From assembly GCA_047456295.1 (NCBI GenBank), contig CP179887.1, positions 45,944 to 109,943 on the forward strand: DNA of 64,000 nucleotides. Direction: 5' to 3'. The stretch comes from Candidatus Nealsonbacteria bacterium (GTDB lineage: Bacteria; Patescibacteriota; Minisyncoccia; Minisyncoccales; JANBVM01). The notes below the pieces were generated by a model. That model worked only from the letters and a program-made list of their open reading frames with translations, was not told where the DNA came from and searched no databases. This document shows positions 1 to 64,000 of the stretch, in pieces; within the stretch, counting starts at the first letter, position 1; every line of letters starts with the position of its first letter. Both the position numbers and the translations under genes were made by a program.

Positions 1-12
1 TAGCCAAAATTT

Positions 13-780
13 ATGGAGCTTCAATTTATCTATAGTTTAATAGTGAGTATTTTCATTGGCGGGGTGGCAGGTTTCTTGGGCTCTTTGATGATTACCAAAC
101 GAATGGCTTTAGTTGGCGATGCTTTAGGGCATGTTGCTTTGCCTGGCGTAGCCTTAGCCCTTATTTATGGATTTAATGTTTCCTGGGGAGCTTTAGTTTG
201 TTTATTTTTTGGAATTTTACTGATTTGGCTCTTTGAAATTCACACCAAGCTGCCAATGGAAGCCTTAACTGGAATTGTTTTTACTGCTTCAGTAGCCATT
301 GCCTTTTTGTTTTTACCTGAAACAAAAGTTTCAACTGCGCTAATCGGCGATATTTCTCAAATAGGGCTTTGGGATACTTTAGTTTCAGTAATATTTTGCA
401 TTGTTACCTTTTTGGTTTTAAAAAAGATTTTTTCAAAAATGATTTTATCTAATCTCTCAGAGAATTTAGCTAAGGTAGAAGGAGTAGATGTTGAAAAATA
501 TAATCTTATTTATCTGGTTTGTGTTGCAATTGTCGTTGCTTTAGGAATTAAGGTAACAGGTTCTCTTTTAATGGGTGCTTTAGTAATTACTCCAGCTGCA
601 GCCGCTCGCAATATTGCTCGTAATTTATCTCAATATTCCTACGGAGCACTCTTGATAGGTAGTTTTTCTTGTTCTCTAGGCGTTTTAATCTTCAAGGTCT
701 TTGGTTTACCTGCAGGTCCATTAATTATTTTAGTTGCTTTCCTAATATTTCTAATTTCATTAGTATTTAAACAAAAATGA
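13..780 (+). CDS. ABC-3 family metal (Zn/Mn-type) ABC transporter permease
   Basis: 255-aa polytopic membrane protein. GDALGHVALPG and ITPAAAARN motifs are typical of ZnuB/MntB-type permeases. ATGA overlap with the next gene. Confidence 0.8.
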   Translation: MELQFIYSLIVSIFIGGVAGFLGSLMITKRMALVGDALGHVALPGVALALIYGFNVSWGALVCLFFGILLIWLFEIHTKLPMEALTGIVFTASVAIAFLFLPETKVSTALIGDISQIGLWDTLVSVIFCIVTFLVLKKIFSKMILSNLSENLAKVEGVDVEKYNLIYLVCVAIVVALGIKVTGSLLMGALVITPAAAARNIARNLSQYSYGALLIGSFSCSLGVLIFKVFGLPAGPLIILVAFLIFLISLVFKQK

Positions 781-1703
781 AGCTCGTAATTGCAAGTGGA
801 AAAGGGGGAGTAGGAAAATCAATGTTAGCTTCAAGTCTGGCAATACTTTTTGCTAAATCCAAAAAAATAGCAGCTGTAGATTGTGATGTTGATGCTCCCA
901 ATTTAGCTATTTGGTTAAATGAAATTAAAAATTCAGGGAAGAAAACCCCAATAGTTACTTCAGCTAAACCAGTAATTGATTATAAAAAATGTAATGGTTG
1001 TGGTTTATGTGTTGAGAAATGTCGTTTTGGAGCAATAAAAATGATAAATGGAAAACCCCGTACCAGAACAAGTTCGGTACGGGGCAGGCCTCAACTAAAT
1101 CCATTTTTATGTGAGGGGTGCGGTGTTTGTGAAATTGTCTGTCCTCAAGGGGCCATTAAATTAAAACCTGTTCAAAACGGGGAGATTATAATAAAGAATA
1201 CAAAATACGGTTTTCCTTTAATCATTGGAAATCTTTTACCTGGAGAAACAGGTTCGGGAAAAATAATAACAGAACTTAAAAAACAGGCAGACAAATCTGG
1301 CTGTAAGCTTCAAATCTTAGATTCTTCTCCAGGAACAGGTTGTCCGGTTATAGCTGCCTTACAGGATTCAAATTTTGCTATTTTGATTACAGAGCCTACT
1401 CCTTCAGCTTTTTCTGATTTAAAAAGGATTTTGAAAGTGATAAATCATTTCAATCTTCCTTACGAGATAGTAATTAATAAGTGGGATATTAATTCTGAAA
1501 TGGCTGATAAAATTGAAAAATGGGCCCTTGGGCATGGCTCAGGACAGACAGGTAAAAGAATTTTAGGTAAAATTTCTTACGATAAAAAGATATTTAAAGC
1601 AGTTTCTAACTTAAAGCCAATTGTAGAAACTAAACTTAAAGCCAAAACCGAAATTAAAAGAATTTTTAAAAAATTAGAGACTATTCTATGGCAAGACCAA
1701 TAA
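777..1703 (+). CDS. MinD/ParA-superfamily P-loop ATPase with inserted 2x[4Fe-4S] ferredoxin motifs
   Basis: Deviant Walker A (GKGGVGKS) plus CNGCGLCVEKC and CEGCGVCEIVCP cluster motifs. Confidence 0.8.
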   Translation: MKLVIASGKGGVGKSMLASSLAILFAKSKKIAAVDCDVDAPNLAIWLNEIKNSGKKTPIVTSAKPVIDYKKCNGCGLCVEKCRFGAIKMINGKPRTRTSSVRGRPQLNPFLCEGCGVCEIVCPQGAIKLKPVQNGEIIIKNTKYGFPLIIGNLLPGETGSGKIITELKKQADKSGCKLQILDSSPGTGCPVIAALQDSNFAILITEPTPSAFSDLKRILKVINHFNLPYEIVINKWDINSEMADKIEKWALGHGSGQTGKRILGKISYDKKIFKAVSNLKPIVETKLKAKTEIKRIFKKLETILWQDQ

Positions 1704-1966
1704 AACCAAGAAAAATTTTATTTAATCCAAATGTCACTTATTTTAAACCAAGAGCTATACCTCTTTCTGTGTTAGAAGAAGTGGATTTAAAAGTAGATGA
1801 GTTGGAAGCAATTAGACTTTGTGATTTAAGAGGATTAAGTCAAACCGAGGCTGCAAAGAGAATGAGAATTTCTCAAAGTACTTTAGGTCGAATTTTATCC
1901 TCGGCTCGCAGAAAAGTAGCTGAAGCTCTTGTTAAAGGAAAAGCAATTACAATAAGGAAGAAATAG
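1688..1966 (+). CDS. DUF134/UPF0251-like small DNA-binding protein
   Basis: N-terminal MARPxKxR...F.P motif and a C-terminal sigma70-region4-like HTH (LSQTEAAKRMRISQSTLGRIL). Confidence 0.7.
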   Translation: MARPIKPRKILFNPNVTYFKPRAIPLSVLEEVDLKVDELEAIRLCDLRGLSQTEAAKRMRISQSTLGRILSSARRKVAEALVKGKAITIRKK

Positions 1967-2063
1967 CAAGTATCAAGGTTGCCATATCCGAAATATTGGA
2001 TAGTGAACAATCTATCAAAAAAGAGATTTAACCTGTTTTAACAGGATTTTTATTTAAAGAAAC

Positions 2064-3341
2064 TTAGGGAATTAAGTTCTTGGAAGCCCATAGATTTTCT
2101 CCCTCCAGCACATACAGCTTTTTATCAACAGGATTCCAGAATATTTCAGAATTTTCAAATTCAGCTAAATCAATAATGTTTATTCTGTCTCGGTTGTCAA
2201 TCTCAGCAATCTTTATTTTGTTTTCAGTGTTGAATATTAAATATCTTGACATTAACCAGAAGACATCCTTGATTTTTTCTGAGAGTCTGACCAAAAAGAT
2301 GCTCTCTCCCATTTTTCTTGTTGGCCGGGTTGTTTTTTCTTTGAGAAACAGAACCCGGATTTCAGAATCTGAACAATAGACTAATTTCTTGCTGTCAGAT
2401 GAAATCTTCAAGGAATTGATTCCTTCAAAAAACCTTTCAAATATTTTTGTTTCTTGATTCAATAAATAGAGGATTTCTCCTCCTTCTTCTAAAAAGATAA
2501 AGTCAGGAAAAACATATAATTCATATCCTGTTTCTTTTTTTAGTGGAAAGGATGCTGTTGTAACCTTTTCTTTTAGAGAAAAAGAAGCATCTGTTTTATA
2601 AAGATAACCCAGGTTATCCAGATAATAGATGTCATTATTAAATTCTTCATAGGTTATGATATTTTCAGGGAGGAGTGAGGATTCTTTGGTTTCTTTTAAA
2701 ACAGGAGGAATCTTGTCGATTTCCAGGGCAAAGCTCTTTAATTGTTCTGCTGTAATTACCTTAAAATATATTTCCTTTCCATCCTTGGAAAACTCCAAAT
2801 CAAAAAATTCAGCTCCTTTTTTCGAAACATCGCTTTCTTTCAAGAGGTGACTTTTTAGGTTTTTATTCAAATCATAGAGTTTCAGGGTCCAAAGATTTCC
2901 TTCTTTTTCTTCCCACACCATTCTTTTTCCGTCAGGAGAAAACCAGAGATTCTTTATTCCATTGGATAATAAACTGAAATCAGCATCTTTTGGAAAAAGG
3001 ATAATTTCTTTTGCTTCCACCACCTCTTTCTCTTTTACTTCTAAATTCTTTTCCCACTCAAAGTATCCCTCTTTCTTTACCTTGATATTGTATTTTTTGG
3101 GCAATAGCTCCTCAATAAGGATTGAGCCAAAGAAGAAATCTGTTTTTCTGGAGAACCCTCCATCTATATATATCTCTGCTTGCCTGGGTACAGCTTTTAA
3201 GAAGATACCGCCTGTCTGGGTTAGTTTCTTGTTTTCAAAATCAAATCTATATCCCTGAAAGTAAAGCACCACCAGAGGGGCTGACAAAAGGAATATGAAG
3301 ACAAAGATGAAAAATATGATTCTGCGGGTTTTTTTCTCCAT
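2064..3341 (-). CDS. Membrane-anchored PEGA-domain / beta-propeller-like protein
   Basis: N-terminal TM helix, a PEGA-like segment (AEIYIDG...YNIKVKKEGYFEWEKNLEV), then WFSPDGKRMVW TolB-like repeats. Confidence 0.55.
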   Translation of the reverse strand: MEKKTRRIIFFIFVFIFLLSAPLVVLYFQGYRFDFENKKLTQTGGIFLKAVPRQAEIYIDGGFSRKTDFFFGSILIEELLPKKYNIKVKKEGYFEWEKNLEVKEKEVVEAKEIILFPKDADFSLLSNGIKNLWFSPDGKRMVWEEKEGNLWTLKLYDLNKNLKSHLLKESDVSKKGAEFFDLEFSKDGKEIYFKVITAEQLKSFALEIDKIPPVLKETKESSLLPENIITYEEFNNDIYYLDNLGYLYKTDASFSLKEKVTTASFPLKKETGYELYVFPDFIFLEEGGEILYLLNQETKIFERFFEGINSLKISSDSKKLVYCSDSEIRVLFLKEKTTRPTRKMGESIFLVRLSEKIKDVFWLMSRYLIFNTENKIKIAEIDNRDRINIIDLAEFENSEIFWNPVDKKLYVLEGENLWASKNLIP

Positions 3342-3470
3342 TCTTAATATTATATTTATTTAATAGCTTGTCTGCAAGTTTTTGGGGTTTAACCTCATAC
3401 AAAGATTTGCAAACTTTAAGACTTTAAATTATACTTAAATTGGATTTCCATAATTTTTAAGCCCAAAGAT

Positions 3471-4469
3471 ATGAAAATTGGCGTTGATTTAGGAACCTGT
3501 AATTCGGTTGTTTTTATTCCCAAGAAAGGAGTGGTTTTACAAGAGCCATCAGTGGTAGCTGTAGCTTTGGCAGAGAATGAGATTTTAGCTGTGGGAAGAG
3601 AAGCCAAAGAAATGATGGGCAGGACCCCTGATACCATCAAGATATACCGTCCACTTAGAGACGGGGTGATTGCTGATTTCAGGGTTACCCAGGCCATGCT
3701 TAAATATTTTATTGATAAAGCCCTGGGTAGATTTCGACCTTTTAAGCCTGATTTAATGATTGGTATTCCAGCTGGCATTACCTCTACTGAGAGGAGAGCA
3801 GTAATTGAAGCTGGCATGAATGCCGGAGCCAGGGCAGTTTATTTGGCAAAAGAACCAATCCTGGCAGCTGTGGGAGCCAATGTTCCTATCAATAGCTGCT
3901 CGGGCAATATGATTCTTGATATTGGAGGAGGAACATCTGAAGCTGCAGTAATTTCTCTGGGAGGAATTGTCAATTTTCATTCCATAAGGGTAGCTGGAGA
4001 TAAAATGGACCTGGCTATCTCTGATTACATTAAGAAAAAATACAATTTAGCCATCGGACAACAAACAGCCGAAGAAATAAAAAAAAGAATTGGTACAGCC
4101 TTACCTGATAAAGAAGAGAAAAGGATGGATATCAAGGGAAGGGATATGGCTCTGGGTTTGCCAAAGAACATTAAGATTTCATCAAACGATGTCTGTATGG
4201 CCTTATCTGATATTCTTTCAGAGATTATTCAGATGATTAAAATAGTGCTTCGGGATACTCCTCCTGAGCTCTCAGCTGACATACTGAACAAGGGTATGGT
4301 AATGACAGGGGGAGCTTCTTTGCTGAATAAGTTTCCAGCATTAATTGCCAGATCAATCGGTGTTCCAGCTATCTTAGCTGATGATTCCATTTTATGCGTA
4401 GCAAAAGGAACAGGAATAATGCTGGAAAATCTTGATCTCTACAAGAAAACCATAATGAGTAAGAAATAA
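3471..4469 (+). CDS. mreB: MreB-like actin homologue (paralogue 1)
   Basis: IGVDLGTCNS phosphate-1 motif, DIGGGTSE phosphate-2 motif and MTGGASLL adenosine motif. Confidence 0.85.
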   Translation: MKIGVDLGTCNSVVFIPKKGVVLQEPSVVAVALAENEILAVGREAKEMMGRTPDTIKIYRPLRDGVIADFRVTQAMLKYFIDKALGRFRPFKPDLMIGIPAGITSTERRAVIEAGMNAGARAVYLAKEPILAAVGANVPINSCSGNMILDIGGGTSEAAVISLGGIVNFHSIRVAGDKMDLAISDYIKKKYNLAIGQQTAEEIKKRIGTALPDKEEKRMDIKGRDMALGLPKNIKISSNDVCMALSDILSEIIQMIKIVLRDTPPELSADILNKGMVMTGGASLLNKFPALIARSIGVPAILADDSILCVAKGTGIMLENLDLYKKTIMSKK

Positions 4470-4482
4470 GGTGGTGGCTTTC

Positions 4483-5331
4483 ATGATTATCGGTCATAAA
4501 AAACAACAACAATTTTTAAAAAAAATAATTAGCTCAAGAGAAATTCCCCATGCTTTATTGTTTACAGGTCCGGAAGGATTGGGAAAAAAGACAATAGCTT
4601 TACAATTCCTTTCTTCTCTTTTTGGAGAAAAACTCTTTCAACATCCTGATTTCAGTTTAATTACCCCTATAACAAAGCAGATTCAAATTAACCAGATCAG
4701 AGACCTCAGATGGAGATTATCTTTAAAACCAATTAAGGCCCCTCTTTTGGGAGCTGTTGTTGATAAAGCCCATTTAATGACCAGGGAAGCCCAAAACTGT
4801 TTTTTAAAGACCCTGGAGGAGCCCAAAAGCAGAAGCCTTTTAATTTTAATTAGTGAATATCCAAATTACCTTTTATCTACCATTGTTTCCAGGTGCGAAA
4901 AGATTAAGTTTTATCAGGTGGAAAATAGAGAAATAACCAGTTACCTGGAGAAAAAAAAGGTTTCCAAAGAAAAGATTGAGGAGATTGTTGAAATTTCTCT
5001 GGGAAGACCGGGAAGGGCTGTTAATATATTGCAAAACCCGGAGAAGTTGGAAGAAAGGAAAAAAAAGATAAGAGAGTTAATTAAGATTTCAGGTTCTCCT
5101 CTGTCTTTACGCTTTAAATATGTCAAGGAATTAGCCCAGCAGCAGGACTTGAAAGAAACCCTGGGCATTTGGTTGTTCTACTTCAGGAAGGGTTTAATTT
5201 CCTGTAGAAACCGCACAGAATTAATAAAGATAAAAAATATTCTTAAGGCCGTACAAGAAACAATGTTTTTACTTTCAACCACAAACGTCAATCCCAGGTT
5301 AGCCTTGGAAATATTAACAATGAAACTATAG
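4483..5331 (+). CDS. holB: DNA polymerase III delta-prime subunit
   Basis: HALLFTGPEGLGKKT clamp-loader motif and SRC motif (IVSRC). ATG at 4483 preferred over the GTG at 4471. Confidence 0.75.
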   Translation: MIIGHKKQQQFLKKIISSREIPHALLFTGPEGLGKKTIALQFLSSLFGEKLFQHPDFSLITPITKQIQINQIRDLRWRLSLKPIKAPLLGAVVDKAHLMTREAQNCFLKTLEEPKSRSLLILISEYPNYLLSTIVSRCEKIKFYQVENREITSYLEKKKVSKEKIEEIVEISLGRPGRAVNILQNPEKLEERKKKIRELIKISGSPLSLRFKYVKELAQQQDLKETLGIWLFYFRKGLISCRNRTELIKIKNILKAVQETMFLLSTTNVNPRLALEILTMKL

Positions 5332-5339
5332 ATATTATT

Positions 5340-5912
5340 ATGGGTGAGGATAAGGTATCATATAAAGAAATTATTGAGAAGATTAAGCCTGAACTGGAAA
5401 AGGTCATCAATTTTTTGAGCAGGGAGTTGCAAAAGATTAGGACCGAGAGAGCTTCACCTTCTCTGGTGGAGGATATTAAGGTTGATTATTTTGGACAGAC
5501 ATTTTCTTTAAAACAATTAGCTGCAATATCCATTCCTTTTCCCAGAGAGATTCTCATTCAACCATGGGATAAATCATATATTGAAGAGATTGTAAAAGCC
5601 CTGGAAAAGAGCAGTATTGGAGCAAATCCTGTAGTTGATAGACACGTAATCAGAATCACCATGCCTTCCCTGAGCGAGGAATTCAGAAAGGATTTGATTA
5701 ATCTTACATCTGAAAAACAGGAACAGGCAAAAAGAACAATCAGGAAATGGAGGGATGAGGCCTGGGGGGAGATACAGGAAAGCTTTAGACAGGGAAAGAT
5801 GAGCGAGGATGATAAGTTTAAAGGAAAAGACGAATTGCAGGATTTGATTGATGATTTTCAGGAGAAGATTAAGGAAATGGTGGAGAAAAAGAAAAAAGAA
5901 ATAGAGAGTTAA
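5340..5912 (+). CDS. frr: Ribosome recycling factor
   Basis: Full-length RRF pattern (RTGRA-like RTERASPSLVEDIKVDYFG ... LSEEFRKDL). Confidence 0.9.
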   Translation: MGEDKVSYKEIIEKIKPELEKVINFLSRELQKIRTERASPSLVEDIKVDYFGQTFSLKQLAAISIPFPREILIQPWDKSYIEEIVKALEKSSIGANPVVDRHVIRITMPSLSEEFRKDLINLTSEKQEQAKRTIRKWRDEAWGEIQESFRQGKMSEDDKFKGKDELQDLIDDFQEKIKEMVEKKKKEIES

Positions 5913-5922
5913 ACATTAAAAC

Positions 5923-7005
5923 ATGACGATTTTAACCCTTGCCATTGCTTTTTTTAGTCTTATTAGCTTGATAATTATCCACGAGTTGGGTCATTTTTTA
6001 TTGGCTAAGAAATTCGGTGTCAGGGTTGAAGAATTCGGCATAGGTTATCCTCCCCGTTTGATTGGGAAAAAAATAGGAGAAACCATTTATTCTTTAAATC
6101 TTCTGCCTTTTGGTGCTTTTGTACGCTTTCCCGGAGAGATTAAAAGGAAAGATGATCCTGGCAGTTTTTCTCAACAACCAGTGGAAAAAAGGTTTTTAAT
6201 TTCTTTGGGAGGAGTGCTTTCTTTTTGGATAATAGCAATTCTTCTTTTTGGTATTGTCTTTAGTATTGGTGCTCCGGTCATGGTTGAAGATGAAGATGTT
6301 TCTGGTTTAACTGAATCTGAGATCAGGATTGCTGGCATAGCTTTAAATTCACCTGCTGACAGGGCAGGTATTAAGATAGGAGATACAATAAAAGAATTAT
6401 TAGCTGGCAATGACAGATTAATCCCTGTAAAGATAAAAGAGGTGCAGGATTTTACAAATTCTCATTTAGGACAAGAGATTAAACTGACAATTGAGAGGGA
6501 ACAGGATTTTTTTGAAATATCCTTGATTGCCAGGTCCTCGCCTCCAGCTGGAGAAGGATCCATGGGTGTGATGTTGGTCAGGACAGCAATTCAAAAATAT
6601 CCCTGGTATCTGTCTCCCTGGCAGGGAATTTTAGCTACTGTAAGAACCACCTTTCTTATTATTAAAGGCTATATGACAGCCATTGGAAATATTTTTCAGG
6701 GGTCAGCTTCAGGGGTTCAATTAGCAGGACCTGTGGGTGTTTTTCAGATGTTAATCCAGAGCCAGCAGTTAGGATTAGCTTATTTCTTAAACTTTCTGGC
6801 TTTAATTTCTCTTCATTTAGCCATATTTAATCTTCTGCCTATTCCAGCAGTAGACGGAGGTAAGATGCTTTTTTTAGGCATTGAAGCTGTAAGGAAAAAA
6901 CCTGTTTCTGAAAATATCGAACAGAACATTACTGCTTTTTCCTTCATCATATTGCTTGTTTTAATGGTTTGGGTAACAATAAATGATATAACTAGGTTGT
7001 TTTAA
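5923..7005 (+). CDS. rseP: Site-2 (M50) zinc metalloprotease RseP-like with PDZ domain
   Basis: HELGH zinc motif in TM1, a central PDZ-like segment and NLLPIPAVDGG in the C-terminal TM. Confidence 0.85.
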   Translation: MTILTLAIAFFSLISLIIIHELGHFLLAKKFGVRVEEFGIGYPPRLIGKKIGETIYSLNLLPFGAFVRFPGEIKRKDDPGSFSQQPVEKRFLISLGGVLSFWIIAILLFGIVFSIGAPVMVEDEDVSGLTESEIRIAGIALNSPADRAGIKIGDTIKELLAGNDRLIPVKIKEVQDFTNSHLGQEIKLTIEREQDFFEISLIARSSPPAGEGSMGVMLVRTAIQKYPWYLSPWQGILATVRTTFLIIKGYMTAIGNIFQGSASGVQLAGPVGVFQMLIQSQQLGLAYFLNFLALISLHLAIFNLLPIPAVDGGKMLFLGIEAVRKKPVSENIEQNITAFSFIILLVLMVWVTINDITRLF

Positions 7006-7008
7006 TAT

Positions 7009-8259
7009 ATGAGGCAATCTCAACTTTTTACAAAAACAATCAGAAAGGCACCCAGAGATGAAAAAAGCATAAATTCACGGCTTTTAATAAAAGCTGGTTT
7101 TATTGATAAATTAATGGCAGGGGTTTATTCTTATCTGCCCCTGGGGTTTCGGGTTTTAAAAAGAATTGAGAATATTATTCGGGAAGAAATGAATGGAATC
7201 TTAGGACAGGAGATTCTTTTGCCTGCTCTTCATCCCAGGAGCAGGTGGGAGACAACAAGAAGATGGAAGGAACAGATTATGTTTAAATTAAAGACTCGGG
7301 GGAAAAAAGATTATGGTTTGGGTTGGACCCACGAAGAGATTATCACTCCTCTGGTTAAAACCTTTGTTCAGTCATATAAGGACCTGCCTGTTTATGTTTA
7401 TCAGATCCAGGATAAATTCAGGGATGAGCTGCGGGCCAAGTCAGGGTTGTTAAGAGGGATAGAGTTTATAATGAAAGATCTTTATTCTTTTCACCAGGAT
7501 GAGAAGGATTTAGACAGATATTATGAGAAGGTAAAAGGAGCTTATTCCAGGATTTTTAAGAGATGTAAGATAGGCAGACAAACCTTTTTGACTTTAGCTT
7601 CAGGTGGGACTTTCAGCAAGTATTCTCATGAATTTCAAACCATAACCCCTTATGGCGAAGACTTGATATATCTTTGTAAGAAATGTAAGTTAGCTGTCAA
7701 TAAAGAGATTATAAAGGAGCAGAAATATAAATGTCCCAAATGTAAAAGCAAGAAGTTAGAGACTAAAAAAACCGTTGAAGTAGGAAATATTTTTAAACTA
7801 AAAGACAGGTTCAGTAAGGCATTTAATTTGAAATTTAAAGACAGGAATGGAAAAGAAAAAATGGTATTGATGGGTTCTTATGGTATTGGGCTGAGTCGAT
7901 TATTGGGTGCCATTGTGGAGGTCAACCACGATAAAAAAGGAATTATCTGGTCAGAAGAGACAACCCCTTTTCAGACTCATTTAATTTGTCTTAAAGACAC
8001 TTTAAAAACAAGGAAAACAGCTGAAAAACTATATCAGGATTTAAGCAAAAAAGGATTTGACCTGTTGTATGACGATAGAAAAGACAAGTCTCCAGGGAAG
8101 AAATTTGCAGATTGTGATTTAATAGGCATTCCCATCAGGCTTGTTATTTCTGAAAAAACCTTGAAAAAGAATTCCATTGAGGTTAAAAAAAGAAGAGAAG
8201 ATAAAATAAAATTAATAAAAATAACTGATTTAAGTAAGTTTTTAAAAAAGATAGTTTAA
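7009..8259 (+). CDS. proS: Prolyl-tRNA synthetase, short form lacking the INS editing domain
   Basis: Class II motifs (FRDELRAKSGLLRGIEFIMKD; GSYGIGLSRLL). A CxxC...CxxC knuckle replaces INS. C-terminal anticodon-binding domain present. Confidence 0.85.
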   Translation: MRQSQLFTKTIRKAPRDEKSINSRLLIKAGFIDKLMAGVYSYLPLGFRVLKRIENIIREEMNGILGQEILLPALHPRSRWETTRRWKEQIMFKLKTRGKKDYGLGWTHEEIITPLVKTFVQSYKDLPVYVYQIQDKFRDELRAKSGLLRGIEFIMKDLYSFHQDEKDLDRYYEKVKGAYSRIFKRCKIGRQTFLTLASGGTFSKYSHEFQTITPYGEDLIYLCKKCKLAVNKEIIKEQKYKCPKCKSKKLETKKTVEVGNIFKLKDRFSKAFNLKFKDRNGKEKMVLMGSYGIGLSRLLGAIVEVNHDKKGIIWSEETTPFQTHLICLKDTLKTRKTAEKLYQDLSKKGFDLLYDDRKDKSPGKKFADCDLIGIPIRLVISEKTLKKNSIEVKKRREDKIKLIKITDLSKFLKKIV

Positions 8260-8266
8260 TGAAACC

Positions 8267-9310
8267 ATGTTGAAAAAAGCCCTTAAAGCATTATCAGATG
8301 ACATTGCAATTGATCTGGGTACAGCCAACTCCGTGGTTTATGTGCGGGGAAGGGGTATTGTAATGCAAGAACCCTCCATAGTAGCTGTCAATCAAAAAAC
8401 AGGTCAGATATTGGCAATTGGTTCTGAAGCCAAAAGAATGGTAGGCAGAACCCCATCTCACATTGTAGCCACCAGACCATTAAAGGCAGGAGTGATTTCT
8501 GATTTTGAGATTACAGAACAAATGCTCAGGTATTTTATTGAAAAGACCAGAAAGAAAAAATGGATTAGACCAAGGGTTATTATTGGAATACCATCTGGAG
8601 TAACACAGGTGGAAAAAAGAGCGGTTATTGATGCTACCAGGTCAGCTGGAGCAAGGGAGGTTTTTTTGATTGACGAACCCATGGCATCTGCTATTGGAGC
8701 CCGTCTTCCTGTTCAGGAACCAGGTGGCAACTTTGTCATTGATATCGGGGGAGGGACAACAGAGGTGGCAATCATTTCTTTGGGAGGAATAGTTTTATCA
8801 AAGAGCTTGAGGGTAGCTGGAGATAAACTAAACGAAGACATCGTGCTCTTTGCCCAAGAAGAGTACAAATTATTAATTGGTGAAAGGACGGCTGAGTCAA
8901 TTAAGATTGCCATAGGTTCAGCTTACCCTTTAAAAGATAAAAAAGAGATTCCAATGAGGGGTAGAAACCTGGTTACCGGTCTTCCTGAAGAGGTTTTGAT
9001 TTCCAACAAGGACGTGAAAAGAGCAATGGATAAATCAATTAATCGGATTGTAACTGAAATTAAAACAGCCATTGAAGAGACTCCGCCTGAACTGCTGGCT
9101 GATATAATGACAAAAGGAATATATATGGCAGGAGGAGGTTCTCTTTTAAAAGGATTGGATGTGTTGATTCAGAAAGAAACAAGGATTCCGACAAATATCA
9201 TTGAAGACCCCATGACAGCTGTGGTAAGGGGAGCAGGAATGGTATTGGAGAATTTGGATGAGCTGCACGAGGTATTGTTAGAAACATGGGAGTTGGAACC
9301 CCCAAAATAA
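8267..9310 (+). CDS. mreB: Rod-shape protein MreB (paralogue 2)
   Basis: IAIDLGTANS, DIGGGTTEVA and MAGGGSLLKGLD motifs. Closer to canonical MreB than paralogue 1. Confidence 0.9.
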   Translation: MLKKALKALSDDIAIDLGTANSVVYVRGRGIVMQEPSIVAVNQKTGQILAIGSEAKRMVGRTPSHIVATRPLKAGVISDFEITEQMLRYFIEKTRKKKWIRPRVIIGIPSGVTQVEKRAVIDATRSAGAREVFLIDEPMASAIGARLPVQEPGGNFVIDIGGGTTEVAIISLGGIVLSKSLRVAGDKLNEDIVLFAQEEYKLLIGERTAESIKIAIGSAYPLKDKKEIPMRGRNLVTGLPEEVLISNKDVKRAMDKSINRIVTEIKTAIEETPPELLADIMTKGIYMAGGGSLLKGLDVLIQKETRIPTNIIEDPMTAVVRGAGMVLENLDELHEVLLETWELEPPK

Positions 9311-9312
9311 TT

Positions 9313-9600
9313 ATGATTTCCAAAAAAGAAGTTCAACATATAGCTCAACTTGCCAGATTGGGTTTGAGCAAGAAAGAAACAGAGAAAATGCAAAAAGACC
9401 TCTCTTCTGTTTTAGATTACATTGAAAAATTAAAAGAGGTTGATATATCAGGTGTTGATGTTTATTCTCCTTTAGATGGTCTTGGAAACGTGATGAGGGA
9501 AGACAGAATAAAGAAAGAATCAAAGAAGAAGGATAAGAAATTATTAGAACTGGCACCTGAGAAAAAGAACGGATATTTAAAGGTAAAACAGGTACTTTAA
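9313..9600 (+). CDS. gatC: Asp/Glu-tRNA amidotransferase subunit C
   Basis: MISKKEVQHIAQLARLGL...L..VLDYIEKL pattern. Start moved to the ATG just after the mreB stop. Confidence 0.85.
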   Translation: MISKKEVQHIAQLARLGLSKKETEKMQKDLSSVLDYIEKLKEVDISGVDVYSPLDGLGNVMREDRIKKESKKKDKKLLELAPEKKNGYLKVKQVL

Positions 9601-9636
9601 TATTTTTGTATTAACACAAAGTCTGTCAATGTTTTA

Positions 9637-11076
9637 ATGGAGTTAACAAGTCTTACAATAAAAAAGATTCACGAGGGTTTGCTGAAAAAAGAATTTTCAG
9701 CCCTGGAATTAACCAGGGCCTATCTAGAAAAGGTTAAAAAAGAAGATGTAAAGATCCATTCTTTTTTATCTGTTTGTGAAGACACAGCTGTTTCTCAAGC
9801 AAAAAAGATTGATGAAATGATTTTTGTTGGGAGAGAGATTCCTTTGTTAGCTGGAGTTCCTGTGGCAGTAAAAGACAATATTCTGGTTGAGGATCTGGGA
9901 TGTAGTGCTGGATCCAGGATTTTAAAAAACTATCTCGCTCCTTATGACGCTACCTGTATTAAAAGATTAAGAGAGCAAGGAGTTATAATCTTAGGAAAGA
10001 CAAATCTGGATGAATTTGCCATGGGTTCTTCTACTGAGAATTCTGCTTTCGGGCCGACGAGAAACCCCAGGGATTTAACCAGGGTACCAGGAGGCTCTTC
10101 TGGAGGGTCAGCTGCTGCTGTAGCTGCAAACCTTTGCCTTTTTGCTTTAGGTTCTGATACCGGAGGTTCAATAAGACAACCAGCATCTTTTTGCGGTGTA
10201 GTGGGTTTAAAACCTAGTTACGGGGCTGTATCAAGATATGGTTTGATTGCTTTTGCTTCTTCTTTAGACCAGATAGGTCCAATAACAAGAACCGTGCAAG
10301 ATTGTAAAATAGTGTTTAATGTTATTAAAGGAAAGGATGTATTGGATTCAACCAGTGTTGAAGCTCAATCACAGAAATCTTCAGTTAACCAATCTGTGAA
10401 GGGACTGGTAATAGGAATTCCAAAAGAATACTTTGTTGAAGGAACCGACCCTGAAGTGATAAGATTAATAAAAAGGGCAATAGACAAATATGAAGAAAAG
10501 GGGGCTAAGATTGAACAAATCAGCCTTCCTCATACAGAATATGCTTTACCCTGCTATTATATCATTGCTCCCTCTGAAGCCAGTGCCAATCTTGCCCGTT
10601 ATGATGGAATTAAATACGGATACAGTAAAGGTTTAAAGTCAAAGTCCCACAGTCTTTTAGATGTTTATTTGCAAAGCAGGGGACAGGGATTTGGTGAGGA
10701 AGTCAGGAGAAGAATAATGCTGGGCACTTATGCTCTGTCATCTGGATATTATGATGCTTATTATTTGAGAGCCCAAAAGGTTAGAACATTAATTAAAAAG
10801 GATTTTGATAAAGTCTTTGAAAAGGTTGATGTTATATTTTCCCCTGTGTCTCCCACTCCTGCATTCAAATTAGGAGAGAGAACCAGAGATCCCTTAAAAA
10901 TGTATTTGTCTGACATTTTTACAGCTTCCGTTAATTTAGCTGGATTACCGGCAATTTCCATACCTTGTGGTACAATAGAAAAAGGTTTACCAGTGGGCTT
11001 ACAAATTATTGGGAAACCTTTTGAGGAGGAAAAGATAATGAATATTGCTGAAGTCTTTGAAAAAGAATATATTTAA
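9637..11076 (+). CDS. gatA: Glu-tRNA(Gln) amidotransferase subunit A
   Basis: Amidase signature [13 protein letters not shown] and KDNI motif. Confidence 0.9.
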
Positions 11077-11088
11077 AAAAATACATTT

Positions 11089-11604
11089 ATGGCCTTAGAT
11101 AATATAATTCAATTTATTTTAGACCCTGTTCTTCCTGGTTGGCTTTTGATTGTAAAATTTGTATTTTTGAGCCTGGGTTTATTTTTCATTTTTTTCATTG
11201 TTTGGGCTTTGATTAAGACTACCTGGTTAAAGAGGCTGATTATCTGGGATATAAGGGAAATAATGACTTTCCGGCATTATGGATTGGCCAGAATTGAAAG
11301 GAAATGGATTAAAATCAGAGAGAGATTTGTCATGAATACTGAAGCTGAAGAAAAGTTAGCCATAATAGAAGCTGACAACCTGTTGGATGAGGTTTTAAAG
11401 AAAATGGGTTTTATGGATAAAACCCTGGGTGAAAAACTGGATAAACTAACCATTGATATTCTTTCCAATCTCAATGAGGTTAGAGAGGCCCATAAGATTC
11501 GTTCAAACATTATTCATGATCCAACCTTTCGTTTAGACAGAAACGAAGCAAAAAAAGTTTTTAAAACTTATGAAAAAGCCATGGTTGATTTACAGGTATT
11601 GTAG
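11089..11604 (+). CDS. Hypothetical membrane-anchored protein
   Basis: One or two N-terminal TM helices followed by a helical soluble domain. No recognisable motif. Confidence 0.5.
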   Translation: MALDNIIQFILDPVLPGWLLIVKFVFLSLGLFFIFFIVWALIKTTWLKRLIIWDIREIMTFRHYGLARIERKWIKIRERFVMNTEAEEKLAIIEADNLLDEVLKKMGFMDKTLGEKLDKLTIDILSNLNEVREAHKIRSNIIHDPTFRLDRNEAKKVFKTYEKAMVDLQVL

Positions 11605-11647
11605 TTGATGTTGCCTGGTTGCTTTTTTAATTTGCTTTTTAAAAATA

Positions 11648-11676
11648 TTGACTCTCAAGGTTAAAAAAGGTAAAAT
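11648..11676 (+). promoter_or_regulatory. Sigma70-type promoter for the tRNA operon
   Basis: TTGACT (11648-53), 17-nt spacer, TAAAAT (11671-76), about 12 nt before the first tRNA. Confidence 0.6.
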
Positions 11677-11688
11677 CATGGACATAGA

Positions 11689-11759
11689 CGCGGTGTGGAG
11701 GAGTAGTACCTCGCCAGTCCCATAAGCTGGAGGCCCTGGTGCAATTCCAGGCACCGCAA
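11689..11759 (+). tRNA. tRNA-Met (CAT), initiator-like
   Basis: Manual cloverleaf with acceptor CGCGGTG/CACCGCA. It has the bacterial initiator C1xA72 mismatch and discriminator A. Anticodon loop is CCCATAA. No encoded CCA. Confidence 0.75.
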
Positions 11760-11760
11760 G

Positions 11761-11833
11761 GCCGGTGTAGCTCAATGGTTAGAGCAATTGCATCATAAGC
11801 AAGAGGTTACAGGTTCGAGTCCCGTCACCGGCA
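11761..11833 (+). tRNA. tRNA-Met (CAT), elongator-like
   Basis: Acceptor GCCGGTG/CACCGGC, anticodon loop ATCATAA. The T arm ACAGGTTCGAGTCCCGT resembles E. coli elongator Met. tRNA-Ile2 cannot be excluded. Confidence 0.8.
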
Positions 11834-11860
11834 TAAAAATTTACTTTATAATTTTCATAT

Positions 11861-11934
11861 GGGGACGTAGCTCAATTGGTTAGAGCTCGTGATTGTCGAT
11901 CACGAGGTTGCGAGTTCGAGTCTCGTCGTCCCCG
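11861..11934 (+). tRNA. tRNA-Asp (GTC)
   Basis: Acceptor GGGGACG/CGTCCCC, anticodon loop TTGTCGA, T arm GCGAGTTCGAGTCTCGT, discriminator G. Confidence 0.9.
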
Positions 11935-11944
11935 AATTTTCAAG

Positions 11945-11964
11945 CCCCGCCAAGGCGGGGTTTT
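11945..11964 (+). terminator. Intrinsic terminator after tRNA-Asp
   Basis: CCCCGC-CAAG-GCGGGG hairpin followed by TTTT. Confidence 0.75.
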
Positions 11965-11988
11965 GAGTTATATTGGGCAGGTAAGCTA

Positions 11989-12017
11989 TTGACAAAATTA
12001 AAATGGTGTGATATAAT
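11989..12017 (+). promoter_or_regulatory. Consensus extended -10 promoter, leaderless geometry
   Basis: TTGACA, 17-nt spacer, TGaTATAAT. The -10 ends 6 nt before the ATG at 12024. Confidence 0.65.
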
Positions 12018-12023
12018 TTAAAT

Positions 12024-12227
12024 ATGATAGGAAATAAGAAAACTGGAATAAGTGCCGATCGGTTCAAAGAGTTACAAGAATTGGCTGGCAAAATCCAGAA
12101 GATAAAGAAAAACCTGATTAGTCGCAGTCCTCAATTATCAACAGAGGAGGCGGCGCAGGTTGAGAGATTTTTCGAGCCGTTGTTAAAATCTCTTGCCAAA
12201 GTGTTAAATGGTGTTAAAAATAACTAA
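12024..12227 (+). CDS. Small hypothetical protein (67 aa)
   Basis: ORF placed exactly at the predicted TSS of a consensus promoter. No motif recognised. Confidence 0.4.
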   Translation: MIGNKKTGISADRFKELQELAGKIQKIKKNLISRSPQLSTEEAAQVERFFEPLLKSLAKVLNGVKNN

Positions 12228-12275
12228 ATCCTATTTTTTTTATTTTTTATTTATTGTTCTTTACAATCAATCCTA

Positions 12276-12313
12276 TTTTTCAAGCCCATAACTTACTTGT
12301 GATTTTGAAAAAG
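12276..12313 (+). repeat. Motif X copy 1 (TTTTTCAAGCCCATAA-N-TGTGnTTTTGAAAAAG)
   Basis: Second copy at 30465-30504 in the same relative position: after a small ORF that follows a tRNA-Asp 3' sequence. Confidence 0.6.
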
Positions 12314-12317
12314 CCCG

Positions 12318-12340
12318 AAACCACCTTTGAGGTGGTTTTT
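12318..12340 (+). terminator. Intrinsic terminator
   Basis: AAACCACC-TTTGA-GGTGGTTT hairpin followed by a T-run. Confidence 0.7.
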
Positions 12341-12425
12341 GGTTTAGGCAGGAAAGTAGTCGAGAAAGCTATCTATTTTCTCCATCATTTCTTCAGGATT
12401 CTCTATAGAATCAAGCCATTCCAGA

Positions 12426-12499
12426 GTTCGAAAATAGTCTCGTCGTCCCCGCCACAATAAGAAATCGCCTTTTAGGTGATTTTTTTGTAGAATAGGAAT
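12426..12499 (+). repeat. Junction module J1: tRNA-Asp 3'-end-like fragment, hairpin with T-run, -10 box
   Basis: GTTCGAaaataGTCTCGTCGTCCCCGCCA compared with the genuine tRNA-Asp 3' end. Then ATCGCCT-TTT-AGGTGAT hairpin, T7, and TAGAAT 6 nt before the ATG at 12500. Confidence 0.7.
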
Positions 12500-13471
12500 A
12501 TGAAAATAATTAACCTCAAAAAGATTTTTTCAAGCATTCTGAAGCCGACTCCGCCTTATAATTTTAATGTAACAATCCATAAGCCGTCGCATTTCCCCTC
12601 GTCTGATAATGAATGGTCAAAAGGGAAATACTGGATAACAATGGTTTGGAGAGGCAAGTATCTGGGATTAAAATTGGAAAATAAGGGAACGGTAAAAAGA
12701 CCAAAGATAAGGTTTAGCGTATATTCAAAAAAGCCCCTATTAAAGTCATATAAGGATAGTTTAATGACAGAAATAGAATGGAGGTTTAATCTGAAGTCGG
12801 ATATTTCAGAATTTGCTAGAAAGTTCAAAAAAGATAAAATTTTAAAACCTTTATTAAAAAAATGGCAAGGAATGAAACCAGTAGCTGCTAATTCGTTATA
12901 TGAAACGCTTGTCATATATATTGTTTTACAGAATGCCGTAGTTCGTCGTTCGGTTCAGATGTTGGAGAATCTTTTTAATAAGTTTGGTAAGAAGGTGAGA
13001 TTTGACAACAAAACCCTTTCTACTTTTTGGGAGCCAAAAGCTATAAATAAAGTTTCAGAGCAAACATTAAGAGATTTAAAGTTAGGTTACAGAGCTAAAT
13101 TCTTAAAGAAAATCAGTTTACAGTTCGTCAAAGGAAAGATTGATGAATTTAAAATGAGAAAGATGGAGAGAGAAGAGTTAAAAAAGAAAGCATTAAAACT
13201 TTACGGAATTGGACCTGCTTCTGTAGAGTATCTTTTATTTGAGGATTTTTATCATTACAATGCCTTAGAAACTATTCCTCCCTGGGAACAGAAAATAATG
13301 TCTAAGTTGTTATTTAACAAGAAGTTAGTTTCTACTAAAAAAATCTTAAACTTCTTCAGAAAAAGATATTCAGGATGGGAGAAATTAGCCTTTCACTATA
13401 TCTGGGAAGATATCTTCTGGAAAAGAAAAACCCAGAAAATAGATTGGTTGGAAAAAGAAATCCGACTATAA
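12500..13471 (+). CDS. HhH-GPD superfamily DNA glycosylase-like protein (AlkA/Ogg-like)
   Basis: Helix-hairpin-helix LKLYGIGPASVEYLL, preceded by the LYETLVIYIVLQN helical core typical of HhH-GPD enzymes. The position of the catalytic Asp is unclear. Confidence 0.6.
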   Translation: MKIINLKKIFSSILKPTPPYNFNVTIHKPSHFPSSDNEWSKGKYWITMVWRGKYLGLKLENKGTVKRPKIRFSVYSKKPLLKSYKDSLMTEIEWRFNLKSDISEFARKFKKDKILKPLLKKWQGMKPVAANSLYETLVIYIVLQNAVVRRSVQMLENLFNKFGKKVRFDNKTLSTFWEPKAINKVSEQTLRDLKLGYRAKFLKKISLQFVKGKIDEFKMRKMEREELKKKALKLYGIGPASVEYLLFEDFYHYNALETIPPWEQKIMSKLLFNKKLVSTKKILNFFRKRYSGWEKLAFHYIWEDIFWKRKTQKIDWLEKEIRL

Positions 13472-13508
13472 AATCGCCAAGCAGGCAGTTTCTTGGTAGG
13501 ATGGAAAT
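13472..13508 (+). repeat. Junction module J2 (degenerate)
   Basis: AAATCGCCAAGCAGGCAG...TAGGAT-GGAAAT-ATG. Same frame as J1 and J3-J5, with a decayed hairpin. Confidence 0.5.
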
Positions 13509-13922
13509 ATGAAAAAAATCTTATTTGTCTATTTAGGTAATGTTGCCAGAAGCCAGATGGCTGAGGCATATTATAATCATTTTACAAATTCCAACAATGC
13601 AACAAGTGCTGGCATTTTAGATTTTACTCCAGTAAGATACGGTTATCCTATAAAAGAAGTTGTTCGGGCGATGAAAGAAGAAAGTATAGACGTATCCAAA
13701 AATAAAGTCAAAACCATAACAAGAGAGATGGTAAAAGAAAATGATAAGATTTTTGTTATGTGTAAGAAAGAAGAATGTCCTAACTTTCTATTGAATTCTG
13801 GTAAAGTTACTTTTTGGAATGTTGGTGACCCTTTTGATACAGATTTAGAAAATTTCAGAAGAATTAGGGATAAAATTAGGGGGAAAGTAGAACAACTGAT
13901 TACAGAAAAAAGAATTAATTAA
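13509..13922 (+). CDS. LMW phosphotyrosine phosphatase / ArsC-fold protein lacking the catalytic cysteine
   Basis: P-loop region reads VYLGNVARS where the family has VCxGNxCRS. The DP general-acid motif (VGDPF) is retained. Confidence 0.65.
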   Translation: MKKILFVYLGNVARSQMAEAYYNHFTNSNNATSAGILDFTPVRYGYPIKEVVRAMKEESIDVSKNKVKTITREMVKENDKIFVMCKKEECPNFLLNSGKVTFWNVGDPFDTDLENFRRIRDKIRGKVEQLITEKRIN

Positions 13923-14191
13923 TATTTAATCATTCAATTATTGCGATACGCGGAAAATTATTCCAAAACCAAGTTTTAATTATATCCAACCATCCCCGCC
14001 AAATTGTAATTCAAAGAATCAAGGTTCTGAGGAGCGGTAGCGACGAATGGTTCTTATAAAATTGGATGTAATTAGATATAATTCGAGCTTTTTGTTCGGA
14101 TTTTTTTCACAAAATTACACAAAATTAGTTTGATATTTTTTTAAAATTTGTTACACTAAATTTAGGCCTCCTCGAATTTAGTGAAAATTTT

Positions 14192-14764
14192 ATGAAACAA
14201 AAAGAAGTATTATTTATTACGGGCAATAAAAGTAAATTAGCTGAGACAACTAAGATGGCTGAAAGATTCTCAGTAAAGATAGTAGGGCAAAAAGCTAATT
14301 TATTTGAGCCAATGGTATCCGATTCTACTAAAATCTTAATTGACAAAGCAAAGGATGCATATAAAAAGTTTGGTAAGCCTTTAATCGTTGATGATGCTGG
14401 TATTTACTTTGGAGCTTATCCTAATTTTCCTGGTGTATTCACGAAATTTATTATTAAGTTGCTTGGTTTTAATGGAATCATTAAGTTATTAGAAGGAAAA
14501 AGCAAAGACGCTTACTTCAAGTGCACAATTGGTTTTATTGACGAAAAGTTAGACCAGCCTCTTTTATTTGAAGGTATATCTAAGGGGAAAATAACCGAGA
14601 AAATTTCGATAAACTTCAATGGAAATTTCGAATTTAATAGTATTTTTATTCCTGAGGGAGAAAGTAAAACTTTTTCAGAAATGTCAATTGAGGAACGTAG
14701 TAAACACTGTCATAGAGATAGAGCGTTAGAGAAATTTTTAAGTTGGTATGTTAAAGAATATTAG
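14192..14764 (+). CDS. Ham1/RdgB-family non-canonical (d)NTP pyrophosphatase
   Basis: Family motifs ITGNKSKLAE, DDAGIYF, PGVFTKF and SKHCHRDRAL. Confidence 0.75.
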   Translation: MKQKEVLFITGNKSKLAETTKMAERFSVKIVGQKANLFEPMVSDSTKILIDKAKDAYKKFGKPLIVDDAGIYFGAYPNFPGVFTKFIIKLLGFNGIIKLLEGKSKDAYFKCTIGFIDEKLDQPLLFEGISKGKITEKISINFNGNFEFNSIFIPEGESKTFSEMSIEERSKHCHRDRALEKFLSWYVKEY

Positions 14765-14769
14765 TAAAA

Positions 14770-15396
14770 ATGAAATATATTAAAAAGGAAACAATTGGGG
14801 CGAGTTGGTTAAAAGCAGTAGAGGTGGTTATGGAAGAAGGAAACGATTTTTATGATCGCGATGTTAAGATAAAGGAGTTACTTGATCTTTTCATTGAGAT
14901 AAAAGATGCTCTTCTAATTGACGACGTGATAAAGAAACATGGAGATAAGTATATGATAGAACAACTAAAAATAGTTTTATTGGATACAAAACCAGGTGAG
15001 TGGGGGTGGAGTTATGGACAAAGGTTGTTTGGAGATAGTAACTATTTTAACCAAATAGAATTTATTGTAAATAAATTAAAGAGGAAACCGGAAACAAAAT
15101 CAGCTACCGTAACTTGTTTATTTCCTAAGGAGGATTTTCAGAAGGGAGCTCACATTCCATGTATTTGTCTTTTGGATTTTAAAATTAGAGATAATAGGTT
15201 GAACATGAGTGTTTGTTTAAGAAGCCAAGATATTGCTAAAAAGATGTATGGGGATGCGCTTGCTTTAGGTAAACTCATGGAAAAAGTAGCTAACGAATTA
15301 GATGTCTTGACGGGTAATCTTAAACTGTACATTATGTCGGCTCATATTTATGAAAACGAGTTTGAGAAAATGAGAAAAATAATAGGAAACTCTTAA
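14770..15396 (+). CDS. Short thymidylate-synthase-like protein 1 (Asp at the ThyA Asn177 position)
   Basis: IPC(131)ICLL...CLR(151)SQD(154)...YGD(162)...SAHIYENE. Spacing matches E. coli ThyA C146/R166/D169/N177/H207-Y209. Confidence 0.7.
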   Translation: MKYIKKETIGASWLKAVEVVMEEGNDFYDRDVKIKELLDLFIEIKDALLIDDVIKKHGDKYMIEQLKIVLLDTKPGEWGWSYGQRLFGDSNYFNQIEFIVNKLKRKPETKSATVTCLFPKEDFQKGAHIPCICLLDFKIRDNRLNMSVCLRSQDIAKKMYGDALALGKLMEKVANELDVLTGNLKLYIMSAHIYENEFEKMRKIIGNS

Positions 15397-15585
15397 AATA
15401 AATAAATTCACCATAAACATTCTGATAGTGATAAGCTTACTATAATAAGTTTATTTTTTTTATTGTTGAGCAATCCTGAAATAATATGGGTCTTGATAAT
15501 TCAAAGAAATACTGTATTATATGAATAGCTATAAGATATATTTCCAATAGCAAAGTTCTTTATAACTTAAAAGAGGTGAAATGAG

Positions 15586-16152
15586 ATAAAAGTTATATAT
15601 GTAGGAGGAGTTAAGGGTGTTGGTAAAACCTTTGTCCTTCGTGAGGTCTTTAGGCAACTATCTTTAGAAAAAGTGCCTTTTAAGAAGGCAAAAGTTGCAA
15701 AAGTTATGTTTGATCTATTAAAAAGATACGGTATGGTTGAGAAGTATGATGAGTTAGAAAATATTAGTGTCGAAATAAAAGATTGTATTCGCAAAGAATC
15801 TTTCAAAAAAATACTGAAAGATAAAAATGAAAATTTGATTTTCGATGGCCATTATTCAATATCGTCACAGTTTGGTTATGAGTATGGAATTCCATTGAAT
15901 TTTATAAAAGAAATTGATCACTTAGTATTATTATATAACAATGAAGATGTTGTTCGCAGGAGAAGGTTAGAAGATAAATCTAAAAAAAGAGAGACAAGTT
16001 TAGAGAAAGTAATAATAGACTTAATAATAGAGGAAGCGTTTGCTGAGTTTTATGCGAGATTACGGGGTAGAAAGTTAAAGAAGATAGAAACTAATAATAA
16101 AGCCAGTGTCAGTTTAAAAGATTTTATAAAGGAGGTGTTTGAAAGTGGTTAG
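15586..16152 (+). CDS. P-loop nucleoside/nucleotide kinase-like protein (archaeal Adk-like); apparent ATA start
   Basis: An in-frame Walker A (GGVKGVGKT) lies upstream of the GTG at 15673 given in the ORF track. Between the TGA at 15577 and the P-loop the only start-like codon is ATA at 15586, 7 nt after the SD AAGAGGTGA. Confidence 0.55.
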   Translation: MKVIYVGGVKGVGKTFVLREVFRQLSLEKVPFKKAKVAKVMFDLLKRYGMVEKYDELENISVEIKDCIRKESFKKILKDKNENLIFDGHYSISSQFGYEYGIPLNFIKEIDHLVLLYNNEDVVRRRRLEDKSKKRETSLEKVIIDLIIEEAFAEFYARLRGRKLKKIETNNKASVSLKDFIKEVFESG

Positions 16153-16789
16153 ATTAATAGAAGCAGATAATATTTCAGAAGCATGGTTAAAGGGATGTGA
16201 ATGTATTATAAATTACGGCTTTAGAACGAAAAGAAAAATCAAACTCCATAATTTGATTGCTGAGATTAAAAATATAACTCTAGATAAATACATAGATGAG
16301 CAATTTAGAAATTATATGAATCTAAGAATATTCAAGCGAACATTGGATATCGTTTCTTCAGATCAAAACCTCAATTCACATCCTAATTATTGGAGACGCT
16401 TGAAAGGAAAGGAAGAATTTAAGATAGACCAAGTGGCCCGCGTTATTTCCAGACTTAGAAAGCAGCCTCATTCAACCAAGCTTACCTTATGTATTTACAG
16501 CCCTAACGATTTCAAAAAGATGTATACACCTTGTATTTTATGTGCTGAATTAAGAGTGAATAAGAGGCGTCTTAATATGACCGCTTTTATCAGAAGTCAA
16601 GATTTCGCAAATAAAAGTTATGCTGATTATATAGGTTTATCATCTATTCTTAAACGAATTGGAGAGAATAGTAACATAAAACCAGGAGCAATTCTTACTC
16701 ATACTATAACCGCATTTATTGCCTATAAAGACCTAAGCCGAATGAAATCCTTTTTAAATATCATAAGGGAAAAGAAAATATCAAATTAG
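16139..16789 (+). CDS. Short thymidylate-synthase-like protein 2 (Asp at the Asn177 position; HxY motif lost)
   Basis: TPC(132)ILCA...IR(152)SQD(155)...YAD(163). The C-terminal motif is TAFIAY instead of xAHIY. Start is TTG 16139 or GTG 16145, after the SD AAGGAGGTG, and overlaps the kinase stop. Confidence 0.65.
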   Translation: MKVVRLIEADNISEAWLKGCECIINYGFRTKRKIKLHNLIAEIKNITLDKYIDEQFRNYMNLRIFKRTLDIVSSDQNLNSHPNYWRRLKGKEEFKIDQVARVISRLRKQPHSTKLTLCIYSPNDFKKMYTPCILCAELRVNKRRLNMTAFIRSQDFANKSYADYIGLSSILKRIGENSNIKPGAILTHTITAFIAYKDLSRMKSFLNIIREKKISN

Positions 16790-16863
16790 TTATATGCACC
16801 AGCACCAGTTTATAATGTAAACTTATAAACTGGATTTTTTATATAAGCTAAGAAATACAATAG

Positions 16864-17106
16864 TACTTATATGAAGGAGAAAAAGACAATAAATTCATCC
16901 AGGTTTTAGTTAAAGATTCAGACATAGGTTTGGACAGGAAAGACAAAAACAATCTTTTTAAGCTCTTCCATAGGGGAGAAAAAGCCACTTCTTTGTATCT
17001 TAACGGCTTAGGTTTAGGGCTCTTTATTGTTAAAAACCTGATCGAATTCCACAAGGGCGCGGTTAAAACTAAAAGCGAGGAGGGGAGAGAAGTACCTTTA
17101 TCATAA
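16864..17106 (+). pseudogene. C-terminal fragment of a sensor histidine kinase (HATPase_c G1/G2 boxes)
   Basis: Start-less frame reads ...VKDSDIGLDRKDKNNLFKLFHRGE...LNGLGLGLFIVKNLIEFHKGAVKTKSEEGREVPLS*. It is preceded by an in-frame TAG. Confidence 0.7.
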
Positions 17107-17145
17107 AAATACCTTTCATGGTAGAGGTTTAAGAGGATAATCCTT

Positions 17146-17226
17146 CCAGAATTCATTTCTAACCATGCTTAACCATTCTCGTCACACTAAGTCGCATTTG
17201 AAGTGATTTTTTGATAGAATCGAAAT
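17146..17226 (+). repeat. Junction module J3 (degenerate tRNA-Asp-3'-like segment plus TGATAGAAT -10)
   Basis: CCAGAATTC...TCTCGTCACAC parallels CCAGAGTTCGA...TCTCGTCGTCCCC in J1. TTTTTTGATAGAAT-CGAAAT-ATG follows. Confidence 0.55.
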
Positions 17227-17254
17227 ATGAAAAAAGATTTAAGATTATCAAGAT

Positions 17255-18250
17255 ATGGATTTAGCTCTTCTTAAAAAAATTCTTGTAAAAGAACCATCTT
17301 TTCGTTTAAGGCAAGCGAAAAGAGCTATATTTAGAGACTTGATTGAAGATTGGTCAGGAGTTACAACCTTCCCTTTGTCTTTACGAGAAAAATTGAAAGA
17401 AAAATATCCTTTAAAAATTCAAGCTAAAACTTTTACCTCTAGAGACAAAAGAACAGTCAAAGCTGTTATTAATTTAAAAGACAATTTGAAAATTGAAACA
17501 GTTTTAATGCGCCATAAGAATAAGAGAAATACTGTTTGTGTTTCATCTCAGGTTGGCTGTGCTTTAGGTTGTATCTTTTGTGCTACTGGAAAGGCTGGTT
17601 TCAAAAGAAATCTTGAGGCTTTTGAAATTGTAGAACAGGTTTTATTTTTTGCTCGTTATTTAAAAAAAGAGAAACAAAAGATTACCAATATTGTCTTTAT
17701 GGGAATGGGAGAACCTTTTTTAAATTATGATAGTGTTTTGAACGCTATTAAAGTCCTAAACGATAAAGAAGGATTTAATTTGGGAGCAAGACGATTTTCA
17801 ATCTCTACTGTAGGAATTATAGAGGGTATTAAAAAATTGGCTGAAGAAAAACTTGAAGTGAATTTGGCAATTTCTCTTCATGCACCTGATGATACCCTGC
17901 GTTCAAAAATTATACCAATTAATAGAAAATATCCTCTTTCAAAAGTTTTAAAAGCAGTTGATGAGTATATTAAAAAGACTCGGCGTAGAGTAATGTTTGA
18001 ATACATAATGATAAAAGGATTAAATGATTCAGATGAGTATGCGAAAAAATTAGCAGAATTAATGAAGAAAAGAGAGCTTTCTTTTGTGAACCTTATTTCT
18101 TACAATCCCACAGGAATTTTTAAACCCTCTCTGAGTACAAGAATAAAAAAATTCAAAGATATTTTAGAAAAAGCAGGAATAGCCGTTACTCAGAGATATC
18201 GTTTTGGACAAGATATTAAGGGGGCTTGTGGTCAGCTAGCAGCTAAATAA
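17255..18250 (+). CDS. rlmN: Radical-SAM 23S rRNA/tRNA adenine-C2 methyltransferase
   Basis: CALGCIFCATG radical-SAM motif, GMGEPFLNY, and the C-terminal catalytic Cys in GACGQL. Confidence 0.9.
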   Translation: MDLALLKKILVKEPSFRLRQAKRAIFRDLIEDWSGVTTFPLSLREKLKEKYPLKIQAKTFTSRDKRTVKAVINLKDNLKIETVLMRHKNKRNTVCVSSQVGCALGCIFCATGKAGFKRNLEAFEIVEQVLFFARYLKKEKQKITNIVFMGMGEPFLNYDSVLNAIKVLNDKEGFNLGARRFSISTVGIIEGIKKLAEEKLEVNLAISLHAPDDTLRSKIIPINRKYPLSKVLKAVDEYIKKTRRRVMFEYIMIKGLNDSDEYAKKLAELMKKRELSFVNLISYNPTGIFKPSLSTRIKKFKDILEKAGIAVTQRYRFGQDIKGACGQLAAK

Positions 18251-18465
18251 GTTTATTAATTAAAGATCAGATTAACCAATAAAAAAATCAAAAATCTGAC
18301 CAAGAGATATAGAGATAACTAATACTGCTAATTTTAGTCTTTCTGAAGAGTTTTTTTCTTAAGACCATAAGACAGTTTTTGTTTAGGTGGCTGACTTCAT
18401 CGTCCATCCGTTATTATAAGTAATTTATCAGGTTTTTTTCAAAATCCACCTAACTAAAATTCTAA

Positions 18466-18512
18466 AATCGTTTCGTAGTCCCCGAATACCACTGCCCAGC
18501 GGGGACATTTTT
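18466..18512 (+). repeat. Junction-like relic J7 (tRNA-3'-like segment plus hairpin with T-run)
   Basis: TTCTAAAATCGTTTCGTAGTCCCCGAA resembles J6. GTCCCCG-N15-CGGGGAC stem is followed by ATTTTT. Confidence 0.45.
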
Positions 18513-18715
18513 GTTTTAAGTTGTTGAATAATTCTCCCAAAACCAATTTCCAATACATTTAATTCTCTCTCTTTTCGTAAGTTAAAGTTGGTTTTGGTAG
18601 GTGGGGACCTTAAAAATACCAAATAATGGGTATTTTTCATCTTAATTTATTATTTTTTATTCACACCCTTGAGCTTGATTTTACCTTAATTTTAAGCTAA
18701 AATGAATATGAGATT

Positions 18716-19768
18716 ATGGCAAAAATTGACCTGAAAACCATCAAGAATAAGGCTGGAAAAGAGATTAAAAAGAGCCAGACCTTAAAGGAATTGGATAGGG
18801 TTTTTAAGAGATATCTGGGAAAAAAAGGGGATCTTTCCTGGATTTTGCGTTCTTTAAACAAGATGCCAAAAACAAAAAGGATAAAGATGGGGAAAAAGGC
18901 AAATCAGCTTAAAGAGTTTTTAGAAGAAGCGATTGCCAAAAAGAGTGGGGAAATCAGAAAAAAAACAAAGAAATCATTAGAGGGGACAGAATGGTTTGAC
19001 ATTACCATTCCTGGAAAGAAACCTGTTTCCGGTCACTTACATCCTTTAACCCAGGCAAAGAAAAAAGCCGAAGAGATTTTTCAATCAATGGGTTTTTCAA
19101 TAGCTGAAGGTCCAGAACTTGAAAGTGAATGGTATAACTTTGATGCCTTAAACTTTCCCTCAGAACATCCAGCTAGAGAGATGCAGGATACCTTGTTTAT
19201 AAAACAAAAGAATAGAGAAAGATTACCTAGTACAGCTAAGCTTTTAATGAGAACTCACACTTCTCCGGTTCAGATTCGTTATATCAAAGAAAATCAGCCT
19301 CCTCTAAGAATTATTATTCCAGGCAGGGTCTTTAGACATGAAGCCACCGATGTTTCCCATGAGATTAATTTCTATCACGTGGAAGGGTTGATGGTTGATA
19401 AGAAAATCTCGGTAGCAAATTTTAAAGCCATAATAAAGGAGTTTTTAAAAAGATTCTTTGAAAAAGAGCTTAAGATTCGTCTCCGTCCCAGTTATTTTCC
19501 TTTTACCGAACCTTCTTTTGAGATTGACTTTTCCTGCCCCATGTGTGGAGGAAAAGGATGTTCTATTTGTAAAAAAAGAGGGTGGTTGGAGATTATGGGA
19601 GCAGGAATGGTTCATCCTAATGTGTTTAAGAATGCTGGTTTGAACCCTAAAAACTGGCAGGGTTTTGCCTTTGGAATGGGATTAGACAGATTAACAATGA
19701 TGAAATACAAAATAAGCGATATTAGATTATTTTACGGAGGGGACTTGAGATTTTTAATCCAATTCTAA
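18716..19768 (+). CDS. pheS: Phenylalanyl-tRNA synthetase alpha subunit
   Basis: Class II motifs (RTHTSPVQIR, FRHEATDVSH, GFAFGMGLDRL) with the CPMCGGKGCSIC knuckle. Confidence 0.9.
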   Translation: MAKIDLKTIKNKAGKEIKKSQTLKELDRVFKRYLGKKGDLSWILRSLNKMPKTKRIKMGKKANQLKEFLEEAIAKKSGEIRKKTKKSLEGTEWFDITIPGKKPVSGHLHPLTQAKKKAEEIFQSMGFSIAEGPELESEWYNFDALNFPSEHPAREMQDTLFIKQKNRERLPSTAKLLMRTHTSPVQIRYIKENQPPLRIIIPGRVFRHEATDVSHEINFYHVEGLMVDKKISVANFKAIIKEFLKRFFEKELKIRLRPSYFPFTEPSFEIDFSCPMCGGKGCSICKKRGWLEIMGAGMVHPNVFKNAGLNPKNWQGFAFGMGLDRLTMMKYKISDIRLFYGGDLRFLIQF

Positions 19769-19777
19769 TTCATTAAC

Positions 19778-21808
19778 ATGTTATTTTCTTATAACTGGTT
19801 ACAATCATTTTTTAAAGAAAAACTACCCAGACCCCAAAAACTAGGGGAGGTTTTAACAATGCATAGTTTTGAAGTTGAAGAAATAGAAAAAGAGAAGAAT
19901 GATTGGTTATTGGACATTGATATATTGCCAAACAGGGGTCCTGATTGTTTTTCTCATTTAGGTGTGGCCAGGGAGATTGCTGCTGTCTTAAATCTTAAAT
20001 TACGATTTGAAGATTACAAATTAAAGGAACAAGGAAACAAAACAAAAGATTACATAAAAGTAATGGTTAAAAACAAAGAGGAGTGCCTGAGATATACAGC
20101 CAGGGTTATTACAGATATTAAGGTTGCTCCTTCTCCTAAATGGATTCAAGATAGATTAAAGGCTTTGGGTTTAAAACCCATTAATAACGTGGTTGATATT
20201 TCAAATTACGTTATGCTGGAAACCGGACAACCATTGCATGCTTTTGATTTGGACAAGATATCTGATTGTAAGATAATTGTGAGAAGAGCCAAAAAAGGAG
20301 AGAAAATAATTACCTTAGACAATGAAAGGTATGAACTGGATAAGGATGTCTTGGTGATTGCTGATTCTAAAAATCCTTTGGCAATAGCTGGAATCAAAGG
20401 CGGAAAAAGAGCTGAGATAGACAAGAAGACAAAAACCATTGTTTTGGAGTCTGCTAATTTTAATCAGAGGGTTGTCCGCCGGGGTTCTAAGAAGATTGAT
20501 TTAAAAACAGATGCTTCCTGGCGATTTGAACATGGTTTGGATTTGAACTTAACTGAAACAGCAATAAACAGAGTAGCTTATTTAATGGAAGATATTGCAG
20601 ACGGAAAGATATGTCAGGGATTGGTTGATTTTTATCCTCAAAAGGTTTCTCCAAAGAAAATTAAATTGGATTTAGATTACCTTGAAGATTTGCTGGGAGT
20701 GAAAATTCCACCAAGGAAGATAAAGAATATATTAAAGAACCTGGGTTTTAGTGTCTCTCAAGATTCTTCATCTTCTCAGCTCTTAGTCTGGGTTCCAACC
20801 TTTAGATTGGATATTGCCATTCCCGAAGATCTAATCGAGGAAATTGGCAGGGTTTATGGTTATCACAGGATTCCTTCAGTTTTTCCCACAGCAGCTTTAG
20901 TTCCGCCAGAAAGAAACCTCAATATCTTCTGGGAGGATATGACAAAGAAGGTATTGAAGGAAGCTGGATTTAGCGAGATTTACAGCAATTCTTTTGTAAA
21001 TAAAAAAGAAGCAGAACTCTTTAACTACAAAGACTCTCGGTTGATAGAAACAGATAATCCCATCAGTGCTGATTACCAATATTTAAGGCCAAGTCTGATT
21101 CCAAACCTTCTGAAGAGTGTTAAGAAAAATCAAAGATTTTTTGGCAACATTAGAATTTTTGAGCTGGGAAAAATCTTTAAAAACTCAAAGGTTAAAGAAA
21201 AAAGAGCCCTTACCGGATTAATGACAGGAGATGTATTCTATGGGGCAAAAGGGATTGTAGATATGCTTTTGAATAAGCTGGGTATCAGTGATATCTGGTA
21301 TGACCAGTATCAACCCACACCAGAAGAATCAAAGATATCTATCTGGCATCCTAAAAAATGTGCTGAAATCAAGGTTGGTGGAAAAGAAATAGGATTTTTA
21401 GGAGAAATATCTGGTAAGGTGATGGAAGATTTAAAATTAAAGTCCAGGATAGTGGTTTTTGATTTTGATTTTGAAAAATTACAGAAGATTGCTTCTGAAG
21501 AACAGGAGTTCAAACCCATTTCCTCTTATCCATCAGCTGTCAGAGACATAGCAGTATTGGTTCCCAGAGATGTCTTGGTGGTAGATGTGTTGAATAAGAT
21601 TGAAGCAGCTGGAGGTAGATTGATTAGGGATATCGACCTCTTTGATATCTATGAAGGTGAAGAGATATCAGAGGGAAAAAAGAATTTAGCTTTTCATATC
21701 ATTTATCAGGCAGAAGATAGAACCCTGTCTTCAAAAGAAATAGACGGAGTTCAAAATAGGATAATTAAGGTTTTAGAAAAAGAATCAGGATGGGAGGCGA
21801 GGAGATAG
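19778..21808 (+). CDS. pheT: Phenylalanyl-tRNA synthetase beta subunit (short, no N-terminal tRNA-binding domain)
   Basis: MLFSYNWL start, B3/4, B5 and C-terminal FDX-ACB domain patterns. Confidence 0.9.
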   Translation: MLFSYNWLQSFFKEKLPRPQKLGEVLTMHSFEVEEIEKEKNDWLLDIDILPNRGPDCFSHLGVAREIAAVLNLKLRFEDYKLKEQGNKTKDYIKVMVKNKEECLRYTARVITDIKVAPSPKWIQDRLKALGLKPINNVVDISNYVMLETGQPLHAFDLDKISDCKIIVRRAKKGEKIITLDNERYELDKDVLVIADSKNPLAIAGIKGGKRAEIDKKTKTIVLESANFNQRVVRRGSKKIDLKTDASWRFEHGLDLNLTETAINRVAYLMEDIADGKICQGLVDFYPQKVSPKKIKLDLDYLEDLLGVKIPPRKIKNILKNLGFSVSQDSSSSQLLVWVPTFRLDIAIPEDLIEEIGRVYGYHRIPSVFPTAALVPPERNLNIFWEDMTKKVLKEAGFSEIYSNSFVNKKEAELFNYKDSRLIETDNPISADYQYLRPSLIPNLLKSVKKNQRFFGNIRIFELGKIFKNSKVKEKRALTGLMTGDVFYGAKGIVDMLLNKLGISDIWYDQYQPTPEESKISIWHPKKCAEIKVGGKEIGFLGEISGKVMEDLKLKSRIVVFDFDFEKLQKIASEEQEFKPISSYPSAVRDIAVLVPRDVLVVDVLNKIEAAGGRLIRDIDLFDIYEGEEISEGKKNLAFHIIYQAEDRTLSSKEIDGVQNRIIKVLEKESGWEARR

Positions 21809-21859
21809 GTTTTAATTTTAATAAAGGCAGGCTTTTTTATTTCAACCAATAGTAAAAAA

Positions 21860-24800
21860 ATGAAGAAGAAAAAAATTAAAAAGAGAAAAAAAACTAAATT
21901 AACATATACGGCAAAGGACATTTATGTGCTGCACGGTTTGGAACCCATCAGAAAAAGACCGGGAATGTATATTGGTTCAACCGGACCTGAAGGATTGCAT
22001 CATTTAATCAGGGAGTGCGTGGGAAACAGTATTGACGAAGCCATCATGGGTTATTGTAACGATATTAAGGTTTTTCTTTTGCCTGGAGACAGGATTAAGA
22101 TTGAAGACAATGGAAGGGGTATTCCTGTAGACAAGCATCCTCAGACCAAAAAATCAGCTTTGGAGACCGTAATGACCACCTTACATGCCGGAGCTAAGTT
22201 CGGAGGAAAGGTGTATGTTTCTACAGGTGGCTTGCACGGAATTGGTGTTTCCGTGGTTTGTGCCCTGTCAAGATATATGAAAGCCGAGGTTTGTCGGGAA
22301 GGCTTCAGGTATTCCCAGGAATATTCAAAGGGAAAAGTAAAAACAAAATTGAAGAAAATCGGAAGATGTAAGGACAGGGGAACGATTATTACTTTTGAAC
22401 CTGATCCTGAAATCTTTAAAGACATAAAGTTTAATAAAAAGAAGATCATAAATTATCTCCGTCAGCAGGCTTACCTGACCAAGGGCTTGAGGATTACCTT
22501 AATAGACAAAACAGTAAAGCCCAATACCACTTATAGTTTTTATTTTGAAGGAGGGATAGTTTCTTACGTTAAGTATTTAACTCAAGGCCGTAGTCTCCTT
22601 CACCGGAATACTTTTTATTGTTTTGAGGAAAAAGATGGAATCTTGGTTGAGACTGCTTTTGTTTATACCGATGAATATGAATGTTATGAAGATGCCTTTG
22701 CCAATAATATTCACACTGCTGAAGGAGGGACCCATTTGACAGGTTTCAGGAGCGCTTTAACCAGGACATTCAATGATTATGCCAGGAGGAATGAATTTTT
22801 AAAAGAAAACAGCACTAATTTCAGCGGTCAGGATACCAGAGAGGGTTTGACAGCAGTGGTTTCCATTAAAATAAGAGATCCCCAGTTTGAGGGTCAGACC
22901 AAGTCAAAGTTAGGGAATTCTGAAGCCAAGACAGTGGTTGAACACGTGGTGGGCAAGACCCTGACAGATTTCTTGGAGAGAAACCCTACTGATGCCAAGG
23001 AAATAATCCAGAGATTCATTTTAGCCCAGAAAGCAAGGAAGGCTGCTAAAGCTGCCAAAGATATTATTTTGCGAAAGAGGCTTTTAGATGGTTTAGCCCT
23101 GCCTGGAAAACTGGCTGATTGTTCTTCTAAAAACGCAGAAGAATCAGAATTATATATAGTTGAAGGCGAGTCTGCTGGAGGAAGTAGCAGGCAGGCCAGG
23201 GACCGTCACTTCCAAGCCATTCTGCCTCTTCGGGGTAAAATCCTGAATGTGGAAAGAGCCCGTCTCGATAAAATCCTTTCTTCAAAAGAAATAAAATCCT
23301 TAGTCATAGCTTTAGGTACTGCTATTGCTGAAGATTTTAATATTGAAAAAGTCAGGTATCATCGAATTATCATAATGTGTGATGCAGATAGCATAACAGG
23401 TGATACTCCTATTTTTCTTTATAACAAAGAAAAGCAAGAATTTTTCTTAAGTAAAGTAGGGGAATTTATTGAAAACTGTGATGATACCAGTGAATATATG
23501 GTCTTGACCTACAATCAAAAAAATGGGAAGCGAGAATTAAAAGAAATTCGTCAGACAATAAAGCATCCCTTAAGGACTCCACTTTACGAGATAAAAACCT
23601 ATTGCGGTTATCCTATCAAGGTAACCTCTTGTCATAGTGTTTATGTTTTTGAAAATGGAAAGGTGATAACTAAAAAGGGTGATGAGGTTAAAAAAGGAGA
23701 TTTACTCGTTTTTCCCAAAACCTTTCCTCGTCAGAACAAAGAATATATTATGTCTCTGAAAGATGTAATTTTGAATTCGGATTTTAGAAATATCTCTGTG
23801 AAGGTTCCCCAGGATTATGTAAAAGAAATACCATTAAGGGCCTGGTGTGAATTGGATTCCCCTTTATGGAATAGACTTCAGAAAAAAAGAGAATTAGCCA
23901 GGGTTTCTCGGCGAGTAATGGGAGAATCAATTGGGATTTATGATAGGGTTATTCAGCAATGGGAACAAAAGATTGATAACGTAATGCCCAGATTCTGTCA
24001 ATTTCAAAAGTATCTGAATCAACTTGAAATAGATAATAAGAATTTAAATTACAATATTTATATTCCCTTAAAAGATTGGAAAGATAAGAATATTTCAAGA
24101 GAAACTCCATTGTATTATGGAAATCATTCTCGGATTTTAAGAACAAGGTTTGAATTAAATGATGATCTCGCTTATTTACTTGGTTTTTATTTAGGAGATG
24201 GTTGTGCTTGTCCAGAGAAAAATAGTCCAAATAGATTTTCGATTTCTTTAAACAAAGACAAGTCAGAAAAATATCTTGAGAGACTTTCTCGAATAATAAA
24301 AGAGAAATTCAATGCAAAAGCTATTTTAAACCACCGTAAAACCAATGATATCCAACTTTATTTCCATTCGTTTGAGTTTAAATTACTCTTAATAAAACTG
24401 GGTCTCTTAGGAAAGAAATGTAATGAAAAGTTTATTCCTGATATTTTCTTTAATGTTAAAAGAGAAATTCAGGAGGATTTACTTGAAGGGTTGCTCCATA
24501 GTGACGGGTTTATTACGGTCTGGCCAAAAGGTAAAGCAAAGAAAGCAATTTATGGGTGGAGATTGTCTTCCCAAAGACTGATTCAGGGAATTCTTACCAT
24601 TTTTAGGCAGTGGGGAATATTTCCAGCATACACTGTCTGTCAGACCAAGGATCATTTCAGAAGAGATGGAAAGATTATTCGTTCTAATTTTAAATCTTAC
24701 GATTTATCAATTTCTACTGTTGAATATTTACTTAAAACTGAGAAGGTTTGGACTGGACATAAAGATGCTCAAAAATTAAAGAATTATCTAAAGAAAGTGG

Positions 24801-25378
24801 ATTACAAAAAAGTCATTGGCAAGTACATAAAACCCATTTCTCAAGACTTCGTTGGGTTAAAGGTAAAAAAAATTAAAAAGTTAAAAAATACAGATGAATT
24901 TGTTTATGATTTTTCAGTTCAGGGAGACCAAAATTTTATAGCCGGGACAGGTGGAGTATTATTGCATAATTCTGATGGTAATCACATTAAAGCCCTGCTC
25001 TTGACTTTATTTTACCGTTACTTTAAACCTTTAATTGAGAAGGGTTATCTGTATATTGCCCAGCCTCCTCTTTATAAAATTCAAGCCGGGAAAGAGATTC
25101 AATTCGCTTATACCGAGAATCAGAAATTAAATATCTTAAAGTCAATGAAAAAAAGAGTTGGTATTTCTATTCAAAGATACAAGGGTTTAGGAGAGATGAA
25201 TGCAGGAGAGTTATGGGAAACAACCATGGATCCTGAAAATAGGATTTTACTTCAGGTCACTATTGAAGATGCCAGGGAGGCAGATAAGATTTTTGACACC
25301 TTGATGGGAAAGGAAGTTTCATCAAGAAAGAAGTTTATTCAAACCTATGCAAAAAAGGTGAAGAATCTTGATATTTAA
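21860..25378 (+). CDS. gyrB: DNA gyrase subunit B precursor containing an intein
   Basis: GHKL ATPase motifs (GLHHLIRECVGNSIDEA, GGLHGIG), Toprim EGESAGG, and a C-terminal YKGLGEMN motif. 1172 aa; about 645 aa once the intein is removed. Confidence 0.9.
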   Translation: MKKKKIKKRKKTKLTYTAKDIYVLHGLEPIRKRPGMYIGSTGPEGLHHLIRECVGNSIDEAIMGYCNDIKVFLLPGDRIKIEDNGRGIPVDKHPQTKKSALETVMTTLHAGAKFGGKVYVSTGGLHGIGVSVVCALSRYMKAEVCREGFRYSQEYSKGKVKTKLKKIGRCKDRGTIITFEPDPEIFKDIKFNKKKIINYLRQQAYLTKGLRITLIDKTVKPNTTYSFYFEGGIVSYVKYLTQGRSLLHRNTFYCFEEKDGILVETAFVYTDEYECYEDAFANNIHTAEGGTHLTGFRSALTRTFNDYARRNEFLKENSTNFSGQDTREGLTAVVSIKIRDPQFEGQTKSKLGNSEAKTVVEHVVGKTLTDFLERNPTDAKEIIQRFILAQKARKAAKAAKDIILRKRLLDGLALPGKLADCSSKNAEESELYIVEGESAGGSSRQARDRHFQAILPLRGKILNVERARLDKILSSKEIKSLVIALGTAIAEDFNIEKVRYHRIIIMCDADSITGDTPIFLYNKEKQEFFLSKVGEFIENCDDTSEYMVLTYNQKNGKRELKEIRQTIKHPLRTPLYEIKTYCGYPIKVTSCHSVYVFENGKVITKKGDEVKKGDLLVFPKTFPRQNKEYIMSLKDVILNSDFRNISVKVPQDYVKEIPLRAWCELDSPLWNRLQKKRELARVSRRVMGESIGIYDRVIQQWEQKIDNVMPRFCQFQKYLNQLEIDNKNLNYNIYIPLKDWKDKNISRETPLYYGNHSRILRTRFELNDDLAYLLGFYLGDGCACPEKNSPNRFSISLNKDKSEKYLERLSRIIKEKFNAKAILNHRKTNDIQLYFHSFEFKLLLIKLGLLGKKCNEKFIPDIFFNVKREIQEDLLEGLLHSDGFITVWPKGKAKKAIYGWRLSSQRLIQGILTIFRQWGIFPAYTVCQTKDHFRRDGKIIRSNFKSYDLSISTVEYLLKTEKVWTGHKDAQKLKNYLKKVDYKKVIGKYIKPISQDFVGLKVKKIKKLKNTDEFVYDFSVQGDQNFIAGTGGVLLHNSDGNHIKALLLTLFYRYFKPLIEKGYLYIAQPPLYKIQAGKEIQFAYTENQKLNILKSMKKRVGISIQRYKGLGEMNAGELWETTMDPENRILLQVTIEDAREADKIFDTLMGKEVSSRKKFIQTYAKKVKNLDI
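23390..24970 (+). mobile_element. Intein (527 aa) with LAGLIDADG homing-endonuclease domain, inserted in the GyrB Toprim DxD motif
   Basis: N-extein ends IIIMCDAD. Intein starts SITGDTPIFL (block A with Ser1) and ends VLLHN, with +1 Ser (SDGNHI). LAGLIDADG motifs are LLGFYLGDGCA and LLEGLLHSDGF. Confidence 0.85.
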
Positions 25379-25393
25379 CATTGAAAAAATAAT

Positions 25394-25594
25394 ATGAATT
25401 TTAAAAATATTCCCATAAAAATTAATACCTTTTTTAAAGAAATCAAGGTAGAGATTAGGAAGGTTAATTGGCCAACAAGAAAGGAAACCATAAGAGATAC
25501 CTTGATTGTCATCGGGGTTTCAATAGTAGTTGCCATATTTTTAGGTGGAATAGATTTTCTCTTTACCACCTTATTAAATAGATTTATACTTTAG
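25394..25594 (+). CDS. secE: Preprotein translocase subunit SecE
   Basis: 66 aa with VNWPTRKE followed by a single TM helix. Immediately upstream of nusG. Confidence 0.85.
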   Translation: MNFKNIPIKINTFFKEIKVEIRKVNWPTRKETIRDTLIVIGVSIVVAIFLGGIDFLFTTLLNRFIL

Positions 25595-25598
25595 AAAT

Positions 25599-26144
25599 AT
25601 GCCAAAGCAAAAAATAATCCAAAAGAGAAGCTGGTATGTGCTCCATACCTATTCAGGGTATGAAGAATCTGTGGCCAAGAATTTAAGACAAAGGATTGAG
25701 TCTTTGGGTATGGAAGATAAAATCTTTAATGTTATTGTTCCCAAGGAAAAAAAGATAAAGATTAAAGCAGGCAAGAGAAAGGTGATTGAAGAAAAGATTT
25801 ATCCAGGTTATGTGCTGGTGGAAATGATTGTTACAGATGATTCCTGGTATGTTGTCAGGAATACCCCTAACGTTACTGGTTTTATCGGGGCTGGTACCAT
25901 TCCTATTCCGGTTTCAGAAAAAGAGATTAATGACCTGAAAAAGAGGATGGAGGTGAAAGAGCCCCAGTACAAGATTAAGGTTAAAATTGGTGATTTGGTA
26001 AAGATTACAGATGGTCCTTTTAAGGATTTTGAAGGCAAGGTTTCTGAGATTGATGAAGAAAAGGGGAAGATAAAGGTCTTGGTAAATATATTTGGAAGAG
26101 ACACGCCTGTTGAGTTAGATTCCCTCCAGGCCAAGAAGCTTTAA
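25599..26144 (+). CDS. nusG: Transcription termination/antitermination factor NusG
   Basis: [14 protein letters not shown] start and a C-terminal KOW domain ([18 protein letters not shown]). Confidence 0.9.
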
Positions 26145-26170
26145 TATTAAACCTATCTAATGACAAGATT

Positions 26171-26593
26171 ATGGCAAAAAAAATAAAAGCCGTCATAAAA
26201 TTACAGATTCCAGGAGGTAAAGCTACTCCTGCACCTCCTGTAGGGCCTTCTTTGGCCCAGCATGGATTAAATATTGCTGAATTCTGCAAGAAGTTTAATG
26301 ATGCAACCCAGAATCAGCAGGGAGCTAAGATTCCTGTAGTGGTTACCATATATGAGGACAAGAGTTATACCTTTAAGACAAAGCAACCCTTGATCTCTGA
26401 TTTATTGAAAAAAGCAGCTGGTATTGAGAAGGGTTCAGGAGAGCCTAACAGAAAAAAGGTGGGCAAGATTACAAAAGAACAGCTAAGAAAGATAGCTGAA
26501 CAAAAGATAGCTGATTTAAATACCGAAGACATAGAAAAAGCAATGAAGATTATACAGGCTACAGCTAAAAACATGGGAATAGAAGTTCAATAA
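26171..26593 (+). CDS. rplK: 50S ribosomal protein L11
   Basis: [26 protein letters not shown] motif. Confidence 0.95.
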
Positions 26594-26602
26594 ACAATCT
26601 CT

Positions 26603-27082
26603 ATGTTAAATTCAAGAATCAATTTGAAAATAGCAGTAATTATCCTTGGCATTGCCATAATAGGAGCATTAATTTTAATTCAGAATGAGTATTCTTTAAC
26701 CAAAAAAGAGATAGATGATTTGATTGAAAATCAGTTTGTTGATTTCCAGTATCAGAAAAGAAAAGCTGTTCAGGAAGAAACAGTATATATCATTAATAAG
26801 GGAAATGAGGACGTGCTCTACTATGAAATAGTGCCTTCTGAAGACTCAACTGTCTTTTCCTTGCTGGAGGAGTTAAGCCAGAGAGAGAATTTTGAGCTAG
26901 AATCAACCTTATATGAGGGAATGGGCGTATTTGTTGAAAGTATTGATGGTCTCAGGAATGGAACCCAAGATAAATATTGGCAATACTGGGTTAATAATGA
27001 ATTGCCCCAGGTTGCTGCAGATAAAATGCAGATTAAGAAAAATGATGTTATTGAGTGGAGATTTGAGGCTTCTACTTTTTAG
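26603..27082 (+). CDS. Membrane-anchored DUF4430-like (transcobalamin beta-domain-like) protein
   Basis: N-terminal TM helix, then GVFVESIDGLRNGTQDKYWQYWVNNE...KNDVIEWRF, the typical DUF4430 core. Confidence 0.65.
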   Translation: MLNSRINLKIAVIILGIAIIGALILIQNEYSLTKKEIDDLIENQFVDFQYQKRKAVQEETVYIINKGNEDVLYYEIVPSEDSTVFSLLEELSQRENFELESTLYEGMGVFVESIDGLRNGTQDKYWQYWVNNELPQVAADKMQIKKNDVIEWRFEASTF

Positions 27083-27108
27083 TACGTATTTAACAATCCA
27101 TAAATTAA

Positions 27109-27678
27109 ATGGACTATAAAAAGCTTTTTTTTACTATTTTAATTATCATCTTCGGAGTTATTTTTCGCATTTTTTTGAATGAAACAATAGGTATTCCTAA
27201 TTTTGAAGCAGTAACTGCTTTATCTTTGCTTTCAGGGGTGTTTGTGGGAGGTGTTTACAGTATTTTAATTCCCCTTTCCATCATGTTTTTTTCTGACCTT
27301 TATTTTGGCAATACCTTTATTTATCTTTTTACCTGGTCAGCCTTTGTCTTGATTGGAATTTCTGGTAATATATTCAAGAGGGATTCTAAACATTATTTGC
27401 TTAAAATTACAGGTTCAGGAGTTTTGTCTGTTTTATTTTTTTATTTGTGGACGAATCTTGGCTGGTGGCTGATTTCTGGGATGTATCCCATGAGTTTTTC
27501 AGGTTTGATTCAATGTTATATTGCTGCCCTTGCTTTTTTAAAGAATCAACTTATTTCCGTGATTCTTTTTGTTCCTGGTTTCAATGTTATTTTTTCTTTT
27601 CTTATTGATAAGGTTTTTTCTTCTTCTCAAAAGGTAAAAAAGCATGGAACCTTTATTTTACCCGAAATTAATCATTAA
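27109..27678 (+). CDS. Multi-pass membrane protein, possible vitamin-uptake (ECF-S-like) component
   Basis: 5-6 predicted TM helices and a PNFEAVTALSLLSG motif. Adjacent to the DUF4430 gene. Function is inferred only. Confidence 0.4.
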   Translation: MDYKKLFFTILIIIFGVIFRIFLNETIGIPNFEAVTALSLLSGVFVGGVYSILIPLSIMFFSDLYFGNTFIYLFTWSAFVLIGISGNIFKRDSKHYLLKITGSGVLSVLFFYLWTNLGWWLISGMYPMSFSGLIQCYIAALAFLKNQLISVILFVPGFNVIFSFLIDKVFSSSQKVKKHGTFILPEINH

Positions 27679-27699
27679 GATTATATTATTTTAATTTAT

Positions 27700-28266
27700 A
27701 TGATTCTTTCTGACAGAGACATCAAAAAATATATTAAAATGGGTAAGATTAAAATAAATCCCGAACCTGATTTTAAAAAACAGTTAGGTTCAGCTTCTTT
27801 AGATTTAAGACTGGGAAATGAATTCAGGGTTTTTAACCACGTAAAAAAACCGTTTATTGATACCAAAGATCCAAAGACTTTTAAGAATATAACCCATTTG
27901 ATAAAGATAAAAGATAAAGAACCTTTTGTTTTCCAGCCAGGCCAATTTATTTTAGGGGTGACCTTAGAGGAGATTTCTCTGCCCGATGGCGTGGCAGCCA
28001 GGGTTGATGGAAGGAGCAGCATTGGAAGACTGGGAATTGTTGTTCATTCCACTGCCGGACATGTTGATGCCGGATTTAGGGGAAGAATTAATCTTGAGAT
28101 GGAGAATATTGGAATGATGCCCGTTCTTTTGTATCCTGGAACAAGGATCTGCCAGTTGGTTTTTGAATTGCTTTCTTCACCAGCTGAGATTCCTTATTAC
28201 AAAAAGAAAGGGGCAAAATATTTAGGAACAAAATCCCCGGAAGAAAGCAAGCTTGAAAAAATATGA
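27700..28266 (+). CDS. dcd: dCTP deaminase
   Basis: MILSDRDI start, SLDLRLG, GRSSIGRLG and PGTRICQLVF motifs. Confidence 0.9.
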   Translation: MILSDRDIKKYIKMGKIKINPEPDFKKQLGSASLDLRLGNEFRVFNHVKKPFIDTKDPKTFKNITHLIKIKDKEPFVFQPGQFILGVTLEEISLPDGVAARVDGRSSIGRLGIVVHSTAGHVDAGFRGRINLEMENIGMMPVLLYPGTRICQLVFELLSSPAEIPYYKKKGAKYLGTKSPEESKLEKI

Positions 28267-29093
28267 ATGATTGGCCCAAGGTAGAAGGAAGATATAAAGT
28301 GGGAAACAAGACCTCTCCCATTGCTGTTTGTACCAATGCCAGTATTGATGACATAGAGATTGACCTTAAAAAAATAGCAATTATTGGAAAGTGTGTTACA
28401 GAGAACATTGGCATTGAAAAGATAATCCAGAATATAGTTTCCAATCCTAATATAAGGTATTTGATTCTTTGCGGAAAGAAATCAAAGGGTCATTTTATCT
28501 CCCAGGCAATTGAATCTTTAAAGAAAAATGGCATTGACCAAGATAAGAGAATCATTGGAGCTGCAGGCAACATGCCTTATTTAAGAAATATTGATGAAGA
28601 ATTAATTGAAAGGTTCAGGAAACAGGTAGAAATAATCAATATGGCAGGGGAGACCAACAGCCAAAAAATTGAAACAATGGTAGATAAATTATTAGAAGGA
28701 AAAACAGAGGAGTTTAAAGGTGAAGCTGTTCAAATTAAAAAAACAGAGGAGATTGAAGCTAAACCAGCAAAATGGATTGCTGACCCTAAAGGTTATTTTG
28801 TAATATCCCTTAACAATGAAAGAACTAAGATTATGGTTGATCATTATATAAAAGGGGAGATCAACAAAAGAATTATTGGCAAGAATGCCAAGGAAATCTG
28901 TGATACCATTGCCAGATTAAAACTCATAGGAGAGTTTGAACAGTCTTTGGAGCATTCCATGTATTTGGGAAGAGAACTTGAAAAAGCAGAAATAGCCTTA
29001 AGGGAAAACCTTGATTTTGAACAGGACAAGGAATTAAAAATTAAAAAGCTTAAAAAACAAGAGCCAACCAATGAATACGGTTGGTTTGATTAA
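28263..29093 (+). CDS. MtrA-like (corrinoid-protein fold) plus DUF4346 fusion protein
   Basis: WPxVEGRYKVGN...PIAVCT...TENIGIEKIIQNIVSNPNIRYLILCGKKSKGH matches the MtrA family core. The C-terminal half (DPKGYFVI...HSMYLGRELEKAE) is DUF4346-like. ATGA overlap with dcd. Confidence 0.65.
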   Translation: MNDWPKVEGRYKVGNKTSPIAVCTNASIDDIEIDLKKIAIIGKCVTENIGIEKIIQNIVSNPNIRYLILCGKKSKGHFISQAIESLKKNGIDQDKRIIGAAGNMPYLRNIDEELIERFRKQVEIINMAGETNSQKIETMVDKLLEGKTEEFKGEAVQIKKTEEIEAKPAKWIADPKGYFVISLNNERTKIMVDHYIKGEINKRIIGKNAKEICDTIARLKLIGEFEQSLEHSMYLGRELEKAEIALRENLDFEQDKELKIKKLKKQEPTNEYGWFD

Positions 29094-29871
29094 AAATATG
29101 TATCAAACAAGAATAATTGCAGCTAAAAATTTAGGTCAGGCATGGGAAAGAGCCTGTATCTTAATAATGAAAGAAGGACATAATCGTTATGTTCAGGCCC
29201 CTGAATATAAAATTGAAACAAGGGATTTGCCTTTGATGATAAAGGTGTCAGAACCTTTTTCAGAGCCAAGACTTTCTTTGAAATCCAATGTTAAAAAAGA
29301 ACAGGCTGATGACTATTCCAAAAAACTGCTTTTTGGGAGCGGAAAAGAAAAAGAAAACAGTTTTGATTATACCTATTTTTCTCGGCTTCGTTGTTATCCT
29401 GATTGCCGGGTGAGGGCTTTTTTGCCCAGTATTACAGAATCAAAAGAAGAACTGGAACAGGAGGTAAGAAAGGTTTCTCCTGACGGTAAATGTCTGGTTG
29501 AGAGAATTGACCAGGTGGAAAAAGCAATTAAGATTTTAAAGAAAGATCCAACCCGTCGGACAGTTGTTCTTCATACCTGGATTCCTTACAGGGATTTGAT
29601 GAAATTTGGACCTAAGAGAGAAGACACCTCTTCTCCCTGCGTGGTTTTGGTTTATCCTCAACTGGTTGATGGGAAATTGCACATGTTTATTGTAATGAAA
29701 ACCAATGATTTATATAATGCCTGGCCTGAGAATGCCTATGCCCTTACCAATCTCCAGAAACATATAGCTGATGAATTGGGGGTTGAAACTGGAACCTATA
29801 CCCATTTTTCTGTGAGTATGCATATTTATAAAGACATGTTTGAGGAAGTAAAAAGGAAATTTAATCTTTAA
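29071..29871 (+). CDS. Thymidylate-synthase-like protein 3 (Asn at the specificity position; RR dyad present)
   Basis: DPTRRTVVLHTW, SPC(190)VV, MK(210)TND(213), WPEN(221) and SMHIYKD. Overlaps the upstream gene; an alternative ATG lies at 29098. Confidence 0.7.
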   Translation: MNTVGLIKNMYQTRIIAAKNLGQAWERACILIMKEGHNRYVQAPEYKIETRDLPLMIKVSEPFSEPRLSLKSNVKKEQADDYSKKLLFGSGKEKENSFDYTYFSRLRCYPDCRVRAFLPSITESKEELEQEVRKVSPDGKCLVERIDQVEKAIKILKKDPTRRTVVLHTWIPYRDLMKFGPKREDTSSPCVVLVYPQLVDGKLHMFIVMKTNDLYNAWPENAYALTNLQKHIADELGVETGTYTHFSVSMHIYKDMFEEVKRKFNL

Positions 29872-29909
29872 GAATAAAAAACTTAATATTAGGGAATTAA
29901 GTTTTAGGA

Positions 29910-29933
29910 GTTCGAATCTCGTCGTCCCCACCA
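29910..29933 (+). repeat. tRNA-Asp 3'-end fragment with CCA (att-like relic)
   Basis: GTTCGAaTCTCGTCGTCCCCaCCA compared with the genuine GTTCGAgTCTCGTCGTCCCCg at 11913-11934. No 5' half of a tRNA lies upstream. Confidence 0.75.
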
Positions 29934-29940
29934 TTTCGGG

Positions 29941-29963
29941 CCCGAGCATTTGGCTCGGGTTTT
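29941..29963 (+). terminator. Intrinsic terminator
   Basis: CCCGAGC-ATTTG-GCTCGGG followed by TTTT. Confidence 0.7.
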
Positions 29964-30043
29964 AGGTTTGACAAAAACTAAAAGATGGGGTAAAAGTAGA
30001 TAGATTAAAATTACAATTAAAAGTGTGGAGGTTAAGGATAAAA

Positions 30044-30370
30044 ATGTTTAGGAAAAAAAGGAAAAAAACAGAAATTAAAGAAAGAAAGGAAATTAAAGAG
30101 ACTAGAAAAATTGAGAAGGTAGCTATAAAAACAAATGAATTTACCAAGGGCACCTCAATCAAAATCTTCTTTCCCAATAGAGAAGAAGATAACATATGGC
30201 TTACTTCTGTAGATAAGCGCTTGAAACCTTATTCTGAATCTCAGATTAGAAGAATCTGGTCCGATTGTCAGAATCAGATAAAAGCAATGGATTCTGAGAT
30301 TCCTGTGGTATTTCATGAAATAGTTCGAAAACTTAACGAAGCTATTAAAAAGAGAGGAATAGATATCTGA
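30044..30370 (+). CDS. Small hypothetical protein with Lys-rich N-terminus
   Basis: ORF downstream of TTGACA (29968-73). ATG at 30044 preferred over the GTG at 30023. No motif recognised. Confidence 0.4.
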   Translation: MFRKKRKKTEIKERKEIKETRKIEKVAIKTNEFTKGTSIKIFFPNREEDNIWLTSVDKRLKPYSESQIRRIWSDCQNQIKAMDSEIPVVFHEIVRKLNEAIKKRGIDI

Positions 30371-30464
30371 ATAGCTAAATGTTGGTGGTTTCTAGATTTA
30401 TTTTATATAGGGAAAAAAGAACTATATCGAGAAAATAATTATTTTTTCTTTCTTTTTTCCGCTT

Positions 30465-30504
30465 TTTTTCAAGCCCATAATCATAGATTGTGGTTTTGAA
30501 AAAG
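30465..30504 (+). repeat. Motif X copy 2
   Basis: TTTTTCAAGCCCATAAtcatagatTGTGgTTTTGAAAAAG. See copy 1 at 12276-12313. Confidence 0.6.
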
Positions 30505-30531
30505 AAAATTAAAGGAAAAGAAGATTAGAAC

Positions 30532-30561
30532 AAAAACTGTCTATTAGTATAGGCAGTTTTT
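30532..30561 (+). terminator. Intrinsic terminator
   Basis: A-run, CTGTCTA-TTAGTA-TAGGCAG hairpin, then T-run. Confidence 0.65.
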
Positions 30562-30588
30562 GTGTTATAATATGTGTATAATAAAACA

Positions 30589-31206
30589 ATGGAGAAGAAT
30601 ACTTTTCCTGGAAAATTTATTGTTTTTGAAGGATTGGATGGTTCAGGGCAATCAACCCAGTCAGGACTTTTAAAGGATTTTTTATTGAAAAAAGGATATA
30701 ATATTCTTCTTGCAAAGGAACCTACCTTAGATTCTGAAGCTGGGAGAAAGATCAGAAAAGTTTTGAGGAAAGAATTAAAAATACCTCCCCAGGAACTACA
30801 AGAATTGTTTGTTCAAGATAGAAAGGAACATCTGGAAAAAACCATTATTCCTGCTTTAAAACAAGGGAAAACAGTTATTTCTGACCGTTATTTTCTCTCT
30901 TCCCTTGCTTATGGAACATCTGAAGGCCTTGATTTGGAATGGTTAATTGAGATTAACAGCCAATTTCTTTTTCCTGATATAATTTTCCTTTTAAAGGTGA
31001 ATCCTGAAACTTGTATTAAAAGGGCTAAAAAGAGAAATATCAAAATTACCCTTTTTGAAGAAAAAGAAAAGTTAGCTATGGTTTGGCAAACTTATGAAAT
31101 CTTGCCAGCTCGATTTGAGAATATTTATGTTATCGATGGAGAAAAATCCATTGAAAAAGTTTTTGAACAAATAAAGAATATATTAAATAAAAAGCTAAAT
31201 TTATGA
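30589..31206 (+). CDS. tmk: Thymidylate kinase
   Basis: FIVFEGLDGSGQST P-loop and DRYFLSSLAYG. TGTGTATAAT ends 6 nt before the ATG at 30589, so the transcript looks leaderless. Confidence 0.85.
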   Translation: MEKNTFPGKFIVFEGLDGSGQSTQSGLLKDFLLKKGYNILLAKEPTLDSEAGRKIRKVLRKELKIPPQELQELFVQDRKEHLEKTIIPALKQGKTVISDRYFLSSLAYGTSEGLDLEWLIEINSQFLFPDIIFLLKVNPETCIKRAKKRNIKITLFEEKEKLAMVWQTYEILPARFENIYVIDGEKSIEKVFEQIKNILNKKLNL

Positions 31207-31877
31207 AAAAGATAAACAAAAAAAATATTGCCAGAATCATTGACCACACCAATATCAAGCTTGAAGCAAAAGCCAAAGACATTAAAAAGACCTGTCAGGA
31301 GGCAAAACAGTATGGTTTCAGGTCGGTATGTGTCAATCCTAAATGGGTGAGATTAGCCAAGAAACAACTAGAGGGAACCAAGGTTAAAATAGTTGTTTTA
31401 ATTGATGCTCCCATGGGTTTAAGCTCTCATCAAAAAAGAATGAGAATATGTAAAAAAACAAAGAAACATGGGGCAGATGAACTGGATGTAGTAATGAATA
31501 TTGTTGATTTAAAATATGGAAGATATGATAAGGTTTTAAAAGATTTGAAAGGAATTTGTAGTATTTTACCCACAAAAGTAATCATTGGTTCAGGTTATCT
31601 GACAGATGACGAGATTAAGAAAGCTTCTAAGATTGTTAAGAAAGCTGGAGCTTTTTGTGTTAAAACAGCAACCTCAAAAGACCCTTTGGAAAATCGAGAA
31701 ATAAAAGAAAAAGTCTATCATCTGAAAATAATGAAAAAATCAGCTCCTGGTCTTTCAATTAAAGCCTCAGGAAAAATCAGAACCTTAAGCGATGTTAAGG
31801 CAGCTGTGAAAGCTGGAGCTGACATTATTGGTACCAGTTCCGGGATAAAGATAATAAAACAAATCTCTAAAAGATAA
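31203..31877 (+). CDS. deoC: Deoxyribose-phosphate aldolase
   Basis: IDHTNIK, VCVNP, Schiff-base VKTATS region and IGTSSG tail. Confidence 0.85.
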   Translation: MKKINKKNIARIIDHTNIKLEAKAKDIKKTCQEAKQYGFRSVCVNPKWVRLAKKQLEGTKVKIVVLIDAPMGLSSHQKRMRICKKTKKHGADELDVVMNIVDLKYGRYDKVLKDLKGICSILPTKVIIGSGYLTDDEIKKASKIVKKAGAFCVKTATSKDPLENREIKEKVYHLKIMKKSAPGLSIKASGKIRTLSDVKAAVKAGADIIGTSSGIKIIKQISKR

Positions 31878-31883
31878 TCCTTT

Positions 31884-33356
31884 ATGGAAAAATCTCGATT
31901 CCAGCCCGTGATAGGATTGGAAATACATGTTGAGTTAAAAACAAAAACCAAGATGTTTTGTTCTTGTTTGAATAACCCTGATGAAAGGCATCCCAATGTT
32001 AATGTATGTCCCATATGCCTGTCGCATCCAGGAACACTTCCAGTAATAAATAAGGAAGCTGTGAAAAAGGTTATAAAAACAGGCTTGGCATTGAATTGTG
32101 AAGCATCAACAGCTTCAAAATTTGATAGAAAGAATTATTTTTATCCAGATCTGCCAAAGGGATATCAAATATCTCAGTATGACATGCCTCTTTGTAAAAA
32201 GGGATTTTTGCAGATAGGGAAGAGGAAGATTAAAATAACTAGGGTTCATTTAGAAGAAGATACAGGGAGACTTATTCATCCTCAAGGTAAAGATTACAGC
32301 CTGGTGGATTTTAATCGGGCAGGCATTCCTTTAATGGAATTGGTTACTGAACCTGACCTCACTTCTGCTTTGGAAGCGAGAAGGTTTGCCCAAGAGCTTC
32401 AACTGATTTTTCGATATCTTGGTGTGTCTGATGCTGATATGGAAAAAGGACAAATGAGGGTAGAAGCTAACATCTCACTCTCTCCTAAAGATGCAAAATC
32501 CAGGACTCAACCTTTAGGTAACAAGGTAGAGGTTAAAAACCTTAATTCTTTTAAAGCAGTAGAGAGAGCAATTGATTACGAGATTGAAAGACAGGCAAAA
32601 ATTTTACAAGGAGGAAAGAAAGTTTTACTAGAAACAAGAGGCTGGAATGCTGTAAAGGAGATAACATTTTCTCAAAGAAAAAAAGAGGAAGCTCATGATT
32701 ACCGTTATTTCCCTGAACCTGATTTACCTTCACTTCATTTCACAAAAGAAGATATTAAAGGAATCAAGAGCGGGATTCCTGAGCTACCTCAAGCCAGAAG
32801 AGAAAGGTTGGCCAAAGAATATAAACTGGGTAAAGAAGCAGTTGAATTTTTCGTTCAAAATAAAGATTTGGGAGAGTATTTTGAAAAGGTGGTTAGCGAA
32901 TTTGAATCAAGGATATCCAGGGAAAAACTCTCTGCTTTAATAACTTTGGCAACCAATTATATGATTAGTGATTTACAGGGGTTATTAAAAGAAGCCGGTA
33001 TTTCTGATGAAGATTTTTTGATTACTCCGGAAAACTTTGCCGAATTCATTTCTTTATTAGAGGGTAAAAAAATATCAAGCAAAATTGCCAAGACCGTTCT
33101 TTCAGAGATGTTTGAAACCGGAGCTGATCCTTCTCAAATTATTGAAGAAAAAGGATTGTCTAAGATAACCGATGGGGTTGTGATTACAGATACTGCCAGT
33201 GAAGTAATTTCAGAGAATCCAGAAGCAGTTAAAGATTATAGAAAAGGAAAGAAAAATGCCCTTGAGTTTTTAATAGGGCAGATGATGGTAAAAGAAAAAG
33301 GAAGAATAGATCCTGAGACTGCTCGAAAAGAAATAGAGAAAAAGCTCAAAACTTAA
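31884..33356 (+). CDS. gatB: Asp/Glu-tRNA amidotransferase subunit B
   Basis: VIGLEIHVEL, KMFCSC, DRKNYFYPDLPKGYQISQ and a C-terminal GatB_Yqey domain. Confidence 0.9.
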   Translation: MEKSRFQPVIGLEIHVELKTKTKMFCSCLNNPDERHPNVNVCPICLSHPGTLPVINKEAVKKVIKTGLALNCEASTASKFDRKNYFYPDLPKGYQISQYDMPLCKKGFLQIGKRKIKITRVHLEEDTGRLIHPQGKDYSLVDFNRAGIPLMELVTEPDLTSALEARRFAQELQLIFRYLGVSDADMEKGQMRVEANISLSPKDAKSRTQPLGNKVEVKNLNSFKAVERAIDYEIERQAKILQGGKKVLLETRGWNAVKEITFSQRKKEEAHDYRYFPEPDLPSLHFTKEDIKGIKSGIPELPQARRERLAKEYKLGKEAVEFFVQNKDLGEYFEKVVSEFESRISREKLSALITLATNYMISDLQGLLKEAGISDEDFLITPENFAEFISLLEGKKISSKIAKTVLSEMFETGADPSQIIEEKGLSKITDGVVITDTASEVISENPEAVKDYRKGKKNALEFLIGQMMVKEKGRIDPETARKEIEKKLKT

Positions 33357-34252
33357 TTTTTTAAAAATTCTTTTACTAAGTTTTCAGCCTCCGGGTATTT
33401 TTTTATCCAATGAATTCTTTTATCTCTTTTAAACCAGGTCATTTGTCTCTTGGCAAATTGTAGGGTGTGATATTTAATAGTGTTTTTTACTTCTTTGTTT
33501 TCCTTTGTTGTAAGAGGAAAAGAAGGCCATTCTAGATAGCCAATTGTTTGGAGTAAAAGAAGTTTACCGTATTTTTTCCTTAAATCTTCAACCTCTTTTT
33601 CCAATCCTGATTTAAACATACTCTTTGTTCTTGTTGAGATTCTTTTTTTTAATTCCTCTTTCGATAACTTTATTCCAATCTGGAGAATATTGAAAAGAGG
33701 TTTTCCTTTCTTTCTCTGTCCCCAAAATGGTTTTTTTGTTACCTTACAAACCTCAATTGCCCTGATTAATCTTCTTTTGTTTTCTTTGTCAATGAATTCT
33801 GCTCCTCTGGGGTCTAATTTCTTATAAATCTTAAACAATTCTTCCTTGGTTTTTTCCATTAACTCTTTCCTTATCTTTTTTTGGGGTGAAACCTCTGGGA
33901 AGATGACATTATCAATGATTGACTGAATGTAGAGGCCTGTTCCTCCAACTAAAAAAGGAACCTTTTTCTTTTTTTGAATATCTTTAATGGTCTGAATAGC
34001 CATTTTTTTATACAGGGCCACATTAAATTTTTCGTTTGGATAAATAATATCAATTAAGTGGTGGGGGATAGCTTTCATTTCTTTTTTGGTTGGTTTTGCT
34101 GTTCCAACAGTCATTTCTTTATAAATCTGTCTTGAATCAGCTGAAACAATTTCTCCTTTAAATTCCTTGGCTAATTTTATTGCCAAGCCTGTTTTTCCGG
34201 TAGCTGTAGGTCCCAATATGACGATTAATTTTGGTAATTTGTTGTTTTTCAT
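33353..34252 (-). CDS. miaA: tRNA dimethylallyltransferase
   Basis: ILGPTATGKT P-loop, SADSRQIYKEM, GGTGLY. Confidence 0.9.
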   Translation of the reverse strand: MKNNKLPKLIVILGPTATGKTGLAIKLAKEFKGEIVSADSRQIYKEMTVGTAKPTKKEMKAIPHHLIDIIYPNEKFNVALYKKMAIQTIKDIQKKKKVPFLVGGTGLYIQSIIDNVIFPEVSPQKKIRKELMEKTKEELFKIYKKLDPRGAEFIDKENKRRLIRAIEVCKVTKKPFWGQRKKGKPLFNILQIGIKLSKEELKKRISTRTKSMFKSGLEKEVEDLRKKYGKLLLLQTIGYLEWPSFPLTTKENKEVKNTIKYHTLQFAKRQMTWFKRDKRIHWIKKYPEAENLVKEFLKN

Positions 34253-34262
34253 CTTCCAGGAA

Positions 34263-35588
34263 TTAAACTTTACTCTTTAAGATTCCCTTTAGTCCCCAGG
34301 GCAGGACATCAATAATTTTCACTTTCAAGAAGCGACCAATTAAACTGCTGGTTAATGTTTTGTCTGGTATTTTGATTTTTACTGTTTTATGGGTTCTGGT
34401 TTTACCGTATAAAAAGCCCTTTTTGTGTTCATTCACTAAAACCTCCACTTGTTTTTTAAGATATTTTCTATTGTTTTTTAAAGCAGTTTTGCTTAATACT
34501 ACTGTCAGGGTTTTCCATCTTCGCTCCTTTTCTTTTTTAGGAACGTTATCTTCCATTAAAGCTGCTTTGGTTGCAGGTCTTAGAGAATACTGGGAGATAT
34601 ATGCCATATCAAACTTAATCTCTTTGAAGAGTTTCATTGTATTTTTAAATTGTTTTTTAGTTTCTCCTGGAAAACCGACAATAACATCGGTTGATAAGCT
34701 AATATCTGGTATTTTTTGACGAATCTTTTTTACCAAACTTTTGTATTCTTTAATGTTATATTGCCGATTCATCATTTTTAAAATCTTATCGTCTCCTGAT
34801 TGAACAGGAAGGTTTAGATATTCTGTTATCTTTTTACATCTTGATATTTTTTCAATTAATTCCCCAGAGAAATCTTTAGGATTGGAGCTTGTAAACCTGA
34901 CCCAGAAATTACCTGGTATATTATTTATCATTTCCAATATCTCAGGGAAATTTATTGAAGAATTACTTGGGGATTGATAATCATTAATATTTTGGCCCAA
35001 AAGCCAGACTTCTTTGACACCTTTTTTAATTGAGTTTTCAGCTTCCTTTAATATGTCTTTATGGCATCGGCAGACCAGAGGACCGCGGGTAAAAGGAACA
35101 ACACAATAACTGCATAAATTATTGCAACCTGTTGAAATAGGGATAAGGGTGGAAAAATCTTTGGAGTATTGCGGAGAGATATTAAGATAATTTGCGTCAA
35201 ATTTTTCATTGAATTGAGAGTCTCTTTGGTTTAAATAAAGGAAATGACTTTTTCTTTTTAATATCTCTGGCCAGTACTTTAAGGTTTTAACAGGGAGAAT
35301 AAAGTCAAAGAAATCTTTAAATTTTCTAAAGTCTTTTTTTAAAAAACATCCTGTTAAGATAGTTTTAATAGCCTGTTTGTTTTTTCTTAAACCCTTAAAC
35401 TTTTGGGAAAGACCGTAAATCCTATCGACAGCTGATTGTCTTACCGAACACATATTGACAATAATCAAATCAGCCTCATTTATTGTTGAAGCTGATTTAT
35501 ATCCCATTTTTTCTATCACAGAGGCAAGTCTTTCAGAGTCAGATTTATTCATCTGACATCCGTAAGTAACAATAAGGTATTTTTTCAT
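34263..35588 (-). CDS. miaB: tRNA-i6A37 methylthiotransferase
   Basis: TYGCQMN UPF0004 start, CNNLCSYCVVP radical-SAM motif and a C-terminal TRAM domain. Start set at the internal MKKYLIV. Confidence 0.85.
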   Translation of the reverse strand: MKKYLIVTYGCQMNKSDSERLASVIEKMGYKSASTINEADLIIVNMCSVRQSAVDRIYGLSQKFKGLRKNKQAIKTILTGCFLKKDFRKFKDFFDFILPVKTLKYWPEILKRKSHFLYLNQRDSQFNEKFDANYLNISPQYSKDFSTLIPISTGCNNLCSYCVVPFTRGPLVCRCHKDILKEAENSIKKGVKEVWLLGQNINDYQSPSNSSINFPEILEMINNIPGNFWVRFTSSNPKDFSGELIEKISRCKKITEYLNLPVQSGDDKILKMMNRQYNIKEYKSLVKKIRQKIPDISLSTDVIVGFPGETKKQFKNTMKLFKEIKFDMAYISQYSLRPATKAALMEDNVPKKEKERRWKTLTVVLSKTALKNNRKYLKKQVEVLVNEHKKGFLYGKTRTHKTVKIKIPDKTLTSSLIGRFLKVKIIDVLPWGLKGILKSKV

Positions 35589-35658
35589 ATCATTTTCTTT
35601 ATAACAGAAAAACAGCCCCTGACAAGGCTGTTTTCTATTATTTTTCAAAACTTTCCCT

Positions 35659-37413
35659 TTATTCTTTGGCCCCTTCTTGTGTCTGTAAAGATGATTTTAG
35701 CTTTAACTGTAATTGAGGACAGCTATTGACTCTTGTCCATGATTTTGGAACATCACAGGGGGTTGGGAATTCCTTACATTCATTTGTTATAGGGTCTTTA
35801 GCTGGAGTAATAACCTGAATACAGACTTGAGGTTCTTTACAAAGAGGCACTATGCATTTGCCTTCAACACATTTTGAGGTTTCTCCTATACAGCGGGAAA
35901 GGGGACAATCTTCATCTGTCTGGCACTGAAAAGAAACCCCTGGTTTTTTACAGATGCTGTAAGTCCTGGCTACCCTGATTTCTTCCAGACCCTCACAGCA
36001 TAACTGAGAAATTGCGCCAAGAAGAGGGTTCCGGTTCACTCTTTGTCCTTCTATGGCACAGCGTATTTCAGCTCTACATACTTCCCGATAGGCAATTGCA
36101 ACTCCTTGTTTTTTTGCTTCACAGATATTGAGATAGGTGTTTCCGTCTGTTCCACAAACAGGAGCTTCAATATCTGTACAGATTATAGCCTGAGATTCTG
36201 CAGTCTCTTCAAAGCCTGCTCTTACTGCCATAATTCTAATGGCATTTTTAGACAAAGATTCAAATGTTGTTGTTTGACCGAAAGCAGCTCCGTAATTTCC
36301 CTCCTCATAGTATTTTTTAGCAGCCTCTAAATTTTCCTGGGCTTCTTCTACCAGTCGATAGACAGCAGGCATTTCTTCTTTTGTAATCTCTTTTTCAAGG
36401 ATTAAGGACTTGGCTTTTTCTAATATTTGTTCAGCTCGATTAATCTGTTCTTGGGTCTTTTCTGGTGTTATCATTTCTTTATACTTGTTTTCTATTCTCT
36501 CAACGTTTATTTCTCTTGCTTGTTTAATAATTACCCTTAATTTTTCTGAAAGTTCTTTTCCTTCAAGATAACCCAATATATCCAATTGGTTTAATTTATC
36601 TCCGCTTATCCTCTCTATGTATTGTTTAAATTGTTCTTGCTCTTCTGGAGGAAGCGCTTCTAAACTCTGGCGTAATCTTTCTATTATCTCTTCTTTCTTT
36701 TGTTCAATTTTCTCTTGTATATCTTCTGGAAGCCTTTTTTTAAATTCATTAAGAACCTCCAGGTTTTTGAAGTCTTTAAATTTACTGCCTTTTAATTTTT
36801 CTAAATTGTTTACCAATCTATCAGGGATTTTAGCTTTATCTTCAAGTTTTAACATTACATTGTTAAATCTTTCTAAGTGTTCTTCCCTGGCTTGTTTTAT
36901 CTTTTCAAAGGCTTCAACAGGTACCTGCTCTTGTAGTTTTAAAAGCAGTTTTTCGTGAAGAAACTGATGTTGGGTAAATTTATCTAAAAAGGTTCCTATT
37001 CTTTCATTTTCCTGGGCTGTTTCCCTTATTCTTTCTGTATATCTTTCAACTTTTTCCATTTCATTTCTATACTTTTCAGTAGCCTTTTTTAAGCTTTCTG
37101 GATTTCTTTTTATCTCAACCATTTTCTTTAATTCCATCAATCTTTCATTTGCAAATCTTTCTCTCAGTTCTGCTTTTGCCACTGAGTTGAAAGTAAAGAA
37201 AGCCCTGATTTCTCTTCCCCAGTCTCTCAAAAAATAAAAGGGGCTGTCGGGTAATATTGCAGGTTCACCAACTTCCAGGTCAGCTGGCTGAACATCCTCG
37301 TCAAGATTAACTTGTTCAATGACTTGTGATGTATCTTGAGCTGAAACAAAGCTCCCCACAAGGAGAAGAGTTAAGGCTGTTAAAGCCAAAAGGTATTTGG
37401 TTGTTTTTCGCAT
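35659..37413 (-). CDS. Secreted DUF5667-like coiled-coil protein with a Kazal-type domain and Cys-rich C-terminus
   Basis: Signal peptide ...SFVSAQD, PDSPFYFLRDW motif and long Glu/Lys coiled coil. Kazal signature C-x6-PVCGTDGNTYLNIC-x14-C at residues 412-446. Confidence 0.65.
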   Translation of the reverse strand: MRKTTKYLLALTALTLLLVGSFVSAQDTSQVIEQVNLDEDVQPADLEVGEPAILPDSPFYFLRDWGREIRAFFTFNSVAKAELRERFANERLMELKKMVEIKRNPESLKKATEKYRNEMEKVERYTERIRETAQENERIGTFLDKFTQHQFLHEKLLLKLQEQVPVEAFEKIKQAREEHLERFNNVMLKLEDKAKIPDRLVNNLEKLKGSKFKDFKNLEVLNEFKKRLPEDIQEKIEQKKEEIIERLRQSLEALPPEEQEQFKQYIERISGDKLNQLDILGYLEGKELSEKLRVIIKQAREINVERIENKYKEMITPEKTQEQINRAEQILEKAKSLILEKEITKEEMPAVYRLVEEAQENLEAAKKYYEEGNYGAAFGQTTTFESLSKNAIRIMAVRAGFEETAESQAIICTDIEAPVCGTDGNTYLNICEAKKQGVAIAYREVCRAEIRCAIEGQRVNRNPLLGAISQLCCEGLEEIRVARTYSICKKPGVSFQCQTDEDCPLSRCIGETSKCVEGKCIVPLCKEPQVCIQVITPAKDPITNECKEFPTPCDVPKSWTRVNSCPQLQLKLKSSLQTQEGAKE

Positions 37414-37425
37414 AGTATTATTATG

Positions 37426-39144
37426 TTATTTTTTCTTATCAATTTCTATTTTCGCCTTTTTGATAAAACCTGTCAACTTTATTTTCCCCAAGTCTTTTCC
37501 TTTATATCTTGGTCTTACTGATTTTGTTTTCATTTCTTTGTCGCCCACTACCAAAAGGTAAGGTATTTTTTTGAGTTCTCCGTTTCTGATTTTCTTGGAT
37601 ACGGTTTCATTCTCATCTTTAAGTTTACATCGGAAGCTATCTGATAGAAGTTTTTTTGCAACCTCTTTTGAGTATTTTCTATGTTGGGAGCCTACTGGTA
37701 TTACCCATATCTGTTCAGGAGCCAACCACAAAGGCAAATTACCTGCCCAATTTTCCAATAAGACCCCGATAAATCTTTCAAAAGATCCAAGCAGAGCCCG
37801 ATGGATCATATAGGGTCTTTTTTTCTTTCCTTTTTTATTAATATATGACATGTCAAATCTTTCAGGCAGATTGAAATCAACCTGGATTGTTGTACACTGC
37901 CATTCTCTTCCCAAAGAGTCCTTTATCTTAATATCTATCTTGGGTCCATAAAATGATCCTCCTCCTTTGTCAAGGTAGTGTTTTAACCCCTCTTTTTTTA
38001 ATACGTATTTTAAAGCATTCGTTGCTTTTTCCCAGCCCTTTTTTGTTCCGACATATTTTATAGGACGGGTGGAAAGATAAATATCAAACTCTTTAAAACC
38101 AAAAGCCCTTAAGATTTTTAGACTGTGTTTCAAGAGTTTTATAACCTCTTCAGCTAACTGATCTTGGGTGCACCAGACATGGGCGTCATCCTGGGTAAAA
38201 CCCCTTACCCTTGTCAAACCATGCAAGACTCCAGATTTCTCATAACGGTAAACCGTACCAAATTCTGCGTATTTAATGGGTAGTTCTTTATAGCTTCTGA
38301 TTTCAGATTGATAGATTTTTATATGAAAAGGACAATTCATGGGTTTTAATATGTATTGTTCTTTCTCAACCTTCATTGGGGAGTACATATTTTCTCTATA
38401 AAAGTCCCAGTGACCAGATTTTTTCCAGAGCTCTAATTTTCCGATATGGGGCGAGACCAGCCATTGATATCCTTGAGAGGTTAATTCTTTGTACATATAG
38501 TCTTGAATAATCTTTATCAAGATAGCTCCATTGGGATACCATATATGGAGTCCAGCCCCAACCTCCTCGTCAGAGTAAAACAGCTTTAATTTCTGACCCA
38601 AAATCCGGTGGTCTCTTTTTTCAGCTTCCTTTAATTTGAAAACATGATTGTCTAATTCTTTCTTTGTTTTGAAAGCGATTCCGTAAATCCGGGTCAGCAT
38701 GGGATTCTTTTCATTTCCTTTCCAGTAAGCCCCTGCAATCTTTGTTATCTTGAAAGCATTGGGATTGATTTCTTTTGTTGATTTAACATGGGGACCCTGG
38801 CATAAATCTATGAAATTACCACTTTCATAAAAGGTTAACTTACCTTTTGCTAATTTTTTCATCAACTCTCGTTTATATGGTTGTTTCTTGAAGATTTTAT
38901 TGATTTCTTGTTTTGACAATCTTCTCTTCTTAAAGGAGATATTTTTTTTAATGAGTTCTTTCATCTTTTTTTCAATCTTTGGTAAATCATCTGGGGTTAA
39001 AGCTTCTCTGGGGAAACCAAAATCATAATAAAATCCATTTTCAATTGCAGGTCCTATGCCAAATCTCACCCCAGGGAATAATTCCTGGACAGCATGAGCC
39101 ATTACATGGGAGAGTGAATGACGGATTGTTTCAATTTTAGCCAT
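37426..39144 (-). CDS. thrS: Threonyl-tRNA synthetase lacking the N-terminal TGS domain
   Basis: Begins at the editing-domain motif RHSLSHVMAHA. Class II core motifs present (MNCPFH, FGTVYRYEKSGVLHGLTRVRGFTQDDAH). Confidence 0.9.
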   Translation of the reverse strand: MAKIETIRHSLSHVMAHAVQELFPGVRFGIGPAIENGFYYDFGFPREALTPDDLPKIEKKMKELIKKNISFKKRRLSKQEINKIFKKQPYKRELMKKLAKGKLTFYESGNFIDLCQGPHVKSTKEINPNAFKITKIAGAYWKGNEKNPMLTRIYGIAFKTKKELDNHVFKLKEAEKRDHRILGQKLKLFYSDEEVGAGLHIWYPNGAILIKIIQDYMYKELTSQGYQWLVSPHIGKLELWKKSGHWDFYRENMYSPMKVEKEQYILKPMNCPFHIKIYQSEIRSYKELPIKYAEFGTVYRYEKSGVLHGLTRVRGFTQDDAHVWCTQDQLAEEVIKLLKHSLKILRAFGFKEFDIYLSTRPIKYVGTKKGWEKATNALKYVLKKEGLKHYLDKGGGSFYGPKIDIKIKDSLGREWQCTTIQVDFNLPERFDMSYINKKGKKKRPYMIHRALLGSFERFIGVLLENWAGNLPLWLAPEQIWVIPVGSQHRKYSKEVAKKLLSDSFRCKLKDENETVSKKIRNGELKKIPYLLVVGDKEMKTKSVRPRYKGKDLGKIKLTGFIKKAKIEIDKKK

Positions 39145-39343
39145 GATTTTATTAGTTTATTTTACTATAAAAATTGACCTTTTAAAAATAAAAACCTCTT
39201 TTTTTCAAGAGTCTAGCTTAAAGAATTGTTTAAAATTCCCAAACCAGACCTTTAAGAGGTTGTAGTGGTAGTTGTAATTCTATTGCTTAGATTCTTTGAC
39301 ATCCTGATTTTAATTTTAGAGGGAATAAAAATCTTGTCAAGCA

Positions 39344-42300
39344 TCAGGCTTCCATAATCTCTTCAATGTTTTCACAGATGAGCTTTGGGGTTTCGCTTCG
39401 TCTATCAACCCTTCCTGAAACCAGAACGATTTTATTTTCCTTGAAAGCAGTAGGATTCTTTTCAATTATTGTTGGAAATACCACAACCTCAATTCTATCG
39501 GATAAATCCTCCAAAGTCATAAAAAACATGAGTCTTCCGGTTTTGGTAATAATCTTTTTTATCCTTGAAATAATTCCTCCAATCCTAACGTGACGGTTTG
39601 TTAAAGCAGGGACCAGGCTGGAAATTTTAGTTGCCTTTTTTTCTAAGATATCCTGGAAATCTTCCAAAGGATGGGAACTGACAAAAAGTCCTAACAGTTC
39701 TTTTTCCCAGGCCAGTTTTTGTCTTTTGGTAGCAGCCTCAATAGGTTGAAGATGAAGCTTATTGTTAAACTTCATTCCCTCAAAAAGCCCTTTTTGACCT
39801 GTGGTTAATATTTTTTGATTTTCCCGGCTGCAATCTAGAATCTTTTCTATGTTGAATAAAAGCAGGTTTCTTTCAACCAGTTTGTCAAAGGCACCGGCTT
39901 TAATAAGGCTTTGCAGGGATTTTTTGTTTAAATCAGTTGAACTTATCCTTAAGATAAAGTCATCTATTGACTGGAAGAGACCTTTATTTTTTCTCTCCTG
40001 GACTATGGATTCCACAATATTTGAACCAACATTTTTAATGGCCAATAATCCGAAACGAATTTGTTTTTTATTAGGAATAACCGTGAAGTTTCTCCAGCTC
40101 TGGTTTATATCAGGAGCCAGGATTTCAATGTCCATTCTTTTGCATTCCTGCATTAAAAATCCAATCCTTTCCACATCAGCCTTGCTTGAGGTTAAAAGAG
40201 CAGCCATAAATTCTACTGGAAAATGGGCTTTAAGATAAGCTGTTTGATAAGCAATAGTGGAATAGGCGCAGGAGTGGCTTCTGTTAAATCCGTAGCTGGC
40301 AAAGGGTAAAATCCATTGCCATATCTTCTGGGCAATCCTTTGTTCTATTCCGTTTTTCATCATTCCCTGGATTAGTTTTTCTTTTTGAGCCATAAGCAGG
40401 GATTTAATCTTTTTTCCAACAGCCTTTCTCAAGATGTCTGCTTCAGAAAGAGTGAAGCCTGCCAATTTTTGGGCAATGAGCATTAGGTCTTCCTGGTATA
40501 TGAGAAGGCCATAGGTTTTTCCCAGGATCTCTTTTAAGCTAGGATGTAAATATTCCACCTGTTTTTTTCCTTTTTTTCTGGCAATATATTCAGGAATAAG
40601 AGACATGGGACCTGGTCTATAAAGAGCAACCATGGTTATGATGTCTTCAAATTCAGTTGGTTTTAATTGTTTTAAGTATCGTTGAAAACCAGCTGATTCT
40701 AATTGAAAAACTCCGACTGTTTTTCCTTTTTGCAATAATTGATAGGTTTTTTTGTCGTTGAGAGGGATATTCTCAATGTCAATCTTCTTTTTCTTTCTAA
40801 CAACATAGATTCTTGTTAAGGTATCTTCAATAATGGTTAGATTCTTCAGTCCCAGGAAATCCATTTTCAGGAAACCCAGATCCTCTATTGAATGCATTTC
40901 ATATTGGGTAACAATAGTTGAATCATTCTGAGTGGGATGCTGTAAGGGAATGTCATTATCTAAGGATTCTTTTGAAATTACCACTCCGCAGGCATGGGTT
41001 GAGGCATGTCTGGCTACACCCTCCATTTTTTTTGCAAAATCAATAAGTTTTGTTGCTTTAGGATCTGTTTCATAAAGTTGTCTGAATTCAGGAATCTTTG
41101 CCAGGGTTTCATCCAGGGTAGAACCAAAAGGAATCATTTTTGCAACCCTGTCACAATAGCTATAAGCATAGTTAAGGGCTCTTCCAACATCTCTTACAGC
41201 TGCCCTGGCAGCCATTGTTCCAAAAGTAATGATTTGGGCTACCCGGTCTCTTCCGTATTTTTCAGCCACATATTCAATTACTTCATCCCTTCTTCTGTCG
41301 GTAAAATCCAAATCAATATCAGGCATTGATATGCGGGCAGGATTAAGAAATCTTTCAAATAAGAGATTATATTTCAAAGGGTCAATAGTTGTAATGCCTA
41401 AAACATAAGATACCAATGATCCCCCGACAGAACCCCTGCCTGGACCCACCACAATTCTTTTTTCTTTTGCCCAATTAACAAAATCCTGGACAATCAAAAA
41501 ATAAGAAGAAAAACCCATTTTATCAATCATGTCTAATTCATAGTTTAATCTGTCTAGGACCTCTTTTTTTGCCAGAGGCCCAAACTTTTTCTTTACTCCC
41601 TGAAGACATAAGTGCTTAATATATTCACCAGGCGTTTGGTTGTTTGGCGTTTCAAAATGAGGCAGTTTTGTTTTTCCGAGAACAAAATCAAAATTGCAGC
41701 TTTGCGCTATCCTTTGCGTATTTTCAATAGCTTGGGGTACATCCTTGAAATCTTCAATCATTTTTTCAGGAAGCCTTAAAGAAAAATCATCTGCTTTCAT
41801 GGTCAGTCTTTCCGGGTCATTGGGGTCAGATCCAGTATTAATAAGCATTAAGATGTCCTGGGCCTCTGCATCCTCTGGTCTTAAATAATGAGAGTCGTTT
41901 GTAGCTACCAGGGGAATGTTTAATTCTTTTGATATTAAGATAAGACCCTGATTGACAATTCCTTGCTCTCTTAGATTGGGATGGTGTTGTAGTTCTAAAT
42001 AAAAATTTCCTTTGCCTAAAATCTCCTGATATTTTAAAGCAGCTTTTTTAGCTGTCTCAGGTTTTTTGGCTAGAATTAACTGGGGGATTTTTCCCTGGAT
42101 ACAGGCTGATAAACCAATAAGTCCTTCTGAATAGCGGGATAATAGTTCTTCATCAATCCTGGGTTTGTAGTAAAAACCTTCCAGATGAGCTTTTGTTAAG
42201 AGTTTTACCAGATTCTTATAACCTGTTTTGTCTTTAACCAATAAAACCAAATGATATCTTCTATTATCAATGTTTGGCCTTTTTTGATGCATGCTTTCCA

Positions 42301-42517
42301 GGGCCATATATACTTCACAACCAATTATGGGCTTTATTCCTTTTTTCTTTGCCTTTTTGTAAAATTCAACTGCCCCGTAAAGAACCCCATGATCGGTTAT
42401 GGCAACAGAATCCATTCCCTGTTCTTTTACGTAATCCAAAAGTTCATCGATTTTTGGAAGGCCATCGAGCAGGGAATAATGACTATGAACGTGGAGATGG
42501 GTAAATTTTTTATCCAT
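39344..42517 (-). CDS. dnaE: DNA polymerase III alpha subunit
   Basis: PHP domain start FTHLHVHSHYSLLDG, palm PDIDLDF, and a C-terminal OB fold. Confidence 0.95.
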   Translation of the reverse strand: MDKKFTHLHVHSHYSLLDGLPKIDELLDYVKEQGMDSVAITDHGVLYGAVEFYKKAKKKGIKPIIGCEVYMALESMHQKRPNIDNRRYHLVLLVKDKTGYKNLVKLLTKAHLEGFYYKPRIDEELLSRYSEGLIGLSACIQGKIPQLILAKKPETAKKAALKYQEILGKGNFYLELQHHPNLREQGIVNQGLILISKELNIPLVATNDSHYLRPEDAEAQDILMLINTGSDPNDPERLTMKADDFSLRLPEKMIEDFKDVPQAIENTQRIAQSCNFDFVLGKTKLPHFETPNNQTPGEYIKHLCLQGVKKKFGPLAKKEVLDRLNYELDMIDKMGFSSYFLIVQDFVNWAKEKRIVVGPGRGSVGGSLVSYVLGITTIDPLKYNLLFERFLNPARISMPDIDLDFTDRRRDEVIEYVAEKYGRDRVAQIITFGTMAARAAVRDVGRALNYAYSYCDRVAKMIPFGSTLDETLAKIPEFRQLYETDPKATKLIDFAKKMEGVARHASTHACGVVISKESLDNDIPLQHPTQNDSTIVTQYEMHSIEDLGFLKMDFLGLKNLTIIEDTLTRIYVVRKKKKIDIENIPLNDKKTYQLLQKGKTVGVFQLESAGFQRYLKQLKPTEFEDIITMVALYRPGPMSLIPEYIARKKGKKQVEYLHPSLKEILGKTYGLLIYQEDLMLIAQKLAGFTLSEADILRKAVGKKIKSLLMAQKEKLIQGMMKNGIEQRIAQKIWQWILPFASYGFNRSHSCAYSTIAYQTAYLKAHFPVEFMAALLTSSKADVERIGFLMQECKRMDIEILAPDINQSWRNFTVIPNKKQIRFGLLAIKNVGSNIVESIVQERKNKGLFQSIDDFILRISSTDLNKKSLQSLIKAGAFDKLVERNLLLFNIEKILDCSRENQKILTTGQKGLFEGMKFNNKLHLQPIEAATKRQKLAWEKELLGLFVSSHPLEDFQDILEKKATKISSLVPALTNRHVRIGGIISRIKKIITKTGRLMFFMTLEDLSDRIEVVVFPTIIEKNPTAFKENKIVLVSGRVDRRSETPKLICENIEEIMEA

Positions 42518-42712
42518 GTCATTATATAAAGTTTAGCTCGCTCAGGGCGAGCATTGTATCATTTTACTTTTTTGGGTCTTCCAAGTCAAATTTTAAAAAT
42601 TATCAGATATCTTTTATAAAATTTGGACAGGCTAAGCCTGTCCAAAGAAGATAAAGTCTTAAGGCCTTATATGTAGACCTTAAGACCGCCCTATTTTTTA
42701 TTTTGAGTTTGA

Positions 42713-42774
42713 AATATAATTAAGAAATGAAATACCCAAATTTTTCTGAAGAAAAAAAGTTATGGAAAAAGGGA
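42713..42774 (+). repeat. Direct repeat, left copy (duplicated rnhB promoter and first 16 codons)
   Basis: 61 of 62 nt identical to 46250-46311; the single mismatch is at 42765/46302. Confidence 0.9.
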
Positions 42775-42801
42775 AAATCCAAACCAACATTCAGTAAATA
42801 A
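42727..42801 (+). pseudogene. Truncated duplicate of the rnhB 5' end
   Basis: Encodes MKYPNFSEEKKLWKKG, then diverges and stops after 24 codons. Confidence 0.7.
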
Positions 42802-42848
42802 AATATGCCCCATCATTATTTGGTGGGGCTTTTCTTTCAAGGATTTTC

Positions 42849-44177
42849 TTATTCTAAAAGTTCGACTTGCTCCTCTTGGGCTTCAAACTCTACTTTGCTT
42901 TCTTCATTGAAGGATGGTATGAAAAAATCTGGAGGGATTAGTTCGACCTCTGAAATGCTTAAAATTCTAATCTTTGAAGGAATAAACGAACCTGCTTCCG
43001 TCCGCCTGCCTTTAGCTTCAATGATATCTCCTCGTTGAAAATCTTTTAACTTTATCTCTTTTTTGTCCTTGTTTAAGAGCATCGTTTTCTCGGTGAGTGC
43101 CACGCTTATCTCCTTTCCTTGCTGTTCTTGTATTGTAATGACTTTGGCACTTAATGCTACATCGGTAATCCTTCCTGTCACGGTATCCAAGAGGTATTGT
43201 TCTATGTTTGTTTGATGTTCCTCGTAGGTTTTGGCAGGGTGAATCTGTCCTTCGCTGTCGTGCAGGTAGTAAAGGTATTCGCTGTCCTCTGAATTAATCA
43301 CTGCATCAATCGCTGCCAGTCCTGGATTGCAGATTGGTGCTGGCGGGCGTCCTGTGTGCAGATAGGTGTTATAAGGGGAATCGGTTTTGTATTCCTCTGG
43401 CTTCACCTTCTTCCACCAGTTGCCTGGCTCTCCCAGTGCGTATTGAACGGTGGCGTCTATTTCAAACCTCATGTCCTGCAGCCATCTGTTCCAGATGATT
43501 CCCGCAACCAGAGGCATCTGTTTTTCATTGCCTGCTTCTCTCTGAATCAGCGAGGCGAGGACAATTAAAGTGTCGTTTCTGATGTTGTTTTTTTCTGCTT
43601 CTTTAAAAAGGTCTGCCACTTCCTCATTAAACTTGTCCTTCATTCTCTCGGCTACTTCTTGGCCAGTGTAATCTACGTTGAGCAGATAGGTGTCTGGAAA
43701 CAAGTAGCCCTCTTTAGTCCAGCTGAGAAACCTTCTTTCTTCCACTTCTGGCCAACCGATTTTCTCCTGAACCATTTCTGCTATTTCTTCTTTTCTCAGC
43801 CCCTCTGGGATCACTATCCATTTCTGGTAAGGATGATTGACCAGCGTGTCGGCCAAAAACCAAGCGTCCATTCCTTTTGAGACTATGTATCCGCCTGGTT
43901 CAATTTTGCCCTGCCACCCCTTTCTTTTTAATACGAAGTTAAACGCCCACTCGCTTCTGATGTAGCCCTGCTCTTTCAGCTTAGGAATGAATTCTTCTTC
44001 TGTTGTGGCCAGGTTGATTACGATTCGTTCTTCCTCTGCTGTTCTCTGCGGTGCTGAAAACTGATAAAAAAATACAGCAATAACGATTGCTGTCGCCAGG
44101 ACTATCCCGCTTCCGATTGCTATTTTTTTATTTCTGGTTATCACTGTCATTATCTTTTTATCATAAAATAAAGTCAA
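42849..44177 (-). CDS. MltG/YceG-like endolytic transglycosylase with ~110-aa C-terminal extension (island copy)
   Basis: N-terminal TM helix, LASLIQREAG, IDATVQYALG and YNTYLHTGRPPAPICNPG motifs. Visibly more GC-rich than its surroundings. Confidence 0.75.
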   Translation of the reverse strand: MTLFYDKKIMTVITRNKKIAIGSGIVLATAIVIAVFFYQFSAPQRTAEEERIVINLATTEEEFIPKLKEQGYIRSEWAFNFVLKRKGWQGKIEPGGYIVSKGMDAWFLADTLVNHPYQKWIVIPEGLRKEEIAEMVQEKIGWPEVEERRFLSWTKEGYLFPDTYLLNVDYTGQEVAERMKDKFNEEVADLFKEAEKNNIRNDTLIVLASLIQREAGNEKQMPLVAGIIWNRWLQDMRFEIDATVQYALGEPGNWWKKVKPEEYKTDSPYNTYLHTGRPPAPICNPGLAAIDAVINSEDSEYLYYLHDSEGQIHPAKTYEEHQTNIEQYLLDTVTGRITDVALSAKVITIQEQQGKEISVALTEKTMLLNKDKKEIKLKDFQRGDIIEAKGRRTEAGSFIPSKIRILSISEVELIPPDFFIPSFNEESKVEFEAQEEQVELLE

Positions 44178-44247
44178 GGGCTTTAGTTCTAAACCAAAAA
44201 ACCTCTTTGGATTGGCAGAGATTTTTTGGTTTTAAAATTCCTAAGTT

Positions 44248-44799
44248 TTACCAATAAATTCTTGAGGCATCGGCGTAAATCCTCTTATCAGCAGGAGATC
44301 CACAATCTGTAACTATCAATCTGTCTTTCTCGGAACTCCAATAGGAGGCGAATCCGTAACAACTATATTTTCCGACGCAAGGACATGTGTGAGCGTTTGT
44401 CCATCCGTAGGTGTTGTAGTGGTCTATTTTTCCTATGCAGTAGGTCGGAATATAATCCTTGTTGTAAAAATGATAATCTGCGTATGTGACTGGATTTGTT
44501 TCATACCAGGGGATGTAAAAATACGAGTCACTATCTCCTACCCACTGGTTATTCGTGGTGAATCTCCAAGAAGCATAGTCAGCCCACCCGTAAGGCAACC
44601 ACCCTGCATCGCAATTATAACTCAGTGCACTGAAGGTGTAATAATCCGTTGAGCAAACTCTGTTTGCTGGATTGTGAATTGCCCAATAACCCGCTAAATA
44701 ACGGTCGCAGGATGTCTCGTAGCCCGCTAATACCACCCCTATTATTACTGCCACTAATGCCACTCCAAGAATTGTCGCAATAATTGTTTTCTTTCCCAT
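44248..44799 (-). CDS. Membrane-anchored Tyr/Trp/Cys-rich hypothetical protein
   Basis: N-terminal TM helix followed by a 150-aa domain with many Y, W, C, N and D residues. No known motif. Confidence 0.5.
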   Translation of the reverse strand: MGKKTIIATILGVALVAVIIGVVLAGYETSCDRYLAGYWAIHNPANRVCSTDYYTFSALSYNCDAGWLPYGWADYASWRFTTNNQWVGDSDSYFYIPWYETNPVTYADYHFYNKDYIPTYCIGKIDHYNTYGWTNAHTCPCVGKYSCYGFASYWSSEKDRLIVTDCGSPADKRIYADASRIYW

Positions 44800-44803
44800 A
44801 GTT

Positions 44804-45679
44804 TTATGGAAGCCAATTTTGGTAATTAATAATTTCTCCTTTTACTGGTTCAACCGCTACTAAAATCTGGTAATCTTTGGGTGTTTTCTCGCCTGTGGCA
44901 GGATAAATAAAAATGAAGGTGTTTCCTTTTTCTGTTGCCCGTTGAACTTCACAATTTTCTATTACCTCTTTTGCTTTTGCTTCTCCTATTGTTTTAGTCA
45001 GAAGGGTTAAAACATTTTCCCTCGCTTCTTTTTCGGTTATCTTTCCTTCTTTGTAACGGCAATTTTCGTCGAGAATGTCTTGACGGGTTTTGCACCAATT
45101 TTCTCCCCCTATTTGCAAACTGAGAATTTTGTTTTTGTCTACATCAAAATAGAAAATTCGCCCTTGCTCGTCTGTGTATTCTTCCATTACATTCTCTTTG
45201 GTGTAGGGATTTCCGCTAACTTTCTGATAGACCACATTGCTTTCTCCAAATAAATCTTTAATTTGTTTGATTGTTTCTGCTCTTTCCTCTATTGGTCTCT
45301 CTAAATTTTCTTTAATTAAATTTTCTCTGTGAATCTGTATTTCAAGGAAATCAATTTCTTTGCCTACCTCTTCTTTTAAACGAGGGGAGAAAACTATCAC
45401 ATAGGTTTCTTTATTGCTGGCGAGATACTCCATTGTCTCCAATTCTTCTCCTATTGTTTGTTTGATTCTTTGAATTTTTTCTTCTACTCCTTCTTCTCCC
45501 TTTCGGAATATTTGGATTATTCCATCTTTTTTAAAACCCAAATCTTTTTTGCCTTCTTCATAATACTGAAGGTTAGGGTCTTTTTGGTATTTCTCTGATA
45601 CTCCTATTACTATTCCTGCTGCTACTCCCACTACTAATGTTGATAAGCCAACGCCAAGTAGTATTTTTTTAATTTCCAT
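44804..45679 (-). CDS. Membrane-anchored hypothetical protein
   Basis: N-terminal TM helix with a Glu/Lys-rich soluble domain. 4-nt gap to the downstream gene. Confidence 0.5.
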   Translation of the reverse strand: MEIKKILLGVGLSTLVVGVAAGIVIGVSEKYQKDPNLQYYEEGKKDLGFKKDGIIQIFRKGEEGVEEKIQRIKQTIGEELETMEYLASNKETYVIVFSPRLKEEVGKEIDFLEIQIHRENLIKENLERPIEERAETIKQIKDLFGESNVVYQKVSGNPYTKENVMEEYTDEQGRIFYFDVDKNKILSLQIGGENWCKTRQDILDENCRYKEGKITEKEARENVLTLLTKTIGEAKAKEVIENCEVQRATEKGNTFIFIYPATGEKTPKDYQILVAVEPVKGEIINYQNWLP

Positions 45680-45965
45680 GAGTTTGTTTCTTTTAATCTT
45701 TCTTCGACCTTTGTGGTTTCCCCCTATCGCTTCGAGCCAATCCTCGCTTCGATAGTTTGTTGGGGATTCCTATCTTTTATTTTCACTTTTCCTTGAAATC
45801 AAGTCAAGGGGGTTTCTTTTTTCCCCGTGTTCGATTCTGTTGTCTCTATTCTGAATGCGTAGCCATCTTGGATGAAAATTGTAATCCTGCCAAATTTCAA
45901 TTTTCGGGCATCTTGGTATGCCTTCTTAATGATTCGCCTTGCTCTTTTTTCTCTGTTTTCTTTTT

Positions 45966-46244
45966 TTATCGGTTTGGTTCATACTTTAGCCGTTTTTTTA
46001 ATGCGATGTGCCAGTAAATAAGTGCAGTCCAGAAGTGGTCTGCTCCCGAGTTCGCCCATTCTCTTTTTTCCTGCCCGTATTTGTCGGTGACGGTTCTGGC
46101 GTAAATGGTCTGGGCATGTTTGATTAATAATTGAAAGGTTGGTGCTTCTTTTGGCATTGCGAAGGTAATGTCCCCTCTCATTAAGGCAGAGATGGTATCG
46201 TCGTAGATTCTGTTTCTTGAGGTGAACACTTTCATTAGTTTCAA
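45966..46244 (-). pseudogene. Phage terminase large-subunit C-terminal fragment
   Basis: 92-aa ORF ending ...REWANSGADHFWTALIYWHIA, which resembles the TerL nuclease-domain C-terminal motif (W..SH.DDA.DALRY). It abuts the right direct repeat. Confidence 0.5.
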
Positions 46245-46249
46245 ATTTT

Positions 46250-46311
46250 AATATAATTAAGAAATGAAATACCCAAATTTTTCTGAAGAAAAAAAGTTAT
46301 GCAAAAAGGGA
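46250..46311 (+). repeat. Direct repeat, right copy (native rnhB 5' end)
   Basis: See the left copy at 42713-42774. Confidence 0.9.
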
Positions 46312-46923
46312 TTTAAAAGAGTGGTTGGATTAGACGAGGCAGGAAGAGGACCCTTGGCAGGACCTGTGCTGGCTGGAGCAGTTATGGTCAATTCAAAATT
46401 CAGAATTAAAAATTCAAAATTAAAAGTAAACGATTCAAAAAAGCTTTCAGAGAAAAAAAGAAGAGAACTGTATAAAATTTTAGTGAATCATTCCCAGATA
46501 GAGTGGGGAATAGGCAGGGTTTCAGAAAAAGTCATTGATAGAATCAATATCCTGGAAGCCACCAAATTGGCAATGAAAAGAGCTATTAAGAATCTGGGAA
46601 AGAAATTAAAAAAGAAACAACAGAAAAAATCAGATTCAGTTGGTTTTTTAATTTTAGACGGGAGAATAAAGCTTGATTTGGATATTCCTCAGAAATCAAT
46701 CATTAAAGCTGATAACAAGGTTTTTTCCTGTGCCGCGGCATCCATTATAGCTAAGGTAAGCAGGGACAGGATAATGCAAAGGTGGGATAAAAAATACGTT
46801 AGATATGGATTCTTAAAACATAAGGGATATGCTACCAAGCTTCACCTTAAGATGTTAAAGAAATACAAACCCTGTAAGATTCACAGAAAGAGTTTCAAAC
46901 CAGTGCAGAGATTGCTTCATTAA
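46264..46923 (+). CDS. rnhB: Ribonuclease HII
   Basis: VGLDEAGRGPLAGPV active-site motif and DSKKLS. Confidence 0.9.
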   Translation: MKYPNFSEEKKLCKKGFKRVVGLDEAGRGPLAGPVLAGAVMVNSKFRIKNSKLKVNDSKKLSEKKRRELYKILVNHSQIEWGIGRVSEKVIDRINILEATKLAMKRAIKNLGKKLKKKQQKKSDSVGFLILDGRIKLDLDIPQKSIIKADNKVFSCAAASIIAKVSRDRIMQRWDKKYVRYGFLKHKGYATKLHLKMLKKYKPCKIHRKSFKPVQRLLH

Positions 46924-46983
46924 ATTGAGAAGCTTGATTTTTATAAAAAATAATGTAAGAATATAAAATTAACTTTTAATTTA

Positions 46984-47268
46984 ATGGCTGTACCCAAGAA
47001 GAGAACGACAAAGTCAAAACGGGATAAAAGAAGGCTCCATATTTTTTTAAAGAAACCTGTTTTAGCCAGATGTCCAAAATGTGGTAAGTTATTATTACCC
47101 CATACCCTTTGTTCTTATTGCGGGTATTATAAAGGGAGGGAGATTGTAAACATTCTTGGTAAAATGACCAAAAAAGAAAGGAAGAAAAGAGAAAAAGAAA
47201 TGAAGGAAAAAGACAAAGAAACCCAAAAGAAGAAACCCTTGGACTGGAAGCAGTTATCTAAAAGATAA
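46984..47268 (+). CDS. rpmF: 50S ribosomal protein L32 with Lys/Glu-rich C-terminal extension
   Basis: [17 protein letters not shown] start and CPKCG...CSYCG zinc ribbon. Confidence 0.9.
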
Positions 47269-47275
47269 ATCACAT

Positions 47276-47722
47276 ATGGCTTCAAGACACTTATCACGAA
47301 GTATCGCTATGCAATCCCTTTATGAATGGGATTTTAGCAATAAAGAACTGGATTTGGACAAAATCGTTGAAAAGAATTTAAAGGAGTTTGGTCCAGGATT
47401 AGAGGATCAAGGATTTGTCTGGGAGCTGGTAACAGGAGTGGTTGAACATTTAAAAGAGATTAATGAGATTATTACAAAGGCTGCTCCTCAATGGCCTCTG
47501 CAGCAGATTTCCATTGTTGATAGAAATATCCTGAGAATCGGGATTTACGAGTTGTTATACGAAGATAGAAAAGCTGTTCCTCCCAAGGTAGCCATTAATG
47601 AGGCAATTGAATTGGCAAAATCCTTTGGAGGTGAAAATTCAGGAAAATTTATAAACGGGGTCCTGGGAACGGTCTTTGAACTTATTTCTTCTTCTGAAAA
47701 AGAACAAAAACCCAAGAAATAA
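47276..47722 (+). CDS. nusB: Transcription antitermination factor NusB
   Basis: [14 protein letters not shown] start and [13 protein letters not shown]...FINGVLG. Confidence 0.85.
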
Positions 47723-47724
47723 CA

Positions 47725-48426
47725 ATGAACAACAAGATGAAAGATTTCTCCCTTTTTGAAAAAAAATTAAAGATTAAATTTAAAAACAAGGATCTCTTGA
47801 CTCAGGCTTTTGTCCACCGTTCTTATTTAAACGAAAATCCAGATTTTCCTTTGTTTCACAATGAAAGACTGGAGTTTTTAGGAGATGCTGTATTGGAGTT
47901 GGTTGTGACCGAAGAGCTTTACAAAGAATATCCTAAAAAATCAGAAGGAGAACTAACCAATTGGCGGGCAGCCCTGGTCAATTCAAAGATACTTTCAGAG
48001 ATTGCCGACGAATTGGGTTTGAATGATTTTTTACTGTTATCCAGGGGGGAGACAAAAGAACTTGGTAAGTCCAGGAAATATATTTTAGCCAATACCTTTG
48101 AAGCCATGATTGGAGCCATTTATCTTGACCAGGGATATGGAGTCTGTCGGGATTTAATTAAAAAACATTTAATAAAGGAATTACCTTTAATTATTGAAAA
48201 AGGTCTTTATAAAGATGCCAAATCCCTTTTTCAGGAGGAAGCACAGGAAAAGGTGGAAATTACCCCTACTTACAAAGTATTGAAAGAGTGGGGACCTGAC
48301 CATGCCAAACATTTCATTATCGGGGTTTTTCTGGAAAAAGAATTAATAGCAGAAGGTGAGGGTTCTTCAAAGCAGGAAGCAGAGGATGAGGCAGCTAAAA
48401 AAGCTTTAGAAGTTAAAAAATGGTAA
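47725..48426 (+). CDS. rnc: Ribonuclease III
   Basis: NERLEFLGDAVLELV signature and a C-terminal dsRBD (GEGSSKQEAEDEAAKKAL). Confidence 0.9.
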   Translation: MNNKMKDFSLFEKKLKIKFKNKDLLTQAFVHRSYLNENPDFPLFHNERLEFLGDAVLELVVTEELYKEYPKKSEGELTNWRAALVNSKILSEIADELGLNDFLLLSRGETKELGKSRKYILANTFEAMIGAIYLDQGYGVCRDLIKKHLIKELPLIIEKGLYKDAKSLFQEEAQEKVEITPTYKVLKEWGPDHAKHFIIGVFLEKELIAEGEGSSKQEAEDEAAKKALEVKKW

Positions 48427-48427
48427 T

Positions 48428-48931
48428 ATGCTTGTTATTCGTTTGTTTCGTGTCGGTAAAAAAAATCAGCCTTCTTTCAAGATTGTGGTAATTGACAAAA
48501 GGAAACCTCCCAGACGAGGCCGCTTTATAGAAGAGGTTGGTTTTTTAAATCCTTTAACTAAAGAAAAGGTGTTGAGAAAGGAAAGGATTGATTACTGGAT
48601 GTCGGTGGGAGCCAAACCCTCAGATACGGTTCATAATTTATTGGTTGAAGAAAAGATTATTGAAGGAAAGAAAATTGTAAAACATAAGAAAGCAAAAAAG
48701 AAAGAGAAAAAAGAGGAAGGGAAGATTCCATCTCAAGAAGAGAAACCCAAAGAACAAAAGAAGGAAGAGAAAAAAGAAATTCAAGTCCCAGAGGAAAAAG
48801 TAAAAGAAGTTTCAATCTCAAAGAAACCAGAGGAGGTTTCAGCTCCAGGAGAAAAAAAAGAGAGGCAAAAACAGACTAAAGAAGCATCTAATACAAAGAA
48901 AGAAGAAGATAAAAAGGAAAAAACAGAATAA
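48428..48931 (+). CDS. rpsP: 30S ribosomal protein S16 with ~85-aa Lys/Glu-rich C-terminal extension
   Basis: MLVIRLFRVGKKNQPSFKIVV start. Confidence 0.9.
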   Translation: MLVIRLFRVGKKNQPSFKIVVIDKRKPPRRGRFIEEVGFLNPLTKEKVLRKERIDYWMSVGAKPSDTVHNLLVEEKIIEGKKIVKHKKAKKKEKKEEGKIPSQEEKPKEQKKEEKKEIQVPEEKVKEVSISKKPEEVSAPGEKKERQKQTKEASNTKKEEDKKEKTE

Positions 48932-49115
48932 TTTTTGGAGAGGAGAAGAATCAGACAGTTCTTTATAAAAAAAGAGAAGGAAATCCTTGGATGATGGAAT
49001 TTGTCAGCTATAAATTAGTAGATAGATTCCACTATCCAAGGAGCTGATTAAAATTAAAATAAAAATTAAAGTATTTCCAGAACAAGAAATTTTTAAAAAA
49101 CCTGGAATAGAAGAT

Positions 49116-49355
49116 ATGGCAGAGAGAATAAAGGATGTATATATAGATTTGGACGTACATACAGCAGGGATCTTTCAAAAAGCATCACCAGAATTAAAAA
49201 GGAGGATAAAAAATGAATTTGAAAATCTTTTCCGCCATTTTGGAAAATTAGGATTTACATCTTTTTTAGTAACGGCTGAAACAGACGATTGGAGTATGGT
49301 GAATAAGATGAAAGAAGCTCTAGATAATTTACATGAAGAATTAACTTTATATTAA
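49116..49355 (+). CDS. Small hypothetical protein (79 aa)
   Basis: ORF inserted between rpsP and the KH-domain gene. No motif recognised. Confidence 0.4.
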   Translation: MAERIKDVYIDLDVHTAGIFQKASPELKRRIKNEFENLFRHFGKLGFTSFLVTAETDDWSMVNKMKEALDNLHEELTLY

Positions 49356-49427
49356 AAAACCAAACCCTTCTCTTTTTTTTAATTTTTAGAAGTTATTAAA
49401 AGAAGGGATTTATTTTAGAATTAATCC

Positions 49428-49455
49428 TTGACATATTTTAAATAATAAATATAAT
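49428..49455 (+). promoter_or_regulatory. Consensus sigma70 promoter
   Basis: TTGACA (49428-33), 16-nt spacer, TATAAT (49450-55), followed by a ~100-nt structured leader before the KH gene. Confidence 0.6.
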
Positions 49456-49562
49456 ATCAGTATTGGTAGCTTTTTCAGTTTAGCCGATTCTCCGAATGAT
49501 TGGAGGAGGGTAGGCTGCAAAGGTCGGGCTACTCAAAAATCACTTAATTGTTGTAGGAATTT

Positions 49563-49880
49563 ATGGCAAAAGGAACAGCTGATAAAGATTTCCTTGAATT
49601 CATTATCAAGGCCTTGGTTGACAACCCAGATGATGTCAAAGTTGACCGTAGGGTTGATGAGATGGGAGTTTTACTTTCTTTAAAGGTAAACCCTGAAGAC
49701 ATGGGTCAGATCATTGGAAAGGCTGGATCTACTGCTCGGGCTATCAGAAACCTGGTTCGTATCGTCGGTCTTAAAAATCACGCTAGGGTGAATTTAAAGA
49801 TTGAGGAACCAGAAGGAGCCAGAGCTTCTCAGGGAAAGAAATCTAAAGTTGAAGAAGGACTAGAAGACTTAAAAATATAA
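49563..49880 (+). CDS. KH-domain RNA-binding protein (YlqC/KhpA-like)
   Basis: IIKALVDNPDDV...GQIIGKAGSTARAIRNLV, containing a GxxG KH motif. Confidence 0.8.
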   Translation: MAKGTADKDFLEFIIKALVDNPDDVKVDRRVDEMGVLLSLKVNPEDMGQIIGKAGSTARAIRNLVRIVGLKNHARVNLKIEEPEGARASQGKKSKVEEGLEDLKI

Positions 49881-49971
49881 GTCTTTCCTAGATTTACTCT
49901 TAAAGGAAACAGTGCTATTATATTAATTAGTAGCGCTGTTTTCTTTTTAACTGATAATTTTTTCAGGATAT

Positions 49972-50655
49972 ATGTTGAGATTCGATATCATCACAATTTT
50001 TCCAGAGATATTTGACTCCTATTTAGGAGCCAGTTTAATTAACAGAGCTCAAAAAAAGAAATTAATCAAGGTTAAGCTTCATGATTTAAGGAAATGGACC
50101 CTTGACCGTCATAAAACAGTTGATGATAGACCTTATGGAGGGGGTATAGGCATGGTTTTAAAGGTTGAACCGATTTATAAGGCAGTCAGAGACATTAAAA
50201 AATTAAAAAGAGTAGACAAGAGAAAAAGGAAGATTATTTTATTCACTCCAAGAGGAAAACAGTTTGACCAAAAAACAGCTTATTTTTTAAGTAAACTCAG
50301 TCATGTTATTATGATTTGCGGTAGATACGAAGGAGTGGATGAAAGGGTAGCAAGACATATAGCTGATATGAAGTTATCAATAGGGAATTATGTTTTAATG
50401 GGGGGAGAGTTACCATCTATGGTAGTAATTGAAACCGTAGCTAGGCTTATTCCAAGAGTGTTGGGCAAACCTAAACTTTTAAAAGAAAGGATAACAAAAG
50501 AAAAAGGGTTTATTGAATATTCTCAATATACCCGACCTGAGACCTTTAGCCCCAAAAAAGGGGTAAACTGGAAGGTACCGAAGGTTTTACTCTCAGGTCA
50601 TCATAAGAAAATTAAAGAGTGGCGCAAAAAACACGAAAAAGTTATTAAAAAATAG
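49972..50655 (+). CDS. trmD: tRNA (guanine37-N1)-methyltransferase
   Basis: FDIITIFPEIF start, DDRPYGGGIGMV, ICGRYEGVDERV. Confidence 0.9.
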   Translation: MLRFDIITIFPEIFDSYLGASLINRAQKKKLIKVKLHDLRKWTLDRHKTVDDRPYGGGIGMVLKVEPIYKAVRDIKKLKRVDKRKRKIILFTPRGKQFDQKTAYFLSKLSHVIMICGRYEGVDERVARHIADMKLSIGNYVLMGGELPSMVVIETVARLIPRVLGKPKLLKERITKEKGFIEYSQYTRPETFSPKKGVNWKVPKVLLSGHHKKIKEWRKKHEKVIKK

Positions 50656-50720
50656 CATTTATCGCTATTGATAAATTAAGAAAGACAAGGTAAACTGTTA
50701 AAGTATTCAATATTACTCTT

Positions 50721-50804
50721 GGGTGGTTGGCGGAGCAGACAAACGCATCAGACTGTAAATCTGACGGCCACTGGCCTACGGGGGTGCAAATCCCTCACCA
50801 CCCA
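50721..50804 (+). tRNA. tRNA-Tyr (GTA)
   Basis: Acceptor GGGTGGT/ACCACCC, anticodon loop CTGTAAA and a long variable arm. Confidence 0.85.
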
Positions 50805-50892
50805 TAAATAACTTTTACAAAACACTGTTACCAAAGAAAAAATTAGAAAAATTGTATAAGAGTGGTTTGTCAATGCAAGAAATTTCTAATAA

Positions 50893-50965
50893 GCCGAGAT
50901 AGCTCAGATGGTAGAGCATTTCCGTGGTAAGGAAAAGGTCACGAGTTCGATCCTCGTTCTCGGCT
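50893..50965 (+). tRNA. tRNA-Thr (GGT)
   Basis: Acceptor GCCGAGA/TCTCGGC, anticodon stem TTTCC/GGAAA with loop GTGGTAA, T arm ACGAGTTCGATCCTCGT. Confidence 0.85.
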
Positions 50966-50982
50966 TAAAGTATTAAAAATAT

Positions 50983-51147
50983 ATGGCAAAAAGAAGAAAA
51001 CCTTTTGTAAAAATGATGTGTACTGATTGTAAAAGAATTAATTATTACACTCACAAATCAAAGAAGATGGTGGGGGAGAAGTTAGAATTGAAGAAATTCT
51101 GTAAGTGGTGCAAGAAACACACTTTACATAAAGAAACAAAGAAGTAA
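50983..51147 (+). CDS. rpmG: 50S ribosomal protein L33
   Basis: Absent from the ORF track (54 aa): MAKRRKPFVKMMCTDCKRINYYTHKSKKMVGEKLELKKFCKWCKKHTLHKETKK, with a CxxC...CxxC zinc ribbon. Confidence 0.85.
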   Translation: MAKRRKPFVKMMCTDCKRINYYTHKSKKMVGEKLELKKFCKWCKKHTLHKETKK

Positions 51148-51227
51148 GATAAGAATATATGGGGGCGTTGGTTAATAGACGAACTGCTTCTGATTTTTGC
51201 AAAGGCATTACAAAAAATATTTGTATT

Positions 51228-51301
51228 GGGGGTGTAGTGAAGTGGTATCATTGGAATCTCCAAAATTCCAGTCGGGGGTTCGATTCCCTCCGCCCCTGCC
51301 A
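51228..51301 (+). tRNA. tRNA-Trp (CCA) with encoded 3' CCA
   Basis: Acceptor GGGGGTG/CGCCCCT, anticodon stem GGAAT/ATTCC with loop CTCCAAA, T loop TTCGATT. Confidence 0.85.
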
Positions 51302-51307
51302 AAGATT

Positions 51308-51634
51308 ATGAAAAAAATAAAGATAAATAAATCAAAGCTTCTTTTAGGAATTCCCTTGGCCTTAATATCTTTAAGAATTTATTTGGGAGTTTTGTTTGGT
51401 TATTTTTTCGCAAGGTTTCTATCAACAAGGATTAATTCCATTATTCTTAGTATCGGCAGCCATAAACTCCACTTTCATCATTGGATAATGGGTTTTATTG
51501 CCTTGATTTTTATTCTTTGGTACAGTTTTTCTCCATTGATAGATCAGCTTGTCTTTGGATTCTTAGGAGGTTTAATCTTTGAAGGAATCTCTTCTTATCC
51601 GGATTGGTATAAAGTTATAATCAGAAAAGAATAA
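51308..51634 (+). CDS. Small membrane protein (108 aa)
   Basis: ATG directly after tRNA-Trp. The longer ORF-track version (51197) would run through the tRNA. Confidence 0.5.
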   Translation: MKKIKINKSKLLLGIPLALISLRIYLGVLFGYFFARFLSTRINSIILSIGSHKLHFHHWIMGFIALIFILWYSFSPLIDQLVFGFLGGLIFEGISSYPDWYKVIIRKE

Positions 51635-51708
51635 AGGCTCCTCAATATCAAACGTGTATGTAAAATACACGTTTTTTTATTTTAATAAATATGATATTAT
51701 TATCATAT

Positions 51709-53313
51709 ATGAAAAAGGTTATAGTAATTGTAGTTATTGTTTCTATTGTTTCTATTTTTGTCTATCAGAATTATTTCAAAAAAACAGAGTTAGATTTTAC
51801 TTTGGTAAAGGTGGTAAAGGGAGAGGTGGTACAGGAAATATCTGAAACAGGTCAGGTTAAAAAAGGAGAAGAAGTAAATCTTGGCTTTAAATTGGCAGGC
51901 GTACTTGAAAACATTTATGTTGAGGTTGCCGAAGAGGTTAAAGAAGGAGAGATATTGGCAAAATTAGAAAACAGTCAATTAAGGATTAAATTAGAAGAAG
52001 CTGAAGCCAATCTGGATTTAGCCCAGGCTCAATTTAATAAATTGTTAGCTGGAGCAACCCAGGAGGAAATTCAAATTACCCAGACTGCTGTGGATAATGC
52101 AAGGATTTCTTTTGAATCTGCAAAACAAAACCTCCAAGACATTAAAGTCCAGGGAGAAGAAAATCTAAAAGCAGCTTATGACGATGCTTTAAATGCTCTG
52201 GATGATTCTCATTTAAAAATCACTAATGCTCTTAACAATGTAGATTTGATACAGACAACATATTTCACAAGTAATGATCAGGAAAAGATCATTGTTAGAG
52301 AAAATAAAGACAAGATAGAAAATGCTTTAAATAAGGTAAAGTCTTATTTAGATACTGCCAAGAACACTCAAGGATATGAGGATATTGATCTTGCTATTTC
52401 TGAAATGAAAGAAGCCTTGGATAGTGTTTTTAATGCCTTAAAGATTATCAGAGATACCTGTGAAGAAACAGGTTATAAAAACCTGGTTTCCTCGACCGAC
52501 AAGACATCTTTAGATAATCACCAGGGATACATTAATACTGCCTTAACAAACATTACCAACTCCCAGCAAACCATTTCTTCAACCAAATTAACAAACAGCA
52601 GCAATATCAACACCTATCAGGCCAGCATTGATTCAGCCCAGGGCAAGCTAACAGCAGCAGAGAATGAATTAACCAAGATTACAGCTGATCCCAGAAAGGA
52701 AGATGTTGATTTATACCAGGCTCAGGTAAGACAGGCCAGGGCCCAGTTTCAGCTTTTGGGAAAACAGATTGAAGACACCATACTCAAGAGTCCTGTTGAA
52801 GGCCAGGTGGTTAAGATAAATAAGAGAGTAGGGGAACTGGTTCAGGCAGCCATTCAGGATCCAGTCATTATTCTTCTTCCTGCCAGTCCTTTTAAAATAG
52901 AGGTAGATATTTATGAGGAAGATGTAGCTAGAATGGATATTGGCAATCCGGTAGATATTACTTTGGTTGCTTTTCCTGATGAAACTTTAACAGGAAAAGT
53001 GATTTCAATTGATCCTGTTGAAAAAATGATAGAAGGAGTAGTCTATTATGAGGTTTCTATTTCTTTTGATAATGTACCTAAAGACGTTAAACCTGGGATG
53101 ACAGCTGATTTGGTTATTACAACAGAGAAAAAGGAAAACGTACTCACTGTTGCAAAAAAAGCTATTAAGACCAAGAATGGAAAAACAATAGTTCAGGTTT
53201 TAGAAAATAACATTATTACAGAGCGTGAAATAAAAATTGGTCTTAAAGGCACCAATGATCTCATAGAAGTTATTTCTGGGCTCAAAGAAGGTGAACAAGT
53301 TATTTTACCTTAA
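51709..53313 (+). CDS. HlyD/MacA-family periplasmic adaptor protein
   Basis: N-terminal TM helix, biotinyl-lipoyl-like hairpin, long coiled coil and C-terminal beta-barrel (KPGMTADLVI). Confidence 0.8.
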   Translation: MKKVIVIVVIVSIVSIFVYQNYFKKTELDFTLVKVVKGEVVQEISETGQVKKGEEVNLGFKLAGVLENIYVEVAEEVKEGEILAKLENSQLRIKLEEAEANLDLAQAQFNKLLAGATQEEIQITQTAVDNARISFESAKQNLQDIKVQGEENLKAAYDDALNALDDSHLKITNALNNVDLIQTTYFTSNDQEKIIVRENKDKIENALNKVKSYLDTAKNTQGYEDIDLAISEMKEALDSVFNALKIIRDTCEETGYKNLVSSTDKTSLDNHQGYINTALTNITNSQQTISSTKLTNSSNINTYQASIDSAQGKLTAAENELTKITADPRKEDVDLYQAQVRQARAQFQLLGKQIEDTILKSPVEGQVVKINKRVGELVQAAIQDPVIILLPASPFKIEVDIYEEDVARMDIGNPVDITLVAFPDETLTGKVISIDPVEKMIEGVVYYEVSISFDNVPKDVKPGMTADLVITTEKKENVLTVAKKAIKTKNGKTIVQVLENNIITEREIKIGLKGTNDLIEVISGLKEGEQVILP

Positions 53314-54027
53314 ATGTCAAACCCAATAGTTAAATTAGAAAATGTTTGGAAAGTTTATCAGTTAGGCAAGGTTGAATTAACAGCTTTAAAAGGAGTAAGC
53401 CTCGATGTGAGTCGAGGTGCTTTTGTAAGTATTATGGGTACTTCAGGTTCTGGTAAATCAACTCTTTTAAACATGATAGGATGTTTAGATACTCCAACTA
53501 AAGGTAAAGTTTTTTTAAAGGGAAAAGATGTTTCAAAACTAACAGAAGATCAATTGTCTCAATTAAGGGGGAAAATCATTGGCTTTGTATTTCAGGAATT
53601 TAATTTAATGCCTCATTTAACAGCTCTTGAGAATGTAATGCTGCCCATGGTTTTTCAAGGTATATCACTAAAACAAAGAAAAGAAAAAGCAAAAGCACTT
53701 TTAGTGTCTGTAGGTTTAGAAAAAAGAATTTCCCATCAGCCAGCTGAACTTTCAGGTGGTGAAAGACAGAGAGTAGCTATAGCCAGAGCTTTTGCTAATG
53801 ATCCAGAACTTGTTATTGCTGATGAGCCAACAGGTAATTTAGATTCAATTACTGGTAAAAAGATAATGGATCTTTTAAAGAAATTCCATCAAAAACAAGA
53901 AAAAACCATTATTGTTGTGACCCATGATCCTAATATTGCTGGTTACAGTAAGAATATTTTTAATATTAAAGATGGTGAAATTATTGTTAATCATCAAAAA
54001 GCATCTAAAGTATTATGGGAGAAATAA
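53314..54027 (+). CDS. MacB/LolD-type ABC transporter ATPase
   Basis: Walker [10 protein letters not shown], signature LSGGERQR and Walker [12 protein letters not shown]. Confidence 0.9.
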
Positions 54028-55238
54028 AAGAATATATTTATATTGGTATTAGAAATCTTAAGACCAGATCTTTAAGAAGTTGGTTAACTATTTTTGGTAT
54101 TGTTATCGGAGTTTTTTTAATCATTAGTTTGCTTTCTTTGTCTGAAGGCATTAAAAATAGTATTACTCAACAATTAAGATCTTTGGGAGGAGAAATGGTT
54201 TTTGTTATACCTGGTGATGTTTCCAATCCTTTTATGGCTATGATGGGAAGTGAAAAATTAGAAAAAGAAGATATAGATATTATTAAAAAAACAAAAGGAG
54301 TAGATCGAGTGCTTACTACCTCATACACAAGCACTATTATGAGGCATGAAGATGAAAGCAAGCAAATTCTTTTAATGGGTGTTGCCTGGGAAGATAGAGA
54401 TGTTTTAGAAAACTATCAGGGTTGGAATTTAGCTGAAGGACAATGGCCTGTTGCTGGCAAAAGAGAAGTTGTAATTGGTCAACAAGTAGCTCATGAAATA
54501 TTTGAAAGAGAGATTGAAGTTGATTCAGAGGCAGTAATTAAAGGCAGAACTTTCAAAATAGTTGGTGTTTTAAATTCTTTAGGAAGCAGAATGGATGATA
54601 GCGGTGTTTATATAGACATACCAATTTATCAGGGTTTAACTGGAGAAAAAAGAGGAAGTGCTCAAATGGCAATGGTTAAAATTGAAGAAGGTGCTCCTCT
54701 AGATGAAACAGCTGATAATATTAGGGAGAATTTACAAAAAACAAGAAAAAGAAGAGCTGGAACTGATGAAGCTGACTTTAGCGTTATTACTTCAGATACC
54801 ATCGGTGATATTGCAGGTAACATATTAGCTGTTATTCAATTAGCCATCATGGCTTTCGCTAGTATTGCTATTATTGTTGGAGGTATTGGAATAATGAATA
54901 CAATGTTTACTTCAGTTAGAGAAAGAACTAAAGAAATAGGGGTTATGAAAGCTGTAGGCGCTAAAAATTCAGCAGTATTATCTATTTTCCTAACTGAAGC
55001 TGCAGTTATTGGTTTGATTGGTGGAATAGGAGGAACATTTTTAGGTGCTATTTTTGCAAAGTTTATTGAGCTTTATGGGCAGCTTCACCCCATGTTTTAT
55101 TTTAAAGCCTCTGTAAGTCCTGAATTAGTTATTTTTGGCTTGTTTTTTTCTTTTTTAGTTGGTTGTTTGTCAGGATTTTTTCCAGCTAGAAAAGCAGCTA
55201 GCTTGAAACCAGTTGAGGCCCTGAGAAGACTTGAATAA
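54015..55238 (+). CDS. FtsX/MacB-type ABC transporter permease
   Basis: MacB_PCD periplasmic domain between TM1 and TM2, and a C-terminal FtsX region (RTKEIGVMKAVGA). Confidence 0.85.
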   Translation: MGEIKEYIYIGIRNLKTRSLRSWLTIFGIVIGVFLIISLLSLSEGIKNSITQQLRSLGGEMVFVIPGDVSNPFMAMMGSEKLEKEDIDIIKKTKGVDRVLTTSYTSTIMRHEDESKQILLMGVAWEDRDVLENYQGWNLAEGQWPVAGKREVVIGQQVAHEIFEREIEVDSEAVIKGRTFKIVGVLNSLGSRMDDSGVYIDIPIYQGLTGEKRGSAQMAMVKIEEGAPLDETADNIRENLQKTRKRRAGTDEADFSVITSDTIGDIAGNILAVIQLAIMAFASIAIIVGGIGIMNTMFTSVRERTKEIGVMKAVGAKNSAVLSIFLTEAAVIGLIGGIGGTFLGAIFAKFIELYGQLHPMFYFKASVSPELVIFGLFFSFLVGCLSGFFPARKAASLKPVEALRRLE

Positions 55239-55291
55239 AGTGTTTAATGTATTATAAAATAAAAAAAGGATTAATTTAAATCTTTAAAATT

Positions 55292-55594
55292 ATGACTTAT
55301 TTAATATTAGGTGCAGGTTTTTTAGGAGGAGTAGTGAGGGGATTAATGGGATTCGTAAAACACCAGTTTTCATATAAAAACGTGCCTTTTAAATTAGGGT
55401 ATTTTTTAACAATGGTTTTTCTGTCTGGCGTGATCGGGTTTTTATCAGTTTGTGCAGTTAAAAATACTGGTTTTACCTTAGAGGGAGTGTTTAGTCCAGC
55501 TTTAAGTTTTATTGTAGGTTATGCAGGAGGTGATTTTATAGAGAATATTTATAAAATCATTATTAAAAAATCATCATTGTATTCTGAAAAATAA
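55292..55594 (+). CDS. Small membrane protein (100 aa)
   Basis: Three predicted TM helices. No motif recognised. Confidence 0.45.
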   Translation: MTYLILGAGFLGGVVRGLMGFVKHQFSYKNVPFKLGYFLTMVFLSGVIGFLSVCAVKNTGFTLEGVFSPALSFIVGYAGGDFIENIYKIIIKKSSLYSEK

Positions 55595-55610
55595 TTGCTT
55601 TTTAGCTTTA

Positions 55611-56048
55611 TTATTTTTCCTCTGTCCACTTTTTTGCCTTTTCCACAGTAGGAAATAATTCTACTTCTATTGATGGTTTGTTTAACTTTAAGAAAAACGA
55701 ACCAATTATTCTTGCCATTGGATTTTTATAAACTAACGCAACTTTTTTTCTAACATGTTTCGCAATCTCTGGACTTTCATTAACAAATCTTCTTGCTTCC
55801 AGACTTACTTTTTCTATCTCTGAAATATCTACAATTATTCCTCGTCTTTGGAGATTCTTCGTTATTTTAATTCCTGCTTCAGTTATTCGTTCTACTTCTT
55901 CTTTGTCTATTTTCCCCCACATTCTTATCATCATTATATTGTCTTCAATCCAAGTTTCGCTACTCCTTGTTTTAATTGATTCTTTTTTCATATTTTTATA
56001 AATCCGTTTGACTGTTTTCATTTCGACATCTTTAATAACGACAAACAA
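55611..56048 (-). CDS. Hypothetical protein (possibly STAS/SpoIIAA-like fold)
   Basis: 145-aa ORF on the opposite strand to its neighbours. Only weak fold-level resemblance. Confidence 0.4.
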   Translation of the reverse strand: MFVVIKDVEMKTVKRIYKNMKKESIKTRSSETWIEDNIMMIRMWGKIDKEEVERITEAGIKITKNLQRRGIIVDISEIEKVSLEARRFVNESPEIAKHVRKKVALVYKNPMARIIGSFFLKLNKPSIEVELFPTVEKAKKWTEEK

Positions 56049-56085
56049 TTAATTTTAAAAAATCTTCCTTTTAAAGAAAGGAAAA

Positions 56086-56160
56086 GTTCGAGTCCTACTA
56101 CCGGAGCAAATTAAGTTCAAAAATCGCCAATCAGGCGGTTTTTTGATAAAATGAACTATA
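56086..56160 (+). repeat. Junction module J4
   Basis: AGTTCGAGTCCTACTACCGGAGCA (tRNA-3'-like), then AAATCGCCAATCAGGCGGTTTTTTGATAAAAT, with the ATG 8 nt after the -10. Confidence 0.7.
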
Positions 56161-56577
56161 ATGACAAGAAGAATTGCTATTTTTGCCCCTTCTGGAGTTG
56201 GTAAATCAACACTAATTAAGATTGCCTTAAAACAAGGGATAAAGGCTTATGATTTTGAAGATTTCTCTTCTCAAGAAAGAATAAAAAAAGCTCAAGAAAT
56301 TCTCAAGAAGGATTTTAATGACATTGTATTGTTTAATGCGGGAGATTTACAAACTAAAGATTTCCCGTTTGATGTTGAACTGGTATTGCTTTTACCTCCT
56401 AAAGATATTTATTTGAAGCGTTTAAAAAAGCGCGACAAATTAAATCCAGAGAAAAAAGGCCAACAAGGGAATATGAAGTATGAGATATTTTTTTAAAAAA
56501 AGAACATTTTTCATAGAATTATTAAAGATACAGGAACAGCGGATGAAATTTTAGATAAGATATTAAAAAGTTTATGA
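56161..56577 (+). pseudogene. P-loop kinase-like gene, frameshifted/decayed copy of 57269-57685
   Basis: The first 95 aa align with the paralogue (RRIAIFxPxGVGKSTLIK). The frame breaks after NPEKKGQQ near an A/T homopolymer. The C-terminal FHRIIKDTGTADEILDKILKSL* resumes in another frame and ends in ATGA overlap with ppa. Confidence 0.6.
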
Positions 56578-57044
56578 ACATAAAAGTTTTTATTGAGAAT
56601 AAAGCAGGGTCTAATCAAAAAAATATCTATGATGAAAAAACCTTGCAATATAAGAAAACTGTAATAATCTCAAGGAAATATCCATATCCCTATGGTTTCG
56701 TTTTGAATACCACAAGTGGGGATGGTGATAATGTAGATTGTTTTGTGTTAACAAACAAAAAACTTAAAACTGGTGAAATCGTTGAGTGTAAACCTATTGC
56801 CATGATGGAGCAAATAGAGTCTTATTCTGCAGAGCCAGGAATAGAGGAAGAAGACCACAATGTCTTAGCTGTTTTAGAGGGTGAAAGTTTTGAAATAGAC
56901 GATATATTAAAGAATAAACTGTCTGAATTTGTTTCACATGCCTTTGACCATTTACCAGATAAAAAAGTTAAAGTAGGAAATTTCTTAGATGAAAAAAAGA
57001 CTATAGAGTATATAGAAAAATGTAGAGATGCTATTAATCTTTAA
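56574..57044 (+). CDS. ppa: Family I inorganic pyrophosphatase
   Basis: YPYPYGFVLNTTSGDGDNVDCFVL active-site motif. Confidence 0.8.
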   Translation: MNIKVFIENKAGSNQKNIYDEKTLQYKKTVIISRKYPYPYGFVLNTTSGDGDNVDCFVLTNKKLKTGEIVECKPIAMMEQIESYSAEPGIEEEDHNVLAVLEGESFEIDDILKNKLSEFVSHAFDHLPDKKVKVGNFLDEKKTIEYIEKCRDAINL

Positions 57045-57158
57045 ATTCAGGTTCGAACATTATCCTATTAAATTAGGTTAATCCTTGAAATAGTCTTTAA
57101 ATCTCTAAGCTTTTTCTCAATTTCTATCCAATCAATAGTTCTAAATTGGTAAATTTTC

Positions 57159-57268
57159 CCAAAACCAAGTTCTAATATTGTACCACCCCCGGAGCAGGCT
57201 AGTGCTCGGTTCAAGTGACCGAGACGCATCAAATCGCCTTATAGGCGGTTTTTTGGTAAAATCGAAAT
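57159..57268 (+). repeat. Junction module J5
   Basis: CCCAAAACCAAGTTCTAAT...CCCCCGGAGCA, then hairpin CTCGGT-TCAAGTG-ACCGAG, then AAATCGCCTTATAGGCGGTTTTTTGGTAAAAT-CGAAAT-ATG. Confidence 0.7.
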
Positions 57269-57685
57269 ATGAAAAGAAGAATTGCCATCTTTGGTCCTCC
57301 TGGTGTTGGTAAGTCAACCCTAATTAAGCTCGCTATAAAAAGAGGAATAAAGGCCTTTGATTTCGAAGATTTTCCTGAGGAAGAAACATTAAGGCGAGTC
57401 AAAGAAATCTTCAAAAAAGTTCCTGATGACATTGTATTGTATGGTGCGGCTGGCTTACAGACTTATGATTTCCCACAGGATGTAGAACTGGTGTTGGTTC
57501 TGCCACCTAAAGATATTTATTTAGAGCGTATAAAGGAGCGGGATACAGTAAATCCAGCTAAAGTAGGCCAGAACCATTTGGAATGGTATGATGGCTATAC
57601 AAGTACTAAGAATCGTTATCATAAAGTTATTAGTGAGACAGGAAGTCCCAATGAAGTTTTAGATAAAATATTAGAAGATTTATGA
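57269..57685 (+). CDS. Small P-loop kinase-like protein (138 aa)
   Basis: Walker A GPPGVGKST. ATGA overlap with the downstream S66 peptidase gene. Confidence 0.6.
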   Translation: MKRRIAIFGPPGVGKSTLIKLAIKRGIKAFDFEDFPEEETLRRVKEIFKKVPDDIVLYGAAGLQTYDFPQDVELVLVLPPKDIYLERIKERDTVNPAKVGQNHLEWYDGYTSTKNRYHKVISETGSPNEVLDKILEDL

Positions 57686-58653
57686 AAAGTGTTACCCCAT
57701 CAAAACTTAGAAAAGGAGATGAGATAAGAGTCATAGCTCCTGCTAAAAGTTTCAAGACCTCCTTCACAGAAGAGAGAATGGCAACCGCAATGAAAAGGTT
57801 TGAAGAAATGGGTCTGAAAGTTAGTTTTGGAAAACATGTCTACGAACGGAATGAATTTGAATCCACAACTATTGAACATCGACTAGAAGATTTACATGAT
57901 GCTTTTTCAGACAACAACGTAAAAGGGATTTTAACTGTTCTTGGAGGTACCCATTCCAATCAGCTTTTGAAGTATATAGATTACGACCTCATCAGTAATA
58001 ATCCTAAAATCTTATGCGGACTATCGGACATCACTTCCTTGGCAAATGCAATACATGCTAAAACAGGACTGGTGACATATTCTGGACCACACTTCACGTT
58101 GTTTGGTGTAAATAAAGCAATTGACTATACTGTCGATTATTTTAAGCAATGTTTTTTTACAAACGAATCAATAGACGTACAAGCTTCGGAGCATTTTTGT
58201 AATGATAGATGGGACAGTGAAGAAATTCCAAACGATGGAATGTGGCTCATCAATCGTGGTGAAGCTCAAGGAAAAGTTCTCGGCGGTAATATGGTCACTT
58301 TCAATCTTCTGCAAGGGAGTGAATACTTTCCTGATATCTCTGATTCAATCATCTTTGTGGAAGACAACGCAAAAGAAAGTATTCGCGCCTTTGAAAATCA
58401 CTTACAATCACTTATCAACCAACCAAATTTTTCCAAAGTGATAGGGTTAGTAATTGGCAGGTTTCAAGAAGGTACTGGAATGACAAAAAAGTTACTTACA
58501 CAAATCGTTCAAACAAAAAAAGAATTTAACAATTTACCTGTTATTGCAAATGTGGATTTTGGACATACAATCCCAATGATTACTTTCCCCATCGGAGGCG
58601 AATGCAAAATTGCAGCAAAGGACGATCCTAGGATTAAGATAACCAAACACTAA
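57682..58653 (+). CDS. S66-family LD-carboxypeptidase / MccF-like serine peptidase
   Basis: LRKGDEIRVIAPA start, nucleophile elbow CGLSDITSL and C-terminal DFGHT motif. Confidence 0.75.
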   Translation: MKSVTPSKLRKGDEIRVIAPAKSFKTSFTEERMATAMKRFEEMGLKVSFGKHVYERNEFESTTIEHRLEDLHDAFSDNNVKGILTVLGGTHSNQLLKYIDYDLISNNPKILCGLSDITSLANAIHAKTGLVTYSGPHFTLFGVNKAIDYTVDYFKQCFFTNESIDVQASEHFCNDRWDSEEIPNDGMWLINRGEAQGKVLGGNMVTFNLLQGSEYFPDISDSIIFVEDNAKESIRAFENHLQSLINQPNFSKVIGLVIGRFQEGTGMTKKLLTQIVQTKKEFNNLPVIANVDFGHTIPMITFPIGGECKIAAKDDPRIKITKH

Positions 58654-58832
58654 TTATGGACAAAATGAAACAAGAAAGCACGGTCAATTTGATTATATAA
58701 AAAGCATTGGATGCTACCTAGACAGTGTGTGAACCGACATCAATATCCTTGTATAGTTCAAGAACGCGTACCGATGCAGCAAGCGGAAGCGATTGAAATT
58801 TTAAAGACTATTTTATCTAAAGACCATTAAAA

Positions 58833-58989
58833 CAGGTTCTAACCTCGTCCAGCCCCCGGAGTCAGCTTGTGCTCGGTTCGAGGGACCGAGACACTTTCGG
58901 TTCGAATCCTAACCCCACAGATGGTAAAATCAAGCTTGAAAGAAGCTTGCTTTTTTATTAAATTTAGGGAAAGGTTAAAATAGTGACTT
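58833..58989 (+). repeat. Composite junction region (two tRNA-3'-like segments, shared hairpin, terminator, -10 box)
   Basis: CAGGTTCTAACCTCGTCCAGCCCCCGGAG; CTCGGT-TCGAGGG-ACCGAG; GGTTCGAATCCTAACCCCACA; TGGTAAAATC; CAAGCTT-GAAAG-AAGCTTG followed by T6; TAAAAT 8 nt before the ATG at 58990. Confidence 0.6.
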
Positions 58990-59925
58990 ATGGAGATAAA
59001 AAACACAAAACCATCTTTTCGTTGTGTGTTACATGGAAGTTTCCGCAAATACTGGGATTTAATTAAAAGAACACATCGTATCTTTACTGAAGCCGGTATA
59101 GAAGTTTTGGCGCCTCGTGAAACAGAAATAACTTCTTCTACAGAAGGCTTCGCATTTTTAGAAGGTGAAGAAGATAAAGACCCTCGGATGGTTGAGTTGC
59201 TATATCTGCATAATCTTAAACGATTAGGGGAAAACGGTTTTAGTTATTTTGTAGATCCAGAAGGATACATAGGCAAAAGTGCATCTTATGAACTTGGCAT
59301 TGCACAAGTTACAAATATAAGGTGCTTCTTCTTCGATACCCCAAGGGACCACCCAGCTTATATTCATAGAAATGCTATTTGGAAACCTGAAAACCTCACT
59401 ACATTTATACGAGAGAAAGGAAGATTACCTGAGCCTCAAGTAGAGCCGGACAAACAAAAGATTCATAAGCTTTGGGAAGATTTAATGGTACCTGGTTCTG
59501 TAGTAGCTGCGGGAGGCATTATTGAGTATGACTCTGATAAAAAAGAGAAAGAAATTCTTTTAGTAAAGACTCATAAGTGGAAAGGACGATATTCGATTGT
59601 GGGGGGTAAGCTTCGCAGAAATGAAAGACTTGAAGATGCTTTACTTAGAGAAGTTAAAGAAGAAACAGGATTGGTAGGAAGGGTTGGAGAACATCTTTGC
59701 ACTTTTGACCAGATAAAAAACTCTGGTTATTACTTGCCTGGAATACAACATATTTTTGTTGATAATGTAGTTCATGTTAGAAGTAAACACGTTCGTTTGA
59801 ATGAAGAAGCAGAAGATTATATTTGGATACCAGCACGAATTGCGCTTCGTGAACTTTCAATAGAACCAAATGCTCGTCATACACTTCAATTATATGCTGA
59901 CAGCTTTTCTGTGTTAAGTAACTGA
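58990..59925 (+). CDS. Fusion protein: nucleoside 2-deoxyribosyltransferase/DNPH1-like N-domain plus Nudix hydrolase C-domain
   Basis: N-domain GKSASYELGIA resembles the NDT-family catalytic Glu motif. C-domain has the Nudix box GGKLRRNERLEDALLREVKEETGL. Confidence 0.6.
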   Translation: MEIKNTKPSFRCVLHGSFRKYWDLIKRTHRIFTEAGIEVLAPRETEITSSTEGFAFLEGEEDKDPRMVELLYLHNLKRLGENGFSYFVDPEGYIGKSASYELGIAQVTNIRCFFFDTPRDHPAYIHRNAIWKPENLTTFIREKGRLPEPQVEPDKQKIHKLWEDLMVPGSVVAAGGIIEYDSDKKEKEILLVKTHKWKGRYSIVGGKLRRNERLEDALLREVKEETGLVGRVGEHLCTFDQIKNSGYYLPGIQHIFVDNVVHVRSKHVRLNEEAEDYIWIPARIALRELSIEPNARHTLQLYADSFSVLSN

Positions 59926-59934
59926 TTTATAAGA

Positions 59935-60026
59935 CAGGTTCTAAAATCGTTCGTCCTTCGGAGCTAAAAAATCGCTAAATAGGCGATTTTTTGATAAAAT
60001 AAACAATATAAGTAAAAAATATTAAT
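59935..60026 (+). repeat. Junction module J6
   Basis: CAGGTTCTAAAATCGTTCGTCCTTCGGAGC followed by AAATCGCTAAATAGGCGATTTTTTGATAAAAT. Confidence 0.65.
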
Positions 60027-60653
60027 ATGGCTTTAATCAATAACCTAATCCAACAAGGTTGGTTAAAAACACCTAAAATTATTAAGGCTTTTAAAGAAAT
60101 CAAAAGAATTGATTTTTTGCCTGAAGATTCAAAAAATCTGGCTGAATTAAATGAACCCCTACCAATAGGATATGGACAGACAATATCTCAACCATTGGTT
60201 GTAGCTTTTATGATAGAACACCTCCAACCTAAACAAGGCCATAAGATTTTAGATATTGGTTCAGGTTCAGGCTGGACAACAGCCTTGTTGTCTTACATTG
60301 TAGGACCCAAAGGAAAGGTAATAGCCATTGAAGTTATTCCAGAATTAAAGGAGTTTGGAAAGAAAAACGTATCAAAATACAACTTTATACAAAAAGGAAT
60401 AGCAGAATTTATATGTGCAGATGGTTCAAAAGGGTATGAAATAAAAGCCCCTTTCGACAACATCTTAGCCTCAGCTTCAGCCCAGGAAATTCCTCAATCC
60501 TGGAAAGAACAATTGAGGATAGGTGGCAGTATTGTAACCCCTATTAAGTCTTCCATCTGGGTTTTCACCAAAAAATCAGAAAAAGACTTTGAGGAACGGG
60601 AATATCCTGGTTTTGCTTTTGTACCACTTATAACAAAGAATGAAAACACATGA
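60027..60653 (+). CDS. pcm: Protein-L-isoaspartate O-methyltransferase
   Basis: GYGQTISQP motif and SAM motif I ILDIGSGSGW. Confidence 0.85.
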   Translation: MALINNLIQQGWLKTPKIIKAFKEIKRIDFLPEDSKNLAELNEPLPIGYGQTISQPLVVAFMIEHLQPKQGHKILDIGSGSGWTTALLSYIVGPKGKVIAIEVIPELKEFGKKNVSKYNFIQKGIAEFICADGSKGYEIKAPFDNILASASAQEIPQSWKEQLRIGGSIVTPIKSSIWVFTKKSEKDFEEREYPGFAFVPLITKNENT

Positions 60654-61690
60654 AAGAGACTAATAAATCAACAATCTTTGTTTTTTGTTTTCTTGTTTTT
60701 TTTATATTTATCTGGCAACAGATTTATCTGCCTTTAAATTCTTCTGATACTGAAGATAGATTATTTTTAATTGAAAGAGGTCAGAATCTTTTTCAAATTT
60801 CTGGAAATCTGGAAAAACAAGTGATAAAGGACAGGTTTTCGTTTAATCTTTATGTGTTTTTAAAAGGCGGTGCAGGAAGGCTTCAGGCAGGGGAATATGT
60901 TTTTAATCCTTCAATGAGCATTGCAAGGATTGCTGATAAAATAATTTCTGGTGATGTTGCAAAAGAAACCATATTGATTCCCGAAGGATGGAATTTAAAA
61001 GACATTGCCTGGTATCTGGAAAACAAAGGAATGTTTCAGGCAGAAGAACTTTTTGAATTAGTGGGTTTTCGCTTGATTGATTACTCCCACAATAGTGATT
61101 TGCCAGAACTCAAGGATTTTAGTTCAGATCATGATTTTTTAACTGATAAACCCAAGAATATAGGATTGGAGGGTTATCTTTTTCCTGACACCTATGAAAT
61201 AAAAAGGAATAGCAGTTTGGAAGAGATTGTTAGGAAAATACTGGATAATTTTGGCAAGAAATTAAGTGGAGAATTAAGGGAAGAAATAAAAAGACAGGAA
61301 AAAACAATCTTTGAAATAATAACAATAGCTTCTTTAATAGAAAAAGAAGTTAAAACACCTGAAGAGAAAAAAATAGTTTCTGGAATCTTATGGAAAAGAT
61401 TGAAAAACAAAATACCTTTGCAGGTTGACGCTACCATAAACTATATTACTGGTAAAAAAACAACAAAGGTTTTAATACAAGAAACCAAGATTGATTCTCC
61501 TTATAACACCTATAAATATGGAGGATTACCTTTGGGTCCCATCTGCAACCCTGGAATTGAAAGCATTATATCAGCCCTCTATCCTGAAAGCAGTGAATAT
61601 TCTTATTATCTGTCTACTTCTGAAGGAGAAACCCTTTTTAGTAAAACCCTGGAAGAACATAATTTAAAAAAAGCTCAGTATCTTAAATAA
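60650..61690 (+). CDS. mltG: Endolytic murein transglycosylase MltG (native copy)
   Basis: ASLIEKE, VDATINY and YNTYKYGGLPLGPICNPG motifs. Confidence 0.85.
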   Translation: MKETNKSTIFVFCFLVFFIFIWQQIYLPLNSSDTEDRLFLIERGQNLFQISGNLEKQVIKDRFSFNLYVFLKGGAGRLQAGEYVFNPSMSIARIADKIISGDVAKETILIPEGWNLKDIAWYLENKGMFQAEELFELVGFRLIDYSHNSDLPELKDFSSDHDFLTDKPKNIGLEGYLFPDTYEIKRNSSLEEIVRKILDNFGKKLSGELREEIKRQEKTIFEIITIASLIEKEVKTPEEKKIVSGILWKRLKNKIPLQVDATINYITGKKTTKVLIQETKIDSPYNTYKYGGLPLGPICNPGIESIISALYPESSEYSYYLSTSEGETLFSKTLEEHNLKKAQYLK

Positions 61691-61694
61691 AATC

Positions 61695-62327
61695 ATGAAT
61701 AGAGTTTTGGTATTATTTATCATTGCTGCTATAATAATAACAGGATTTTTAGCTTATAATCACTTAATCAAAAAACAAGTTTATATGCCACAGGATAATA
61801 AAAAAGCTGTAATAATTATATCTTTTCGTAATTTTAGAGACGCAGAATATTTCATTCCTAAAGAAATTTTAGAAGAAGCAGGTGTTGAGATAAAGACTGC
61901 TTCAAATAAAATAGGATTAGCTATCGGGTCAGATGGAGGAGAGGTAAACATAGATTTGCTGGTTTCTGACATAAATATAGGTGAATTTGATGCAGTGGTA
62001 TTTATTGGGGGTCCTGGCTGTCTTACCAGTTTGGATAATGAACAATCATATAACATAGCAAGAGAGGCAGTTTCTCAAAACAAACTTCTTGCCTCAATTT
62101 GTATTTCCCCTGTTATCTTAGCTAAGGCTGGTGTGTTGGAAGGGAAAAAGGCTACTGTATGGAGTTCTCCTATGGATAAAAGTGCGGTTAAGACCCTGGA
62201 AGAAAAAGGTGTCCTTTACCAGACAGAGCCTGTGGTTGTTGATGGAAAGATTATTACTGCTAATGGTCCTGCTGCTGCCAAGGGTTTTGGCCAGGCTATA
62301 ATTGAAGGGTTGACAAAAAGTTATTAA
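61695..62327 (+). CDS. Membrane-anchored DJ-1/PfpI-family protein
   Basis: N-terminal TM helix, nucleophile elbow ASICISP and GGPG motif. Confidence 0.75.
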   Translation: MNRVLVLFIIAAIIITGFLAYNHLIKKQVYMPQDNKKAVIIISFRNFRDAEYFIPKEILEEAGVEIKTASNKIGLAIGSDGGEVNIDLLVSDINIGEFDAVVFIGGPGCLTSLDNEQSYNIAREAVSQNKLLASICISPVILAKAGVLEGKKATVWSSPMDKSAVKTLEEKGVLYQTEPVVVDGKIITANGPAAAKGFGQAIIEGLTKSY

Positions 62328-62346
62328 AAATATATATTGAAATATC

Positions 62347-62497
62347 CACAGACAGCAGGTTTATCCTCTTAGATAGGAGAGGATATCTAATGAGTAAAGT
62401 AAATCCTGCCGAGGATACCAGATATCTCTGGTAGAGTAGGTAATAGGTAAGAGATAAAATCCTTAAGTCTGTGATATGCACAGATTTTTGTTTTTTT
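62347..62497 (+). promoter_or_regulatory. Candidate rplJ (L10) leader with terminator/antiterminator alternative
   Basis: CACAGAC (62347-53) can pair with GTCTGTG (62467-73), enclosing about 110 nt of internal hairpins. The same GTCTGTG can instead pair with CACAGA (62479-84), which is followed by TTTTTGTTTTTTT. Confidence 0.45.
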
Positions 62498-62503
62498 AAT
62501 ATC

Positions 62504-63016
62504 ATGGCAAAATCTAAAGAACAAAAGAAAAAAATATTAGAGGAATTAAAAGAAAATATATCTAAACAAAAAACACTGGTTTTTATTGATTTTACGGGTT
62601 TGAAAATGGAAGATATGTTTGGCTTAAGAAAGAAATTAAAGAAAGCTGATGCTCAATTAAAGGTTGCTAAAAAAACCTTAATTCAGTTAGCTTTAAAACA
62701 AAGCGGTTTAAAAACAGATGTAAAAAAAATAAAGGGAGAATTGGGTTTGGTGTTTGGATATAAAGATGAGATATCTCCTGTAAAGGTGGTTCATGAGTTT
62801 TCCAGAGAAAATCCTTGTTTGAAGATTTTAGGAGGATTCTTTGAAAATGAATTCAAAGAAGCTGAAGATTTTATAGCTTTAGCTCAGCTTCCTTCAAAAC
62901 AAGAGCTTTTAGCAAGATTATCTGGGAGTTTGGCAGCTCCAGTAGTAAATTTTGTTAGGGCTTTACAATACAATTTAAAAGGTCTAGTTTATATATTATC
63001 AACAATTAAAGAGTAA
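62504..63016 (+). CDS. rplJ: 50S ribosomal protein L10
   Basis: MAKSKEQKKKILEEL start. The ORF-track start at 62471 lies inside the leader hairpin. Confidence 0.9.
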   Translation: MAKSKEQKKKILEELKENISKQKTLVFIDFTGLKMEDMFGLRKKLKKADAQLKVAKKTLIQLALKQSGLKTDVKKIKGELGLVFGYKDEISPVKVVHEFSRENPCLKILGGFFENEFKEAEDFIALAQLPSKQELLARLSGSLAAPVVNFVRALQYNLKGLVYILSTIKE

Positions 63017-63026
63017 TAATTAAAAT

Positions 63027-63548
63027 ATGGCTGAAGAAACAAAAAAAGAAGAAATAAAAGAGGAAATAAAGAAAGAAGAAAAAAAGGAAGAGGTAAAGAA
63101 AGAAGAAATAAAAGAAAAAGCTAAAGAAGAAAAGAAAGAAAAAAAAGAAACTCCTGTTAAGGTTCCTGCAAAATTTAAAAAGCTCATAGAAGAGATTGAA
63201 AAAATGAGTGTTTTAGATTTAGCAGAACTGGTCAAAATTTTAGAAAAGAAATTCGGCGTTTCAGCTGCTCCTCAGGTAGTGGCTGTAGCTGCCCCTGCTG
63301 GAGCTAAAGCTGCCCCTGTGGAAGAAAAGAGTGTTGTCAATATTGTTCTTACTGCTGTAGGAGCCAAGAAGATTGAAGTTATTAAAGCTGTAAGAGACGC
63401 AACTCAAAAAGGATTGAAAGATTCAAAAGATTTGGTTGATGCCGTGGCTTCAGGTCCCCAGACAGTTAAAGAGAATGTAAAGAAAGAAGAGGCTGAAGAG
63501 ATTAAAAAGAAATTTGAGGCAGCTGGTGCAAAAGTTGAGTTGAAATAA
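63027..63548 (+). CDS. rplL: 50S ribosomal protein L7/L12 with ~45-aa Lys/Glu-rich N-terminal extension
   Basis: The canonical part starts at [31 protein letters not shown]-terminal domain reads [24 protein letters not shown]. Confidence 0.9.
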
Positions 63549-63623
63549 ATCCTTATAAAATCTCCTAGAAAAGAACTCTTTTTGAAGGGTTCTTTTTCAG
63601 TTTAAATGTGTTAAGCTAAAAGA

Positions 63624-64000
63624 ATGAGAAAAATGTCTTTGCGTGAGCTTTTCGAAAAGGAAAGAGAGGTTTTTGAGGGTTATAAAAAGACAAATCCTGA
63701 GTTGTTTGTATCTCCAGAGACCCAAGAAACGGAACTCCTCTTTCATATTGGAATTGGAATAGATTTTAAATCACGTCTGAAAGGGTATTTACGTCTCTAT
63801 TTCCATGATTTCATTGTTGAAGAATTATCAGTTAATAGAGAGATTTCTGAGATAGAACCAAGGGAGAGGAGGATAAAGGTTCCTTCAGACCCTTTTACCC
63901 TTTATTGTGGTTTGATTAAGGTAGGAATTTCCACTAAAGCTGCTATTTCAAGCTTGGCTAACGAGCTTGGAATTGGAGCTAATAAGATAGGGTATGCTGG
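63624..64000 (+). CDS. truD: tRNA pseudouridine synthase TruD-like, 5' partial (runs off the window)
   Basis: Open frame from the ATG at 63624 to the window end. FHDFIVEE...LIKVGISTKAAISSLANELGI...IGYAG matches the TruD N-terminal pattern. Confidence 0.6.
   Translation, partial: MRKMSLRELFEKEREVFEGYKKTNPELFVSPETQETELLFHIGIGIDFKSRLKGYLRLYFHDFIVEELSVNREISEIEPRERRIKVPSDPFTLYCGLIKVGISTKAAISSLANELGIGANKIGYA

Follow-up and report, generated by a model that had tools for sequence, protein, structure and literature searches.

A Nudix-fused branch of the nucleoside deoxyribosyltransferase superfamily conserved in CPR bacteria and its predicted role in dismantling nucleotides

Introduction

In DNPH1 (Rcl), the catalytic triad is composed of Y24, D80 and E104, and S98 and S128' act as phosphate ligands (PMC10603095). 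R30 of this enzyme corresponds to R23 of MilB, a phosphate binder; a phosphate-binding serine lies ahead of the catalytic glutamate in both proteins (S98 in the human enzyme, S97 in MilB), and F17 of MilB replaces the triad tyrosine, leading to a preference for ribose (PMC10603095). A 2026 report on phages with Z genomes (PMC12884076) describes DmtZ as an NDT-family enzyme that releases adenine from dAMP by hydrolysis and is also able to transfer dR5P; the Dut-like DutZ hydrolyses dATP and dGTP, and the two occur as separate proteins or as one fusion protein, depending on the phage.

We searched the literature for nucleoside deoxyribosyltransferase (NDT) domains fused to Nudix or MazG domains and for NDT proteins of CPR bacteria, and found nothing specific. 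The ultra-small CPR bacteria (Patescibacteria) have no de novo route to nucleotides and depend on those that they scavenge. How their nucleotide pools are sanitized and recycled is poorly known. Here, we analysed a gene in a window of 64,000 nucleotides of a Candidatus Nealsonbacteria bacterium, which had been predicted to encode an NDT/DNPH1-like domain fused to a Nudix hydrolase. Positions refer to this window unless a locus label precedes them.

Results

A conserved two-domain gene

The gene is a complete open reading frame in the ORF list, running from ATG to stop on the forward (+) strand (58990..59925) and encoding 311 amino acids. A second, independent public contig carries an identical protein along with the same downstream genes. 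Full-length orthologs with 54-77% identity were found in 65 reference genomes at species level, which shows the gene to be genuine and conserved and excludes a chance ORF. Almost all of these genomes are labelled Patescibacteria/CPR, covering Saccharibacteria, Paceibacteria, Parcubacteria lineages, WWE3, Daviesbacteria and Uhrbacteria, and a few records carry, as deposited, the labels 'Gammaproteobacteria', 'Binatia' or 'bacterium'. In public databases the gene has no name, is called 'hypothetical' or bears a generic Nudix label, and the names of its relatives are likewise absent or generic.

The product is composed of an NDT-superfamily domain, a conserved linker and a Nudix domain. The N-terminal alpha/beta domain (N-domain) with the NDT/DNPH1 fold covers residues ~10-145 (59017..59424, + strand); the interdomain segment, which contains a IHKLWEDLMVPGSVVA stretch conserved in the alignments, covers residues ~146-170 (59425..59499, +); and the Nudix hydrolase domain, located by PF00293, PDB sequence matches and Foldseek, covers residues ~171-300 (59500..59889, +). 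In the full-length structural model, pLDDT was low at residues 151-171, so that the relative orientation of the N-domain and the Nudix domain is not fixed by the model. The two sequence features named in the original prediction, GKSASYELGIA and a complete Nudix box, are both present in the product. The N-domain and the Nudix half are constrained to an equal degree: among 60 full-length orthologs of different species, 38% of the positions in the N-domain and 43% of those in the Nudix half were at least 90% identical, and H15-G16-S17, E101, R220, E224 and E225 were invariant.

Some orthologs are interrupted. One has a TAG at codon 51 (L002 5824-6729) and another a stop near codon 47 (L004 ~2930-3854), while frameshifts fall inside the Nudix half in L003 (10001-10930) and also in L067. 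The gene calls P0048, P0049, P0051 and P0053 start at the internal Met67 as a result of such interruptions. Programmed readthrough or recoding was rejected, as the stops lie at different codons and the neighbouring genes are intact under the standard code. The in-frame stops, which fall in the variable hairpin region, are probably sporadic decay or sequencing or assembly errors, odd as their recurrence is.

The N-domain belongs to the NDT superfamily

Residues 1-160 alone gave no match in Pfam, NCBIfam, PHROGs or PADLOC; the window protein did not match PF05014 in a Pfam scan even at E<=10; and in the PDB, neither phmmer with the N-domain nor a profile built from 20 close homologs found anything. 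A word-indexed search retrieved only 57 clusters, mostly from Patescibacteria/CPR, and the complete sequences among them had the same N-domain plus Nudix architecture. The first lead was the most distant of the 57, P0057, which matched PF05014 weakly (E 3.9e-4, 21 bits; cutoff 28.8) and has a MazG-like C-terminus in place of the Nudix domain. An exhaustive HMMER search with the N-domain profile, with 1.84 billion representatives as target, recovered 1201 proteins at E<=1e-3, of which 651 passed E<=1e-10. Its top match, P0058, a repetitive protein of 7573 aa with 42 weak stretches, was dropped as spurious. The branch amounts to about 1200 clusters at 50% identity, which are largely unnamed in public databases. 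Individual Pfam scans of 140 representatives showed that 42 matched PF05014 (best E 1.2e-6). The tie of the N-domain to this family is thus transitive, since it runs through relatives and the window protein itself has no match.

A profile of the 140 sequences gave an insignificant match in the PDB (E 0.8) on the YELGRA motif of Rcl. We used the sequences of rat Rcl and L. leichmannii NDT (LlNDT), both exact PDB matches, for profile comparison by hhalign. A narrow profile against either single sequence was insignificant, and only a broad profile of 175 N-domain sequences reached significance, with an E of 3e-5 against Rcl. The N-domain has a flavodoxin-like alpha/beta fold and superposes on solved NDT, DNPH1 and MilB structures; its best structural matches are true transferases (6evs, 7o62, 1s2d and 1f8x).

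Active-site residues of the N-domain

Residues were mapped onto Rcl and LlNDT by MAFFT addition to the family alignment, and conservation was counted in 138 relatives. GKSASYELGIA (residues 95-105, 59272-59304) had been noted to resemble the catalytic-Glu motif, and the alignments bear this out: E101 was invariant in 138/138 relatives and in all 60 orthologs, and aligned with Rcl E93 and LlNDT E98. An x-E-x-G catalytic Glu motif accordingly follows the central strand, and E101 is predicted to be the nucleophile. By conservation and alignment, the catalytic loop is G92-Y-I-G95-K-S97-A-S-Y-E101-L-G103-I-A105 (59263..59304, +). Position 97 was S or T in 133/138 relatives and stands four residues before the glutamate in a loop two residues longer, versus six before it in DNPH1; S97 is a candidate phosphate ligand.

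Conservation and the Rcl alignment also defined the motif H15-G16-S17-F18-R19-K20 at the end of strand beta1 (59032..59049, +). G16 was found in 136/138 relatives and S17 in all 138; position 18 was F or Y, R19 was present in 92/138 (N or Q in 24 more), and position 20 was mostly kept as K or R. G16-S17-F18-R19 aligned residue for residue with G16-S17-I18-R19 of Rcl, where LlNDT has A-G-W-F, and a G-S-x-R loop of the DNPH1/MilB type (human R30, MilB R23) is therefore present after beta1. HGSFRK is a putative 5'-phosphate and base-contact loop, the counterpart of G-S-I-R in DNPH1 and of R23 in MilB.

The triad tyrosine (Rcl Y13, LlNDT Y7) aligned with V13, a position at which V (57), T (31) and S (16) were commonest among the 138 relatives, and the triad aspartate (Rcl D69, LlNDT D72) aligned with Y72, where H (51), V (24) and F (20) were commonest. 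Three residues, or one helical turn, upstream of the latter lies E69 of helix alpha3 (59194..59196, +), which was Glu or Gln in 134/138 relatives in the conservation table and alignment. In the NDT-like effector of retron Ec86, a conserved glutamate, E65, precedes D69 by four residues, an arrangement to which E69/Y72 may be analogous. Other conserved positions were P42 (137 of 138), F54 (131), D/E60 (127), N89, P90, G92, Y93, G95 (137), G103 and D/E120. Judged by alignment, the window protein keeps the nucleophile and a nucleotide-type GSxR loop; of the canonical triad it lacks the tyrosine and appears to lack the aspartate. From these sequence comparisons we conclude that the N-domain is a distinct branch of the NDT superfamily, nearer in its features to nucleotide hydrolases than to nucleoside transferases, and that it is no ortholog of DNPH1 or MilB.

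The Nudix half

Pfam NUDIX (PF00293) matched residues 176-298 with an E of 4e-13 (49.9 bits; cutoff 21.1). The box GX5EX7REUXEEXGU was read from G206 to L228 (59605..59673, +) as G206-KLRRN-E212-RLEDALL-R220-E221-V-K-E224-E225-T-G-L228, in which, beside the invariant R220, E224 and E225, E221 was at least 90% conserved in the 60 orthologs. Downstream of the box, the orthologs share a conserved TFDQIxxSGYY motif peculiar to the fusion family. Among PDB sequences, NudI was the best match (E 7e-7), followed by uncharacterised MutT/Nudix proteins and DIPPs, and Foldseek returned MutT1 (E 8.6e-11), Ap4A hydrolase, Rv2985, NudI, CTP pyrophosphohydrolase, MutT2 and RppH. The Nudix half looks like an NTP- or ApnA-type Nudix, and because all NCBIfam equivalogs scored far below cutoff (best NudI, 30.2 bits against 95), no substrate is transferable by homology.

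Coupling of the N-domain family to NTP pyrophosphatases

Pfam scans of the 140 representatives also detected MazG in 14, MazG-like in 3, NUDIX in 11 and NTPase_I-T (DUF84) in 1, with minor matches to SMEK_N (2), DUF4406 (1) and CAP12/Pycsar TIR (CAP12-PCTIR_TIR; 1). Fusion partners of the N-domain family come from three NTP pyrophosphatase/NTPase families of unrelated structure, MazG, Nudix and DUF84, and both domain orders were found: Nudix-NDTlike in P0164 and DUF84-NDTlike in P0131, NDTlike-MazG in P0118 and P0105. This Rosetta-stone pattern is the key evidence for the two-step enzyme proposed below.

Stand-alone relatives were found in similar company. On three contigs, the gene for P0113 (136 aa) follows a MazG gene of 101 aa on the same strand after a gap of 10 bp, and this pair is a split form of the fusion. 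At these loci (L071 3686-4411, also L072 and L073), a divergent upstream gene encodes 379 aa with AAA_28 and weak thymidylate-kinase matches. P0123 ends a co-directional TGT-MazG-Nudix-NDTlike string (L079 725-3423, also L080), whose last two frames, Nudix and NDT-like, share 11 nt. TGT is here the queuine/archaeosine tRNA-ribosyltransferase family, and the string hints that some members of the N-domain family process 7-deazaguanine-type nucleotides. The neighbourhoods of two further stand-alone relatives were uninformative.

The SMEK_N fusions, P0103 (confirmed individually) and P0151, are about 760 aa long. Part of the N-domain family appears to have been recruited into conflict/defence-type proteins, unlike the housekeeping CPR fusion.

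Gene neighbourhood and flanking elements

The target is flanked by an LD-carboxypeptidase gene on one side and by PCMT, YceG and DJ-1 genes on the other. An inorganic pyrophosphatase (PPase) gene and a gene for a 138-aa P-loop kinase-like protein (56574-57685) lie 1.3-2.4 kb upstream on the same strand. The PPase could clear PPi produced by a Nudix NTPase, but its proximity is probably coincidental because the orthologs do not share this arrangement. Near the 65 orthologs, neither the neighbours seen in the window nor the TS, Ham1 and kinase cluster discussed below recurred, and de novo clustering of neighbours gave nothing but housekeeping genes and, in 8-11/65 loci, a second, stand-alone Nudix gene. 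With no conserved neighbours other than these, the target is a solitary, vertically conserved housekeeping gene and part of no island or defence locus. The stand-alone Nudix gene is MutT-like, encodes about 130-155 aa and directly adjoins the fusion (L004 3895-4290, L005 1450-1899, and 8-11 of L006-L070); among the recurrent neighbours it alone is suggestive of function, and it occurs in a minority of CPR genomes.

A consensus scan placed a promoter-like site, TTGAAA-17-TAAATT, at 58936..58964 (+), 26 nt before the start codon; it is a consensus match only, and the number of such sites in the region was not above shuffle expectation. Downstream of the stop, inverted repeat I11 forms a terminator-like hairpin, AAAAAATCGC/GCGATTTTTT, followed by a T run (59966..59992, +). 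It was not listed by the terminator scan, and similar hairpins also follow two upstream genes.

A ~70-nt repeated intergenic element, ACAGGTTCTAA...CCCCCGGAG...GTGCTCGGTTC[GA]AG[GT]GACCGAGAC, occurs at 57161-57229, 58827-58896 and 59931-59964, in two full copies (nhmmer E ~1e-21) and a third, partial one. Each copy lies just past the stop of a + strand gene (PPase, LD-carboxypeptidase and the target) with a terminator-like hairpin downstream. The element had no Rfam match and was not found beside the orthologs; it may represent a small repeat element or an RNA motif of 3'-UTRs. An imperfect direct repeat of 34 nt lies on both sides of the target, and the upstream spacer has a T-loop-like string, GGTTCGAATCC. 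A mobile element, tRNA-targeted integration and an att site were considered and rejected: Rfam gave nothing, ARAGORN gave only a non-credible tRNA at a relaxed threshold, and the direct repeat is the 3'-UTR-type element, which also follows the PPase gene.

Discussion

A predicted two-step hydrolase

Our preferred reading, which we hold with slightly better than even confidence, is that the gene product is a bifunctional enzyme that dismantles nucleotides in two hydrolytic steps. The C-terminal Nudix domain would cleave the pyrophosphate bond of an NTP or a related NDP-X to give a nucleoside 5'-monophosphate. As read from its residues, this domain is catalytically intact; that it produces NMP or dNMP, and the class of its substrate, are what we infer. 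The N-domain would then take the NMP or dNMP through the GSFRK loop and S97, E101 would attack C1' to release the free base, and water would convert the covalent pentosyl-5-phosphate-enzyme intermediate to ribose- or deoxyribose-5-phosphate, as in DNPH1, MilB and DmtZ. The N-domain has the NDT fold with an invariant glutamate at the nucleophile position, and its family is recurrently linked to NTP pyrophosphatases by fusion or operon; E101 presumably cleaves the glycosidic bond, and R19, K20 and S97 presumably bind the 5'-phosphate. Because a valine stands in place of the 2'-OH-excluding tyrosine of DNPH1, and the family mostly has V, T or S there, ribonucleotides may also be accepted, by analogy with MilB. 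The role is most likely sanitation of the pool and/or salvage of base and pentose phosphate, the nucleotide being possibly non-canonical.

Alternative explanations

Four other readings were weighed against this one. The N-domain might be a transferase that swaps the base of the Nudix-made nucleotide, moving (deoxy)ribose-5-phosphate or deoxyribosyl in a salvage or remodelling route. Engineered phosphodeoxyribosyltransferases offer a likeness, as does DmtZ, whose fold supports both hydrolysis and the transfer of dR5P; in the same report, a conserved proline is said to keep water from the active site of transferases (PMC12884076). The near-invariant P42 is, by analogy, a possible counterpart of this water-shielding proline, and the best structural matches of the domain are true transferases. 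CPR bacteria rely on salvage, a dependence that would also suit such a route. We nevertheless consider a transferase unlikely: the GS[FI]R loop is common to the hydrolases DNPH1 and MilB and not found in LlNDT, the Asp/Asn that holds the 5'-OH in nucleoside transferases is not identifiable in the N-domain, a pyrophosphatase fusion suits a degradative order of reactions, and no acceptor base is evident. It is distinctly unlikely that the protein handles NAD+ or ADP-ribose (ADPR), with a TIR-type NAD(P) glycohydrolase or ADPR binder at the N-terminus and a Nudix ADPR pyrophosphatase yielding AMP and ribose-5-phosphate. The profile links all lead to PF05014 and none to TIR families, a single TIR match (CAP12-PCTIR_TIR, in one protein) was found among 140 relatives, and the window protein had neither a TIR profile match nor TIR proteins as best structural neighbours. 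Moreover, MazG and DUF84, which recur as partners, have NTPs and not ADPR as substrates, the top Nudix neighbours are MutT1, Ap4A hydrolase and NudI, and the JGI label is a generic COG name. A non-catalytic N-domain that senses a ligand or oligomerises, and so regulates or scaffolds the Nudix domain, would fit the loss of the triad Tyr and Asp, the dimers and hexamers formed by NDT folds, and the fact that defence systems employ related domains (SLOG, TIR, NDT-like) for sensing or to scaffold filaments, as in the Ec86 effector. This seems very improbable, since the nucleophile Glu and the G-S motif are invariant in 138 very diverse relatives, the conserved polar set R19, K20, D60, E/Q69, N89, S/T97 and D120 is typical of an active site, and stand-alone relatives of 135 aa have no domain to regulate.

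The original prediction also drew a conceptual link to thymidylate synthase (TS)-like genes at 14.8-16.8 kb. The two ORFs (14770-15396 and 16139-16789) are paralogs with 26% identity; both match PF00303, and methanogen-type thymidylate synthase TIGR03283 below cutoff. They belong to a cluster (14192-16789) of XTP/dITP diphosphatase (Ham1), TS-like, archaeal-type adenylate-kinase-like (AAA_17) and TS-like genes, which looks like a nucleotide-modification or synthesis module. With these paralogs in the same window beside a diphosphatase and a kinase-like gene, and with MilB and DNPH1 known to act on hydroxymethyl-pyrimidine nucleotides (PMC10603095), the target could be a clean-up partner that destroys hydroxymethylated or modified pyrimidine nucleotides, like MilB with MilA; this would be a subset of the two-step hydrolase. 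We give it only a slim chance. The loci are 42 kb apart without conserved synteny, tblastn found no TS-like sequence within +/-10 kb of any of the 65 orthologs, and hence no TS-like hydroxymethylase near the glycosidase as in MilA/MilB-type pairing, and the TS-like ORFs best match the methanogen-type thymidylate synthase. Of the earlier interpretation, the NDT/DNPH1-like plus Nudix fusion stands and the tie to the TS-like genes is unsupported.

Significance

Beyond the preferred two-step hydrolase, a more far-reaching reading is possible and, taken as a whole, rather doubtful: the N-domain would be a widespread NDT-superfamily branch dedicated to acting after an NTP pyrophosphatase, with a non-canonical active site (G-S-F-R-K, E/Q69 and E101 instead of the triad Tyr/Asp), and the CPR fusion would be a core one-protein pathway that starts from a triphosphate and frees one particular base, salvageable or toxic. 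Candidate bases are of the 7-deazaguanine/queuine type, as hinted by the TGT-MazG-Nudix-NDTlike operon, or a modified pyrimidine. If this were true, the released pentose-5-phosphate would feed central metabolism in organisms without de novo nucleotide synthesis.

The gene is kept in at least 65 CPR species, and recognition of its N-domain leads to a concrete two-step reaction and to a large unannotated branch of the NDT superfamily. The repeated joining of this branch to NTP pyrophosphatases of three different folds suggests that 'pyrophosphatase plus nucleotide N-glycosidase' is a general metabolic module and not a peculiarity of Z-genome phages. NDT-family enzymes are biocatalysts for the synthesis of nucleoside and nucleotide analogues, and a branch with another active-site make-up and possible ribonucleotide tolerance could serve this purpose. 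The fold, the chemistry and the pyrophosphatase plus N-glycosidase logic are already known; what is new is the branch itself, with its non-canonical triad, its CPR-wide Nudix fusion and a domain that Pfam and NCBIfam do not recognise in the window protein.

Comparison with known systems

Compared with DNPH1/Rcl, the 2'-deoxynucleoside 5'-phosphate N-hydrolase (2khz, 4fyh, 4p5e), the target is Nudix-fused and shows no significant direct sequence match; in the alignment, Val and Tyr stand in place of the triad Tyr and Asp, a conserved Glu/Gln69 lies one helical turn upstream, and the catalytic loop is 2 residues longer. The N-domain family also has a beta-hairpin at residues 47-57 that carries F54 (131/138), and the helical extension with Ser128' is not identifiable in it. 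The CMP/hydroxymethyl-CMP N-glycosidases MilB/BlsM (4ohr) belong to an antibiotic cluster with the TS-like hydroxymethylase MilA, a neighbour absent here, and MilB is not fused to a pyrophosphatase, whereas the target is. True NDTs (LlNDT 1f8x, BpNDT 6evs, 7o62; PF05014) act on nucleosides with a Y/D/E triad and Asp/Asn ligands of the 5'-OH, and have A-G-W-F where the N-domain family has G-S-F-R. With NTP-type Nudix enzymes (NudI, MutT1, MutT2, Ap4A hydrolases), the target shares the Nudix fold and a complete box at ~22-25% identity.

The closest functional precedent is DmtZ/DutZ of Z-genome phages, in which an NDT-family N-glycosidase stands beside or is fused with a dNTP pyrophosphatase (PMC12884076). 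In that account, DmtZ retains Tyr6/Asn77/Glu103, whereas the target lacks the triad Tyr; its partner has a Dut-like trimeric dUTPase fold and not a Nudix fold; and it is a phage enzyme for A-to-Z genome replacement, where the target is a chromosomal CPR housekeeping gene. What the two systems would have in common is the logic from NTP through NMP to base plus pentose-5-phosphate, and by this analogy DmtZ/DutZ provides a partial experimental precedent for a two-step enzyme.
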